A stretch of DNA of 36,161 nucleotides, taken from positions 1,740 to 37,900 of the forward strand of contig CAZGOT010000002.1 in assembly GCA_964527495.1 (NCBI GenBank), written 5' to 3'. A program made the position numbers and the translations under genes. How positions within the stretch are numbered: position 1 is the first letter of the stretch; the number at the start of each line of letters is the position of its first letter. Below are positions 1-36,161 of the stretch, piece by piece. The stretch comes from an uncultured Haliscomenobacter sp. Lineage in GTDB: Bacteria > Bacteroidota > Bacteroidia > Chitinophagales > Saprospiraceae. A model generated the notes under the pieces. It ran no database searches. It was not told the DNA's origin and saw nothing but the letters and a program-made list of their open reading frames with translations.

Positions 1-60
1 ATATTATTAATTAATCATATTATGATCAATTATTTTATGGTAAATTATCTAATGACCCCA

Positions 61-143
61 TTCAAAACTTTCTTTCGCCGCCGAAAGCGGCGGAATACTT
101 TTTACACAACCCCTGAAGGGCCAGGGGCTTTTTACACAACTCC
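61..143 (+). repeat. Mosaic palindromic intergenic repeat, locus 1 (B2 hairpin + A' box, then small hairpin + second A' box)
   Basis: 61-113 reads ttcaaaactttctttCGCCGCCgaaaGCGGCGGaataCTTTTTACACAACCCC. A second CTTTTTACACAAC lies at 128-140, preceded by the hairpin cccctg/cagggg. The same unit recurs at 6759-6811 and 17044-17084. Confidence 0.85.
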
Positions 144-164
144 GGAATAAAAATCCATCCTGCT

Positions 165-1115
165 ATGCGTAGCTTAAATCTACTCTGGGTCCTGATTATC
201 CCACTCCTTTCCCTTTCCTGCAAAAAAAATACCCCAACTCCCCCACAAGATTGGGAGGCTATTGCACCCGACGGCAGAAAACTGTACCCCCCCAAAGAAA
301 GTCCGGCAGCTTTGAAGGATAAAGACAGCTTGCTCGCAATCGCCCTGGCCAACTACAATGCCGACTCCAATAACCTTCAGAATATCCTCTGGCTGGGCCG
401 TCGCACAGCCTACCTCTCCCGGTACCGGGAAGCAATCGCCATTTATTCCCGAGGCCTCCGGAAATTTCCGGATAGCCCTGAATTATACCGACATCGCGGC
501 CATCGCTTACTCACTATCCGCAATTTCGAAGGAGCCATCCGCGATCTGGAAAAAGCATCCGCGCTCGCCAAAGGACGTCCTCTCGAAATCGAACCTGATG
601 GCATACCCAATAAACTCAACCGCCCGCTTTCATCCCTCCAGTTCAATATCTACTATCACCTTGGCCTCGCACACTACCTGCAGGGTGCATTCGAAAAAGC
701 CCTGGCCTGCTACGATACCTGTATGCTATGGTCGGTCAACCCTGATCTGCTCACCGCTACCTCCGACTGGACCTACATGACCTTGCGCCGCCTGGGGCAA
801 ACCGAACGGGCCCAAAAACTCCTCGATACCATTCCCCCTGACCTCGAAGTCATCGAAAACGATGCATACCTACAACGCCTACTGCTGTATAAAGGCCTTA
901 TCAACCCAAAATCACTCCTCGACCTCGACAATACCGATGAACTTATCCGCCTGAATGTGGTTACGCAAGGGTACGGAGTAGGTAACTGGTATCTGTATAA
1001 TGGAGATACCTCCCAGGCACGTACTATTTTTTCCAAAATCCTCGAAACAGAGCAATGGGCAGCCTTCGGCTATATCGCTGCCGAAGCAGACCTCCAACGT
1101 ATCAAAAACCACTAA
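165..1115 (+). CDS. Putative lipoprotein with TPR-like helical repeats
   Basis: 316-aa ORF. The N-terminus MRSLNLLWVLIIPLLSLSC looks like a signal peptide with a lipobox Cys. The rest has a helical-repeat composition. No specific family recognised. Confidence 0.6.
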   Translation: MRSLNLLWVLIIPLLSLSCKKNTPTPPQDWEAIAPDGRKLYPPKESPAALKDKDSLLAIALANYNADSNNLQNILWLGRRTAYLSRYREAIAIYSRGLRKFPDSPELYRHRGHRLLTIRNFEGAIRDLEKASALAKGRPLEIEPDGIPNKLNRPLSSLQFNIYYHLGLAHYLQGAFEKALACYDTCMLWSVNPDLLTATSDWTYMTLRRLGQTERAQKLLDTIPPDLEVIENDAYLQRLLLYKGLINPKSLLDLDNTDELIRLNVVTQGYGVGNWYLYNGDTSQARTIFSKILETEQWAAFGYIAAEADLQRIKNH

Positions 1116-1172
1116 AAACCTGAAAATTAATACCCCCCAACCACTTCATACTGCTCATAATACCGTTTTGCA

Positions 1173-1766
1173 ATGGATATTTTCGCTTATTTGAGGTCGC
1201 TGTTCCAGCAATCCAGGGAAAGCTCTCCCTCAAGGCCCTTGATACACGAACTCATCGTACGGTCAGAAGAGGAAAAGCAGGATTTTGCACATTGGAAAGA
1301 AACCCTGGTGTTCAGAAGGCTGCGGGTTTGGCTTCAGGAACAGTATGTGCTGTTCCTGCATCAGCCTGAGCAACTTGCAGAAACGGTTGAATTTCTCCAT
1401 ACGCCCTCCAGTAAGGGATTCGCCGTTTTCTTCCACAAAACCCGCTATACTGCCAGAGAAATTACCCACTTTTTCGATTTCCTGAAAGAACGGGTCCTGG
1501 ATCAGGAATACCGCGTCCAGGTGTCCGATGTGCGCTCTTTTGAACGGCCAAACTGGGTGGAAACTATACAACGACATTACCTTAAACCCCGTCCGCAAAT
1601 GAATGAAGCCGGAAAACTCCGGCAACGCTTCGGCAATATCACTATTGAGTTTATCCTCCGCAATGACCAACCCTACCAACTGCGTTTCCGTGCAACTGTC
1701 TATAAAGACCATTTGTTCCAGGAAGCTGAAGATTTCAAACACCTCTTCACCGCCCTGCTAGCCTGA
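1173..1766 (+). CDS. Hypothetical protein
   Basis: 197-aa ORF in a gene-sized gap, same strand as its neighbours. No motif recognised. Confidence 0.5.
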   Translation: MDIFAYLRSLFQQSRESSPSRPLIHELIVRSEEEKQDFAHWKETLVFRRLRVWLQEQYVLFLHQPEQLAETVEFLHTPSSKGFAVFFHKTRYTAREITHFFDFLKERVLDQEYRVQVSDVRSFERPNWVETIQRHYLKPRPQMNEAGKLRQRFGNITIEFILRNDQPYQLRFRATVYKDHLFQEAEDFKHLFTALLA

Positions 1767-2003
1767 CCTCTGCAAAAAAAAGTGCCTGCTTTAAAAACTG
1801 TTTTCTTTTTTTAAGATATTTTCGCAAAATTGCGCTGATTTTAAATCTTCCCATAGGTTATGTGGAAAGCCCTTTGGCAGCAGCCAACACCACGCGGGTG
1901 TTCAACAGGTCTGAAATACAACAGCTCCTGTAAGCAGCCAAAACTCCAACTCCCTGCGGACCGGATCAAAATATCTGTTTTTTAACCAAACATTCGCCAA
2001 GCT

Positions 2004-2225
2004 ATGTACTGGACACTGGAACTCGCCCAATACCTTGAGGATGCTCCCTGGCCTGCTACCCGTGACGAATTGATAGACTATGCTATCCGTTCGGGTGCCC
2101 CTCTGGAAGTTATCGAAAACCTTCAGGAAATGGAGGACGAAGGGGAAATGTATGAAGGAATAGAAGACATCTGGCCCGATTATCCCCGAAAAGATGACTT
2201 TCTTTTCAATGAAGACGAATACTGA
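2004..2225 (+). CDS. DUF2795-like small protein
   Basis: 73-aa ORF. LAQYLEDAPWPATRDELIDYAIRSGAPLEVIENLQ resembles the DUF2795 pattern, with an acidic C-terminus. It is followed by a terminator. Confidence 0.6.
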   Translation: MYWTLELAQYLEDAPWPATRDELIDYAIRSGAPLEVIENLQEMEDEGEMYEGIEDIWPDYPRKDDFLFNEDEY

Positions 2226-2266
2226 TCGGCTACGCTACCTGCCCAATTGCAGGGCCCAACAGGCTA

Positions 2267-2310
2267 AAATCACCGGCATTCTATTGTAAAATGTCCGGTG
2301 ATTTTATTTT
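2267..2310 (+). terminator. Rho-independent terminator downstream of the DUF2795-like gene
   Basis: aaaatcaccgg...ccggtgatttt stem (2267-2304) followed by a T-rich tract (attttatttt). Confidence 0.6.
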
Positions 2311-2414
2311 CTATAGTCTGCTGCCGCCATATTCGGAGTCTATATGTTCTACCCCTTGGTCGAACCTCTTTATCCCCATACTCTGTTGAAGAACCGCTAA
2401 TGTACACCTGAGAA

Positions 2415-3095
2415 GTGAAAAAAATTATCATTGCCATAGATGGTTATTCTTCCTGCGGAAAAAGTACCTTGGCAAAAGCAATGGCCAGGGCACTGGGCTA
2501 TTTGTATATTGATTCAGGAGCTATGTACCGGGCAGTGACCCTCTATCTCCAGCAAAACAGTATTGCCCCTTCCGACCGCCGCTCCGTAGCTGATGCCTTA
2601 TCGGATATCCAAATCCGGTTTGAAAATCATCCCTCAGGGCCAAGGACACTGCTCAATGGCCAGGACGTCGAACAGGAAATCAGGGGGATGGAGGTCGCAT
2701 CAATGGTGAGCAGTGTAGCAGCTATACCGGAAGTTAGGCGGCAATTGGTTCGCCAGCAACAGCTGTTAGGTATGGAAAGGGGTATTGCCATGGATGGCAG
2801 GGATATCGGCACAGTAGTATTCCCTTCCGCAGAGCTCAAAATATTTCTCACCGCAGGCGTTGAAGAACGGGTTGGAAGAAGGCTGCTCCAATTGCAAGCT
2901 TCAGGCATTTTTCTGTCTCCAAACGAAATACGCCACAACTTACTGGAACGCGATTATATAGATAGTACCCGAAGCGATAGCCCTCTCACCAAAGCCCCAG
3001 GTTGTATTATCATAGACAACTCCAACCTCACAGAACAGGAGCAGTTGCTTATGTCCCTGGCCCTGGCACACGCCAGGATCGGCCCCGGCGAATAG
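2415..3095 (+). CDS. cmk: Cytidylate kinase
   Basis: GTG start. N-terminus MKKIIIAIDGYSSCGKSTLAKAMARALGYLYIDSGAMYRA is the classic Cmk P-loop/N-terminus. 226 aa is the typical length. Confidence 0.9.
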   Translation: MKKIIIAIDGYSSCGKSTLAKAMARALGYLYIDSGAMYRAVTLYLQQNSIAPSDRRSVADALSDIQIRFENHPSGPRTLLNGQDVEQEIRGMEVASMVSSVAAIPEVRRQLVRQQQLLGMERGIAMDGRDIGTVVFPSAELKIFLTAGVEERVGRRLLQLQASGIFLSPNEIRHNLLERDYIDSTRSDSPLTKAPGCIIIDNSNLTEQEQLLMSLALAHARIGPGE

Positions 3096-3111
3096 CCCAG
3101 GGCACCCCCAC

Positions 3112-3196
3112 GGGGTTGTATAAAAAGGCCGGAGGCCGTCCTTTGGCGGCTGACGCCGCCAAATAATATTTAAACTTTGTGGGGGTGTGTAAAAAG
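3112..3196 (+). repeat. Mosaic palindromic intergenic repeat, locus 2 (A box, small hairpin, B1 hairpin, degenerate A box)
   Basis: GGGGTTGTATAAAAAG at 3112-3127; gccggaggccgtcc at 3128-3141; TTTGGCGGCtgacGCCGCCAAA at 3142-3163; GGGGGTGTGTAAAAAG at 3181-3196. Confidence 0.85.
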
Positions 3197-3255
3197 CCCC
3201 TGTGAATCCATCGCCTGGTCTTCCCGATAACCAGAAAAGAACCAAAAAATATCTC

Positions 3256-4137
3256 ATGCAGCAAGCACCTCCATCAGAACTGGTACTCACCCCGGATGGC
3301 AAAATTTATCACCTCGGATTAGCCCCGGAGGAGATCGCCGATATCGTCCTCTCCGTTTGTTTTCCCGCCAGGGTATCCCGGATCTCCAAGTATTTTGATA
3401 CCATTGAAGTAAAGGCGGCCAAACGCGAGTTCGTCACCCATACCGGGCGGATTGGCAACAAGCGGATTACCGTGCTTTCTACTGGAATCGGCCCCGACAA
3501 TATGGATATTGTCATCAACGAACTGGATGCGCTGGCCAACTACGACTTTGAGCGAAGAGCCCCCCGCGATACGACACGCCCCCTGAAAATTATCCGTCTT
3601 GGTACCAGTGGTGCGCTACAGGAAGATATAGCGCCAGGCCAGGTCGTCCTTTCCCGGTTTGGGCTTGGGTTTGACAACCTCATGCACTTTTATCGTACCC
3701 AACCTACCTTAAGGGAGGCTGAGCTTTTCCAGGCATTCCGGGAGTTCATGGTCCATAATTTCGAACTTCCCACGCTACCCTACCTGTTTGAGGGCAGCGA
3801 CTCTCTCTCTACAATGCTCGGTCAAGGCCTGGAGCAGGTGATTACGATTACCAGCCCTGGTTTTTATGGGCCGCAGGGACGTCAGCTCAGGGCGCCTGTG
3901 CGCGTAGGCGGAGAGGAAATTGACCAACTCCGGCATTTCCGTTTCCAGGAATTCCGGATCGGCAACTTTGAAATGGAAACTTCTGCCCTTTTCGGGCTTG
4001 CCCGCTTGCTTGGCCACCAGGCCATTTCCTGCAATGTCATCCTGGGCAACCGCATCAAAAAAACCTTTGTGGAAAATACTTATCAGGTGGTGGATCAGAT
4101 GATCCAAATGCTCCTGCCCCGGATTACCAGCTTGTAG
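3256..4137 (+). CDS. Nucleoside phosphorylase (PNP/UDP phosphorylase family 1)
   Basis: Family-like motifs RLGTSGALQ and FEMETSALFGLA. I prefer the ATG at 3256, because the track start at 3202 is a GTG abutting the repeat. Confidence 0.75.
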   Translation: MQQAPPSELVLTPDGKIYHLGLAPEEIADIVLSVCFPARVSRISKYFDTIEVKAAKREFVTHTGRIGNKRITVLSTGIGPDNMDIVINELDALANYDFERRAPRDTTRPLKIIRLGTSGALQEDIAPGQVVLSRFGLGFDNLMHFYRTQPTLREAELFQAFREFMVHNFELPTLPYLFEGSDSLSTMLGQGLEQVITITSPGFYGPQGRQLRAPVRVGGEEIDQLRHFRFQEFRIGNFEMETSALFGLARLLGHQAISCNVILGNRIKKTFVENTYQVVDQMIQMLLPRITSL

Positions 4138-4155
4138 AGACTGCCGCATAAGGCA

Positions 4156-4361
4156 TTTGCCGCCATCGTAGGCGACATAATAATTTTTTTTGGAGTTGTG
4201 TGAAAAGGCTGAGGGCCATTATTTGGCGGCTGACGCCACCAAATGTTATTTTGAATGAACGACGTTTTGCCTCATTTTGCTTTGCAAAATGAGGCAAAAC
4301 GTCGTTCATTCAAAATTTTCTTTCGCCGCCGAAGGCAGCGGAATACTTTTTACACAACCCC
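4156..4361 (+). repeat. Mosaic palindromic intergenic repeat, locus 3 (B-like remnant plus one full ~170-bp A-S-B1-C-B2-A' element)
   Basis: A-like GGAGTTGTGTGAAAAG at 4192-4207. B1 TTTGGCGGCtgacGCCACCAAA at 4222-4243. C hairpin arms at 4251-4280 and 4284-4313, perfect 30 bp, extendable to 33. B2 TTTCGCCGCCgaagGCAGCGGAA at 4321-4343. A' CTTTTTACACAACCCC at 4346-4361. Confidence 0.9.
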
Positions 4362-4390
4362 AAAAAAAGAGAGCAGCCTGAAGGCTGCTC
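4362..4390 (-). terminator. Rho-independent terminator of fsa
   Basis: Stem-loop gagcagcc-tgaa-ggctgctc at 4371-4390, 43 nt past the fsa stop. On the minus strand it is followed by TCTTTTTTTG. Confidence 0.7.
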
Positions 4391-4433
4391 CCCAAAATTT
4401 GATATATAGATAACCTCTGTCCAAAAGAAATAA

Positions 4434-5090
4434 TCATTTTTGAGCTGCGGCATAATCGGCGAGAAATTTTTCCAGACCAATATCCGTAAGTGGGTGCGAT
4501 AACATACCCAGGATTGCAGGAAGTGGGCAGGTAACTACATCCGCACCAGCTTTGGCTGCTTCCACGATATGCCGTGAGTTGCGGATCGAAGCAGCGAGGA
4601 TTTCCGTATCATACCCCTGGATGGCAAAGATTTCAGCGATTTCCCGAATCAGGCCCATTCCGTCCCAGTTGATATCATCAATACGACCGATAAACGGAGA
4701 GAGATACGTTGCTCCCGCTTTGGCTGCGAGAATGGCTTGCGCCGCAGAAAAGACCAACGTACAATTGGTACGGATACCGTGTTCGGAAAAATAGCTGATG
4801 GCTTTGACCCCATCCTTTATCATAGGTACTTTTACTACGATATTAGGTGCGATAGTGGCTAATTGACGCCCTTCTCTGACCATACCCGAAAAATCGGTAG
4901 CAATTACTTCCGCGCTGACATCCCCTTTTACGATTCCACAAATGGCGCGATAGTGTTCCATCACCTGCGCCTCTCCGACGATACCCTCTTTTGCCATGAG
5001 GGAAGGGTTGGTCGTCACTCCGTCCAGGATACCCAAATCGTTGGCTTCCTGAATTTGGGAAAGGCTGGCTGTATCAATAAAAAATTTCAT
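4434..5090 (-). CDS. fsa: Fructose-6-phosphate aldolase / short transaldolase
   Basis: 218 aa. [31 protein letters not shown] and IVVKVPM (Schiff-base Lys context) are typical of the Fsa/TalC family. Confidence 0.9.
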
Positions 5091-5159
5091 AGTACGTGTT
5101 TACGACAAAGCACGGTCAAATTTAATAATTTTTTTGGAAAAAAAGCGATGTGACGAAAC

Positions 5160-5579
5160 TCAAATATTTTTCGTCGTATTCCGGTCGGAAAGGATTTCTA
5201 TCAACTCCTTGAGTTGCTTGTATTGATGAGGCATCAATTCCTTGAAGGCTTCTTTGGCCGCAAAGAAAGCACCACCTTCGATTTGGAATAACTTTTCTTT
5301 TAGATAAAGCGCGTCTTTAAACAGCATTTCACGCAGGGAAGGTATTTCGTGCCAGTCTGCCTCTACCGCTAAGGCCTTTTCCATCTCCCCGTCTGCCTTG
5401 CTAACTGGATCCAGCTCGATAATATTTTCCTGGTCAAAAGCCGCAGTACCGGGAGGGACACCAGGCGGCTGTGGTACTTTCCAGACCTCTTCCGCTTCAT
5501 CCTGATTGATCAGGAATACTTCGAGCCCGCATTCGCGAAAGCGATAAATAAAAAGATTGACTTTTTTTGAAAATTCCAT
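5160..5579 (-). CDS. Hypothetical protein
   Basis: 139-aa ORF filling the gap. No confident family assignment. Confidence 0.5.
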   Translation of the reverse strand: MEFSKKVNLFIYRFRECGLEVFLINQDEAEEVWKVPQPPGVPPGTAAFDQENIIELDPVSKADGEMEKALAVEADWHEIPSLREMLFKDALYLKEKLFQIEGGAFFAAKEAFKELMPHQYKQLKELIEILSDRNTTKNI

Positions 5580-5793
5580 AATCGGGAAAACTTTCCACTG
5601 TAAAAATAGAAATGTTTAACAAAACCCGCACAGAAAAGTTTGGATAGCGCCCCTTAGACCAGAATAATTATGCACCCTGCACCAGTACCTTTTGCGCAAA
5701 TTTTCAAGATGGGCCTTCAAAACACAGAAAATATAGTTGGTGCGAAATATAATAGGCGCCTCGTAGGGAAGAAAAATTTCTACGGTTAAACTC

Positions 5794-6465
5794 CTACAAA
5801 ATCCCTTTGTTCTTGATCATTTCCAGGATTGCGAGAGCCATCACGATGGCTTCTTCCTCTGGTGAAAGGTCATTTTTGACAAATTCAAATACCCGCCGGC
5901 TCAAAATATCCTTGGCCCCGGGTTTTAGTGGTGCCAAACGGGCAACCTGTCGCCCCTGAATCTGAATTACAGCACTTGCCCCTTCTTTTTTCTCCAGTGC
6001 CGCAATAGTCTTTTTTGTGCGGGCCCCTAGCAGTTGTCCGGTTGTTTCGTTGAAATTTCCCACCTGCTGCTCGTCCACGACTATTTCACACTCCCCGCCG
6101 TGCAGCCAGTAGAAAAACTCATGGCGGGTAGTTTTTGCAAAAATCAGGGCATCGTTTTTGCCGGACAGATACCTGCGGCAATAATACGCCACGGCGTGTT
6201 CGTCAAAAATAGTGACAAAAATACCCCTGTGATTTGTCACCAACCTTTTTTTAACAACGGACGCCACCTCTTTAGACGATAGGGTCTCCAGGTCTTCATT
6301 TTTGACCGGCGCGAGTTCAGCAGAAATAGCCAGGACCTCTTCCCGAATCTGTTTAAGATCGGATAGCACTTTTTTTTGCCCCGGCATAAAATTGGGCGCA
6401 GATTGGGCGAACAACACGAAGCCAGCACCCGCGAGAATCAAAGCAGAAAGGGCTAATACCCCCAT
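5794..6465 (-). CDS. Hypothetical membrane-anchored protein
   Basis: 223-aa ORF with a hydrophobic N-terminus (MGVLALSALILAGAGFVLFA). No family recognised. Confidence 0.5.
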   Translation of the reverse strand: MGVLALSALILAGAGFVLFAQSAPNFMPGQKKVLSDLKQIREEVLAISAELAPVKNEDLETLSSKEVASVVKKRLVTNHRGIFVTIFDEHAVAYYCRRYLSGKNDALIFAKTTRHEFFYWLHGGECEIVVDEQQVGNFNETTGQLLGARTKKTIAALEKKEGASAVIQIQGRQVARLAPLKPGAKDILSRRVFEFVKNDLSPEEEAIVMALAILEMIKNKGIL

Positions 6466-6499
6466 AACTCGTTCGTTTTTATCGTTTTTCCATTTAAAA

Positions 6500-6811
6500 T
6501 TTTGTGGGGGTATCCCGAAAGTATGGGGTTGTGTAAAAAGGCCGGAGGCCGTCCTTTGGCGGCTGACGCCGCCAATAATTATTTTGAAGAGGTTGTGTAA
6601 AAAGCCCCCGGCTTTTCATTTGGCGGCTTGCGCCGCCAAATGTTATTTTAAACAGACGTCATTTTCATTGATTTTGCTTCGCAAAATCAATGAAAATGAC
6701 GTCTGTTTAAAATAACATTTGGCGGCCGTAGGCGGCGGAATACTTTTTACACAACCCCTTCAAAACTCTCTTTCGCCGCCGAAGGCGGCGTAATACTTTC
6801 TACACAACCCC
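6500..6811 (+). repeat. Mosaic palindromic intergenic repeat, locus 4 (densest cluster: A-S-B1, a full A-S-B1-C-B-A' element, then a B2-A' unit)
   Basis: A boxes at 6525-6540 and 6591-6604. B1 at 6555-6575 and 6619-6640. Perfect palindrome arms at 6632-6677 and 6681-6726 with loop ttc. A' at 6743-6758. The B2+A' unit at 6759-6811 is nearly identical to 61-113. Confidence 0.92.
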
Positions 6812-6848
6812 ATGGTATTTTACGACAAGAATTTCCCCGCAACCAGTA

Positions 6849-7715
6849 TTATCCGAGATAGGAACGCAGGGCGTTTCTATTATTGGATTTGCGCAAACGG
6901 CGAATAGCGCGTTCCTTAATTTGACGTACACGCTCGCGCGTGAGGTCATAAAGTTCGCCAATTTCTTCCAGGGTGAGCGGTTTTTGGCCATCAAGTCCAA
7001 AATAAGCGGATAGCACTTCCACCTCCCGGGACGAGAGGATTGCGAGCCCTTGGCGGACCTCTTCTTTAAGGGAATCCTCCATGAGCTGGGCATCAGGGAT
7101 CATATCGTCCTCTCCGGAAATCACGTCGAGCATCGTTGCATCCCCTTCTTCCCCACTAATCGGTGCATCCACTGAAACGTGGCGGGAAGTACCTTTGAGT
7201 ACGTTGGCCACTTCCTTAGGGCTCATATTGAGCACTTCTGCCAGTTCCTCGGTTGAAGGCTCGCGCTCGAATTGCTGGATAAAGGAGAGGAACGCTTCAT
7301 TGACCTTGTTATAGGAACCAATTTTATTCAGGGGTAGCCGGACAATGCGGGAATATTCCACGATAGCCTGGAGAATAGACTGCCGAATCCACCAAACGGC
7401 ATAAGAGATAAACTTAAAGCCTTTCGTCTCATCAAATCGCCTGGCGGCTTTCATCAGACCCACGTTGCCTTCATTGATCAGGTCACTGAGGGAGAGGCCC
7501 TGGTTTTGGTATTGTTTTGCGACAGAGACAACGAAACGCAGGTTAGCCCTTGTGAGCTTGTCCAGTGCTTCCTGATCTCCTGTGCGGATCCTGCGGGCCA
7601 GTTCAGCCTCCTCATCCGCCGACAGCATTGCGATCCTGCCAATATCGTGCAGGTATTTGTCCAGCGCGAGGCTCTCCCGCGAGGTAATCTTATTGGTAAT
7701 TTTTAATTGGCGCAT
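6849..7715 (-). CDS. rpoD: Primary RNA polymerase sigma factor (sigma-70 family, compact Bacteroidota type)
   Basis: 288 aa. Region 2 is [55 protein letters not shown]. Region 4.2 is [29 protein letters not shown]. Confidence 0.9.
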
Positions 7716-7842
7716 AAGGATGTAATTATAACAATCTTTTTTGCCGGGCGTGAAGCGGCAGCAGGAAGACTTCTGGCTAAATACCCCCGGGGTTGGGGAA
7801 ACTGTCTCCTAAATCTTCTGGCGACGTAAGCCATCAGAAGAT

Positions 7843-7937
7843 TTTTTTTGAACGCTATTTTTGTTGCTTTTGCTTGTAAAGCCAACAAAAATAGCGTTCA
7901 AAAAAATTATTCTGCCACCGAAAGCGGCAGAACACTT
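7843..7937 (+). repeat. Mosaic palindromic intergenic repeat, locus 5 (variant C hairpin + variant B2 hairpin)
   Basis: 24-bp perfect arms at 7843-7866 and 7883-7906 (tttttttgaacgctatttttgttg / caacaaaaatagcgttcaaaaaaa) with an apex containing ttttgcttg. This is followed by TCTGCCACCgaaaGCGGCAGAA at 7911-7932. The inverse of that B2 variant is seen at 36113-36135. Confidence 0.8.
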
Positions 7938-8103
7938 ACGAGACAGCACACTCCTAATCGGACATAAACAATCAGGAAGCAGTCCTGCGGCGAAGCTCCG
8001 GGATACCCGGGTAAGCCTTTGCAGTAATTTAAACGTTTTCGCCGTTTAGTTACTGCAACGCTTACTTCAACTTATACGCTTTTTTCCAAAAAAAAGTTTC
8101 TTT

Positions 8104-10353
8104 TTATCTTTTTTTATCATGGTCATCCCGACGGTCGCGGTCATCCCGACGATCGCGACGGTCGCGGTCATCGCGGCGCGGCGGCTGGTCTTCCCCTCCT
8201 TCTTCCTGTTTGCCCTGCCCACTCTTTTGCGGAGGAGGAAGAAGGGCTTTTCTCGAAAGGCGGAGTTTGCCCGTTTTTTTGTCCACTTCGATCAGTTTGA
8301 CCTTTACCTCGTCGCCTTCTTTGAAATGCTCTTCTACGTTTTCGATTCGGGAATGGGAAATTTCCGAAACGTGCAGCAGGCCGCTTTTGCCATTGAACTC
8401 GACAAAAACACCATAGGGCATTACAGATTTCACTACGGCGCGGTACACATCGCCTACTTCCGGGACGAAAGTAATCTTGCGGATGCGCTCCAGAGCAGCT
8501 TCAATAGAAGCTTTATCGCTGCTCGCTACGTTGACAACCCCTTTATCCCCTACTTCAGTGATATTGATAATTGTACCCGTTTCGGCCTGAATTTCCTGAA
8601 TAACTTTTCCGCCTGGGCCGATAACCGCGCCAATGAAGCTTTTATCAATCGTGATTTCTACAATCCGTGGAGCATGCGGTTTGTAATCTTCGCGTGGTGC
8701 GGCGATTACTTCCTGCATTTTTCCCAGGATATGGAGGCGACCCCGGCGGGCTTGTTCGAGGGCTTGTTCCATGACCTCATAAGGCAACCCGTCCACTTTG
8801 ATGTCCATCTGGCAACCAGTAATCCCAACTTCCGTGCCGGTCACTTTGAAGTCCATATCGCCCAGTGCATCCTCATCGCCCAGGATATCGCTGAGGACAG
8901 CCATGCGCTTGCCATCGGAAATCAGGCCCATTGCTATACCTGATACTGGCCTTTTAATCTGGATACCAGCATCCATCAAAGCAAGAGATCCTGCACAAAC
9001 CGTTGCCATTGAAGAGGATCCGTTGGATTCCGTAATATCTGAAACCACGCGTACAGTATAGGACAGTCCTTCGGGTAGCACCTTGCGCAGCGAGCGGGCG
9101 GCAAGATTTGCATGGCCCACTTCCCTGCGTCCGGGGGCGCGTTGTGGCTTCACCTCGCCAACCGAATACCCCGGGAAGTTGTAGTGCAGGAGGAATTTTT
9201 CGAAAGTCAATGCCTGGGCATTTTCCTGCATTGCCTCGTCAAGCTTGGTACCAAGGGTAACCGAAGTAAGGGATTGCGTTTCGCCACGGGTAAAGATAGC
9301 GGAACCATGGGTACAAGGGAGGTAATCCACTTCGCACCAGATATCGCGGATATCCTCAAGCCCCCGGCCATCAAGACGACGGCTTTCACTCAGGACAAGC
9401 TCCCGGACAACCTTCTTTTTAAGTTTGTCAAGGATTTCTCCAATGAGCTTTTTCTTTTCCGAAAGGTAGGCCTCGCCATGTTCGGCCAGTAAAGTTTCTA
9501 CCACCTTCACCTTCACTTCTTCGAAAGCAGCACGGCGAACCTGCTTTGCCGAGGCTTCCGCAGCAATTGTGTAGTATTTATCTTTAGCCAGCAGCTCAAT
9601 TTTGGCTTCAAGTTCCGGATCGGAGACCATTACAGGTGCTGCACGTTTTACCAGTGCCTTTTCCCCTACCAATTGTGCCAGGCGAAGCTGGGCTTCGATC
9701 TGTACTTTTATTGCTTCGTGCCCTACCCGGATGGCTTCGATCATTTCTTTTTCGGAACACTCTTTCGCCTCTCCTTCTACCATAACGACATTATCCGCAG
9801 TAGCCCCTACGATAAAATCCATGTCGGCAGTAGCAAGCTCCGACTTAGATGGGTTAATGCGGTATTCCCCGTTGATACGGGCCACACGCACCTCTGAAAT
9901 CGGCCCCTGGAAAGGAATATTCGATACCGATAGCGCGGCAGAGGCAGCAAGTGCTACCATGCAATCGGGCAAGGTATCCTTTTCAACAGAAATCAGGTTG
10001 ATAATAACCTGGGTGTCGTACATATAACCATCTGGGAAGAGGGGGCGGATTGCCCGGTCAACCAATCTGGATATCAGTACTTCATAATCGGAAAGCTTCG
10101 TCTCCCGGCGGAAAAAGTTGCCCGGGATACGTCCTGCGGAAGCGAACTTCTCCTGATAGTCAACCGAAAGTGGAAAAAAGTCTTGCCCTTCCCGCATTTC
10201 TTTGGCCGACACTACGGTCGCAAAAAGCATGGTGTTGCCGCAGCGCAATACCACGGAGCCGTCTGCCAAGGCAGCAATCTTGCCTGTTTCAATGGTTACC
10301 TCACGTCCGTCCGACACGTGGAAGGATGTTGAAATTGGAATCTGTTGTCCCAT
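8104..10353 (-). CDS. pnp: Polyribonucleotide nucleotidyltransferase (PNPase) with an Arg/Asp-rich C-terminal tail
   Basis: 749 aa with two RNase PH-like regions, KH and S1 regions (GDVYRAVVKSVMPYGVFVEF). Located immediately downstream of rpsO, as in many bacteria. Confidence 0.95.
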   Translation of the reverse strand: MGQQIPISTSFHVSDGREVTIETGKIAALADGSVVLRCGNTMLFATVVSAKEMREGQDFFPLSVDYQEKFASAGRIPGNFFRRETKLSDYEVLISRLVDRAIRPLFPDGYMYDTQVIINLISVEKDTLPDCMVALAASAALSVSNIPFQGPISEVRVARINGEYRINPSKSELATADMDFIVGATADNVVMVEGEAKECSEKEMIEAIRVGHEAIKVQIEAQLRLAQLVGEKALVKRAAPVMVSDPELEAKIELLAKDKYYTIAAEASAKQVRRAAFEEVKVKVVETLLAEHGEAYLSEKKKLIGEILDKLKKKVVRELVLSESRRLDGRGLEDIRDIWCEVDYLPCTHGSAIFTRGETQSLTSVTLGTKLDEAMQENAQALTFEKFLLHYNFPGYSVGEVKPQRAPGRREVGHANLAARSLRKVLPEGLSYTVRVVSDITESNGSSSMATVCAGSLALMDAGIQIKRPVSGIAMGLISDGKRMAVLSDILGDEDALGDMDFKVTGTEVGITGCQMDIKVDGLPYEVMEQALEQARRGRLHILGKMQEVIAAPREDYKPHAPRIVEITIDKSFIGAVIGPGGKVIQEIQAETGTIINITEVGDKGVVNVASSDKASIEAALERIRKITFVPEVGDVYRAVVKSVMPYGVFVEFNGKSGLLHVSEISHSRIENVEEHFKEGDEVKVKLIEVDKKTGKLRLSRKALLPPPQKSGQGKQEEGGEDQPPRRDDRDRRDRRDDRDRRDDHDKKR
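8121..8178. repeat. Short in-frame tandem repeat inside the pnp 3' end
   Basis: ggtcatcccgacggtcgc (8121-8138) and ggtcatcccgacgatcgc (8139-8156), then partial units. They encode the RRDDRDRRDRRDDRDRRDD part of the PNPase tail. Confidence 0.8.
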
Positions 10354-10602
10354 AAAATTGTCGCTTTTAAAATATTTTCCTCTGATAATATCCTTGCAGG
10401 GATTTGGAAAAAGAAGGGACGTGTAGAAAGGTTGATGGAAAAACGTGGAAAGAAGGGAACAACCTGACCCGAAAAAGCGGGTAGTTTCCCAGGAGTACTT
10501 TGTTCATACTCAATATCCGATGGGCGGACAGGGTACAAAACAGCCAACTACTGCATAAAATAACCCTAGGAGACATTTGTCCGAGGCTATTTTATATTAA
10601 AC

Positions 10603-10641
10603 CCTTTCTTTCCGGAATTTTTACTGAACCGGAAAGAAAGG
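10603..10641 (-). promoter_or_regulatory. 13-bp stem-loop in the rpsO-pnp spacer (candidate processing or attenuation structure in the pnp leader)
   Basis: cctttctttccgg (10603-10615) pairs perfectly with ccggaaagaaagg (10629-10641) around a 13-nt loop. No U-tract follows on the minus strand, so it is not a canonical terminator. Confidence 0.4.
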
Positions 10642-10773
10642 ATTTAACCCGTTATTTTGCCTCACCACTAAAAGTAGCGAGACAAACGGGAGACAGTCTG
10701 GAACTATTTTCCCATTGCTTTGATCCTGAAGGCGGGGTTCACTTCCCCAGCACACGGTAGGGTGCGGTTTTCC

Positions 10774-11049
10774 TTACTTACGGATGCCCAGGCGTTCGAT
10801 CAACTCGCGGTACTTGGTGATATCTTTATCAGCGAGATACTTCAACAACCGCTTTCTTTTTCCTACGAGCATAAGCAGCGTGCGCCGGCAGGAATGGTCT
10901 TTCCGGTTTTGCTGAAGATGCTCAGACAGTTTTTGGATACGGAAGGTAAACAGGGCTACCTGGCCCTCTGTCGAACCCGTGTTCGACGCGGCACCACCGT
11001 ATTCTGCAAAAATTTGCTCTACTTTTTCTTTAGTCAGATAGTTACTCAT
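10774..11049 (-). CDS. rpsO: 30S ribosomal protein S15
   Basis: 91 aa. GSTEGQVALFTFRIQKLSEHLQQNRKDHSCRRTLLMLVGKRKRLLKYL is an S15 signature-like sequence. Confidence 0.95.
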   Translation of the reverse strand: MSNYLTKEKVEQIFAEYGGAASNTGSTEGQVALFTFRIQKLSEHLQQNRKDHSCRRTLLMLVGKRKRLLKYLADKDITKYRELIERLGIRK

Positions 11050-11172
11050 TTTTTTTCGTTTTACCGTTAGTGATTATCGAAATCATTTACAGCGCGCACA
11101 AAGGTAAGGTATTATTAAGAACGTTGTTTGGTTTTGCGCAGGTTTTCCACAAATTTTTCCTTTCAAGCCTGT

Positions 11173-12132
11173 TTATTGGTTTGCATTGAACCTTTTGACC
11201 GCCTCAGTAAGCCGGGGCACTACCTCGAAAAGATCCCCCACTACCCCATAATCGGCAGCTTTGAAGAAAGGTGCCTCAGGATCTTTATTGATTACCACAA
11301 TAGTTTTGGAACTATTTACCCCTGCCAGATGCTGAATGGCCCCCGAGATGCCAATAGCGATATACAGATTGGGACGGACTGCAATACCCGTCTGTCCGAC
11401 ATGTTCGTGGTGTGGGCGCCAACCTACATCGGCAACGGGGCGGGAACAGGCTGTTGTCGCGCTGAGGGCTGATGCCAGTTCTTCTACAATACCCCAGTTC
11501 TCCGGCCCTTTCATCCCCCTGCCTGCAGAGACCACTCTTTCTGCTTCGGGTAAGGGGACAATACCCTCCTGGCGGTTTACGGAGCGGAATTTAATCCGCG
11601 ATGCCGGAACCGGGATTTCCAGATTTTCCGGATTAACTGCTTGTCCGGTTATTTCTGGTTGAACGGCATTACCCATTAGCGAGAGCAACTTGACGGGGGA
11701 GTTGATGGCATACGTAGCGATGGCTTTTCCGGAAAAAACCGGCTTGCGCACTCGGAATTCCCCTGAAGCATCCGGAATGGCATTGACGGCGGAAACCGAG
11801 CCCGCATCGAGGCGCGCAGCGAGTCTGCCCAAGACAGCACGGCCGTTAGCCGAATGGCTCAACACTACGGCCTGTGCACCTGTTTGTTGCACTGCCCCGG
11901 CAATGACCGCGGTATAAACCTGTGCATCGAACTGATCCAGGCTTGCATCTGCGATATGATATACTTTTGAAGCTCCGTAACGCCCTAATTCCCCTGACCC
12001 CTCACAGGTTCCGAGTACCAGTGCCGCACAGGGCACACCTAAAGCCTGGGCTGTTTTATACCCATAGGTGACCGATTCGAAAGCCGATTTTTTGAATTGT
12101 CCTTTCTGATGTTCTGCAATAACGAGTACCAT
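11173..12132 (-). CDS. etfA: Electron transfer flavoprotein subunit alpha
   Basis: 319 aa. The C-terminal FAD-binding signature is PNLYIAIGISGAIQHLAGV. It follows etfB. Confidence 0.9.
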   Translation of the reverse strand: MVLVIAEHQKGQFKKSAFESVTYGYKTAQALGVPCAALVLGTCEGSGELGRYGASKVYHIADASLDQFDAQVYTAVIAGAVQQTGAQAVVLSHSANGRAVLGRLAARLDAGSVSAVNAIPDASGEFRVRKPVFSGKAIATYAINSPVKLLSLMGNAVQPEITGQAVNPENLEIPVPASRIKFRSVNRQEGIVPLPEAERVVSAGRGMKGPENWGIVEELASALSATTACSRPVADVGWRPHHEHVGQTGIAVRPNLYIAIGISGAIQHLAGVNSSKTIVVINKDPEAPFFKAADYGVVGDLFEVVPRLTEAVKRFNANQ

Positions 12133-12185
12133 TGTTTGTTGATATTAATGGTTAGAGATTGGGCTAAGAATTTCCTGAAAAAATA

Positions 12186-12929
12186 TCAGATTACTTTTGA
12201 CTCCTCGTGGAGGAGGCGGACCAGCTCGTCCATATCCTCTGCTGCCACCATGCGCACAGCAGATTTGCTCTTGGGCAGCGCGTATTGTATGGTGGTTACC
12301 GGATCTGTTGCTTCTATTGGCTCGAGGACCTGGAGAGGCTTTGATTTGGCCATCATAATACCGCGCATATTGGGAATGCGTTGCTCTGCGAGTCCTTTGG
12401 CCGCACTCAGTACAAAAGGAGGAGAGAGTTCCAGCTCCTCAGTGCCCCCTTCGATATCCCGATAGACCACCGCTGTCCCGGCGTCGGGCATATCCAGTTT
12501 GCTGGCATAGGAAATAAAAGGCAAGTCGAGCAGTTCCGCAACCATAGCCCCAACTTCAGAGCCGTTGTAATCAATCGTTTCTTTACCGGCAAGAATCAGG
12601 TCAAAGCCTTGCTGGCGGGCATAAGCGGCGATTTGTTTTGCGGTGAAGAGGGCACTGCGCGGTTCTGCATTAACCCGCACAGCATCATGGGCTCCGATAG
12701 CCAAACCTTTGCGCAAAATGGCATCGTTTGCTTCTGGCCCTACATTGATCAGGGTTACCGTTCCGCCGAATGCCTCCTGCAACTCGAGGGCGCGCACCAG
12801 AGCGTACCACTCGTCATAGGGATTCATAATATACTGTACCCCATTGCCATCCAGGGAAGTACCATCCCCGTTCAACGCAATTTTAGTGGTCGTATCCGGG
12901 GTTTTACTAACACAAACCAGTATTTTCAT
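12186..12929 (-). CDS. etfB: Electron transfer flavoprotein subunit beta
   Basis: 247 aa. MKILVCVSKTPDTTTKI...NPYDEWYALVRALEL is typical of the EtfB N-terminus. It lies upstream of etfA. Confidence 0.9.
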   Translation of the reverse strand: MKILVCVSKTPDTTTKIALNGDGTSLDGNGVQYIMNPYDEWYALVRALELQEAFGGTVTLINVGPEANDAILRKGLAIGAHDAVRVNAEPRSALFTAKQIAAYARQQGFDLILAGKETIDYNGSEVGAMVAELLDLPFISYASKLDMPDAGTAVVYRDIEGGTEELELSPPFVLSAAKGLAEQRIPNMRGIMMAKSKPLQVLEPIEATDPVTTIQYALPKSKSAVRMVAAEDMDELVRLLHEESKVI

Positions 12930-13051
12930 GGATAAATAATTTTTGTGCGTTCAATTTGATGCGATATTTGCATAATAAACCGACTGCGCGAAGATAAGTT
13001 TTTTCAAACAGTGGTTTAGCGAAAATTCGCTCTTTCCTCAACCATTTTGCT

Positions 13052-13372
13052 ATGTCCAAAGAACGATTGCTGCAGCTCCTGGAAATGCTGGAAGAGTCCC
13101 CGGGGGATTCCTTTTTGCTATTTGCCACTGCCAAAGAATACGAAAACCTCGATGACCCTGACCAGGCTCTCGATTATTTTAACTTATTGCTGGATACGGA
13201 TCCAAGCTATGTAGGCCTGTATTATCACCTGGGCAAATTGCTCGAAAAACAAGATCGCGCAGAAGAAGCTGCCGCTATTTACCAGAAAGGGATGGAAGTA
13301 GCCAATGCTCAAAAAGACCGGCACAGTTATAACGAACTTGCCGGGGCATTGCTGAACCTCAGTTTGGAATAG
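13052..13372 (+). CDS. Small TPR-like protein
   Basis: 106-aa ORF with TPR-like helical pairs (ALDYFNLLLDTDPSYVGLYYHLGKLLEKQDRAEEAAAIYQKG). Confidence 0.55.
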   Translation: MSKERLLQLLEMLEESPGDSFLLFATAKEYENLDDPDQALDYFNLLLDTDPSYVGLYYHLGKLLEKQDRAEEAAAIYQKGMEVANAQKDRHSYNELAGALLNLSLE

Positions 13373-14012
13373 TTGCCCGGAAAAGGACATAGTCAAAAAT
13401 CCGACCTCTCTTCCATACCATTTCCTGCAGGATTTCAAACCCTGCCCCGGAGAGCATTTGTCTATATCCCTCCACATCAAACTGGTGCGGGTGCAGGATA
13501 TCGCCCGGCAAGGCACGGAAAAGGTATAGTAACCAGGCTGAGGTATGGGCATCTACTGCGAGTAAAAGATGCCCGCCGGGCGCTATTGCGTCTCGCATCT
13601 TCGCCAAAGCAGCATCGGGATCCCGGAAGTGGTTTAACGCATTCATACAGAATATCCAGTCGTAGGCACAGACAGATTCCCAGTGCTCCACCGGCATGGG
13701 GTGGAAGGTCGTCCAGGGATAATCCCCAGGCTGGAAGATATCGAGACCAGCAGCGTATTGATCCAGTAAGGGATCTACCGCATCCACCTGTAGCCTGGGA
13801 AGGACCATATACACCCCCGAAGGACCGCAGCCCACATCCAGAGCGGTCTGCCCCGGGGAGGGCACAGAACCGGTTTGGGCCAGTATGGCCTTCCAGTAGG
13901 CTTTTTTTTGTTCCTTATACGTCTCCACAGCCTTTCCCCTGAGATAATGGCCCCACCACCGGAATTCCAGGAATTGCGCTACCCGCCAACGTATTTTTGA
14001 AACTTTCGGCAC
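13359..14012 (-). CDS. Class I SAM-dependent methyltransferase
   Basis: 217 aa with motif I ALDVGCGPSG and the post-I region, plus GGHLLLAV. Its 3' end overlaps the convergent TPR gene by 14 nt. Confidence 0.75.
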   Translation of the reverse strand: MPKVSKIRWRVAQFLEFRWWGHYLRGKAVETYKEQKKAYWKAILAQTGSVPSPGQTALDVGCGPSGVYMVLPRLQVDAVDPLLDQYAAGLDIFQPGDYPWTTFHPMPVEHWESVCAYDWIFCMNALNHFRDPDAALAKMRDAIAPGGHLLLAVDAHTSAWLLYLFRALPGDILHPHQFDVEGYRQMLSGAGFEILQEMVWKRGRIFDYVLFRATIPN

Positions 14013-14051
14013 AAAGGAATTGTTTTATATTTGTACTTTGTATAGAAATAG

Positions 14052-14130
14052 AAGGTTGTGTAAAAAGTTGGGGGTTGTGTGTAAAAAGTATTTCGCCTCC
14101 GAAGGCAACGAAAGGCTTTTTACATAACCT
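14052..14130 (+). repeat. Mosaic palindromic intergenic repeat, locus 6 (A box, then a mini-element A-B2-A')
   Basis: AAGGTTGTGTAAAAAG at 14052-14067; GGGGTTGTGTGTAAAAAG at 14071-14088; TTTCGCCTCCgaagGCAACGAAA at 14091-14113; CTTTTTACATAACC at 14116-14129. Confidence 0.8.
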
Positions 14131-14167
14131 CATAATTTTTTTACCCCCCGGCAAACAATGGCAACAA

Positions 14168-14599
14168 ATGTCACTACGCACAAAAGATCGCCTTTTACCC
14201 TTTTATTGTTGTTTTTTTATGCTGGCCAGTTCGTTTTGCGCCTGCACCCCTGGCCTGCCTCCTTCCACCTCCGGCAGAGGTATAGCCGTACAAACCTCCG
14301 TTTCCTTCCGTTGCACTGGTACGGAACCTTTCTGGTCGCTTGACATCTCCCCTGCCGGGATGGTTTTTCAGACCCCGGGTTCTTCACCTGTCACTTATCC
14401 CTTCAATGCTTCCAAAAGCAACGGGGGAACTTTAGAATTTAATTCCTCCGTCAATACCGAAACCGGAAAAAGTACGCTAAAAGTTATACTGACCCCCGGT
14501 GATTGCAGCGACGGTATGTCCGACATCCGCTATCCGTATTTTGCAGAAGTCATCCGTGACGGGCAACAGCTACGTGGATGTGCTAAAGAAATGCCATGA
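14168..14599 (+). CDS. Putative lipoprotein
   Basis: ATG at 14168 gives MSLRTKDRLLPFYCCFFMLASSFCAC (signal + lipobox-like Cys). The track start at 13997 would overlap the methyltransferase gene and run through the repeat. The GTEPFWSLDISP motif resembles the COG3650-type domain. The stop overlaps the next start (ATGA). Confidence 0.55.
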   Translation: MSLRTKDRLLPFYCCFFMLASSFCACTPGLPPSTSGRGIAVQTSVSFRCTGTEPFWSLDISPAGMVFQTPGSSPVTYPFNASKSNGGTLEFNSSVNTETGKSTLKVILTPGDCSDGMSDIRYPYFAEVIRDGQQLRGCAKEMP

Positions 14600-15636
14600 G
14601 TTTTCCTTCAGGAGCACGGGTAAAATTTCTCCATTCGTCCCATATCGGCACGGTGACGGAGGTTCTGGACGAAAAAACGGTCAGTGTGTTTGTCGAAGAT
14701 TGGGATATGGAGGTGCCGGTACCTGTTGAGGACCTTATCCTGGCATCCGCTTCTGTCCTGAAGCCAAAACCTCAGCCTGCACCTATTGCCAAAAAAACTT
14801 CAGAAGGGAGAGCTCCAACCGAAGGACATACTTCCATACGTTATGGCACGGGCATCCTCCTGGCCTTTGAAGCGATACTCAACAACGAAGGGCTACCTGA
14901 AAAGTACCGCCTGTTTTTGATTAATGACACATCCGGCCCTATCCTGTATGAGTTGGATCTTTTTGCAGCAGGAGAAAAGCGGTTCGGACGTAAAGGTCGT
15001 CTCGATGCTTTTACCTGGCAGGAACAGGGTCAAATGCCCTACGACGACCTCAACGAATTACCCGAGGCAAGAGCCGCCTGCTGGAAAATCGAAAAAGATG
15101 GTACAGGTAGTCGTAATGCGCGGGATATGCGCATTAAACCCAAAGCCTTCTTTTCTTGTCTAACCCCGGATACGCCCCTGCTGCACCGCCAGGCACATGT
15201 ACTTACTCTTTTTGAAACACTTGGCACAGAACGCACAAAGGGAAAAGCGGAAGACCTCAAGACTTATACACAACGCAATGCGCCAAAAACAGCAGTATTG
15301 CAACAACCACAAAAACCCTACCGGACGAAGCATGAAGTCCGGGAAGCCGCTGAATTTTCTATCGAACTCGACCTCCACATCGAAAAACTGGCCCCGGAAT
15401 CCACGCATCTCTCCAATGCACAAATTCTGCAGCTCCAACTTCGCGTTTTTGAAGAATATATGGATAAAGCTATCCGCCTTGGCATGGAGCGGGTGTTCAT
15501 CATCCACGGAATCGGAAAAGGCAGGCTACGCGATGTCATCGCCTCTCGCCTGCTCCGCATGCCCGAAGCCATCACCTTTAAAAATGAGTACCACCCTAAA
15601 TATGGGCATGGCGCCACCGAAGTCGTCCTTATTTAA
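14596..15636 (+). CDS. Smr domain protein (DUF2027-like N-terminal region + C-terminal Smr nuclease domain)
   Basis: 346 aa. The C-terminus ELDLHIEKL...RVFIIHGIGKGRLRDVIASRLL...GHGATEVVL matches the Smr pattern (HGxG). Its start overlaps the upstream stop by 4 nt. Confidence 0.8.
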   Translation: MSFPSGARVKFLHSSHIGTVTEVLDEKTVSVFVEDWDMEVPVPVEDLILASASVLKPKPQPAPIAKKTSEGRAPTEGHTSIRYGTGILLAFEAILNNEGLPEKYRLFLINDTSGPILYELDLFAAGEKRFGRKGRLDAFTWQEQGQMPYDDLNELPEARAACWKIEKDGTGSRNARDMRIKPKAFFSCLTPDTPLLHRQAHVLTLFETLGTERTKGKAEDLKTYTQRNAPKTAVLQQPQKPYRTKHEVREAAEFSIELDLHIEKLAPESTHLSNAQILQLQLRVFEEYMDKAIRLGMERVFIIHGIGKGRLRDVIASRLLRMPEAITFKNEYHPKYGHGATEVVLI

Positions 15637-15655
15637 CCTGTAAAATACATACCCT

Positions 15656-16744
15656 ATGGCAATCAAAATCCTTTCTATTGACGGCGGAGGCATCCGCGGC
15701 CTCATCCCTGCCCTTATCCTTACCGAAATCGAAGAACGCACGGGCAAAAAAATTTCAGAACTTTTTGATCTGCTCGCCGGGACTTCCACCGGAGGCATCA
15801 TCGCAGTTGGCCTTAATGTTGATGATCCCCAAACAGGTAAACCTTATTCCGCCAAAAAAATTGCCGGACTCTACGAGGAAAACGGCCAGAAAATTTTTCA
15901 AAAAAAGCACCTGGTCCCTGCTGTGGGTAGCTTACTCGACGAATCCTACTACCACCACGGATTGGAAGAAGTGCTGGAGAGTTACTTTGGGGATGCCGAA
16001 CTTAAGAGTACCCGAACAGAATTGCTGATTACTTCTTATGATATTGAGCACCGCAAACCTTTTTATTTCCTCTCCCGGGAGGCTAAGCTAAACCCCCACC
16101 AGGAAAATTTCCACCTCCGCGACATTGCCCGGGCAACCTCTGCAGCCCCAACCTATTTCGAACCCCATCCGCTCTCCAACCGCCACTATAAGCATCTTGC
16201 CCTGGTAGATGGTGGTGTCTTCGCCAACAACCCAGCCCTGCTCGCTTACTCTGAAGCTATCAATGTAAAGCGTTGGAGAGATTATCAGGAACAGTATAGT
16301 GCTACTCAATCCCGAAGTATAGAAAGTCCCCAGGAAACAGTTACATCTGGTGGCCGCGATTTCAGTGCCGGGTTGCCGGAGTATCTCTCCCCGGAGCAGG
16401 CACCGGATTTTTTCATGCTCTCCCTGGGCACCGGGCAGTGCCGGCAATCTTATCCCTACGCGGAGGCCAAGGACTGGGGCCTTGTCGGATGGGCACGCCC
16501 AATGCTCGATATCCTCATGCAGGGAGTTTCGGAATCGGTAGACTATCAAATGCAGTATATCCTGCCTCCTACCCGCGATGGTCAAAAACATTACTACCGA
16601 CTCAGCCCCGATATCCCAGCCCAAAATTCCGAAATGTCAGATGTATCCGATTCGAATATGCAGGCACTGAAAGATATAGCTATGGCGTTCATCCGCAAAG
16701 AAAGCCACATGATTGACGAGGTTTGTGCTGCACTGACCCGTTAA
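15656..16744 (+). CDS. Patatin-like phospholipase
   Basis: 362 aa with oxyanion-hole DGGGIRG, nucleophile elbow GTSTGG (GxSxG) and catalytic Asp context LVDGGVFANNP. Confidence 0.85.
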   Translation: MAIKILSIDGGGIRGLIPALILTEIEERTGKKISELFDLLAGTSTGGIIAVGLNVDDPQTGKPYSAKKIAGLYEENGQKIFQKKHLVPAVGSLLDESYYHHGLEEVLESYFGDAELKSTRTELLITSYDIEHRKPFYFLSREAKLNPHQENFHLRDIARATSAAPTYFEPHPLSNRHYKHLALVDGGVFANNPALLAYSEAINVKRWRDYQEQYSATQSRSIESPQETVTSGGRDFSAGLPEYLSPEQAPDFFMLSLGTGQCRQSYPYAEAKDWGLVGWARPMLDILMQGVSESVDYQMQYILPPTRDGQKHYYRLSPDIPAQNSEMSDVSDSNMQALKDIAMAFIRKESHMIDEVCAALTR

Positions 16745-16793
16745 GCGACATGCTGAATCTGGTTTGTTTAGTACAATGTGGAGATGTATGAAA

Positions 16794-17084
16794 TTTTTTG
16801 GGGTTGTCCCAATAGTATGGGGTTGTGTAAAAAGGCCTAGGGCCGTCATTTGGCGGTTGACGCCGCCAAACAATATTTTGAACGCACACTGTTTTCATTG
16901 ATTTTGCTTCGCAAAATCAATGAAAACAGTGTGCGTTCAAAATTTCCTTTCGCCGCCGAAGGCGGCGGAACACTTTTTACACAACCCCTTTTTAATATTC
17001 TTTGGCGGCTGACGCCGCCAAATGTCATTCGTTCAAAATTTTATTTCGCCGCCGAAAGCGGCGGAATACTTTTTACACAATCCC
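16794..17084 (+). repeat. Mosaic palindromic intergenic repeat, locus 7 (pre-module, one full 170-bp element, then a core-less B1-B2-A' element)
   Basis: A at 16819-16834; B1 at 16849-16870; C arms at 16875-16907 and 16911-16943 (perfect 33 bp, loop ttc); B2 at 16948-16970; A' at 16973-16988, a perfect complement of A. Second unit: B1 at 17001-17022, B2 at 17044-17066, A' at 17069-17084. Confidence 0.92.
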
Positions 17085-17120
17085 TGAATGGCTTATGAGA
17101 TGACCCCGAACAGCAGAAAG

Positions 17121-17672
17121 CTATTCCAGAAATGGCAAAGCCAAGGCAAGAGCCGATAGGCTTTCATACCGAAAATGCAGCCTCTCAGCAGCATTTTCAA
17201 GTTCCAGGGCTTCCTCGGCTTTCCCTTCAATCAAGACCGTACGCATGCCCAGCCGGGAGGCAAAATCCATATCGCTGATAGAATCCCCAACCATCACCGA
17301 CCTGGAAAACTCAATTTCCGGGAAATCGCGTTGCGCCTGCAACGCCATTGCCGGATTTGGTTTGCGGCAATTATCCGGCTTTTCCTTCAGGTCGGGACAA
17401 AAATAAATGCCGTCTATCCTACCGCCTGCCTGCACAATCTCGGATAGCATCCGCTTGTGAATATCCTGGATATCCTCCTCCGTCATCAGTCCCTTTCCAA
17501 TTCCCTGCTGGTTGGTAACCACAATGATACGGCCAAAATACCCTGCAAAAAAGCGGAGTGCTTCCAGGGCACCCGGGATAAACCGGAATTCCCTCCACGT
17601 GAGGACATAACGACCCACCTGGCGATCATTAATAACCCCATCCCGATCTAGGAACAACGTGAATCCTTTCAT
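17121..17672 (-). CDS. HAD-IIIA family phosphatase (GmhB / histidinol-phosphatase-like)
   Basis: 183 aa. Motif I is FLDRDGVIN, motif II is IIVVTNQ, then CRKPNP and a GDSISD motif IV-like region. Confidence 0.7.
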   Translation of the reverse strand: MKGFTLFLDRDGVINDRQVGRYVLTWREFRFIPGALEALRFFAGYFGRIIVVTNQQGIGKGLMTEEDIQDIHKRMLSEIVQAGGRIDGIYFCPDLKEKPDNCRKPNPAMALQAQRDFPEIEFSRSVMVGDSISDMDFASRLGMRTVLIEGKAEEALELENAAERLHFRYESLSALALALPFLE

Positions 17673-17707
17673 TTATAATAATTAACAGGCATCTTCCCCC
17701 GCTTGTT

Positions 17708-18703
17708 TCAGCGGCCTTTTTCCGATTCCAGGATTCGGATATAATTAGCCCGCTCATACGCTTCGGGGTTGGATATGTTGCGCTGGCTCATCACCGCCCT
17801 GAACGATTCCACTGAAGAGAATCCCTGTCTGCGCATCCAGTCTTCCATTTCCTTTTGTATGACGGCCAGGTGTTCAATTCCATATTTGTACAATGCCGAA
17901 GCCGTCATTACGACATCTGCACCAGCGAGCAGGTATTTTATAGCTTCTTCCGCACCCTGTACTCCAGTGGTAGCTGCGAGGGAAACAGGCACTTTCCCAT
18001 ACAAAATGGCGAGCCAGAGCAAAGGCAGGCGGATTTCATTGGCTGTACTGTACTGCAAATCCGAAAGCACCTGCAAGCGTTCGATGTCAAAATCCGGCTG
18101 ATAAAACCTATTGAACAGCACCAGGGCATCCGCACCTGCTGTCGCCATCCGCATCGCCATATTACCCATAGAACTGAAATATGGATTGAGTTTTACTGCC
18201 AGTGGAATGCGCACAGTGCTTTTCAAGATACGGATGATATCCAGATAGCGCTGTTCTACCATTTCCGAACTCAGGCGGATATCCGCAGGGATGTAGAAAA
18301 TATTGACCTCCAGCCCATCAGCCCCTGCTTCTTCCATATCCCGGGCAAAGGTGGCCCAACCTTCGGGTGTAGTCCCGTTCAGACTGGCGATGATCGGAAT
18401 TCCTGTGCGCTCCTTGGCCATGCGGATATGCTCCAGGTATTGATCTGCTCCAAAATGAAATTCCTCTAAGGAAGGAAAATATCCACTGGCCTCTGCAAAG
18501 ACATTAGAAGTGGCAGCCAACAAGGCCTCCCGCCCCATTTCCTCCATGCGGATCTGCTCCTCAAATAAGGAAAAAAGCACCACGGCACCTGCCCCGGCAT
18601 CTTCCATCCGGAGAATATTGTCCAGGTCTTCTGAAAGTGGACAAGCGGATACCACAAGTGGCGAGCGCAAGGGAATACCCATATAATGCGTCCTTAAATC
18701 CAT
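17708..18703 (-). CDS. Dihydroorotate dehydrogenase-like FMN protein (PyrD/PreA-type TIM barrel, no ferredoxin domain)
   Basis: The start at ATG 18703 gives MDLRTHYMGIPLRSPLVVSACPLSEDLDNILRMEDAGAGAVVLFSLFEEQI. This is a DHOD-family fold pattern with a glycine-rich FMN phosphate-binding C-terminal part (ATTGVQGAEEAIKYLLAGADVV). Confidence 0.75.
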   Translation of the reverse strand: MDLRTHYMGIPLRSPLVVSACPLSEDLDNILRMEDAGAGAVVLFSLFEEQIRMEEMGREALLAATSNVFAEASGYFPSLEEFHFGADQYLEHIRMAKERTGIPIIASLNGTTPEGWATFARDMEEAGADGLEVNIFYIPADIRLSSEMVEQRYLDIIRILKSTVRIPLAVKLNPYFSSMGNMAMRMATAGADALVLFNRFYQPDFDIERLQVLSDLQYSTANEIRLPLLWLAILYGKVPVSLAATTGVQGAEEAIKYLLAGADVVMTASALYKYGIEHLAVIQKEMEDWMRRQGFSSVESFRAVMSQRNISNPEAYERANYIRILESEKGR

Positions 18704-18807
18704 ATTTATATTTTTTAAACGCCTTTTGAGCATTGCTTTGAAAGGGTGAAAAATGCTTCGGCCGCCAGAAAGAGATTTTGTTCCTTAACCACTAAGCCCT
18801 CTCCTAA

Positions 18808-18866
18808 GTATTTTGCCTCCTGCTGACAGCTCCCTTGGCTGGCAGGGGAACCTTTTTACACAACTT
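18808..18866 (+). repeat. Mosaic palindromic intergenic repeat, locus 8 (degenerate hairpin + A' box) between the PFOR and DHOD-like genes
   Basis: ggctggcaggggaacCTTTTTACACAACttc, with the A' box at 18852-18864. Compare gggccaggggCTTTTTACACAACtcc at 118-143. Confidence 0.7.
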
Positions 18867-18878
18867 CTATGCGCACAA

Positions 18879-21800
18879 TTACGCCACGGGCGTAAAATCC
18901 GAAGCTTTTTTCGTTGCCATTTCTTCATAGGTTTTCCAGCGCAGGTTAACGAGTTGCTGGGCAAGTTTCATCAACTCCTCCGCTTCAACGGGATTAGTGA
19001 GCGTTAGCTGCCGGTAGCGCATTTCCCGGTACGCATAATCCTTGAGTGCCGTTGTTGGCCTGGGGGAATCCAGGATAAAGGGGTTTTTATCCTTTTTTCG
19101 AAGCTCCGGATTATATCGCAACAAGGGCCAGTAGGCACTTTCCACCGCACGGCGCTGCTGGTCCAAACCTTCCTGCATATTGATGCCGTGGGCGATACAA
19201 TGGCTGTATGCCAAAATCAGAGAAGGGCCGTTATAAGCTTCTGCTTCCCGGATAGCCAGCAAGGTCTGTTGTGGATTAGCCCCAAAAGCCACTCGGGCCA
19301 CATACACATTGCCATAAGAAATCGCCTGCATGGCAAGGTCTTTTTTGCCCACCCGCTTTCCTGCTGCTGCAAATTTTGCCGATGCAGCTGTTGGCGTTGC
19401 TTTAGACATCTGACCACCGGTATTCGAGTATACCTCAGTGTCCAGTACCAGCACGTTGATATTGCGCCCGGTAGCCAGGACATGATCCAGACCACCATAA
19501 CCGATATCGTAGGCCCAGCCATCCCCACCCACCAGCCAGACGCTCCGGTGGACTAATTGGCCTGCCACTGATTCCAATTGTCGTGCTTCGGGGTCTGCAA
19601 TCTCTTTTAGCCTTTTGAGCAATTCTTCTACCTTCTGATACTGGTCCTGAATTTCCGATTCGTTTACCTGAGGGGAACCCATGAGGGCGTCCACCAGGTC
19701 TTGACCGATTTTTGGCGCGAGTTTGCCGAGAAGCATCCCGGCATATTCCATTTGCTTATCCGCCGTAATCCGCATCCCGAGCCCGAATTCGGCATTGTCC
19801 TCAAACAGGGAATTAGACCAACTTGGCCCCTTGCCTTTGGCGTTGGCTGCCCAGGGCGTAGTTGGCAAATTACCCCCGAAAATAGAGGAGCAGCCAGTCG
19901 CATTGGCTACGAGGAGGCGCTCCCCAAACAACTGTGTAAGCAATTTGATATAGGGCGTTTCGCCACAGCCGGCACATGCCCCCGAGAATTCAAACAAAGG
20001 CTCCAGGAACTGCGCCCCATGGACGATGGAGAAGTTGACCCTGCTGCGGTCATTCCATGGCAAAGCTTCAAAAAATCCGATATTCCTGCGTTCCTGCTCC
20101 AGTATTGGCGCTTTATCCCCCATATTGATTGCCTTCCTCGTCCGGTCGTGAGAATCGGTTGCGGGACAGGCTTCGACACAAAGTTCACATCCAGTACAAT
20201 CTTCCAGATAAACCTGCAGGGCATATTTCGTCTCCGGAAAACCCCGCGCATTGATAGGTGCAGATTTAAACCCCTGCGGTGCCTCCTCCAGAAAACCTTC
20301 GTTAAAAAATTTCGCGCGTATCACGCTATGGGGGCATACAAAAGCACAATTTCCACACTGAATACACAATTCGGGTTCCCAAATCGCTACCAGGTCACTG
20401 ACATTGCGCTTTTCCCATTGAGTTGTACCACTGGGAAATGTCCCATCGAGAGGCATTTTGCTGACTGGCAGTTCATCGCCACGGTCGGCCATCATAAGCG
20501 CCGTAACTTCCTTAACAAAAGGCGGAGCAGCCTCCGGAACTACCGCTCCGAGAGAAGTCAGGGAGGTCACCCTTCCGGGTACCTGAACTTCAAACAAGTG
20601 ATCCAAAGTAGCATCAACTGCCTGGAAATTCTTTTCGACTACTGTTTTGCCTTTCTTTTTATACGTTTTTTCAATTGCTCCCTTGATTTGGGCAATCGCT
20701 TCTTCCCGCGGCAACACGCCGGAAAGGGCGAAAAAGCAAGTTTGCATAATGGTATTGATCCGGGAGCCCATACCATTGTCCCTTGCCACAGCAGTGGCAT
20801 CTATAACATAAAACTTCAGCTTTTTATCAATTATAGATTGCTGGATATTACCTGGCAACTGATCCCAAACCGTTTCAGGCGGGAAAGGGCTATTCAGCAA
20901 AAACGTTGCACCAGTTTTCGCCCGCCGCAGCATTTCGACCTTTTGCGTAAAGTTGAACTGATGGCAGGCAATGAAATCAGCCTGGTTGAGCAGATAAGGC
21001 GCCCGGATAGGACTGGGCCCAAATCGAAGGTGCGAAACCGTTCGGGCTCCGGATTTTTTTGAATCATACACAAAATATCCCTGAGCGTACAAAGGTGTAT
21101 TTTCCCCAATGATTTTGATGCTATTTTTATTTGCTCCAACAGTACCGTCAGCACCCAAACCAAAAAACATGGCCTGCGTCCAACGGGATTCATCCAGCGT
21201 GAAGGAAGGGTCATAATCCAGACTGGTAAACGAAATATCATCATTAATCCCAATAGTAAATTGTGTTTTTGGATCCGGCTTTTTGAGTTCATCAAAAATG
21301 CCTTTTACCATTGCAGGGGTAAACTCTTTGGAAGAAAGGCCATACCTTCCCCCACATAATTGCGGTAAGCGGGAAATTTTCCCCTTTTGCAAAGCCAATA
21401 CCAAGGCAGACATCACATCCTGAAACAACGGCTCTGCACTGGCACCTGGTTCTTTAGTCCGGTCCATAACGGCAATTGCCTGTACACTGGAAGGAAGGGC
21501 ATCGAGGAAATACGATGCCGGGAAAGGCCGGTACAACCGTATCTGCAGCACCCCGGTATGCTCCCCCTGCTGATTAAGCGCGAGTGCAGTTTCAACAGCC
21601 GTTTCTCCTCCCGAACCCATCAGGATGATCACCCGGTCTGCCTGGGGGTCGCCAGAATACTCTACAAGGCCGTATTTCCTGCCTGTTACCCCTTCAAACT
21701 TTTCCATTACCTCTGCGACAATACCCGGCGTAGCCTGGTAAAAGGGGTTTACAGCCTCCCTGCCCTGGAAATATACATCGGGGTTTTGGGCAGTACCCCG

Positions 21801-22460
21801 TACAAAAGGCCGATCGGGGTTCATGGCCCGCGACCTATGCGCAAAAACCCCTTCTTCCGGTATCATTTCCCGGATTTGTGCTGCGCTCAGCAAATCCACT
21901 TTATTGACTTCATGGGAAGTTCGGAAACCATCGAAAAAATGCAGAAAGGGAACCCTGGAGCGTAGGCTCGCAGCTTGTGCAATCAGAGCAAAATCATGGG
22001 CTTCTTGTACACTGGCTGAACTCAACATGGCAAAACCGGTGGCACGGGCGGCCATAACATCCTGGTGATCGCCAAAAATTGAGAGTCCCTGGGCTGCCAG
22101 TGCCCTGGCAGCAATATGAAAAACTGTTGGGGTAAGCTCCCCGGCAATTTTGTACATATTGGGCAACATCAGCATCAAACCTTGGGATGCCGTAAAGGTT
22201 GTGGTAAGAGAACCCGTCTGTAGCGCCCCATGCACTGCCCCTGCAGCCCCCCCTTCACTCTGCATTTCAATGACCTCCGGTACGACATCCCAGATGTTCC
22301 GGATGCCCTTTGCTGCCCATTCATCGGCAAACTCTGCCATGTTAGAGGATGGAGTAATAGGATAAATGGCACATACCTCATTCACACGGTAAGCCGTGTA
22401 AGCAGTGGCCTCATTGCCATCAATCATCGCAATACTTTTCTGTTGTTGTGCTGCTGACAT
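18879..22460 (-). CDS. nifJ: Pyruvate:ferredoxin (flavodoxin) oxidoreductase, single-polypeptide NifJ type
   Basis: About 1190 aa from ATG 22460 (MSAAQQQKSIAMIDGNEATAYTAYRVNEVCAIYPITPSS). It has a two-[4Fe-4S] domain (CIQCGNCAFVCPH, CTGCELCVEACP) and a TPP-binding region (GGDGWAYDIGYGGLDHV). Confidence 0.92.
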   Translation of the reverse strand: MSAAQQQKSIAMIDGNEATAYTAYRVNEVCAIYPITPSSNMAEFADEWAAKGIRNIWDVVPEVIEMQSEGGAAGAVHGALQTGSLTTTFTASQGLMLMLPNMYKIAGELTPTVFHIAARALAAQGLSIFGDHQDVMAARATGFAMLSSASVQEAHDFALIAQAASLRSRVPFLHFFDGFRTSHEVNKVDLLSAAQIREMIPEEGVFAHRSRAMNPDRPFVRGTAQNPDVYFQGREAVNPFYQATPGIVAEVMEKFEGVTGRKYGLVEYSGDPQADRVIILMGSGGETAVETALALNQQGEHTGVLQIRLYRPFPASYFLDALPSSVQAIAVMDRTKEPGASAEPLFQDVMSALVLALQKGKISRLPQLCGGRYGLSSKEFTPAMVKGIFDELKKPDPKTQFTIGINDDISFTSLDYDPSFTLDESRWTQAMFFGLGADGTVGANKNSIKIIGENTPLYAQGYFVYDSKKSGARTVSHLRFGPSPIRAPYLLNQADFIACHQFNFTQKVEMLRRAKTGATFLLNSPFPPETVWDQLPGNIQQSIIDKKLKFYVIDATAVARDNGMGSRINTIMQTCFFALSGVLPREEAIAQIKGAIEKTYKKKGKTVVEKNFQAVDATLDHLFEVQVPGRVTSLTSLGAVVPEAAPPFVKEVTALMMADRGDELPVSKMPLDGTFPSGTTQWEKRNVSDLVAIWEPELCIQCGNCAFVCPHSVIRAKFFNEGFLEEAPQGFKSAPINARGFPETKYALQVYLEDCTGCELCVEACPATDSHDRTRKAINMGDKAPILEQERRNIGFFEALPWNDRSRVNFSIVHGAQFLEPLFEFSGACAGCGETPYIKLLTQLFGERLLVANATGCSSIFGGNLPTTPWAANAKGKGPSWSNSLFEDNAEFGLGMRITADKQMEYAGMLLGKLAPKIGQDLVDALMGSPQVNESEIQDQYQKVEELLKRLKEIADPEARQLESVAGQLVHRSVWLVGGDGWAYDIGYGGLDHVLATGRNINVLVLDTEVYSNTGGQMSKATPTAASAKFAAAGKRVGKKDLAMQAISYGNVYVARVAFGANPQQTLLAIREAEAYNGPSLILAYSHCIAHGINMQEGLDQQRRAVESAYWPLLRYNPELRKKDKNPFILDSPRPTTALKDYAYREMRYRQLTLTNPVEAEELMKLAQQLVNLRWKTYEEMATKKASDFTPVA

Positions 22461-22614
22461 CGCAAACTGATTTTGGGGGCTTGTGTGACAAAAATTTTTC
22501 AACTTACCCGGTGCTGTGCTTATAAATCCGTTTCTCCTGCTACTTTCCGGCGCTGAAGGCAGCTTCTTTTGACCGGGGTATAATTTTATACCTCCATTCC
22601 GTTCAGAATGACGC

Positions 22615-24246
22615 TCAGGCCTCTGGTATCATCTCTATGGCAAAGCAAGGACACTGCTCAAAGCATACCGCACAGCCAGTACAAGCCTCATAATCAAATG
22701 TATAGCGCTTGCCAGGTCCAAGTTTAATAATCGCATCTTCCGGACAGGCACCATAACAGCCATCACATTCGAAACAATTTCCACAGCTCAGACAGCGCAT
22801 AGACTCGTAGCGGGCTTCCTTTTCGGACAGGCCTGCAACCACTTCCTCAAAACTTTTGATTGCTACAGCAGGCGGAAGCTTTTCCTGCTCCTGCTGAGGA
22901 GCATCGGTTTTATACCAAAGGTGCATTTTCCGGAACAATGCCGTCCCATGCTTCTCTGGTTTCTGATAAACCTCTCCTTTTAAAAATGCATCTATATATT
23001 TGGCCGCTTTTCTGCCATGTCCAATCGCTATTACCACCCCTCTTTCCCCCCCAATGACATCCCCACCAGCAAAAATACCGGGATAGCCCGTCATACGGCC
23101 TTCATCTACGAGGATGGTGCCGTCTTCCTTAAGCCTGATTCCATCTGCATTTTGTAAAAAAGTAGTATCTGATTCCTGCCCGGTAGCGAGGATAAGGGCA
23201 TCTGCTTCTACGGTTTCGAAAGTTCCAGTGCCCGTGATCTTTCCATTATCCAGTTGCATAATTTCCACCGAAAAGCTGTTACCATCAATTTGCCGGATGC
23301 TACGCAGCAATTGCACATCAATTCCTTCGGCAATCGCATCGTCGGCCTCAAAATCGTAGGCTGGCATCAGCTTTTTGTCGCCACTGTACAAGACCTTGGA
23401 GTCTACCCCCAGTCGGCGCATAACCCTGGACAGATAAAGTGCCAGCTTCCCTCCGCCATAGACGATTACGCTTTTGCCCAAATTAGGCACTTGCCCGATA
23501 GCAAGGGCATGCAAAACTTTAAATGCATCCAGTACCGGGACTGGGTTATGCAGTACAATAGCTTCTCTTTTGCTGGCCTGCGCCCCAATCCCCAGAAAAA
23601 CCGCATCGAATCTTCCTAGCTGTTTTTCTGTCAGCACATCATATACTTTTCGATTAAAGTGAAACCTTATACCCATTGCTTTCAGTCGCCCGATTTCCGC
23701 ATCCCGGATATCTGCGGGAAGCCGATACGAAGGAATCCCAAAATGCAGTAGCCCCCCCGGCTGGTCAAGGGCTTCATAAATTTCGACTGTATGCCCCATC
23801 CTGGTGAGATGGTAGGCAGCAGATAAACCAGCGGGGCCAGCGCCTACTACCAATACCCGTTTTCCCCCTGGAATCGGGGTATAGGCTATTTCCCATTTTT
23901 CTTCTATTCCTTTATCGCCGATAAACCTTTCCACCGCATGGATATTTACCCTTTCGTCAATTTGGGTGCGATTGCACCCGGTTTCACAGGGACGCACGCA
24001 TATCCTGCCGCTAATGGAAGGAAAGGGATTATCTTCCACCAGTTTTTGAAAAGCAGCAAAATAATTTCCGGCCTGGGCATCGGCCAGCCAGGCTTGGATA
24101 TTCTCCCCTGCCGGACAGGCACGGTTGCAGGGCGGAAGAAAATCCTGATAAACTGGTATCCGTGACCGGATTGCCCCGGTGCTTTCGCCATGGTCAAAAA
24201 GATTGGTCGCCTTGGTCAAATCCGCTTCAGGAGAACGCATAAGCAT
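22615..24246 (-). CDS. GltD-like NAD(P)H-dependent FAD/Fe-S oxidoreductase with a C-terminal 2x[4Fe-4S] ferredoxin domain
   Basis: 543 aa. N-terminal Cys clusters (PPCNRACPAGENIQ, RPCETGCNR). Dinucleotide folds VLVVGAGPAGLSAAYHL and VIVYGGGKLALYLSR. C-terminus has CLSCGNCFECDGCYGACP and CTGCAVCFEQCPCFAI. Confidence 0.8.
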   Translation of the reverse strand: MLMRSPEADLTKATNLFDHGESTGAIRSRIPVYQDFLPPCNRACPAGENIQAWLADAQAGNYFAAFQKLVEDNPFPSISGRICVRPCETGCNRTQIDERVNIHAVERFIGDKGIEEKWEIAYTPIPGGKRVLVVGAGPAGLSAAYHLTRMGHTVEIYEALDQPGGLLHFGIPSYRLPADIRDAEIGRLKAMGIRFHFNRKVYDVLTEKQLGRFDAVFLGIGAQASKREAIVLHNPVPVLDAFKVLHALAIGQVPNLGKSVIVYGGGKLALYLSRVMRRLGVDSKVLYSGDKKLMPAYDFEADDAIAEGIDVQLLRSIRQIDGNSFSVEIMQLDNGKITGTGTFETVEADALILATGQESDTTFLQNADGIRLKEDGTILVDEGRMTGYPGIFAGGDVIGGERGVVIAIGHGRKAAKYIDAFLKGEVYQKPEKHGTALFRKMHLWYKTDAPQQEQEKLPPAVAIKSFEEVVAGLSEKEARYESMRCLSCGNCFECDGCYGACPEDAIIKLGPGKRYTFDYEACTGCAVCFEQCPCFAIEMIPEA

Positions 24247-24355
24247 CGTTTTTTACATGCGCTAAATAGTTAATGGGATAAACTTAGCGCAACCAGGACG
24301 TTTTGCCTATGATTTTCGTCACCTGAAAAGGAAAATTTATACCTCTCGCATTCAT

Positions 24356-24441
24356 ATTCCGCCACCTGCGGCGACGAAAGAAAGTTTTGAAGAGGCTGTT
24401 CGAAAAGTCTTTTGGCGGCTTGCGTCGCCAATAATTATTTT
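24356..24441 (+). repeat. Mosaic palindromic intergenic repeat, locus 9 (inverted B2 unit, degenerate A box, B1 hairpin)
   Basis: 24356-24390 attccgccacctgcggcgacgaaagaaagttttga is the reverse complement of a B2 unit. Then gaggctgttcgaaaag (degenerate A). Then TTTGGCGGCttgcGTCGCCAA at 24411-24431 followed by taattatttt, as at 6555-6585. Confidence 0.8.
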
Positions 24442-24541
24442 AGGACAGGATCCATCATAACTCCTTCCCTCAACCATTCCCTATATTTGGGGTTAAGTCA
24501 AAAATGGGTTGCCTGGGCAGCGCAGCTACTCGAAAATAGCA

Positions 24542-26440
24542 ATGAAGGAACTGAAAGAATTATTCGAACTGCAGGAACTCCTGCAACTGGAGAAAGCGGA
24601 AGACTTTGAAGCTTACAAGCGCAAAATGGAACGCCTACCGCTTCCTGCCAGGCGAAAAGAGGGCTATGCCTGGTTTCCCCTGAAAATAATCCAGAAAGGA
24701 TATGCCATTGGTGAAAGGGCTTTTGTAGTGGTGGAAAGGACTGTACTCCAGGGGGAGGCACATCAGTTCCGCCCAGGTAAATCCGTTACCCTCTTCTCCA
24801 TGGCACCACACGAGCGGAACCCCGATCGGGGCGGAGTAGTATACTTCGTGGATAAAGACCGGATGAAAATTATCCTCCAGGCCCGGGATTTTCCCGACTG
24901 GTTAGAGAATGGCCAGGTCGCTGTACAAATCGCCTTTGATGAACGCACCTACCAGGAAATGGAAAAGGCACTGAACAAGGTCATCACAGCAAAAAAAGGG
25001 CGATTGGCGGAGCTTCGGGCTATTTTTCTTGGGGAAAAGCCCGCATCCTTCTACCCTTTAGGGCCCGTTCCGGATATTCCCCGGTTGAACGATTCCCAAA
25101 AAAAAGCCGTACAGCAAATTCTCTCCGCCCAAGACCTTGCACTCGTCCATGGACCACCAGGTACGGGAAAAACAACTACGCTGGTCCAGGCAGTCCGGCT
25201 ACTTTGCCAAACGGAACAAACCGTATTAGTTACCGCTCCCAGCAATACCGCTGTAGATTTACTGACCGAACGCCTTTTTGAGGAAGGGTTAAACGTAGTG
25301 CGCGTGGGTAATATTTCCAGAGTTGAAGAAGGCCTCTTGCAACACACGCTCGATGCATTGGTCGCCCAACATCCGGAAAGCCGAAATATTCGGAAAATAA
25401 AAGTCCGGGCTGCCGAGCTCAGGCGACAAGCGCAGCGCTATCGCCGCCACTTTGGCGCAGAAGAGCGCCAGGAAAAACAAGACCTCTGGCAAGAGGCGCG
25501 CGAACTTGCTGCCTGGGCCAACCAGATGGAAGAGCGCCTGATCGAACAAATCCTCGATACCGCACAGGTCATCACCTGCACACTGGTAGGGGCTGCCCAT
25601 CCTGTACTTGAAAATCGGAAGTTCCGTACCATAGTAGTGGATGAAGCTGCACAAGCGCTCGAGCCTGCCACCTGGATTCCCATTAGTAAAGCCTCCCGTG
25701 TAGTACTCACGGGTGATCCCCACCAACTGCCCCCCACCGTGAAATCGCTGGAAGCTGCCCGTAGGGGCCTGAATATTACCCTCATGGAAAAATGCCTGCA
25801 ACAGTCCATGGAGGCAACCCTCCTGGATGTCCAGTACCGCATGCACCAGGCAATTATGGGGTTTTCCAACCAATATTTCTACCAAAACCGCCTCCAGGCC
25901 GACCCCTCCGTTGCCGCACGCAGTTTGCCCGCTGGCGACAAACGCCCCCTTCTGTTTATTGACACTGCAGGCTGTGGCTTTGAAGAACAAGTCAACCCCG
26001 CATACCAAAGCCGCTTTAACCCGGATGAGTTCCGCATCCTTTGCGAACACCTCTATTTTTTCGTAGATGCGTTTGTGGAAAAAGAATATCCTTCGGTAGC
26101 TATTATCTCTCCCTACCGGGAACAAGTGGCCTATATGCAGGAACATCTGGCAAACGATACACTGCTCCAAAAGCTCCCTATCGAAGTAAATACGATTGAT
26201 GGCTACCAGGGACAGGAAAAAGATGTGGTCTATATTTCATTGGTGCGCTCCAACTCCAAAGGGGATATTGGGTTCCTCCAGGACTTCCGCCGCATGAACG
26301 TGGCCATGACCCGGGCCAGGAAACAACTCGTGATTATAGGGGATAGCGCCACTATCTGCCGCTCCCCGTTTTATGTCGCCCTGGTGGAATATTGCGAGCA
26401 GTTCGGTGCCTGCGAAACGGCATGGGACTATATGATGTAA
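24542..26440 (+). CDS. Superfamily 1 helicase, Upf1/IGHMBP2-like (DNA2/NAM7 family)
   Basis: Walker A GPPGTGKTTT, motif II VVDEAAQ, motif III LTGDPHQLPPTV, QYRMH, motif V TIDGYQGQEKDVVYISLVRSN, motif VI RRMNVAMTRARKQLVIIGD. I prefer the ATG at 24542 (MKELKELF) over the upstream track start. Confidence 0.85.
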   Translation: MKELKELFELQELLQLEKAEDFEAYKRKMERLPLPARRKEGYAWFPLKIIQKGYAIGERAFVVVERTVLQGEAHQFRPGKSVTLFSMAPHERNPDRGGVVYFVDKDRMKIILQARDFPDWLENGQVAVQIAFDERTYQEMEKALNKVITAKKGRLAELRAIFLGEKPASFYPLGPVPDIPRLNDSQKKAVQQILSAQDLALVHGPPGTGKTTTLVQAVRLLCQTEQTVLVTAPSNTAVDLLTERLFEEGLNVVRVGNISRVEEGLLQHTLDALVAQHPESRNIRKIKVRAAELRRQAQRYRRHFGAEERQEKQDLWQEARELAAWANQMEERLIEQILDTAQVITCTLVGAAHPVLENRKFRTIVVDEAAQALEPATWIPISKASRVVLTGDPHQLPPTVKSLEAARRGLNITLMEKCLQQSMEATLLDVQYRMHQAIMGFSNQYFYQNRLQADPSVAARSLPAGDKRPLLFIDTAGCGFEEQVNPAYQSRFNPDEFRILCEHLYFFVDAFVEKEYPSVAIISPYREQVAYMQEHLANDTLLQKLPIEVNTIDGYQGQEKDVVYISLVRSNSKGDIGFLQDFRRMNVAMTRARKQLVIIGDSATICRSPFYVALVEYCEQFGACETAWDYMM

Positions 26441-26445
26441 AATGC

Positions 26446-26492
26446 AGGAAGCCTTTTTTCCTTTTGCCGGGCAAAAGGAAAAAAGGCTTCCT
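26446..26492. terminator. Long hairpin immediately after the helicase stop (terminator-like)
   Basis: aggaagccttttttccttttgcc / ggcaaaaggaaaaaaggcttcct, a perfect palindrome of about 23 bp starting 6 nt after the TAA at 26438-26440. There is no clean downstream U-tract. Confidence 0.5.
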
Positions 26493-26500
26493 ACATTTGG

Positions 26501-26646
26501 ATATTTGGCGGCTTGCGCCGCCATAGAATATTTTTTTAAAACGCTTATTTCATTGATTTTGCTTCGCAAAATCAATGAAATAAGCGTTTTAAAAAATTTT
26601 ATGGGTTCGTGTAGAAAGGACGGAGGCCGTCCTTTTTACACGAACC
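26501..26646 (+). repeat. Mosaic palindromic intergenic repeat, locus 10 (B1, C hairpin, then an A-S-A' hairpin)
   Basis: B1 TTTGGCGGCttgcGCCGCCA at 26504-26523. C arms at 26532-26562 and 26566-26596 (perfect 31 bp, loop ttc). A-like GGGTTCGTGTAGAAAG plus gacggaggccgtcc plus TTTTTACACGAACC forms a 20-bp stem (26604-26623 / 26627-26646, one G-T) that ends 5 nt from the gldN stop. Confidence 0.88.
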
Positions 26647-26651
26647 ATGGA

Positions 26652-27542
26652 TCAGTACGTCCAGAGATCTTGTTCGAAATTGAAAATATCGTTCTTGATC
26701 TTCTCTGACGCCATCAGGAGGTCGCGGCGGCTGGCGAATTTATCCTCCAGGCGTTCATCTTTCACATTGGAAGCCTTATAGATGTAGCTGGAGAAAAAGC
26801 GCTGTTCCAAAAGGTCTTCCCAGGATAGGGGACTGGCATCGTTCCCCTCATTGAATACCTGCTCGCGGGCAAGGTATTCACGGGCTTCGGGATAATAAAT
26901 CCAGAAGAGTGCTCCTTCGCCGACAACTTCCCCACTGCTGGTCCGCACCTGGGACACTGGCGCAATACCCAGGATGCGCACCTTCATCACTGAGGCCTCC
27001 TTGTCGAAGTAATAAATCTCTTTTATCCGGTAGCGCTCGACAGCCTTAGGATTGAAATCATTCTTGACAATCTTCTTAGAGACCTCAAAAGTTTCTGGAT
27101 TTACATAATCCACCGTATCGACTCTGTACAATTTGGAATAAAGCGTAGCGGTATCCAATTCTGTTTTAAAATCCTCTTCGCTAAAAGCCCGCAAAGGCGG
27201 CAGAGGGTTGTCGGGATCTTCCACGCCTTTTGTAATCATATCCAACATCACCTGGATCAAGGGCCTTTTTTCGTAAGCAAACGGCAGGTTCATTTTTTCG
27301 CGTACATCAATGATACGCCAGACCCGCCTTTTCCAGAAGACATCTGCTTCCCGGGGGGTATCATAAGCCAGGATACGGCGGGTAATCGTCGTCGTTTCCG
27401 TAATATCGTCCAGTGGGGCCGGGCGCAATTGCCGTCCCGACTCTGTCGTCATAATATTACCCGGCAACGATTGCGCTAAAGCAGGCCTGGTGAAAAAGGC
27501 TGCACTAAGGATAAGCACAAGGGATTTCCATGCAAATTTCAT
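26652..27542 (-). CDS. gldN: Gliding motility / T9SS protein GldN (PorN)
   Basis: The ATG at 27542 gives a signal-peptide-like MKFAWKSLVLILSAAFFTRPALAQ. The track start at 27566 is a TTG. It is the last gene of the gldKLMN order, and size and position fit GldN. Confidence 0.8.
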   Translation of the reverse strand: MKFAWKSLVLILSAAFFTRPALAQSLPGNIMTTESGRQLRPAPLDDITETTTITRRILAYDTPREADVFWKRRVWRIIDVREKMNLPFAYEKRPLIQVMLDMITKGVEDPDNPLPPLRAFSEEDFKTELDTATLYSKLYRVDTVDYVNPETFEVSKKIVKNDFNPKAVERYRIKEIYYFDKEASVMKVRILGIAPVSQVRTSSGEVVGEGALFWIYYPEAREYLAREQVFNEGNDASPLSWEDLLEQRFFSSYIYKASNVKDERLEDKFASRRDLLMASEKIKNDIFNFEQDLWTY

Positions 27543-27659
27543 TGGATATTGTGTTTTTATTACCAAAAGAACGGCAATTCCGTCTTAAAATTATAGAGCA
27601 ACATAGTTAAAAGGGATTTTTAACTTTTCCCTCTCAAGTTGCTCTAGCAACGGCTTTTA

Positions 27660-29264
27660 TTACCGGATTTTAAAGACCAGCGAATTGATTTTTCTTGTTC
27701 CCTCATCACCCGGACATTTTGCCCGCACGTTATCGAAAAAGTAGCGGTCGCCTGGCTTTGCCTTATTTATTTCCGCACGGGCTTCTGCACCAAACGATGC
27801 ACCAGGATTGCTGATATCTTTTGGGTCCTGACGGGGTGCCGCATAAATCAGGTTAAAACCTTGGATTGCGCAACGGGCATCAAAATCAAAATTTTCCAAA
27901 ATAGCCACTAAACCTGACTGGGCTTTAAACTCTCCGTTACCGATTTCGCCACCTGCCGAAGTACCCAATTTAGCGACCGGATCTGGTATGCGCTTGACCC
28001 TGAACTTGAAGGTAGTCGGAGGCAAGCCTTCCCCACTGACCACAATTTCGGCATCATTTGTTGGGGATTTCGCCGTAGCAATAAATTTTCCGAGACCATT
28101 GGGCTGCAGGGAAATACCGCCCCCATTAGCAGATACCCGCAACGTGTTGGTTGATACCCCCGAGGCAGCGACGGAAATCGGGTTATCCACGCCGATATAG
28201 AAAACATTCATTTTATCTGCGGAGACCGTTACACTGCGGCGGCCCACTTCGTATTCGAAGACCTTGGAATAGGTTTCCCGCTTTTTGGTCGTCGGATTGG
28301 TGAGCGACACATCCACCTTATACGTCCTCAGGCCAGTATTCGAAGAACCTGCGGTATATTTTGCCACGCCATTTTCTACCTTTAGCGGACGGCCATCAAC
28401 GCTTATAACTACGTTGTCGGTAATAGACTTGGAGCTGGCGCCGACGGATATTTCGGACTCATAATTTTCCCCGGCGATGATATAGCTTTTCCTTGCAGAA
28501 GAAATCGGAATAAACTGGTCCACTTTGAACGTAGTTGCCCCTACCTGTCCGACAAGATAATTGAGGATGGCAGCCTCTGAACTCTTCATATCGTTCTGGA
28601 TCTTGGTCAGGAGCGGGAAGACCGAAGCGAGGGGCATTTGGTTGAACGTATAAGAAGCCCAGTCAATATTCTTATTTTTCTTTTGGGCCGACTTATCTCT
28701 TTTCCATGTATCGTCTACCTTCAGGGAGATACTTCTTTCCAGTTCGGCTACCGTTTCTGCCGTAATTGCGGTACCTGGGGTACCAATCTGGGAGCGCATG
28801 AGCTTCACCAGTTTTTCCCTGGTTTCGTTGATGCGCTGCTCCAACTCTGCCCCCTTGCCTTCGTTTACCAGATAGCGGGTAGTGATATCTTTATTTTTCA
28901 TCCCCTTAGGCTGGCCAGCGTGTTCTTCATCCTCCTCAGCAGTATAATAGCCGCCAGTTTCATTTACCATAGCAGCGCGGAGAGATTCCACATAAGCGTT
29001 GAAATCTGTAGCCGTACTTTTTGTTTCCTGGGCGGCTTTAAGCAGAGGCTGGTAGCGCTCGGCGTCCTGTTCCACACTTTTAGCGAGCGAAGACAGCGCG
29101 AATGCATTCGATTTGTCGAAGATTTCGTTACTGTTCTTGATGCCTCTGTCAATCACGAAAAAGGCATTGATAATTTTGGCAGAAACATTGAGGGCCAGCA
29201 TGGCAGTCAATACCAGATACATGAGGTTGATCATTAACTGCCGGGGCTCCTTTGGAATGGACAT
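27660..29264 (-). CDS. gldM: Gliding motility / T9SS protein GldM (PorM)
   Basis: The N-terminus MSIPKEPRQLMINLMYLVLTAMLALNVS matches the conserved GldM start (..PRQKMINLMYLV..). An alternative upstream ATG at 29312 would add 16 aa. Confidence 0.85.
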   Translation of the reverse strand: MSIPKEPRQLMINLMYLVLTAMLALNVSAKIINAFFVIDRGIKNSNEIFDKSNAFALSSLAKSVEQDAERYQPLLKAAQETKSTATDFNAYVESLRAAMVNETGGYYTAEEDEEHAGQPKGMKNKDITTRYLVNEGKGAELEQRINETREKLVKLMRSQIGTPGTAITAETVAELERSISLKVDDTWKRDKSAQKKNKNIDWASYTFNQMPLASVFPLLTKIQNDMKSSEAAILNYLVGQVGATTFKVDQFIPISSARKSYIIAGENYESEISVGASSKSITDNVVISVDGRPLKVENGVAKYTAGSSNTGLRTYKVDVSLTNPTTKKRETYSKVFEYEVGRRSVTVSADKMNVFYIGVDNPISVAASGVSTNTLRVSANGGGISLQPNGLGKFIATAKSPTNDAEIVVSGEGLPPTTFKFRVKRIPDPVAKLGTSAGGEIGNGEFKAQSGLVAILENFDFDARCAIQGFNLIYAAPRQDPKDISNPGASFGAEARAEINKAKPGDRYFFDNVRAKCPGDEGTRKINSLVFKIR

Positions 29265-29416
29265 AGTCTGGAATTTTTCGGTTGAAAAAATAAGGGTGCG
29301 ACTACCTGCCATGCAAAATCTTTTTTCAGGACCCCTGATGCGCAGATTTTGCTAATCCGTGGATTAAGCGAGGTAGTTGCGGTGTATTAACTGAGGCGAA
29401 AAAAGAAAGATCAGAA

Positions 29417-30049
29417 TTAACCCTGCTTGCTTACACTGGCCATTGCAGCAATTACGCCGCCATAGACATTGTTCAAGGTAGCATAGCTGTTGTTGAGGCG
29501 ACCGATGTTCTTGTTCAACTCGCTCAGGTGATCTTTATAGACTTTAGTCTCCTCCACTGAATCCTGGAGATCGGCCATTGCTTCGTTGAGCTTGGAATAA
29601 AAATTGGTCATAGCCTTGAGCTGGTCTTTTGTACCGGAGAAGTCAACCTCCTGGAGTGCCTTCAGTGAAGAAAGGCTTTTGGACATGACCTGGAGCTCGG
29701 AAAGCATACCGCCGAGTTGTTGTTCTACCACTTCGCCATTGAGCTGTGGTACGGAAGATTTTGCCGTTTCGGCGATACCAACAGGTGCATTGGTCAGTGG
29801 CTCGATAGGCAGGTTGTACTTATCCAGGCCGGGATACAATTTTTCCCAGTAGTAATCCTTCTCGGGGCCGATAATGCCTAAGAAGAAGAACAAGATAGCT
29901 TCTGTAATCATACCTCCGGTCAGCATTTCATCTGCGTAGGGCCAGGACTGGATTTTGAAGAGTGCCCCCAGAAGGACGACTGACGCGCCGACGCCGATCA
30001 AAAGATTTTTGAAGTACTTGAAACCTGCAGATTTTACAAAATTTGCCAT
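29417..30049 (-). CDS. gldL: Gliding motility / T9SS protein GldL (PorL)
   Basis: 210 aa with two N-terminal TM helices (LLIGVGASVVLLGALFKI, GGMITEAILFFFLGII) and a coiled C-terminus. It lies between gldK and gldM. Confidence 0.85.
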   Translation of the reverse strand: MANFVKSAGFKYFKNLLIGVGASVVLLGALFKIQSWPYADEMLTGGMITEAILFFFLGIIGPEKDYYWEKLYPGLDKYNLPIEPLTNAPVGIAETAKSSVPQLNGEVVEQQLGGMLSELQVMSKSLSSLKALQEVDFSGTKDQLKAMTNFYSKLNEAMADLQDSVEETKVYKDHLSELNKNIGRLNNSYATLNNVYGGVIAAMASVSKQG

Positions 30050-30167
30050 TTTATACGGTATTTAGTGGGTTAGCAAATGAATTTGCCGATTGAAAAAATG
30101 TATTTATGCGAAAGGATATTGTGCCGGGGGCACAATATCCTTAATTTTTTTGACCAGACCAGACGGA

Positions 30168-31433
30168 TCAGAAATCGTTAACGGACCTGCCGAGGAAGGT
30201 CAGTACACAACGGAAGCCGATATATGCTTTTGTAGTATCCTGATATTCCCAGTCACGGGTACCTGTTTGGAGGAAGTATTGAATATCCTTCCAGGAGCCC
30301 CCGCGCACTACTTTGCGCTTATTGGCCTTATTCTCTTCATCCTGTGCATTATAGGTGTAGTTGGGGTTCAGGTCGCTCATGAAAGCGTAAAAATTTTCGT
30401 GGTAAGCACTGTTGGTCCACTCAGAAACGTTGCCCGACATATTATACAAGCCATAATCATTGGGGAAATACGCATCTGCTTTAACCGTATACAAGCCACC
30501 ATCTTCGGGATAATCCCCACGGCCAGGTTTAAAATTAGCCAGGAGGCAACCTTTTGCATTGCGGATATAAGGACCTCCCCAGGGATAAGGGGCAAGTTCA
30601 TGGCCCCCGCGGGCCGCATATTCCCATTCGTGTTCAGAGGGCAGGCGAAAATCTTCTGAATTGACCACTGATTTGCCCCCTCCCTGTGCGGAAAGGTACA
30701 AATGCGTACGCCAATGGGTAAAAGCCTTAGCCATGGCCCAGTTGACGCCAACGACGGGGTAATCGTCATAAGCGGGATGGGAAAAATACTGGCGGGCCAT
30801 CGGCTCATTATAAGAATATGCAAAGTCGCGGATCCAGACCAACGTATCCGGATAGATGTTCACCGATTCTTTCTCTGTGAACTCCTTGATTTTGGGCGCA
30901 TTTTTATCATTAGCGCTGCGGCGTGGCGCAACAGCGGCCTTTTCCCAGTTAAACCATTCGTATTCATAGATAAACTTGCTGACATCCAACAGTTTTCTAC
31001 CCAGGAATAAGTCTCCGTCGGCGAGGTACAGCTCCTCAAGCTCATCGGATTCCCAGTCAATTCGGGTTTTCCAGTCCAGGCGTTTTCCATCTGGATCATC
31101 CGGATCTCGTAAATCGGGCAGGAGGTTGCGGGCCAGCGAATCCCGGACCCACTCTACGAACTGCCGGTATTCATTATTGGTGATTTCCGTTTCGTCCATA
31201 TAAAAGCCCTGGATAGAAATTTGCTTGGGTCTTTGGACATAGGTGCTATTCACATCCTGGTCACTTGGGCCGACCATTAGGGTACCGGAGGGCACATAAA
31301 CCATACCAAAGGGATTGATAGGGGACCAGGAGGGGCGGTCCAGCGCGCCAGTGAGCTCACCATTTTCCTGACTGCCGCAGGAATAAAGGGAGAAAAGCAA
31401 AATAACCAGCGAGGACTTAAGTACGTTTTTCAT
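30168..31433 (-). CDS. gldK: Gliding motility / T9SS lipoprotein GldK (PorK), FGE-sulfatase fold
   Basis: Lipoprotein signal MKNVLKSSLVILLFSLYSCGS. Formylglycine-generating-enzyme-like motifs are present (YGLYNMSGNVSEWT, RGGSWKD). Confidence 0.9.
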   Translation of the reverse strand: MKNVLKSSLVILLFSLYSCGSQENGELTGALDRPSWSPINPFGMVYVPSGTLMVGPSDQDVNSTYVQRPKQISIQGFYMDETEITNNEYRQFVEWVRDSLARNLLPDLRDPDDPDGKRLDWKTRIDWESDELEELYLADGDLFLGRKLLDVSKFIYEYEWFNWEKAAVAPRRSANDKNAPKIKEFTEKESVNIYPDTLVWIRDFAYSYNEPMARQYFSHPAYDDYPVVGVNWAMAKAFTHWRTHLYLSAQGGGKSVVNSEDFRLPSEHEWEYAARGGHELAPYPWGGPYIRNAKGCLLANFKPGRGDYPEDGGLYTVKADAYFPNDYGLYNMSGNVSEWTNSAYHENFYAFMSDLNPNYTYNAQDEENKANKRKVVRGGSWKDIQYFLQTGTRDWEYQDTTKAYIGFRCVLTFLGRSVNDF

Positions 31434-31647
31434 ATTTACTTCTGAGTTTTCCTTCAGATTTAATCCGGGCTTTAAAAAAGCGCCGTAAATATAGATGGTT
31501 TCGAAAATTTTAAAAAGTAAAGCTGAGAAAATGCGGCCAGACCGTCAGGATTTAGGTTGAAAAGGCAAATTGCTAACGCAATCCGGGCAAAACTTATTAT
31601 CAAAAAAGGATATAAAGTTTGAGAATCCCTGCGCAAAAACCAGGTTC

Positions 31648-32613
31648 CTACAAATTACGGGGGTTATAAATGATAGGTGGTAGCCGGAGGCGTCCCAGGA
31701 TTTTAGGCAGGGCATAGGTAAGCAGCAGTTCATGGGAACCGCTACTGGCCTGCTGTAAAGGCGAAAGGGTCCAGTCCCAGGCATAAGCGAGGCGAAGTTT
31801 TTCACTGAGTTGAAAACCGGCGATGAAAGCAAGGGCATCGAGGCTGTCGGAATCATATCCCCTTAACGAAGCACCAACAGATATATTTTGTTTGTATTGA
31901 AAAATCAATGCTAAATCTGTTTGCACCTGTGTACGATCCCCCCGGGCCCAAAGCGCCGATTGGGCGGCAAAAGTAGGGGAAAGTTCAATATTATAGGTAG
32001 CATTAGCAAAAAAAACCGGGATCTCCGACCACTGGAAAGTACCCATACCTATCCCGGGGCGATTGACATTTGACAGTGCAAACCCCACTTCAAAGCGTGG
32101 GCTATAGTAATATACGCCAGCTTCCAATACCAGTGCGGCCCCCTGCATCCTGCCCAGCGTGAGCAAAGCGTCGCGGTGATCGGCAAAATTATCCAGGTAG
32201 CTGCCCTCCGGCGTCCGTAGTTTACTCCCATCAAGAATCCGTCGCACTATTCCCGCCCCAACGCCCATTCCCAGCACGCCCTCCCCCAGGGGAAGTTGGT
32301 AATTATAGGCAATCAGGGCACGCAGACTTTGAGCCGCTCCTAAAGCATCATTTTCCATTTTCAATCCTAGCCCACCACCGAGGATTTCAAAAGGGGCATG
32401 GAAATTGACTACCTGGGTTACCGGAGCGCCCTCCAGTCCAGTCCACTGGAGTCGCGCCCCCAGGCTTGCCCCAGCTTTACCCTGTATGCCTGCAAACGCA
32501 GGGTTCCACTGAAATGGGTTCAACAGCCCCAAGCTCGATTGGGTAGCCTGCTGTGCCCCTACAAGAACAGGCATCATTAAAACTAAGGAAAGTATTCCGG
32601 TAAGGCTATACAT
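31648..32613 (-). CDS. porP: PorP/SprF family type IX secretion outer-membrane protein
   Basis: The ATG at 32613 gives MYSLTGILSLVLMMPVLVGAQQ followed by LNPFQWNPAFAG, the characteristic PorP/SprF N-terminal motif. It sits directly upstream of gldK, as in porP-porKLMN clusters. Confidence 0.75.
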   Translation of the reverse strand: MYSLTGILSLVLMMPVLVGAQQATQSSLGLLNPFQWNPAFAGIQGKAGASLGARLQWTGLEGAPVTQVVNFHAPFEILGGGLGLKMENDALGAAQSLRALIAYNYQLPLGEGVLGMGVGAGIVRRILDGSKLRTPEGSYLDNFADHRDALLTLGRMQGAALVLEAGVYYYSPRFEVGFALSNVNRPGIGMGTFQWSEIPVFFANATYNIELSPTFAAQSALWARGDRTQVQTDLALIFQYKQNISVGASLRGYDSDSLDALAFIAGFQLSEKLRLAYAWDWTLSPLQQASSGSHELLLTYALPKILGRLRLPPIIYNPRNL

Positions 32614-32698
32614 GGAAAGGCATTTTGCCAAATTTTTTCCATTGGCATTATCTAACCACCTGAAAAGAACCGATATTTTTTTCCACATAGCATTAGGT

Positions 32699-34786
32699 TT
32701 ATCCAGCAACAGAAGCGGAATCCTTTTCTATCCAGGAAGGCTTCAACTCTGCCAGGGCAGCTTCGGCATTATCAACCGGCATCCTGCAGGTAAAATCCTT
32801 ACATATATATATACGTGTGTGCACAGGGTTCTCCCGGCCGGCAAGCAAGCGAAAATCGGAAACGGGTTTTTCCGCTGCCATGATTTCAACATTCGGCAGA
32901 TACTGTTCCTGCAGGGCGATGGCGGTACTCCCAGCATCCGGACCCGTAACCGCTACCTCGAAAGGCGGGTAAACAACCCGGCACGCCACACTGGCCCAAC
33001 GTGGGAAGGACGAAGGAAATCGCTCCATACTGTCCTTTATCCTGGCCAGCATTTCTACTGCAAGCTCCTTGTACCCCTGTTCGCCCAGTAAAGTGCCCAG
33101 CCTAAACAGGTTCATGGCCATAGTGGCATTACCAGAGGGCGTGGCGTTGTCAAAAAGTTCTTTTTTGCGCAATACGAGATCTGACTGAGCTTCGGATGTA
33201 AAATAAAACAATTTTGATTCGCTATCGTAAAAATTTTGCAGGACATAAGTTAAATAAGCTTGTGCCTGCCTAAGGTAAAATGGGTTAAACGTAATGGAAT
33301 AAACTTCCAGCAGGGCCTCTATCAGACAGGCATAATCGTCCAGAAAAGCATCATACTGGGCCCTTCCGCCATCAGAAGTCGCAGAATATGTGTGGTAAAG
33401 ACCGCGCCCATCCGGTTTCTGAAAGCAGGTCAGCAGGAAGTTGACATTGCGCTCGGCCGTATCCCGGTAGCGCAGGTCGCCCAAGGCGAGGAATGCCCTA
33501 GCATAGGCCTTACACATCATAGCGTTCCAGTCGAGCAGGAATTTGCTGTCCAGCCCGGGGCGCTGCCGCTTTGCCCTTCGCAGAAAAAGGACCTGTCGGG
33601 CAGCCTGAAGCCGGTTTCGGAGTTCTTCCGTTGGCATTTCCCTGGAAGCAGCAAATTCGTCCAGGGCAAGCGGACACCATAATATATTACTCCCTTCCCA
33701 GTTGCCTTCTGGCGAAGCTCCATAGAAATCGCAGAATAATCCGGCCTCCGCACCGAGGGCCTCATGGAGTTATGACCATGTCCAAATATAAAACAGGCCC
33801 TCGTGGCCTCCGGAATCTGCATCAAGCGCCGAGTAAAACCCACCTTCAGGCCCGGTCATCTCCCTCTGCACAAAAGCAAGCGTTTCCGCCAGGATCTCTG
33901 CATAAAAAGCATCCCGCGTATATCGGTACATATCGGACAAAAGCGCTGCCAGTAGGGCATTATCATACAGCATTTTCTCGAAATGAGGTATAAGCCACCC
34001 AGTGTCAGTAGCATAGCGGGCAAATCCCCCGCCTAACTGGTCGTAAATACCGCCCCGGGCCATTTTTTTCAGGGAAAACCCCACATGATGAAGGGCCTCC
34101 ATATTACCTGAATAAAAGTGGTACTCCAGCAAAAAAGCAAGCGACATGGTCAAGGGAAATTTCGGCGCACCCTCAAAACCACCTGAAACCCGGTCAAAAT
34201 TTTTCTCCAGTCCATAAAAAATATTGGATAGCAGCACAGGGTGCAGCCCGTCGGCAGGGTTTGCCGGCATAGCTGCCAGGAAAACCCCTTCCGATCCGGC
34301 AATATGCTGGGTAAGGCGGACTGCCTGCTCGACCACTACCTGCCTTTCCTCGGCATACAGTTGGGCAATCCGGTGCAGGAGCTGCATCCAGGAAGGGCGG
34401 TTGTATGCAGAACGCGGCGGATAATACGTCCCAGCAAAAAAAGGCCGACCATCCGGCAATAGAAAACAATTCAAAGGCCAGCCACCGGAACCATTAATAA
34501 CCTGGCAGGCCTCCATATGTATTTGATCAACATCCGGCCTTTCTTCCCGATCAACCTTAATATTGATAAAATGCCGGTTCATGAATTCCGCCACAGCAGC
34601 ATCTTCAAAACTTTCCCTTTCCATGACGTGGCACCAATGGCAGGTGGAGTACCCGATGCTTACAAGAATCGGTTTCCCCTCCGCACGCGCCCGCTCAAAG
34701 GCCTCCGGTTTCCAGGCGTACCAGTTTACCGGATTGTGTGCATGCTGCAGTAAATATGGACTTGTTTCGAATTGCAGGCTGTTCAT
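32699..34786 (-). pseudogene. Thioredoxin-domain protein of the YyaL/DUF255 (SPATA20-like) family, interrupted by one in-frame TAA
   Basis: ORFs 33770..34906 and 32699..33637 are in the same frame. Reading through the TAA at 33770-33772 gives the continuous sequence ...[65 protein letters not shown]... The N-terminal part carries [17 protein letters not shown] and [10 protein letters not shown]. The likely start is ATG 34786 or 34804. Confidence 0.8.
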
Positions 34787-35010
34787 CACTTCAGAAATAG
34801 ACATTATTAAACCCACAAAAGCCAAAACAGTTGACCAACCCTTTGCCCGGTACAGAAAAAATCTTTTCAAAAAAAATAAAACATTTTTTGTTTTTATTAT
34901 TTGCAATTAACATTTTTTGTTTTATTTTTGTGTCATACAAGGGGGATCAAAAGCATAAAAGCACCCGAGAGGTCCCCTTTTTGGTCCATAACACTGGAAA
35001 AAAGTGCAAC

Positions 35011-35793
35011 ATGAAAACAAACAGCAATCACTGGACAGACAGCAGCGGCACTGCGGGGCGTCGGAACACCGGATCAGGGTCGCTGTCCAAGCCTTATCAC
35101 GACCCGGAGGGTTTTTCCCTATTGAAAGCGATAAGGCGGTTTTTTCTCGGCATCCAGCAGATTTGGGTCGCCATACGGTATTATTTTTTCTTCCGGCACG
35201 CCCAGCTTGTAAGGTTTCAGCAAAAAACCTGGGTTCGGTTAACGGTTCTTGCCCTGGTATTTCTTTATGTATTCGGCAGAGAGGGTACTGGCTTTTCCAC
35301 CAAGGGACTTTTTTCAGGTCCCGGTGCGGGAGAGGAGCGAATGGGTATGGCACAACCCGTAACACTCCTTGAGGAAGATGCCTTTTTCAGCAGTGCGGGC
35401 ATACGTCAATTGGATGACCAAAAAGTCCGGCAATATATCAGGCGTTTCAATAAAATTGCACGTCTGGAAGCACAGCGGTATGGTATTCCGGCAAGTGTGT
35501 TACTCGCTCAGGCCATTAGCGAGAGTTGGGCAGGGGACCATCCTGCTGCCAGGGAAAGCAACAATCATTTTGGTCGGATTTTTTCAGATAAATCCTATTC
35601 CAGTGCTTGGGAAAACTGGAGGGCACATAGCATCTGGATGACGAGGAAATACCCGGAAATGCTCCGTCAAAACAAGGATTACGAAGGCTGGGCAAAAGTG
35701 CTCCAGCAATCCGGCTATAGTTTACAGAGGCGATATGCCAAAACCTTAGTGGGGATTATCGAGAAATACCATCTCTATACCCTGGATGAATAA
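35011..35793 (+). CDS. Glucosaminidase-domain protein (FlgJ/mannosyl-glycoprotein endo-beta-N-acetylglucosaminidase-like)
   Basis: The C-terminal half RYGIPASVLLAQAISESWAGDHPAARESNNHFG resembles the glucosaminidase (GH73-like) motif. I prefer the ATG at 35011, because the track start at 34831 overlaps the divergent upstream gene. Confidence 0.7.
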   Translation: MKTNSNHWTDSSGTAGRRNTGSGSLSKPYHDPEGFSLLKAIRRFFLGIQQIWVAIRYYFFFRHAQLVRFQQKTWVRLTVLALVFLYVFGREGTGFSTKGLFSGPGAGEERMGMAQPVTLLEEDAFFSSAGIRQLDDQKVRQYIRRFNKIARLEAQRYGIPASVLLAQAISESWAGDHPAARESNNHFGRIFSDKSYSSAWENWRAHSIWMTRKYPEMLRQNKDYEGWAKVLQQSGYSLQRRYAKTLVGIIEKYHLYTLDE

Positions 35794-35830
35794 TATAGTG
35801 ATTTCCTTTCCTGATTGGTCTATATCTTCC

Positions 35831-35865
35831 GGAGGGCGCAGGATTGTGCCCTCCCTTTTTATTTT
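35831..35865 (+). terminator. Rho-independent terminator of the glucosaminidase-domain gene
   Basis: ggagggcgc-aggatt-gtgccctcc stem (9 bp, one G-T) followed by ctttttatttt. Confidence 0.7.
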
Positions 35866-35982
35866 GTCGGCATTTGGTATGGATCCATCCGGTAGAAATC
35901 TGCAGAAACTTTATCTTTGCGCCGCTTGTTTTGCCTTGAGTGTGCCAAAAGAGGCAGAAATATTTGCAAGCCACCAAAACAT

Positions 35983-36161
35983 ATTTTTGAAAAGGCTTTT
36001 TGAAAAGTCTGAGGTTGTGTAAAAAGTATTTCGGGGTTGTGTAAAAAGCCCCCGGCTTTTCATTTGGCGACTTGCGCCGCCAAATGTTATTTTAAAGAGG
36101 CTGTCGCATTAGTGTTCTGCCGCCTTCAGCGGCAGAATAAAATTTTTTCAGAGCGGCCTTT
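35983..36161 (+). repeat. Mosaic palindromic intergenic repeat, locus 11 (two A boxes, S, B1, then an inverted variant-B2 unit; truncated by the window end)
   Basis: A boxes at 36010-36025 and 36032-36047. cccccggcttttcaTTTGGCGACttgcGCCGCCAAAtgttattttaaa at 36048-36095 is almost identical to 6605-6652. TTCTGCCGCcttcaGCGGCAGAA at 36113-36135 is the inverse of the unit at 7911-7932. Confidence 0.88.

Follow-up and report, generated by a model that had tools for sequence, protein, structure and literature searches.

A hypervariable, mostly perfect central hairpin in a small mobile intergenic repeat of Saprospirales (Bacteroidota), whose arms may be copied from one another

The stretch of DNA analysed in this work (36,161 nucleotides, hereafter the window) is ordinary chromosomal DNA of the Bacteroidota and carries the gldL/M/N, PorP/SprF, PFOR, PNPase, rpoD, cmk and ETF genes. 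The closest named relatives were Haliscomenobacter spp., whose sigma factor is 89% identical. The genes of the window are housekeeping genes only; neither an integrase nor a RAYT gene was found in it. Ten intergenic loci in this 36-kb window contain differing combinations of the same sequence modules (Table 1). The locus under study (locus 3) holds a complete element, preceded by the stop of a PNP-family gene (4137) and followed by the terminator native to the transaldolase gene (4368-4393).

The element is non-coding and about 155-175 bp long; its hypervariable centre is a hairpin, named C, and its ends are 16-bp terminal inverted repeats. From left to right, a terminal repeat, G(G/A)GGTTGTGTAAAAAG, is followed by a GC-rich hairpin and then by the long palindrome at the centre; a further GC-rich hairpin, different from the first, separates this palindrome from the terminal repeat in inverted form. 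Several modules recur in the window. A is GGGGTTGTGTAAAAAG, which also occurs inverted, B is TTTGGCGGCTGACGCCGCCAAA and B' is TTTCGCCGCCGAAGGCGGCGGAA; to these are added a small GGCC hairpin and C, the long hairpin at the centre. The A modules act as the terminal inverted repeats: GGTTGTGTAAAAAG and CTTTTTACACAACC occurred 184 times in 380 kb of related sequence, the spacing from start to start peaked at 140-142 and at 149-159 nt, and two more conserved bases at each end extended the repeat to 16 bp. Foldback of one end over the whole element was rejected, since the GC hairpins on the two sides of the core do not mirror each other. An earlier reading of the window, made from the sequence only, had recognised the hairpin as the C module, but not its place as the core of a mobile element bounded by terminal inverted repeats.

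Table 1. Elements, hairpins and partial loci of the repeat family in the window (positions are those of the window)
Feature	Position	Strand	Description
C hairpin, locus 3	4248..4316	.	Feature under study; perfect 33-bp arms, loop TTT
Complete locus-3 element	4192..4361	.	Left 16-bp repeat GGAGTTGTGTGAAAAG, B hairpin 4223-4241, C hairpin, B' hairpin 4324-4340, right repeat CTTTTTACACAACCCC
C hairpin, locus 4	6632..6726	.	Arms 6632-6677/6681-6726, perfect 46 bp, loop TTC
Locus-4 cluster of element units	6494..6811	.	A modules 6525-6540, 6589-6604, 6743-6758 and 6796-6811; B/B' hairpins 6556-6574, 6620-6638 and 6774-6790
Degenerate C hairpin, locus 5	7843..7906	.	Perfect 24-bp stem 7843-7866/7883-7906, then 1-nt bulge, 4 bp and 7-nt loop
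C hairpin, locus 7	16875..16943	.	Arms 16875-16907/16911-16943, perfect 33 bp, loop TTC; inside complete element 16819-16988
C-less unit adjoining the locus-7 element	16989..17084	.	B hairpin 17002-17020, 9-nt right-arm remnant GTTCAAAAT, B' hairpin 17047-17063, right repeat
C hairpin, locus 10	26532..26596	.	Arms 26532-26562/26566-26596, perfect 31 bp, loop TTC
B hairpin before the locus-10 C hairpin	26505..26523
Short A/A' foldback after the locus-10 C hairpin	26604..26646
Module-only locus	46..148	.	B' and A-right copies, without C hairpin
Module-only locus	3109..3196	.	A, GGCC hairpin, B, A; occupies the whole spacer between cmk and the PNP-family gene
Module-only locus	14046..14137	.	A, A, B', A-right
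Module-only locus	24343..24441	.	Variant A module and B hairpin; between divergent genes
Module-only locus	35985..36130	.	A, A, B, variant A, GC hairpin; at the end of the window

In the repeat search of the window, the two 33-nt arms of the locus-3 C hairpin (4248-4280 and 4284-4316) were 100% complementary and were separated by a 3-nt loop. The whole locus-3 element had a predicted fold of -65 kcal/mol (z = -11.3). At locus 4, the outer 13 bp of the stem overwrite the left half of the B' hairpin. At locus 7 a wider repeat (16862-16956) pairs 46 nt at 89%, of which the inner 33 bp form the perfect part, and the right arm has the same sequence in an independent assembly (L184). The C-less unit beside this element is probably a copy that lost its palindrome. 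The locus-5 hairpin has diverged GC hairpins on its flanks. The apex CATTGATTTTGC-TTC-GCAAAATCAATG was found in three window copies, and the apex motif was counted four times in the window against 0.05 expected; the hairpin pattern is far above chance.

The sequence-only reading had described these arms as homologous between loci and exactly mirrored within each, with an apex conserved in three copies. This was borne out for loci 3, 4, 7 and 10, where each of the four quoted left arms has its exact reverse complement 3 nt downstream (stems of 33, 46, 33 and 31 bp, respectively), and also for the conserved apex. At locus 5 the description held only in part: a perfect 24-bp stem exists, but the arm quoted for it (GAACGCTATTTTTGTTGCTTTTGC) lacks an exact reverse complement nearby and the stem lies in another register. 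The assertion that every change is mirrored is not literally true, since the apex of locus 5 is degenerate and carries a bulge.

Copies of the hairpin were collected from the window, from two related MAGs and from metagenome contigs, using as anchor a 6-mer in one arm plus the 3-nt loop, so that the opposite arm was free to differ. An independent set of copies was obtained by a metagenome scan that required the two terminal repeats only. The number of mismatches between the arms over 27 positions was bimodal, with an element class at 0-7 and a background at 12-27. In the first set (n = 106) there were 73 perfect copies, 14 with one mismatch and nine with two, which leaves 33 of the 106 imperfect. 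The independent set gave 26 perfect copies out of 35, and every mismatch in it was located at the apex or at the outer boundary of the stem. After both sets were united (n = 134, with up to four mismatches), 98 copies were perfect over 27 bp and about 27% kept mismatches. The sequence-only reading had taken a majority of copies with uncompensated mismatches as the outcome that would speak against it; the majority of copies were perfect.

This symmetry is combined with a wide divergence between copies. The left arms of different copies differed on average at 10.5 of the 27 positions, whereas the two arms of one copy differed at 0.52, and the 73 perfect copies of the first set comprised 59 distinct arm sequences. 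The covariation count that had been called for on the basis of the window was run on an ungapped alignment of 101 copies. Paired cells (Watson-Crick or G-U) amounted to 98.4%, against 68.1% in shuffles and 37-43% when the partner was slid by 1-3 columns. Changes on both sides were present at 22 of the 27 pairs, with 690 such cells. When each copy was compared with the consensus of its subfamily, 279 differences were mirrored and 41 were not; between nearest-neighbour copies the numbers were 194 and 85, respectively. These counts support the earlier argument that independent drift of the arms cannot give perfect symmetry across diverged copies. A dimeric protein operator was also considered and was discarded, given the free sequence variation at the paired positions.

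Mismatches were found at 57 distinct sites among 66, and those that were shared lay at the apex or at the stem boundary. CpG positions make up only 15-22% of the arm, yet they account for about 40% of the mirrored variants. Within subfamilies, the diversity (pi) of the outer arms was 0.15-0.19, compared with 0.16-0.26 in the spacers and 0.04-0.16 in the conserved modules. The symmetric domain stops sharply at 27-33 bp in nearly all copies, a limit that is equally compatible with a discrete unit and with replication slippage. In two samples (L207/L208) there persists a chimera whose unrelated arms belong to two subfamilies, and one multi-base change matches a neighbouring copy. These two cases indicate that recombination between copies also occurs.

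The presence or absence of the element in related genomes shows that it is mobile, and it has spread through intergenic regions in some members of the Saprospirales (Bacteroidota). A syntenic Saprospiraceae MAG (L167) is free of elements at loci 2 and 3 but retains the native transaldolase terminator. Short spacers devoid of elements correspond to loci 4 and 5 in contigs with a sigma factor of 96% or 89% identity; the locus-4 cluster is missing in the closest relatives, where the spacer has 58 nt. In two MAGs that are syntenic at 84-86% identity, elements occupy the same spacers and each belongs to the subfamily of its own genome. The same terminal repeats were also found in metagenomes enclosing unrelated cores.

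When the genome collection was scanned with a half-palindrome pattern, the family was retrieved chiefly from the MAGs Saprospiraceae Deming_bin.580 and Lewinellaceae bin-112. The element-bearing loci covered by the analysis amount to about 0.6 Mb. No match to the element was obtained in the plasmid collection, and the full element was absent from the viral contigs, in which the short apex pattern gave chance matches only. With a longer apex pattern, the scan retrieved only unrelated hairpins, including palindromes in giant-virus MAGs. No transposase is encoded in the window or between the pairs of terminal repeats examined. The one candidate for a parent transposon between distant terminal repeats was discarded: in the first locus set (the window plus L107-L173), topA lies inside the sole pair spaced by kilobases. 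No consistent direct repeat indicative of a target-site duplication stood out around 63 complete elements, whose flanks showed only an enrichment in T/A at positions -3 and +3.

The orientation of the C loop relative to the asymmetric flanks was also variable. One subfamily contained 12 copies with GAA and 11 with TTC, and in another subfamily the numbers were six and 16. Both loop states occurred among copies with identical arms. In contrast, the loops of the 5-6-bp GC hairpins showed zero inversions in 33 aligned full elements. Two polymorphisms that extend the stem were detected. Position 6724 of the window is G, which gives the 46-bp stem, whereas a 99.8%-identical sequence (L174) has C and a perfect stem of 43 bp. 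Similarly, position 7848 of L141 is A, with a stem of 40 bp, whereas the 99.78%-identical L189 has C and a stem of 36 bp. Both extending bases are unlike the canonical flank and equal to the reverse complement of the other arm, and the extension at locus 4 destroys the B' hairpin.

Strains 99.8-100% identical were compared at about 13 C loci. One single-arm C-to-T change was found among them, and there was neither a change in both arms nor a loop flip. For the window strain this comparison is limited to loci 4 and 5 and half of locus 7, with contigs that mostly end inside elements. The arm mismatch rate was 0.019 per pair, about half of the uncorrected prediction from singletons in the flanks (2 x 0.017 per site). 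With a reduction no greater than this, correction in place cannot be fast. Copies appear to start out symmetric and to decay afterwards at nearly the ordinary rate. Much of the perfection of the arms may reflect copies that were born symmetric and are still young, and the arms may be made symmetric mainly during the copying of the element, as opposed to a continuous process in place.

One important question is how the two arms remain complementary while their sequence changes. The explanation that we favour, with some reserve but as the probable one, is a templated process at the DNA level, in which one arm is synthesised from the other, so that the arms of the C hairpin are kept Watson-Crick complementary in this small mobile repeat. 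The sequence-only reading had offered two mechanisms, strong selection on a hairpin and regeneration of one arm from the other, and the results argue for the second. Loop inversion, outward extension of the stem and private mismatches point to arm copying in DNA; the private mismatches indicate that imperfect copies do not propagate as such, and the scarcity of G-U pairs argues against selection at the RNA level. The 59 distinct perfect arms set against 33 imperfect copies go in the same direction.

Two routes could be followed by such a process. One would be intrastrand template switching at the hairpin during replication, that is, quasi-palindrome correction of the Ripley type, and the other would be hairpin-templated synthesis as the element is copied. 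In either of them, a mutation, often a CpG transition, would arise in one arm and would then be erased or copied to the opposite arm. As a result, the stem would stay perfect even though the arm sequence drifted at roughly the rate of the neighbouring spacers, and the same type of event would invert the 3-nt loop and occasionally extend the palindrome into the flank. The conserved 7-bp apex with its TTC loop is probably the point of nucleation or recognition. Some selection does act on the hairpin, for a function in recognition or nucleation, because the apex is conserved across genomes and the symmetric domain ends sharply. What the data show is how the element is built, that it is mobile, that its arms are symmetric, that its loop inverts, that the stem is extended in some strains and that each mismatch tends to be private to one copy; the enzymes involved, and the moment at which the arms regain their symmetry, in place or during copying, are a matter of inference.

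Selection for competence in mobilisation is an unlikely explanation, although it has several points in its favour. According to it, only perfect hairpins of single-stranded DNA would be recognised and copied by a putative transposase, turnover would be fast and the mirrored variants would originate by compensatory mutation in two steps, in a way that parallels what has been proposed for REPINs with RAYTs or for the ends of IS200/IS605. The elements are clearly mobile, the conservation of the apex and the loop across genomes and subfamilies suggests a recognition site, and private mismatches at a rate near that of the flank singletons are what would be expected from copies born perfect and decaying afterwards. 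However, by our own estimate the two-step compensation rescues about one in 160-180 mutated copies, those in which the exact compensating mutation precedes any further one in the arms, which is difficult to reconcile with the number of distinct perfect arms relative to that of imperfect copies. The outer arms evolve at the speed of the spacers and not more slowly, and the transfer of a whole strand leaves the inversion of the loop relative to the flanks unexplained. Nor are the polymorphisms accounted for that lengthen the stem and in one case disrupt the B' hairpin. The lack of a transposase in the window and between the terminal-repeat pairs also counts against this explanation.

A stronger version of the copying that we favour is doubtful. 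It holds that the palindrome would be formed anew with every copying of the element, through a dedicated mechanism that is templated by the hairpin (fold-back or similar to a rolling hairpin) and nucleated at the conserved TTTYGC-TTC-GCRAAA apex. If true, this would be a previously undescribed route of propagation for a bacterial chromosomal repeat, and it would give rise to a hypervariable and always symmetric core in a conserved scaffold, with the orientation of the loop scrambled.

It is improbable that the stem is maintained by compensatory evolution because of a function of the RNA, either as an intrinsic or bidirectional terminator, as a 3' stabiliser or as the precursor of a small RNA. 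The five C-containing loci of the window (5/5) are downstream of at least one gene, A/T runs lie beside the stems, and the locus-4 C hairpin and several B/B' hairpins resembled terminators in a simple scan. Against this, one-sided G-U cells numbered about eight compared with the 690 two-sided ones, and the mismatches comprised 15 G:T and 23 A:C, so that there is no excess of G:T. Gene calls made with a crude ORF model placed 33 C copies in tandem, 16 in convergent and 15 in divergent spacers, the corresponding figures for all spacers being 98, 26 and 32; thus, the spacers of divergent genes hold 15/64 of the C copies and make up 32/156 of all spacers. An intrinsic terminator was not supported, given that neither a preference for 3' ends with avoidance of divergent regions nor an RNA-type tolerance of G-U pairs was found. 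A single mismatch in a stem of at least 30 bp would barely alter the stability of the RNA, which makes selection for perfection in each copy implausible. In addition, no family of Rfam 15 reached the gathering score in the window, and a relaxed threshold yielded only sub-threshold look-alikes of miRNA precursors.

A chance sample of very young copies is more improbable still. Each copy would have been made recently from one of many perfect masters, with no active upkeep of the symmetry, and this agrees with the recent insertions, which are absent from relatives, and with a mismatch rate similar to the rate of flank singletons. Nevertheless, it moves the problem to the masters, since at least 59 distinct and perfectly symmetric sources would be needed, set apart from one another by mirrored changes, which prevail among nearest neighbours too (194 mirrored, 85 not).

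All the sequences are short-read assemblies of MAGs or metagenomes, and their contigs often break at the apex. It is very improbable, however, that simplification of palindromes in de Bruijn graphs has faked the symmetry and randomised the orientation of the loop, as might be suspected from the many MAG and metagenome contigs that end at the apex and from the ambiguity of the loop in a graph of k-mers shorter than the arm, because the pattern is common to the window, a SPAdes-style ENA assembly (NODE_..._cov_...), a k141_ MAG and JGI assemblies, independent assemblies agree base for base including the loop (window/L174/L184, L197/L215, L200/L212 and L191/L195), and the roughly 27% of copies that keep mismatches indicate that variants have not been collapsed wholesale.

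Among the entities already known, the closest to the element are REPINs, and bacterial MITEs are also close. REPINs are REP doublets that form hairpins. Their inverted ends are conserved; their centre is less so but remains paired, with compensatory changes described as common, and a single-stranded hairpin intermediate has been proposed for their mobility (Bertels & Rainey 2011, PMC3116915). Like them, the element is intergenic, non-coding and present in high copy number, and is an inverted doublet with a compensated centre. It departs from them in its 16-bp terminal repeats, in two additional GC hairpins that are not equivalent to each other, in its host, which belongs to the Bacteroidota, and in its stems, which are longer and mostly perfect, with a conserved apex and an invertible loop. 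A REP is defined as an imperfect palindrome of 20-40 nt with a GTAG or CGTC tag at one end (PMC3733652). When the B, B' and C modules were read by eye no such terminal tag was recognised, and GTAG was seen only as an occasional variant of the B' loop. REPs are associated with a RAYT, a Y1 HUH transposase whose gene is flanked by the repeats; in the window there is no such gene.

With bacterial MITEs such as Correia/NEMIS, ERIC and RUP (reviewed in PMC10969869), the element shares its size of 150-175 bp, the terminal inverted repeats, the non-coding nature, the many copies and the differences in presence and absence, as well as the occurrence of the same terminal repeats around different cores. 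An ordinary MITE drifts uniformly, whereas the core of the element is hypervariable and yet perfectly symmetric. The element has several of the traits by which a MITE is recognised, namely a short unit (below about 300 bp) that is bounded by terminal inverted repeats, non-coding, multicopy, and present or absent at orthologous sites.

The BIMEs of E. coli are mosaics of palindromic units and linker motifs and are not known to contain a long perfect central palindrome. The element is likewise a modular mix of several kinds of hairpin modules located in intergenic spacers, including partial and tandem arrangements; its module sequences are unrelated to those of BIMEs. Quasi-palindrome mutagenesis by template switching is a mutational process of a general kind, known from single loci, which homogenises the arms of inverted repeats and inverts the spacer between them (Ripley 1982; PMC8604942; PMC7202029). 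It predicts identical arms, short loops that are inverted when the arms are long, and palindromes extended to match the other arm, as observed in the element. In the present case it would operate throughout a family of mobile repeats. In the attC sites of integrons, the hairpin structure is conserved, the sequence is highly variable and recognition takes place on folded single strands; these sites possess extrahelical bases as well as conserved R/L boxes, and they lie next to an integrase and its arrays of cassettes. Neither extrahelical bases nor cassette arrays were seen in the element, most of its stems are free of bulges and the window lacks an integrase. The element is different from the families described, in that it combines a mostly perfect and hypervariable core with arms of about 30 bp, a conserved apex, an invertible loop and a conserved asymmetric scaffold, and in that it belongs to Saprospirales.

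REPs, REPINs, MITEs and similar intergenic repeats are common among bacteria, and the upkeep of their hairpins in spite of divergence is usually ascribed to selection without a test. The family described here provides an unusually clean data set for this question, with well over 100 copies, a stem that is long and mostly perfect, loops that can invert, polymorphisms that extend the stem and a rate of change that looks neutral. From a practical point of view, the C palindromes break the short-read assemblies of Saprospirales genomes. If arm-to-arm copying is confirmed, covariation in DNA repeats would have to be taken with caution before it is read as evidence of RNA structure. Concerted evolution of palindrome arms is known from large palindromes and from single loci; again if confirmed, the present case would indicate that it shapes a whole family of mobile repeats in bacteria.

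In the arms of the long central hairpin (C) of the two large subfamilies of the mobile element, CpG accounted for 15–22% of the positions but for ~40% of the mirrored variants, and the mirrored variants at CpG positions were for the most part transitions. This hints at cytosine methylation followed by deamination as the main source of mutation in the C arms.

Exchange between copies was also visible. A chimeric central module was present in contigs from two metagenome samples (L207, 13028–13193, and L208, 2000–2165), with the left arm of one subfamily (…GCCGCGTTTTCAACGATTTTGC) joined to the right arm of another (GCAAAATCAGTGAAAACAGTGTTGGCTC) at the conserved apex; this module looks like the product of recombination between two elements. 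In addition, three clustered base differences separated a decayed copy in contig L141 (7909–7913) from its counterpart in L189, the two strains being 99.78% identical, and the L141 version was the same as that of the neighbouring element ~170 nt away, a pattern that suggests either that adjacent copies underwent gene conversion or that the assembly is chimeric.

The central hairpin may also be lost. One unit in the window retained both flanking GC-rich hairpins (B and B') and the right terminal repeat, together with a 9-nt remnant of C (GTTCAAAAT), and is probably a copy from which the palindrome was deleted. The contigs compared ended very often at the hairpin apex or a few bases away from it (MAG and metagenome contigs L107–L173, L174 and L184), and the central palindromes are a systematic source of assembly breaks in Saprospirales genomes.

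Other hairpins and repeats in the window
Position	Strand	Feature	Context
4368–4393	-	GC-rich hairpin followed by a T-run	Downstream of transaldolase gene
8125–8178		27-nt tandem duplication, 89% identity	C-terminal coding region of PNPase gene
16989–17084		Unit with B, B' and right terminal repeat	C reduced to remnant
26440–26498		Hairpin with near-perfect 29-bp stem (one mismatch) and 1-nt loop	Adjoins locus-10 element, separate from it; overlaps stop codon of helicase-family gene (ORF 24509–26440)

The hairpin beside the transaldolase gene is conserved in the orthologous region of the Saprospiraceae MAG Deming_bin.580, where the element is absent, indicating that the locus-3 element was inserted between the stop codon of the PNP-family gene and a native terminator. 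The hairpin adjoining locus 10 is probably the helicase-family gene's own terminator rather than a member of the repeat family. Unrelated perfect palindromes of 18–25 bp with the apex GATTTTGC-TTC-GCAAAATC were found in giant-virus MAG contigs (L043, L070 and L105), the shared apex being probably a coincidence.

Quite different cores were enclosed by the same 14-bp terminal repeats in contigs of JRYF01 and ORJL01 (L190, L192, L193, L203, L205, L211 and L213) and in L194. In one case the core belongs to a 176-bp family that carries nested inverted repeats of its own; in another it is a palindrome composed of repeated heptamers of the GAATTGGT type. The terminal repeats thus define a superfamily with exchangeable cores.

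Follow-up and report, generated by a model that had tools for sequence, protein, structure and literature searches.

The window analysed here is a 36-kb stretch of DNA (36,161 nt, 49% G+C) from an uncultured Bacteroidota bacterium, judged from its type IX secretion genes, and the repeats described below suggest a relative of the Saprospirales. It has ordinary chromosomal genes, including rpsO, pnp and a sigma-70 gene in series (rpsO-pnp-sigma70), etfAB, PFOR and the type IX secretion operon porP-gldKLMN; a search of the window for tRNA genes found none. Short modular repeats are unusually dense in its intergenic spacers, and make up about 4.5% of the window. They are assembled from a 16 nt terminal box (A, GGGGTTGTGTAAAAAG) and its inverse (A′), a small hairpin (S), two further hairpin modules (B1 and B2) and a long hairpin (C). 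With up to three mismatches allowed, the A box has 24 matches in the window against 0.51 expected, a count reached by none of 100 shuffles. The matches at 26069 and 29320 are intragenic, carry three mismatches each and look like chance; because these two and one overlapping pair have to be subtracted, the number comes down to the roughly 20 boxes counted by eye in an earlier note on this DNA. The B1 and B2 modules described there were likewise recovered, as nine copies of B1 and eight distinct copies of B2, each against 0.03 expected.

A nucleotide profile built from 12 units re-found all 11 loci of the earlier note, and no further convincing locus in the window. Repeats are present in 11 of the 22 spacers of at least 100 nt, and in six of the seven of at least 250 nt, the exception being the rpsO-pnp leader. 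The original description, 'nearly every long spacer', therefore applies to the longer class and not to spacers from 100 nt upwards. On the gene map, the repeat-bearing spacers are convergent (4138–4433, 16745–17120 and 26441–26651), co-directional (3096–3201, 6466–6848, 7716–8103 and 18734–18878) and divergent (14013–14167 and 24247–24508), so all three arrangements are occupied, as had been claimed.

The orientation of the modules follows the strand and not the genes. In the profile scan of the window, 12 of 14 segments lie on the plus strand regardless of the direction of the flanking genes, the loops of all nine B1 copies are in one orientation, and T-rich tails are found 3′ of the hairpins on the plus strand almost everywhere, whichever way the neighbouring genes run. 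This constancy supports the initial view that a single role, such as termination, is insufficient to explain the repeats. GC skew has one sign throughout the window; in other genomes, the orientation of units relative to GC skew is mixed. A second, related end type (GAGGCTGTTCGAAAAG) is represented by a few copies.

Organisation of the repeat loci

Three complete units with the order A-S-B1-C-B2-A′ are found on the plus strand, at 4192–4361, 6589–6758 and 16819–16988, and the arms of their C hairpins are 33, 46 and 35 nt long, respectively. The first and third had been delimited correctly, at 170 nt each, whereas the middle unit starts at 6589 rather than 6591. The unit at 4192–4361 (130.8 bits) lies between convergent genes and is flanked by T8 and A7. 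The unit at 16819–16988 scores highest of the three (134.4 bits), and when folded as single-stranded DNA its A:A′ stem closes the S, B1, C and B2 hairpins, with a folding energy of −72.4 kcal/mol (z −15.5). It is followed directly on the same strand by a deletion derivative, B1 - C remnant - B2 - A′ (16989–17084).

The middle unit is embedded in a second element. The outer element (6525–6811, plus strand) consists of A (6525–6540), the S hairpin (6541–6554), B1 (6555–6576), B2 (6771–6793) and A′ (6796–6811), and inverted-repeat arms at its ends pair 6523–6540 with 6796–6813. Between B1 and B2, two plus-strand stem-base remnants of the outer element, TTTTGAA (about 6577–6588) and TTCAAAA (about 6759–6770), enclose the inner unit, which is 170 nt long, is flanked by TTTTGAAGA and CCTTCAAAA, and scores 131.7 bits on the plus strand against 92.3 on the minus strand. 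Its position is exactly that of the top of the outer element's expected C hairpin. The inner unit contains the 95 nt perfect palindrome reported previously (6632–6726), and the arms were confirmed at 6632–6677 and 6681–6726 (46 nt each, 100% complementary, loop TTC). This palindrome comprises the C hairpin together with the adjoining right arm of B1 and left arm of B2. The only SNP inside the cluster is at 6724, where the window has G and a near-identical contig (L002) has C; G gives the longer palindrome with 46 nt arms, and C restores the B2 stem. Upstream of the outer element, a degenerate A-like box (6505–6520, plus strand) precedes A by 19–20 nt and represents a tandem duplication of the left end, an arrangement also seen at 16800–16815.

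The remaining loci hold sub-assemblies or decayed copies, on the plus strand unless stated otherwise. In the sequence at 58–143, TTCAAAA-B2-A′ precedes a small hairpin and another A′; on the minus strand this is a tandem A-A duplication with the boxes 30 nt apart. At 3112–3199, A-S-B1 and then a second A-like box occupy the entire spacer between cmk and PNP_UDP. A decayed copy at 7789–7937 (38.3 bits) retains a C-type hairpin with 17 nt arms, one hairpin resembling B2 and a degenerate A′; its minus strand has a T run after the B2 hairpin, downstream of pnp. The divergent spacer copy at 14052–14131 has the order A - TTG - A (with a 2 nt insertion) - B2-like hairpin - A′. The weakest of the 11 loci (18808–18867, E 0.13) is a remnant with one hairpin and an A′ carrying two mismatches. 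Fragments at 24355–24442 are arranged head-to-head, without a single strand assignment: a reverse B2, a second-type box GAGGCTGTTCGAAAAG (24392–24407) and B1. At 26501–26647, B1 and C (35 nt arms) are followed by a minimal A-S-A′ hairpin element (26604–26646), which occupies the usual place of B2. The last locus (35983–36161) reaches the end of the window. Here a second-type box is followed by two A boxes in tandem, 22 nt apart; S and B1 come next, and a further second-type box precedes a reverse B2-like hairpin.

Distribution of the A box and its parent insertion sequence

The exact A-box 16-mer was found in more than 106 stretches of DNA when one genome per GTDB species was searched. Among the matches listed, nearly all are from Saprospiraceae, Lewinellaceae, Haliscomenobacter, Phaeodactylibacter, Cytophagales and unclassified Bacteroidota MAGs, and many, in many MAGs, are at contig ends. 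Outside the window, units bounded by A and A′ number 57, are 41–327 nt long, and come from at least 22 species-level genomes. Their ends are conserved across genomes, and their interiors are similar within one genome and differ between genomes, being AT-rich and 130 nt in some, and hairpin-rich and 158–170 nt in others. The minimal form is a 41 nt A-loop-A′ hairpin. Conservation ends abruptly at the outer G of the A box. The boxes are mostly intergenic, with 20% of them in long stop-free stretches, which make up 84% of the DNA.

The closest relatives by sigma-70 protein (72–84% amino-acid identity, with rpsO, pnp and sigma in the same order) lack an A box over 17–20 kb, and their pnp-sigma spacers measure 60–200 nt compared to 388 nt in the window; at no more than 84% amino-acid identity, they are too distant for an empty-site comparison at the level of single bases. 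An exact-protein look-up retrieved only two short metagenome contigs of the same species, 99.8–99.95% identical to the window. Both start or end within repeats, as would be expected of high-copy sequences, and the insertions are shared, with no presence/absence polymorphism among these three sequences. A different species-level genome (L079) carries a 153 nt stretch that is 94% identical. Plasmids gave no BLAST match and viral contigs only four matches; one A..A′ pair, 6.7 kb apart, is in a viral contig. This patchy distribution, with lineage-specific expansions, is the behaviour of mobile DNA and not of a conserved host signal.

A search of Rfam at the gathering threshold with the window and seven loci gave no match; a permissive search returned only matches of the plant-miRNA, long-hairpin type, far under threshold. 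A full-text literature search with the box sequences also gave none. To our knowledge, the core sites of integron attC-like elements and dif-like sites do not fit the repeats either.

As first stated, there is no transposase in the window. Pairs of A and A′ spaced 400–8000 nt apart, a possible sign of an autonomous copy, included, besides the 6.7-kb pair of the viral contig, only non-coding cases of 445 and 628 nt, and the proteins neighbouring A boxes showed no recurrent family beyond large paralogue families (SDR, response regulators, ECF sigma factors). The parent element was located by scanning the proteins just inside solo A boxes. Scaffold 2 of Arcicella aurantiaca DSM 22214 (L099) opens within an ORF that has its N-terminus about 70 nt in from an exact A box and matches Pfam DUF772 (E 1.6e-18) and the NCBIfam model NF033551, 'IS1182 family transposase' (143 bits, profile positions 6–151). 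The matching C-terminal part of the transposase stands at the start of scaffold 46 of this strain (L013), with an exact A′ 101 nt past the stop codon. The two ends of the Arcicella insertion sequence were thus read on separate scaffolds, and not as a single full-length copy with two exact A boxes.

The same left end is present in a Bernardetiaceae MAG (L043) and four JGI contigs (L201–L204), and a further sequence (L198) has a matching left end with two mismatches in the box. An exact 16/16 A box is the outermost conserved left-end sequence in L099, L043, L202 and L204, with one mismatch in L201 and L203; in L013, the exact box is the outermost sequence of the right end. The left ends share a layout of A box, subterminal sequence and then the protein start M-[GDE]-x-N-I-x-K-K, and in the alignment similarity begins precisely at the first G of the A box. 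A more distant relative (L200) is complete at 1760 bp. Its two ORFs carry DUF772 and DDE_Tnp_1_6 and score 186 and 217 bits against NF033551 (profile positions 2–197 and 258–487); its ends are related (GGGGCTGTCCCAAAAG), it has no target duplication, and it is located in a AAAAATTAATTTTT (AT) palindrome. Across the transposase fragments, the Pfam domains are DUF772, DDE_Tnp_1 and DDE_Tnp_1_6. All fragments match NF033551; being partial, none attains its 270-bit cut-off. Autonomous copies turned up in Cytophagales and in unassigned metagenome contigs; about 690 kb of A-box loci from Saprospirales-type genomes contained no IS1182-family transposase.

An IS1182-family insertion sequence has the A box as its terminal inverted repeat, and the parent transposase is of the IS1182 (DDE) family. 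The repeats had previously been assigned to no recognised family, which these related genomes correct, and the comparison with MITE-like foldback elements made at the same time is upheld.

Insertion, hairpin symmetry and origin of the repeats

Target-site duplications are absent from the 57 units, and direct repeats in their flanks are near the control level, the controls being left and right flanks re-paired at random. Duplications of TA, TNA or 5 bp, as made by the mariner/IS630, IS5 and Tn3 types, were looked for and are not present at the units. Unique inverted repeats of 6–14 nt, mostly abutting the ends of the element, flank 12 of the 57 units (21%), compared with 1.5% in the controls. 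Tandem A-A duplications in the same orientation occur in the window and in other genomes, with a modal spacing of 19 nt. In the C hairpin, 22 base pairs have changed on both sides and mismatches are almost absent, G-T being no commoner than A-C among them. Since the covariation is Watson–Crick only, with G-T not above A-C, the constraint is on DNA pairing rather than RNA pairing. Such symmetry would be kept either by selection for hairpin or cruciform formation in transposition, or by template-switch correction; the SNP at 6724, where the longer palindrome comes with loss of the B2 stem, fits the latter.

Taken together, it is very likely that the repeats are MITEs, that is, short, gene-less offshoots of an IS1182-family insertion sequence. 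They share their ends with an autonomous element, have no coding capacity, and are dispersed in multiple copies (11 loci in the window). As judged from the lack of a match in literature text, Rfam and plasmid searches, the family is a previously undescribed one in Bacteroidota; the kind of element is already known. An IS1182-family transposase supplied in trans would recognise the A boxes and, by analogy, would share the insertion chemistry of IS1272, inserting into stem-loops or palindromes with no primary sequence specificity and no target-site duplication. Insertion would remove the top of the target hairpin and leave the bottom of its stem as a unique inverted repeat on each side. As each element is a long hairpin, resident copies, together with intergenic terminator hairpins, would be preferred landing sites, and nested modular palindromes would build up through repeated insertion, the replacement of hairpins, internal deletions and left-end tandem duplications. 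Nesting would then arise because each element is itself a hairpin and so a target for the next, and the nested palindromes would be accounted for by the hairpin-targeting, duplication-free insertion known for the IS1182 family (IS1272). The absence of duplication, the inverted-repeat flanks, the nesting and the tandem A-A pairs all match the behaviour of IS1272. Inverted-repeat flanks that are contiguous with the element could also originate by outward extension of the palindrome, and the orientation bias in the window (12/14 segments; 9/9 B1 loops) is not predicted by a DDE mechanism.

Other origins were weighed against this one. Resemblance to REP, BIME or REPIN elements and their RAYT genes had been suggested for the repeats, and would imply that a domesticated Y1 (HUH) transposase, a RAYT or 'TIRYT', moves the hairpins on single-stranded DNA. 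The repeats do have a REP look (intergenic GC-rich hairpins B1 and B2, singlets and doublets, clusters, no target duplication), Bacteroidetes RAYT subclasses have atypical flanking structures that include long nested hairpins (PMC6006769), RAYT-like genes with flanking terminal inverted repeats are on record (PMC3733652), and a strand-specific mechanism would agree with the constant orientation of the modules in the window. The resemblance fails in detail, and an origin of this sort is highly improbable. The A box lacks self-complementarity and agrees with none of GTAG, CGTC and GGGGWSAS. No unpaired foot is conserved next to it, conservation being absent from positions −1 to −25. The box is tied directly to a DDE-type IS1182 transposase, and the orientation of units relative to GC skew is mixed in other genomes. 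No RAYT gene flanked by the hairpins was found in the sampled loci. A regular-expression search of these loci for HUH/Y motifs gave no match, and phmmer with an IS200 TnpA query found one Y1_Tnp gene, 1.1 kb from an A-box unit in L019; the 1.7 Mb of loci contained no second Y1 motif or homologue. The homologues of this gene are 153-aa proteins widespread in Bacteroidota. No A boxes flank it, its SET-Y1-ssrA synteny is conserved, and no A box occurs within 5–10 kb of its orthologues (L193–L197, 76–88% identity). As a candidate mobilising enzyme it was rejected, its nearest orthologues lacking A boxes over these distances. That the repeats are host-selected instead, as bidirectional terminators, mRNA-stabilising hairpins or binding sites for a conserved host protein, conserved by function and not by movement, is an unlikely explanation, even though the best terminator-like matches in the window are the B1, B2 and C modules, the minimal A-S-A′ elements have the shape of an A-run, GC hairpin and T-run, some copies lie directly 3′ of genes (such as the hairpin at 7908–7934, minus strand, after pnp), and the stems covary strongly (22 pairs changed on both sides). 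T-rich tails come after the hairpins on the plus strand almost everywhere, irrespective of the direction of neighbouring genes, divergent promoter spacers are filled as well, close relatives with the same gene order have no such elements, the Watson–Crick-only covariation points to DNA rather than RNA pairing, and Rfam returned nothing beyond generic long-hairpin noise. Individual copies may have been co-opted for host function.

Two further possibilities concern how the elements behave, and each is entertained only tentatively. One is that they are relics that no longer transpose and have been shaped by template switching during replication and by recombination between copies, which would lengthen and perfect palindromes and shuffle modules. 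The window has no transposase, the three same-species sequences show no insertion polymorphism, the sole SNP of the cluster (6724) extends the palindrome to 46 nt arms, hairpin arms are perfect despite the divergence of the copies, inverted-repeat flanks mostly abut element ends, and decayed copies are present (7789–7937 and 18808–18867). Pointing the other way, contigs of many MAGs break at the repeats, which implies that copies are numerous and so nearly identical that they are recent, and a 153 nt stretch in L079 is 94% identical. Relic status concerns present activity and not origin, and is compatible with the repeats being IS1182-derived MITEs; with no transposase and no polymorphism among same-species sequences, present activity of the family in this organism stays putative. 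The other possibility, which we regard as more speculative than the MITE assignment itself, is a self-targeting system, in which a structure-recognising transposase would use each inserted hairpin as the next landing site and nested arrays would accrete at a limited number of spacers. Continued transposition would be confined to copies that can extrude as perfect DNA hairpins, a requirement that would explain the Watson–Crick-only covariation of arms up to 46 nt, as well as identical 16-bp ends across several bacterial families with interchangeable interiors.

The MITE assignment gives a name to an abundant, unannotated repeat that inflates spacers and, at hundreds of places, interrupts the metagenome assemblies of Saprospiraceae, Lewinellaceae, Haliscomenobacter and Cytophagales. 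It would take hairpin-targeted, duplication-free transposition of the IS1182 type beyond a few staphylococcal cases, into Bacteroidota and non-autonomous elements, and would illustrate the outcome when the mobile element is itself a hairpin, namely nested modular palindromes resembling REP/BIME mosaics. Arcicella aurantiaca DSM 22214 provides a cultured strain with the autonomous element. If self-targeting is true, these genomes are a natural record of structure-dependent transposition, so far inferred from few staphylococcal insertions. The family is of value mainly for the large natural data set it offers on structure-targeted transposition, and because it explains fragmented assemblies in these lineages.

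Comparison with known systems

IS1272, a member of the IS1182 family from staphylococci, has 16-bp ends and makes no target duplication (PMC5678879, PMC4923244). Its targets are stem-loops, often terminators, of unrelated sequence and with terminal repeats of 5–17 bp; insertion deletes part of the hairpin, and the remaining stem flanks the element (PMC5678879, PMC4923244). One variant has a left end with a 25-bp tandem duplication, and the transposase is sometimes split over two ORFs (PMC5678879, PMC4923244). A review, as cited in both papers, states that some IS1182 members target palindromes (PMC5678879, PMC4923244). Like IS1272 and its derivatives TnSha1 and TnSha2, the elements described here have 16-bp ends, no duplication, flanks of the stem-loop type and a tandem left-end duplication. 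Unlike IS1272, they are non-coding, 41–330 nt long and very dense, belong to Bacteroidota, contain internal hairpin modules, and are inserted in one another. Hairpin targeting has been demonstrated for staphylococcal IS1272, and for the present lineage it is proposed.

Bacterial MITEs available for comparison include Correia/NEMIS, RUP, ERIC, Nezha and MITECca01 of Cardinium, which is derived from an IS982 element (PMC3733652, PMC9769881). The present repeats resemble them in being short, non-coding and intergenic, in having the ends of a parent IS and strong hairpins, and in lineage-specific copy expansion (PMC3733652; PMC9769881). Classical MITEs have target duplications (e.g., TA) and one conserved interior, and differ from this family, which has no duplication, has the same 16-bp ends around interiors that are unrelated from genome to genome, and forms nested palindromes. 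With REP, BIME and REPIN elements it shares intergenic palindromic units, singlets and doublets, mosaic clusters and stems that are kept complementary; it is set apart from them by the lack of a GTAG/CGTC foot, by terminal boxes that are not palindromic, by not flanking a Y1 gene, and by ends that are those of a DDE-type IS1182 element.

Orientation of the repeat modules and the base at 6724

Across the window, nearly all repeat modules share one common orientation, as seen for the loops of the internal hairpin modules B1 (9/9) and B2 (7/8) and for the profile matches (12/14). The nine B1 copies, at 3142, 4222, 6555, 6619, 16849, 17001, 24411, 26504 and 36063, all face the same way, and the genes adjoining such modules run in both directions. 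GC skew is negative over the entire window, and the uniform orientation may reflect a bias relative to replication.

Within the densest repeat cluster, the window and L002, a contig of the same species (99.8% identical), differ at a single base, position 6724. The G of the window gives perfect arms of 46 nt, and the C of L002 restores the B2 stem (GCCGCC/GGCGGC), a difference that looks like a template-switch (quasi-palindrome) mutation.

Unique palindromes as possible targets, and a hairpin between gldK and gldL

A near-perfect palindrome occurring only once (26440-26498; arms of 29 nt, loop of 1 nt) starts on the final nucleotide of the helicase gene's stop codon, directly to the left of the repeat locus at 26501-26647. 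This palindrome may serve as the native bidirectional terminator for the convergent gene pair, and may also represent the type of hairpin targeted by the repeat elements of the window. Unique near-perfect intergenic palindromes, with arms of 20-39 nt and frequently bordered by runs of A and of T, are generally numerous in the genomes of L003-L108, and such hairpins would provide plentiful targets for a structure-seeking transposase. In the gldK/gldL spacer (30112-30142, + strand), a perfect 14-bp hairpin is followed by a T run, on the strand opposite to the operon direction.

A-box elements in other genomes

Two bins assigned to Spirochaetota carry A boxes, the 16-bp terminal inverted repeats: a 156-nt unit with A and A'-like ends and three mismatches in the right box (Leptospiraceae MAG UBA2033; L047, 5185-5340), and a solo A' at the start of a contig (Leptospira MAG; L067, 125-140). 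These represent either cross-phylum spread or mis-binned Bacteroidota contigs. A 628-nt non-coding stretch in L018 (2107-2734), devoid of ORFs, has A at one end, a degenerate A' at the other and long inverted repeats inside. In four JGI samples (L201-L204), tilS and an aldo-keto-reductase fragment are separated by a fixed, decayed copy of the insertion sequence, consisting of an A box and the first 100 transposase codons; this insertion is old and immobile.

A Y1_Tnp protein and a second box type

The A-box locus L019 encodes a Y1_Tnp protein of 153 aa (2986-3447) that looks domesticated. Its gene and the orthologues (L193-L197) retain a conserved synteny (SET-domain, Y1, tmRNA-like region, AlaDh), and homologues number >1000 across Bacteroidota, with near-constant length, many of them from contigs roughly 1 kb long. 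Its motif, YIKNQEQHH, is shared with 'subclass 1.2' (PMC6006769).

A second box type, GAGGCTGTTCGAAAAG and its variants, has six matches in the window against 0.57 expected. Boxes of this type (16800-16815, 24392-24407, 35992-36007 and 36097-36112) adjoin A boxes and are similar to the ends (GGGGCTGTCCCAAAAG) that bound L200's complete IS1182-family element, together suggesting a second, related MITE lineage.

Follow-up and report, generated by a model that had tools for sequence, protein, structure and literature searches.

A pyruvate:ferredoxin oxidoreductase gene between GltD-like and dihydroorotate dehydrogenase-like flavoprotein genes: a putative redox unit built on a widespread gene pair

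The window, i.e., the whole stretch of 36,161 nucleotides that was analysed, comes from a Saprospiraceae-like freshwater bacterium. Three co-oriented genes follow each other on the minus strand, in the order GltD-like flavoprotein (P0001), single-chain pyruvate:ferredoxin oxidoreductase (PFOR, P0002) and dihydroorotate dehydrogenase-like (DHOD-like) protein (P0003), see Table 1. All three reading frames exist where a preliminary description, made from the letters of the DNA, had placed them. Its parse of the domains (a GltD-like protein with Fe-S motifs, a NifJ-type PFOR and a DHOD-like protein lacking a ferredoxin domain) agrees with the profile searches.

Table 1. Coordinates of the three genes, their spacers and the downstream gene.
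Feature	Position	Strand	Basis
GltD/NfnB-like flavoprotein P0001, 543 aa	22615..24246	-	NF009410, Pfam
Spacer between GltD-like gene and PFOR, 154 nt	22461..22614	-	sequence read
NifJ-type single-chain pyruvate:ferredoxin (flavodoxin) oxidoreductase P0002, 1193 aa from ATG at 22460	18879..22460	-	TIGR02176, Pfam
Spacer between PFOR and DHOD-like gene, 175 nt, with hairpin	18704..18878	-	varies within genus
DHOD-like FMN TIM-barrel protein P0003, residues 11-341, i.e., 331 aa	17708..18703	-	NF005741, AF2 model
GmhB-like HAD-IIIA phosphatase, 35 nt downstream of DHOD-like gene	17121..17672	-	TIGR01656, TIGR01662

The longest PFOR reading frame reaches a TTG at 22502, and the gap to the GltD-like gene is 154 nt from the PFOR ATG and 112 nt if this TTG is the start. 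Of the gaps first given for the locus, 112 and 175 nt, the second is thus correct, while the first holds only with the TTG start. Four genomes of the same genus share the ATG at 18703 as start of the DHOD-like gene. The second spacer had also been described as carrying a repeat module (18808-18866). This is a local hairpin (stem 18831-18849) and not a dispersed repeat, as a search of the same genome for further copies gave only the self-match and one chance match of 19 nt; the stem has no U-tract on the coding strand.

Within the genus, the spacer between PFOR and the DHOD-like gene ranges from about 32 to 175 nt. Both spacers are far longer here than those of the relatives, and separate promoters for the three genes are therefore possible. 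A contig from a metatranscriptome library spans 18710-19035, i.e., the 3' end of PFOR and nearly the whole second spacer; this is a weak hint of co-transcription, as such libraries can contain DNA. Another RNA-library contig (17537-17876) bridges the DHOD-like gene and the phosphatase gene, whose product is above the cut-offs of both TIGR01656 and TIGR01662. The phosphatase may be co-transcribed with the trio here. It follows the DHOD-like gene in two genomes of the same genus only, is missing from the other trios (a Rhodothermia MAG and the Chitinophagaceae loci), and lies outside the conserved unit.

P0001 belongs to the NF009410/PRK12771 family, 'NAD(P)-binding protein' (635 bits, cut-off 516, residues 9-542). 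It consists of an N-terminal Fe-S domain (Fer4_20, 38-117), FAD and NAD(P)H Rossmann domains (Pyr_redox_2, 130-411) and a C-terminal 2x[4Fe-4S] ferredoxin domain (Fer4_21, 490-539). The conserved cysteines (C40, C44, C83, C87, C91, C485, C488 and two CxxCxxCxxxCP motifs) suffice for about four [4Fe-4S] clusters. The best PDB relatives are 9bov_A, 9n5u_A, 8oh5_C and 5jca_L, and the protein is closer to the NfnB/StnC type than to dihydropyrimidine dehydrogenase (DPD), E 1e-70 versus 2e-25. A YRR motif is present at the NADPH site in all five PDB relatives compared. Since this 2'-phosphate motif reads YSGD in P0001, where G289 and D290 are conserved within the subfamily, the nucleotide is no less likely to be NADH than NADPH. 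Elsewhere, paralogues from NF009410 follow DsrAB-like genes, so that the family behaves like a modular NAD(P)H/Fe-S wire. Here, P0001 probably links PFOR to NAD(P)(H).

P0002 is a PFOR according to TIGR02176 (1739 bits, cut-off 911), with the complete set of Pfam domains, i.e., POR_N, PFOR_II, POR, EKR, two Fer4 and TPP_enzyme_C. P0003 is a member of NF005741/PRK07565, 'dihydroorotate dehydrogenase-like protein' (456 bits, cut-off 303, residues 11-339). Its AF2 model (pLDDT 89) finds DPD domain IV and DHOD A as the best folds in the PDB, with domain IV of pig DPD as the top structural match (TM about 0.7). The protein ends after the barrel, and Pfam detects no Fer4 domain in it. The FMN-type motifs are retained (K171, N134, N198, the GG(V/I) loop and S269), and the segments SLFEEQ and LFNRFYQPD are invariant among 54 family sequences. 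In the same 54 sequences, the position of Cys671/Cys130 varies between Y, L, F and S, and the catalytic Cys or Ser of DHOD/DPD is not conserved there. The scores against the PreA model (NF006183, 73 bits, cut-off 335) and the DHOD models (TIGR01037, 83 bits, cut-off 270; NF005574, 81 bits, cut-off 269) are far too low for membership. P0003 is thus no pyrimidine enzyme; it has a fold like that of DPD domain IV, the catalytic Cys/Ser is gone, and it has invariant motifs of its own.

These results bear on the earlier idea that the two halves of DPD are placed around PFOR. A part of it stands: taken together, P0001 (FAD, an NAD(P)H site and the Cys motifs of four [4Fe-4S] clusters) and P0003 (FMN barrel) equal the cofactor inventory of pig DPD (1H7W) and of E. 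coli PreT/PreA. P0001 has the GltD-like FAD/NAD(P)H module with N-terminal Fe-S domain of DPD/PreT (Fer4_20, in Pfam 'DPD domain II', and Pyr_redox_2; DPD 1h7x, E 2e-25), and the fold of P0003 is matched best by DPD domain IV. The flanking genes could then be a genuine split DPD of PreT/PreA type, or encode a DHOD or a glutamate synthase subunit, with PFOR between them by accident. However, the 2x[4Fe-4S] dicluster sits on the GltD-like chain and is not fused to the barrel, the barrel has neither Cys671 nor similarity at the level of PreA, and the catalytic base of a class 1 or 2 DHOD (Cys130 in class 1A, Ser in class 2) is absent, as is a sufficient DHOD model score. GltD and GOGAT small-subunit models score P0001 far below their cut-offs, and neither GltB nor a pyrimidine-catabolic gene was found nearby. 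Moreover, adjacency to PFOR is the rule across phyla and no accident, and the GltD-like gene has joined in one clade only. Because the DHOD-like gene follows PFOR without a GltD-like gene in most phyla, the locus is not a split DPD arranged around PFOR, and we regard a pyrimidine or glutamate synthase function of the flanking genes as highly improbable.

The conserved unit is the pair of PFOR and the DHOD-like gene that follows it. Of 80 loci from more than 12 phyla, 66 have the C-terminus of a co-oriented PFOR ending less than 400 nt upstream of the DHOD-like gene; among the 57 loci with 3.9 kb or more of upstream DNA, the number is 48. The set includes Cyanobacteriota, Chloroflexota, Acidobacteriota, Verrucomicrobiota, Ignavibacteriota, Actinomycetota, Omnitrophota, Deinococcota, Nitrospirota and others, and besides PFOR no further conserved neighbour of the DHOD-like gene is seen in the loci compared. 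Being encoded directly downstream of PFOR, as P0003 is, is an empirical context derived from these loci and lies outside the curated definition of NF005741. Among 151 Bacteroidota genomes, 60 have a DHOD-like gene above the cut-off; a PFOR match is present in 58 of the 60. When the family f32, in which all three genes are present but unlinked, is excluded, the two genes are adjacent in about 44 of 47 Bacteroidota genomes with a DHOD-like gene. A protein above the NF009410 cut-off is missing in 40 of the 60 genomes. As most lineages are without the GltD-like partner, the role of the DHOD-like protein cannot depend on P0001. Fusions of PFOR and the DHOD-like protein were considered as Rosetta-stone support and rejected; the database cases are mostly frameshift artefacts.

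It can be speculated that the DHOD-like protein is an obligate, hitherto unrecognised subunit of a large class of PFORs, found in oxygen-respiring and facultative bacteria from these more than 12 phyla. It would take electrons pairwise at its FMN and hand them to a two-electron acceptor, in the trio clade via P0001 to NAD+ and not NADP+, and such PFORs would be ferredoxin-independent or bifurcating. We put this forward only as a tentative proposal and consider it doubtful.

The complete trio is rarer, being present in 5 of the 151 sampled Bacteroidota genomes. It had been suggested that a gene order confined to this genome would speak against a functional unit; instead, the three-gene order is kept and tightly coupled in relatives. 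In the Rhodothermia MAG the gaps are 87 and 25 nt, and in Chitinophagaceae the GltD-like gene overlaps that of PFOR by 11-14 nt, with 15 nt between PFOR and the DHOD-like gene in two of three loci. The PFORs of the trios form one clade and so do their DHOD-like proteins, each with a support of 100 and spanning three phyla. The members are Saprospiraceae, Chitinophagaceae, one Rhodothermia MAG and one gammaproteobacterial MAG. Judged by these clades, the trio is passed on as a unit, and the GltD-like gene is a later arrival, in one clade only, to the older pair.

On balance, we lean towards a protein-bound redox unit in which the trio connects the oxidation of pyruvate with NAD(P)(H), encoded as one operon that was built on the old two-gene unit. 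This reading builds on the family assignments, the fold, the synteny, the co-inheritance and the loss of the catalytic residue. The most plausible function is a dedicated electron route between PFOR and NAD(P)(H), by analogy with the biochemical precedent of 2-oxoglutarate:NADP+ oxidoreductase (KGOR); as in KGOR and Pad, a 2-oxoacid:ferredoxin oxidoreductase (OFOR) core and a GltD-like FAD/Fe-S subunit are encoded together here and in the relatives, by gene content. We infer a physical complex, and with it the order of the cofactors, which way the electrons flow and which nucleotide takes part. PFOR oxidises pyruvate and passes single electrons down its three [4Fe-4S] clusters. P0003 retains the FMN-binding features of DHOD/DPD and has lost the catalytic base. 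As it lacks a ferredoxin domain, it would receive electrons from the ferredoxin-like domain of PFOR, as the DPD/PreA barrel does from its fused 2x[4Fe-4S] domain. P0001, with its FAD, NAD(P)H site, two N-type clusters and tethered 2x[4Fe-4S] domain, most likely wires the chain to the pyridine nucleotide. The trio would then be a pyruvate:NAD(P)+ oxidoreductase or, running backwards, a pyruvate synthase driven by NAD(P)H. It would use no free ferredoxin and be a multi-subunit analogue of KGOR and of pyruvate:NADP+ oxidoreductase (PNO). However, the usual acceptor of PFOR is free ferredoxin or flavodoxin, which counts against a ferredoxin-independent trio, and an FMN in the middle of the chain, between Fe-S clusters, would be unusual.

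The three proteins could instead be co-regulated but work separately. PFOR would reduce free ferredoxin or flavodoxin, P0001 would be a soluble ferredoxin:NAD(P)+ oxidoreductase (SfrB/NfnB-like), and the DHOD-like protein an independent FMN enzyme acting on a small molecule that is made or needed when PFOR is active. The long spacers in the window, the unlinked genes in f32 and the other partners that NF009410 proteins serve are consistent with this, as is the name 'NADPH-Fe(3+) oxidoreductase subunit beta' that a close homologue carries in one database entry. Also, the DHOD-like proteins share a strictly conserved pocket-like signature (R199, N198, E48/E49) that could bind a substrate. However, the tight adjacency or overlap in relatives and the co-inheritance in one clade suggest more than a loose co-regulation, genomes with the DHOD-like gene are almost never without PFOR (58/60), and a conserved acid/base residue is absent at the DHOD catalytic position. 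Separate function of the three proteins is therefore unlikely in our view.

The trio could also be a flavin-based bifurcating or confurcating complex, with the bifurcating site at the FAD of P0001, PFOR as the low-potential branch and the FMN of P0003 as the high-potential branch to quinone or another acceptor. Quinone-dependent DHODs, i.e., class 2, carry an N-terminal extension, and NfnA is a PyrK-type FAD/[2Fe-2S] protein. The nearest solved relatives of P0001 are bifurcating or Nfn-type (StnC 8oh5_C, NfnA 9n5u_A, NfnI-L 5jca_L), and its two separate cluster sets, the N-type clusters and the C-terminal ferredoxin domain, could serve two branches. Such a hypothesis has been published for propionibacteria (PMC7650540), but the published analogy equates the DHOD-like protein with NfnA, while P0003 is a PyrD-type FMN barrel. 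P0001 resembles NfnI-L (E 3e-60); however, no PyrK-like or NfnA-type gene is found in the cluster or the neighbours examined, and the YRR of the Nfn-type relatives is not retained at the NADPH site. P0003 is without the class 2 extension, its match to DHOD-type profiles beginning at residue 1-3 of the 331-aa protein, and most PFOR/DHOD-like pairs are without a GltD-like partner. Bifurcation by the trio thus seems quite unlikely.

Should the partners form a complex, as in the redox unit coupling pyruvate to NAD(P)(H) that we prefer, the consequences would reach beyond this locus. PFOR is central to anaerobic and low-oxygen carbon metabolism and is usually drawn as a stand-alone enzyme reducing free ferredoxin. 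It is followed by a flavoprotein gene in cyanobacteria, Chloroflexota, Acidobacteriota, Verrucomicrobiota, Bacteroidota and others, and the electron acceptor and energy balance of pyruvate oxidation would have to be changed in the metabolic models of many PFOR-carrying aerobes. In the literature searched, no function is reported for the flavoprotein gene that follows PFOR.

The proposed net reaction, pyruvate + CoA + NAD(P)+ without free ferredoxin, is shared with the PNO that occurs in Euglena and Cryptosporidium. In PNO, PFOR is joined in one protein with a cytochrome-P450-reductase-type FMN/FAD module. This module has another fold and origin than the trio partners, i.e., the systems are analogous and not homologous. 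KGOR of Azoarcus evansii, said to have been described by Ebenau-Jehle and colleagues in 2003, is a 2-oxoglutarate:NADP+ oxidoreductase. Both KGOR and the phenylglyoxylate:NAD+ oxidoreductase PadEFGHI consist of an OFOR core and a GltD/NfnB-family FAD/Fe-S subunit and reportedly reduce NAD(P)+ directly. Likened by description, they differ from the trio in the multi-subunit core, in using another 2-oxoacid and in having no DHOD-like FMN subunit. KGOR-alpha has been assigned to the GltD/NfnB family (PMC10134865).

With the NADH-dependent ferredoxin:NADP+ oxidoreductases NfnAB and StnABC (5JCA, 4YLF, 8OH5), P0001 aligns over about 390-460 residues of NfnI-L and StnC (E 3e-60 to 2.5e-70), and its C-terminal 2x[4Fe-4S] domain is additional to these relatives. 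The opening segment of NfnI-L (19-57) aligns weakly with residues 462-502 of P0001, which hints at a permuted order.

The nifJ operon of Synechocystis sp. PCC 6803 (sll0741-sll0743-sll0744, TU3296), likened by annotation, encodes PFOR and a 'dihydroorotate dehydrogenase (fumarate)', and nifJ and sll0744 are in one transcription unit and jointly induced at low oxygen (PMC11368403). It fits the PFOR/DHOD-like pair found in many cyanobacterial loci; unlike the window, it has no GltD-like gene and contains a hypothetical gene in between. No functional study of sll0744 was found in the literature searched. In Propionibacterium/Acidipropionibacterium, nifJ1 lies between a 'glutamate synthase small chain-like' and a 'dihydroorotate dehydrogenase-like' gene in the same order as here. 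The three genes are co-transcribed and co-regulated there, and growth is crippled when PFOR is knocked out; the authors postulate that the proteins form a bifurcating complex, one subunit of which oxidises quinol (McCubbin et al. 2020, PMC7650540). Likened by gene descriptions, this cluster has GltD-like and DHOD-like genes on either side of PFOR as in the window, but in a phylum different from that of the window's host. This arrangement has been described before (PMC7650540; Synechocystis nifJ operon, PMC11368403), and the window is a further instance of it and not a new system.

The three minus-strand ORFs put forward in the preliminary description are real and were all found: a GltD/NfnB-like FAD and Fe-S protein (P0001), a pyruvate:ferredoxin oxidoreductase (PFOR, P0002) and a DHOD-like FMN barrel (P0003), together referred to as the trio. 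The Pfam domains of P0001 are Fer4_20, Pyr_redox_2 and a C-terminal dicluster domain. P0003 is, as described, without a ferredoxin domain, and its start codon is kept in four same-genus genomes. Within this genus the spacer between PFOR and the DHOD-like gene measures between about 32 and 175 nt, the one in the window being the longest. It contains a hairpin without a U-tract on the coding strand, while the stretch 18808-18866, earlier called a repeat module, is not a dispersed repeat, as it has no other copy in the genome. The GmhB-like gene also lies 3' of the DHOD-like gene in two same-genus genomes (L006 and L007) and is absent there in other relatives. The neighbours of the trio block (GldLMN, helicase, patatin, Smr and ETF) are unrelated to it; the ETF genes and the gliding-motility/T9SS cluster look ordinary. 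A sigma-70 promoter scan gave fewer sites than in shuffled sequences, Bacteroidota promoters being outside the coverage of the model.

Features of the trio block and its surroundings in the window
Feature	Position	Strand	Description
ETF alpha/beta genes and gldL-gldM-gldN cluster	11173-12929 and 26652-30049		no relation to trio
Bracketing hairpin repeats	16849-17084 and 24355-24440		inverted orientation
GmhB-like gene	17121-17672		HAD-IIIA phosphatase; 35 nt downstream of DHOD-like gene
P0003	start ATG at 18703	minus	NF005741/PRK07565 'dihydroorotate dehydrogenase-like protein', 456 bits vs cut-off 303
Spacer PFOR/DHOD-like	18704-18878		175 nt
Spacer hairpin	18831-18849		
P0002	likely start ATG at 22460	minus	complete single-chain PFOR; TIGR02176, 1739 bits
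Spacer P0001/PFOR	22461-22614		154 nt
P0001	22615-24246	minus	543 aa; NCBIfam NF009410/PRK12771 'NAD(P)-binding protein', 635 bits vs cut-off 516

Judging from the names of close homologues, the organism belongs to Bacteroidota, near Saprospiraceae/Haliscomenobacter. The DNA runs in which the stretch was detected are freshwater metagenomes. In one metatranscriptome, available as contigs only, PFOR, the spacer and the DHOD-like/GmhB junction are matched by short contigs that are nearly identical; strand, ends and level are not readable from these contigs, and the uncovered region 22080-23857 is uninformative. The four-gene block is enclosed by hairpin repeats of high G+C content (TTTGGCGGCTGACGCCGCCAA and a 37-nt unit). 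One freshwater DNA run covers them at depths of about 3200 and 590, versus 24 for the block, and a contig of that run stops exactly at the repeats (17051-24398). They resemble a dispersed element of the REP-like kind at which assemblies break. Joints from 17084 to 24411, which skip about 7.3 kb, were rejected as a deletion variant because their sides are shorter than 30 nt and lie within this highly repeated element.

The conserved unit is PFOR followed by the DHOD-like gene, as follows from a locus scan and from counts in Bacteroidota genomes. An alignment of 43 diverse members of the DHOD-like family was used to scan one genome per species. The best 80 loci come from Cyanobacteriota, Chloroflexota, Acidobacteriota, Verrucomicrobiota, Ignavibacteriota, Actinomycetota, Omnitrophota, Deinococcota, Nitrospirota, NC10, Planctomycetota and Pseudomonadota. 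In 66 of these 80, PFOR is encoded on the same strand with its C-terminus fewer than 400 nt upstream, and the two genes are adjacent in 48 of the 57 loci for which 3.9 kb or more of preceding sequence is available. Locus L027 is adjacent too, although outside the criterion of the script, and three more loci have PFOR less than 5 kb away. No recurring neighbour other than PFOR was found among the best 80 loci, and a P0001 homologue is present at only one of them, in a gammaproteobacterial MAG (L015). Among 151 Bacteroidota genomes, 86 have PFOR, 60 the DHOD-like protein and 33 NF009410, the family of P0001, above the curated cut-offs. A PFOR match exists in 58 of the 60 genomes with a DHOD-like gene. 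Outside one family (f32), about 44 of 47 DHOD-like genes directly follow PFOR. The full trio occurs in five of the 151 (G000, G079, G178, G053 and G080). The view of two DPD (dihydropyrimidine dehydrogenase) halves placed around PFOR is supported in part: the trio order recurs, but the conserved unit has two genes and mostly no P0001 homologue.

One genome (G164, C97 5685-8101) carries two tandem DHOD-like genes and no PFOR match; its PFOR may simply be unassembled, as the assembly is in 150 contigs. The heme-copper oxidase (PF00115) does not discriminate lifestyle, since 136 of the 151 genomes have it.

Conservation of the three-gene neighbourhood, which the preliminary description had proposed to check, was seen in Chitinophagaceae, in a separately fetched Rhodothermia MAG (L013) and in the gammaproteobacterial MAG. 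Close P0001 homologues of Chitinophagaceae sit in trios in which the GltD-like gene and PFOR share 11-14 nt; PFOR and the DHOD-like gene are separated by 15 nt at two of the three loci and by 212 nt at the remaining one. In FastTree trees of 54 loci, the PFORs of six trios (the window, three Chitinophagaceae and the two MAGs; three of the six were chosen via P0001 homology) form one clade with a support of 100, nested among pair-type PFORs and apart from other Bacteroidota PFORs. The DHOD-like proteins of these six trios show the same grouping. This is consistent with the GltD-like gene having been recruited once to a pair that already existed, the trio then being inherited and transferred as a whole. 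It is unlikely that the trio consists of independent, loosely co-regulated enzymes that use free ferredoxin. In f32, the PFOR, DHOD-like and NF009410 genes are unlinked. In two species of one f32 genus, the unlinked DHOD-like gene is found a short distance upstream of a cyclase gene and a frdCAB-like fumarate reductase operon (L098 1684-7102; L099).

A search for longer homologues gave about 50 ORFs joining parts of PFOR to the DHOD-like protein. In P0398, P0421 and P0423, out-of-frame stretches rich in Arg, Gly and Pro replace the C-terminal third of PFOR, and P0413 sits in a PFOR split into three ORFs (L104 3-4296); these four are artefacts of frameshifts in high-GC or long-read assemblies. 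The only clean in-frame fusion is P0396 (1566 aa, L103), a singleton. The fusions were rejected as solid Rosetta-stone support, as they are mostly such artefacts. A different single chain of 857 aa, P0457 (L105 1086-3659), found on a single short contig from a public run, links a DHOD-like barrel (1-326; NF005741 275 bits, PreA 199 bits) via eight residues to an NF009410-like module (335-856); its gene adjoins a phosphoglycerate dehydrogenase gene.

Structurally, the AlphaFold model of P0003 is confident (pLDDT 89, pTM 0.88), and its best PDB matches are domain IV of pig DPD, followed by class 1A DHODs (17-20% identity, TM of about 0.65-0.7 for these matches). A protein-atlas search excluding PF01180 returned only Dus-like FMN barrels at 0.77-0.78, below a useful level. 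The residues were compared by profile alignment to DPD and DHOD B, with column counts over 54 sequences. The family retains FMN-type features (ELN with N134, K171, N198, the G247 loop and S269) and has the invariant signatures V-V-x-x-S-L-F-E-E-Q, S-L-N-G and L-V-L-F-N-R-F-Y-Q-P-D. Where DPD has its catalytic Cys671 and DHOD A its Cys130, the residue varies between Y, L, F and S, and the PreA and DHOD models score P0003 far below their own cut-offs. We conclude that P0003 is an FMN barrel without pyrimidine oxidation or reduction of the DHOD/DPD type; in spite of the structural matches, a true DPD or DHOD is hardly credible.

In proteins of the DHOD fold, the FMN as a rule lies opposite an Fe-S cluster that a partner provides (PyrK in DHOD B, the dicluster domain in DPD/PreA). 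The PFOR chain terminates in a ferredoxin-like dicluster domain and P0003 has none, from which we infer that the PFOR domain would serve the FMN of P0003.

The nearest solved relatives of P0001 are 9bov_A, a 963-aa 'NfnA' (9n5u_A), StnC (8oh5_C) and NfnI-L (5jca_L), with E-values from 2e-73 to 3e-60, whereas DPD is a far weaker match (2e-25). A bifurcating complex, as postulated for propionibacteria, appears quite improbable; the NfnA analogy of that proposal is mistaken, since P0003 resembles PyrD instead of PyrK. Conserved cysteines of P0001 (C40, C44, C83, C87, C91, C485, C488 and two CxxCxxCxxxCP motifs) would allow room for about four [4Fe-4S] clusters. The opening segment of NfnI-L (residues 19-57) aligns weakly with P0001 462-502 (0.6 bits, alone not significant), a faint sign of a permuted order like that of the StnC type. 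At the NADP(H) site, all five PDB relatives have YRR, while P0001 and its subfamily have YSGD, with G289 and D290 conserved. Read by the usual Rossmann rule, this change would make NAD(H) at least as likely as NADP(H).

In f32, an NF009410 paralogue (577 aa) lies directly 3' of two DsrA/DsrB-like NIR_SIR genes (L094 3661-7829; L095, L096), near a gene for a NarI-like membrane protein, an arrangement kept in three genomes of two genera. This cluster possibly encodes a sulfite-reductase-like system linked to NAD(P)H. NF009410 proteins thus look like a modular NAD(P)H/Fe-S unit that different partners use.

The trio was described earlier in Propionibacterium, with data that support its co-transcription and co-regulation and with a knockout phenotype (PMC7650540). 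In Synechocystis nifJ, sll0743 and sll0744 form one transcription unit induced at low oxygen, and sll0744 is annotated 'dihydroorotate dehydrogenase (fumarate)' (PMC11368403); a literature search found no functional study of sll0744. New here are the clade analysis of the trio, the replacement of YRR by YSGD, the occurrence of NF009410 paralogues beside DsrAB-like genes and the finding that the database 'fusions' are mostly frameshift artefacts.

We suggest, with a slight preference, that the trio is a protein-bound chain from pyruvate to NAD(P)+. Electrons would pass from pyruvate via TPP to the clusters of PFOR, then to the FMN and/or the clusters of P0001, and through FAD to NAD(P)+. Such a chain would be analogous to the 2-oxoglutarate:NADP+ oxidoreductase (KGOR) of Azoarcus and to pyruvate:NADP+ oxidoreductase. 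The flavoprotein subunit of KGOR has itself been grouped among the GltD/NfnB homologues (PMC10134865).
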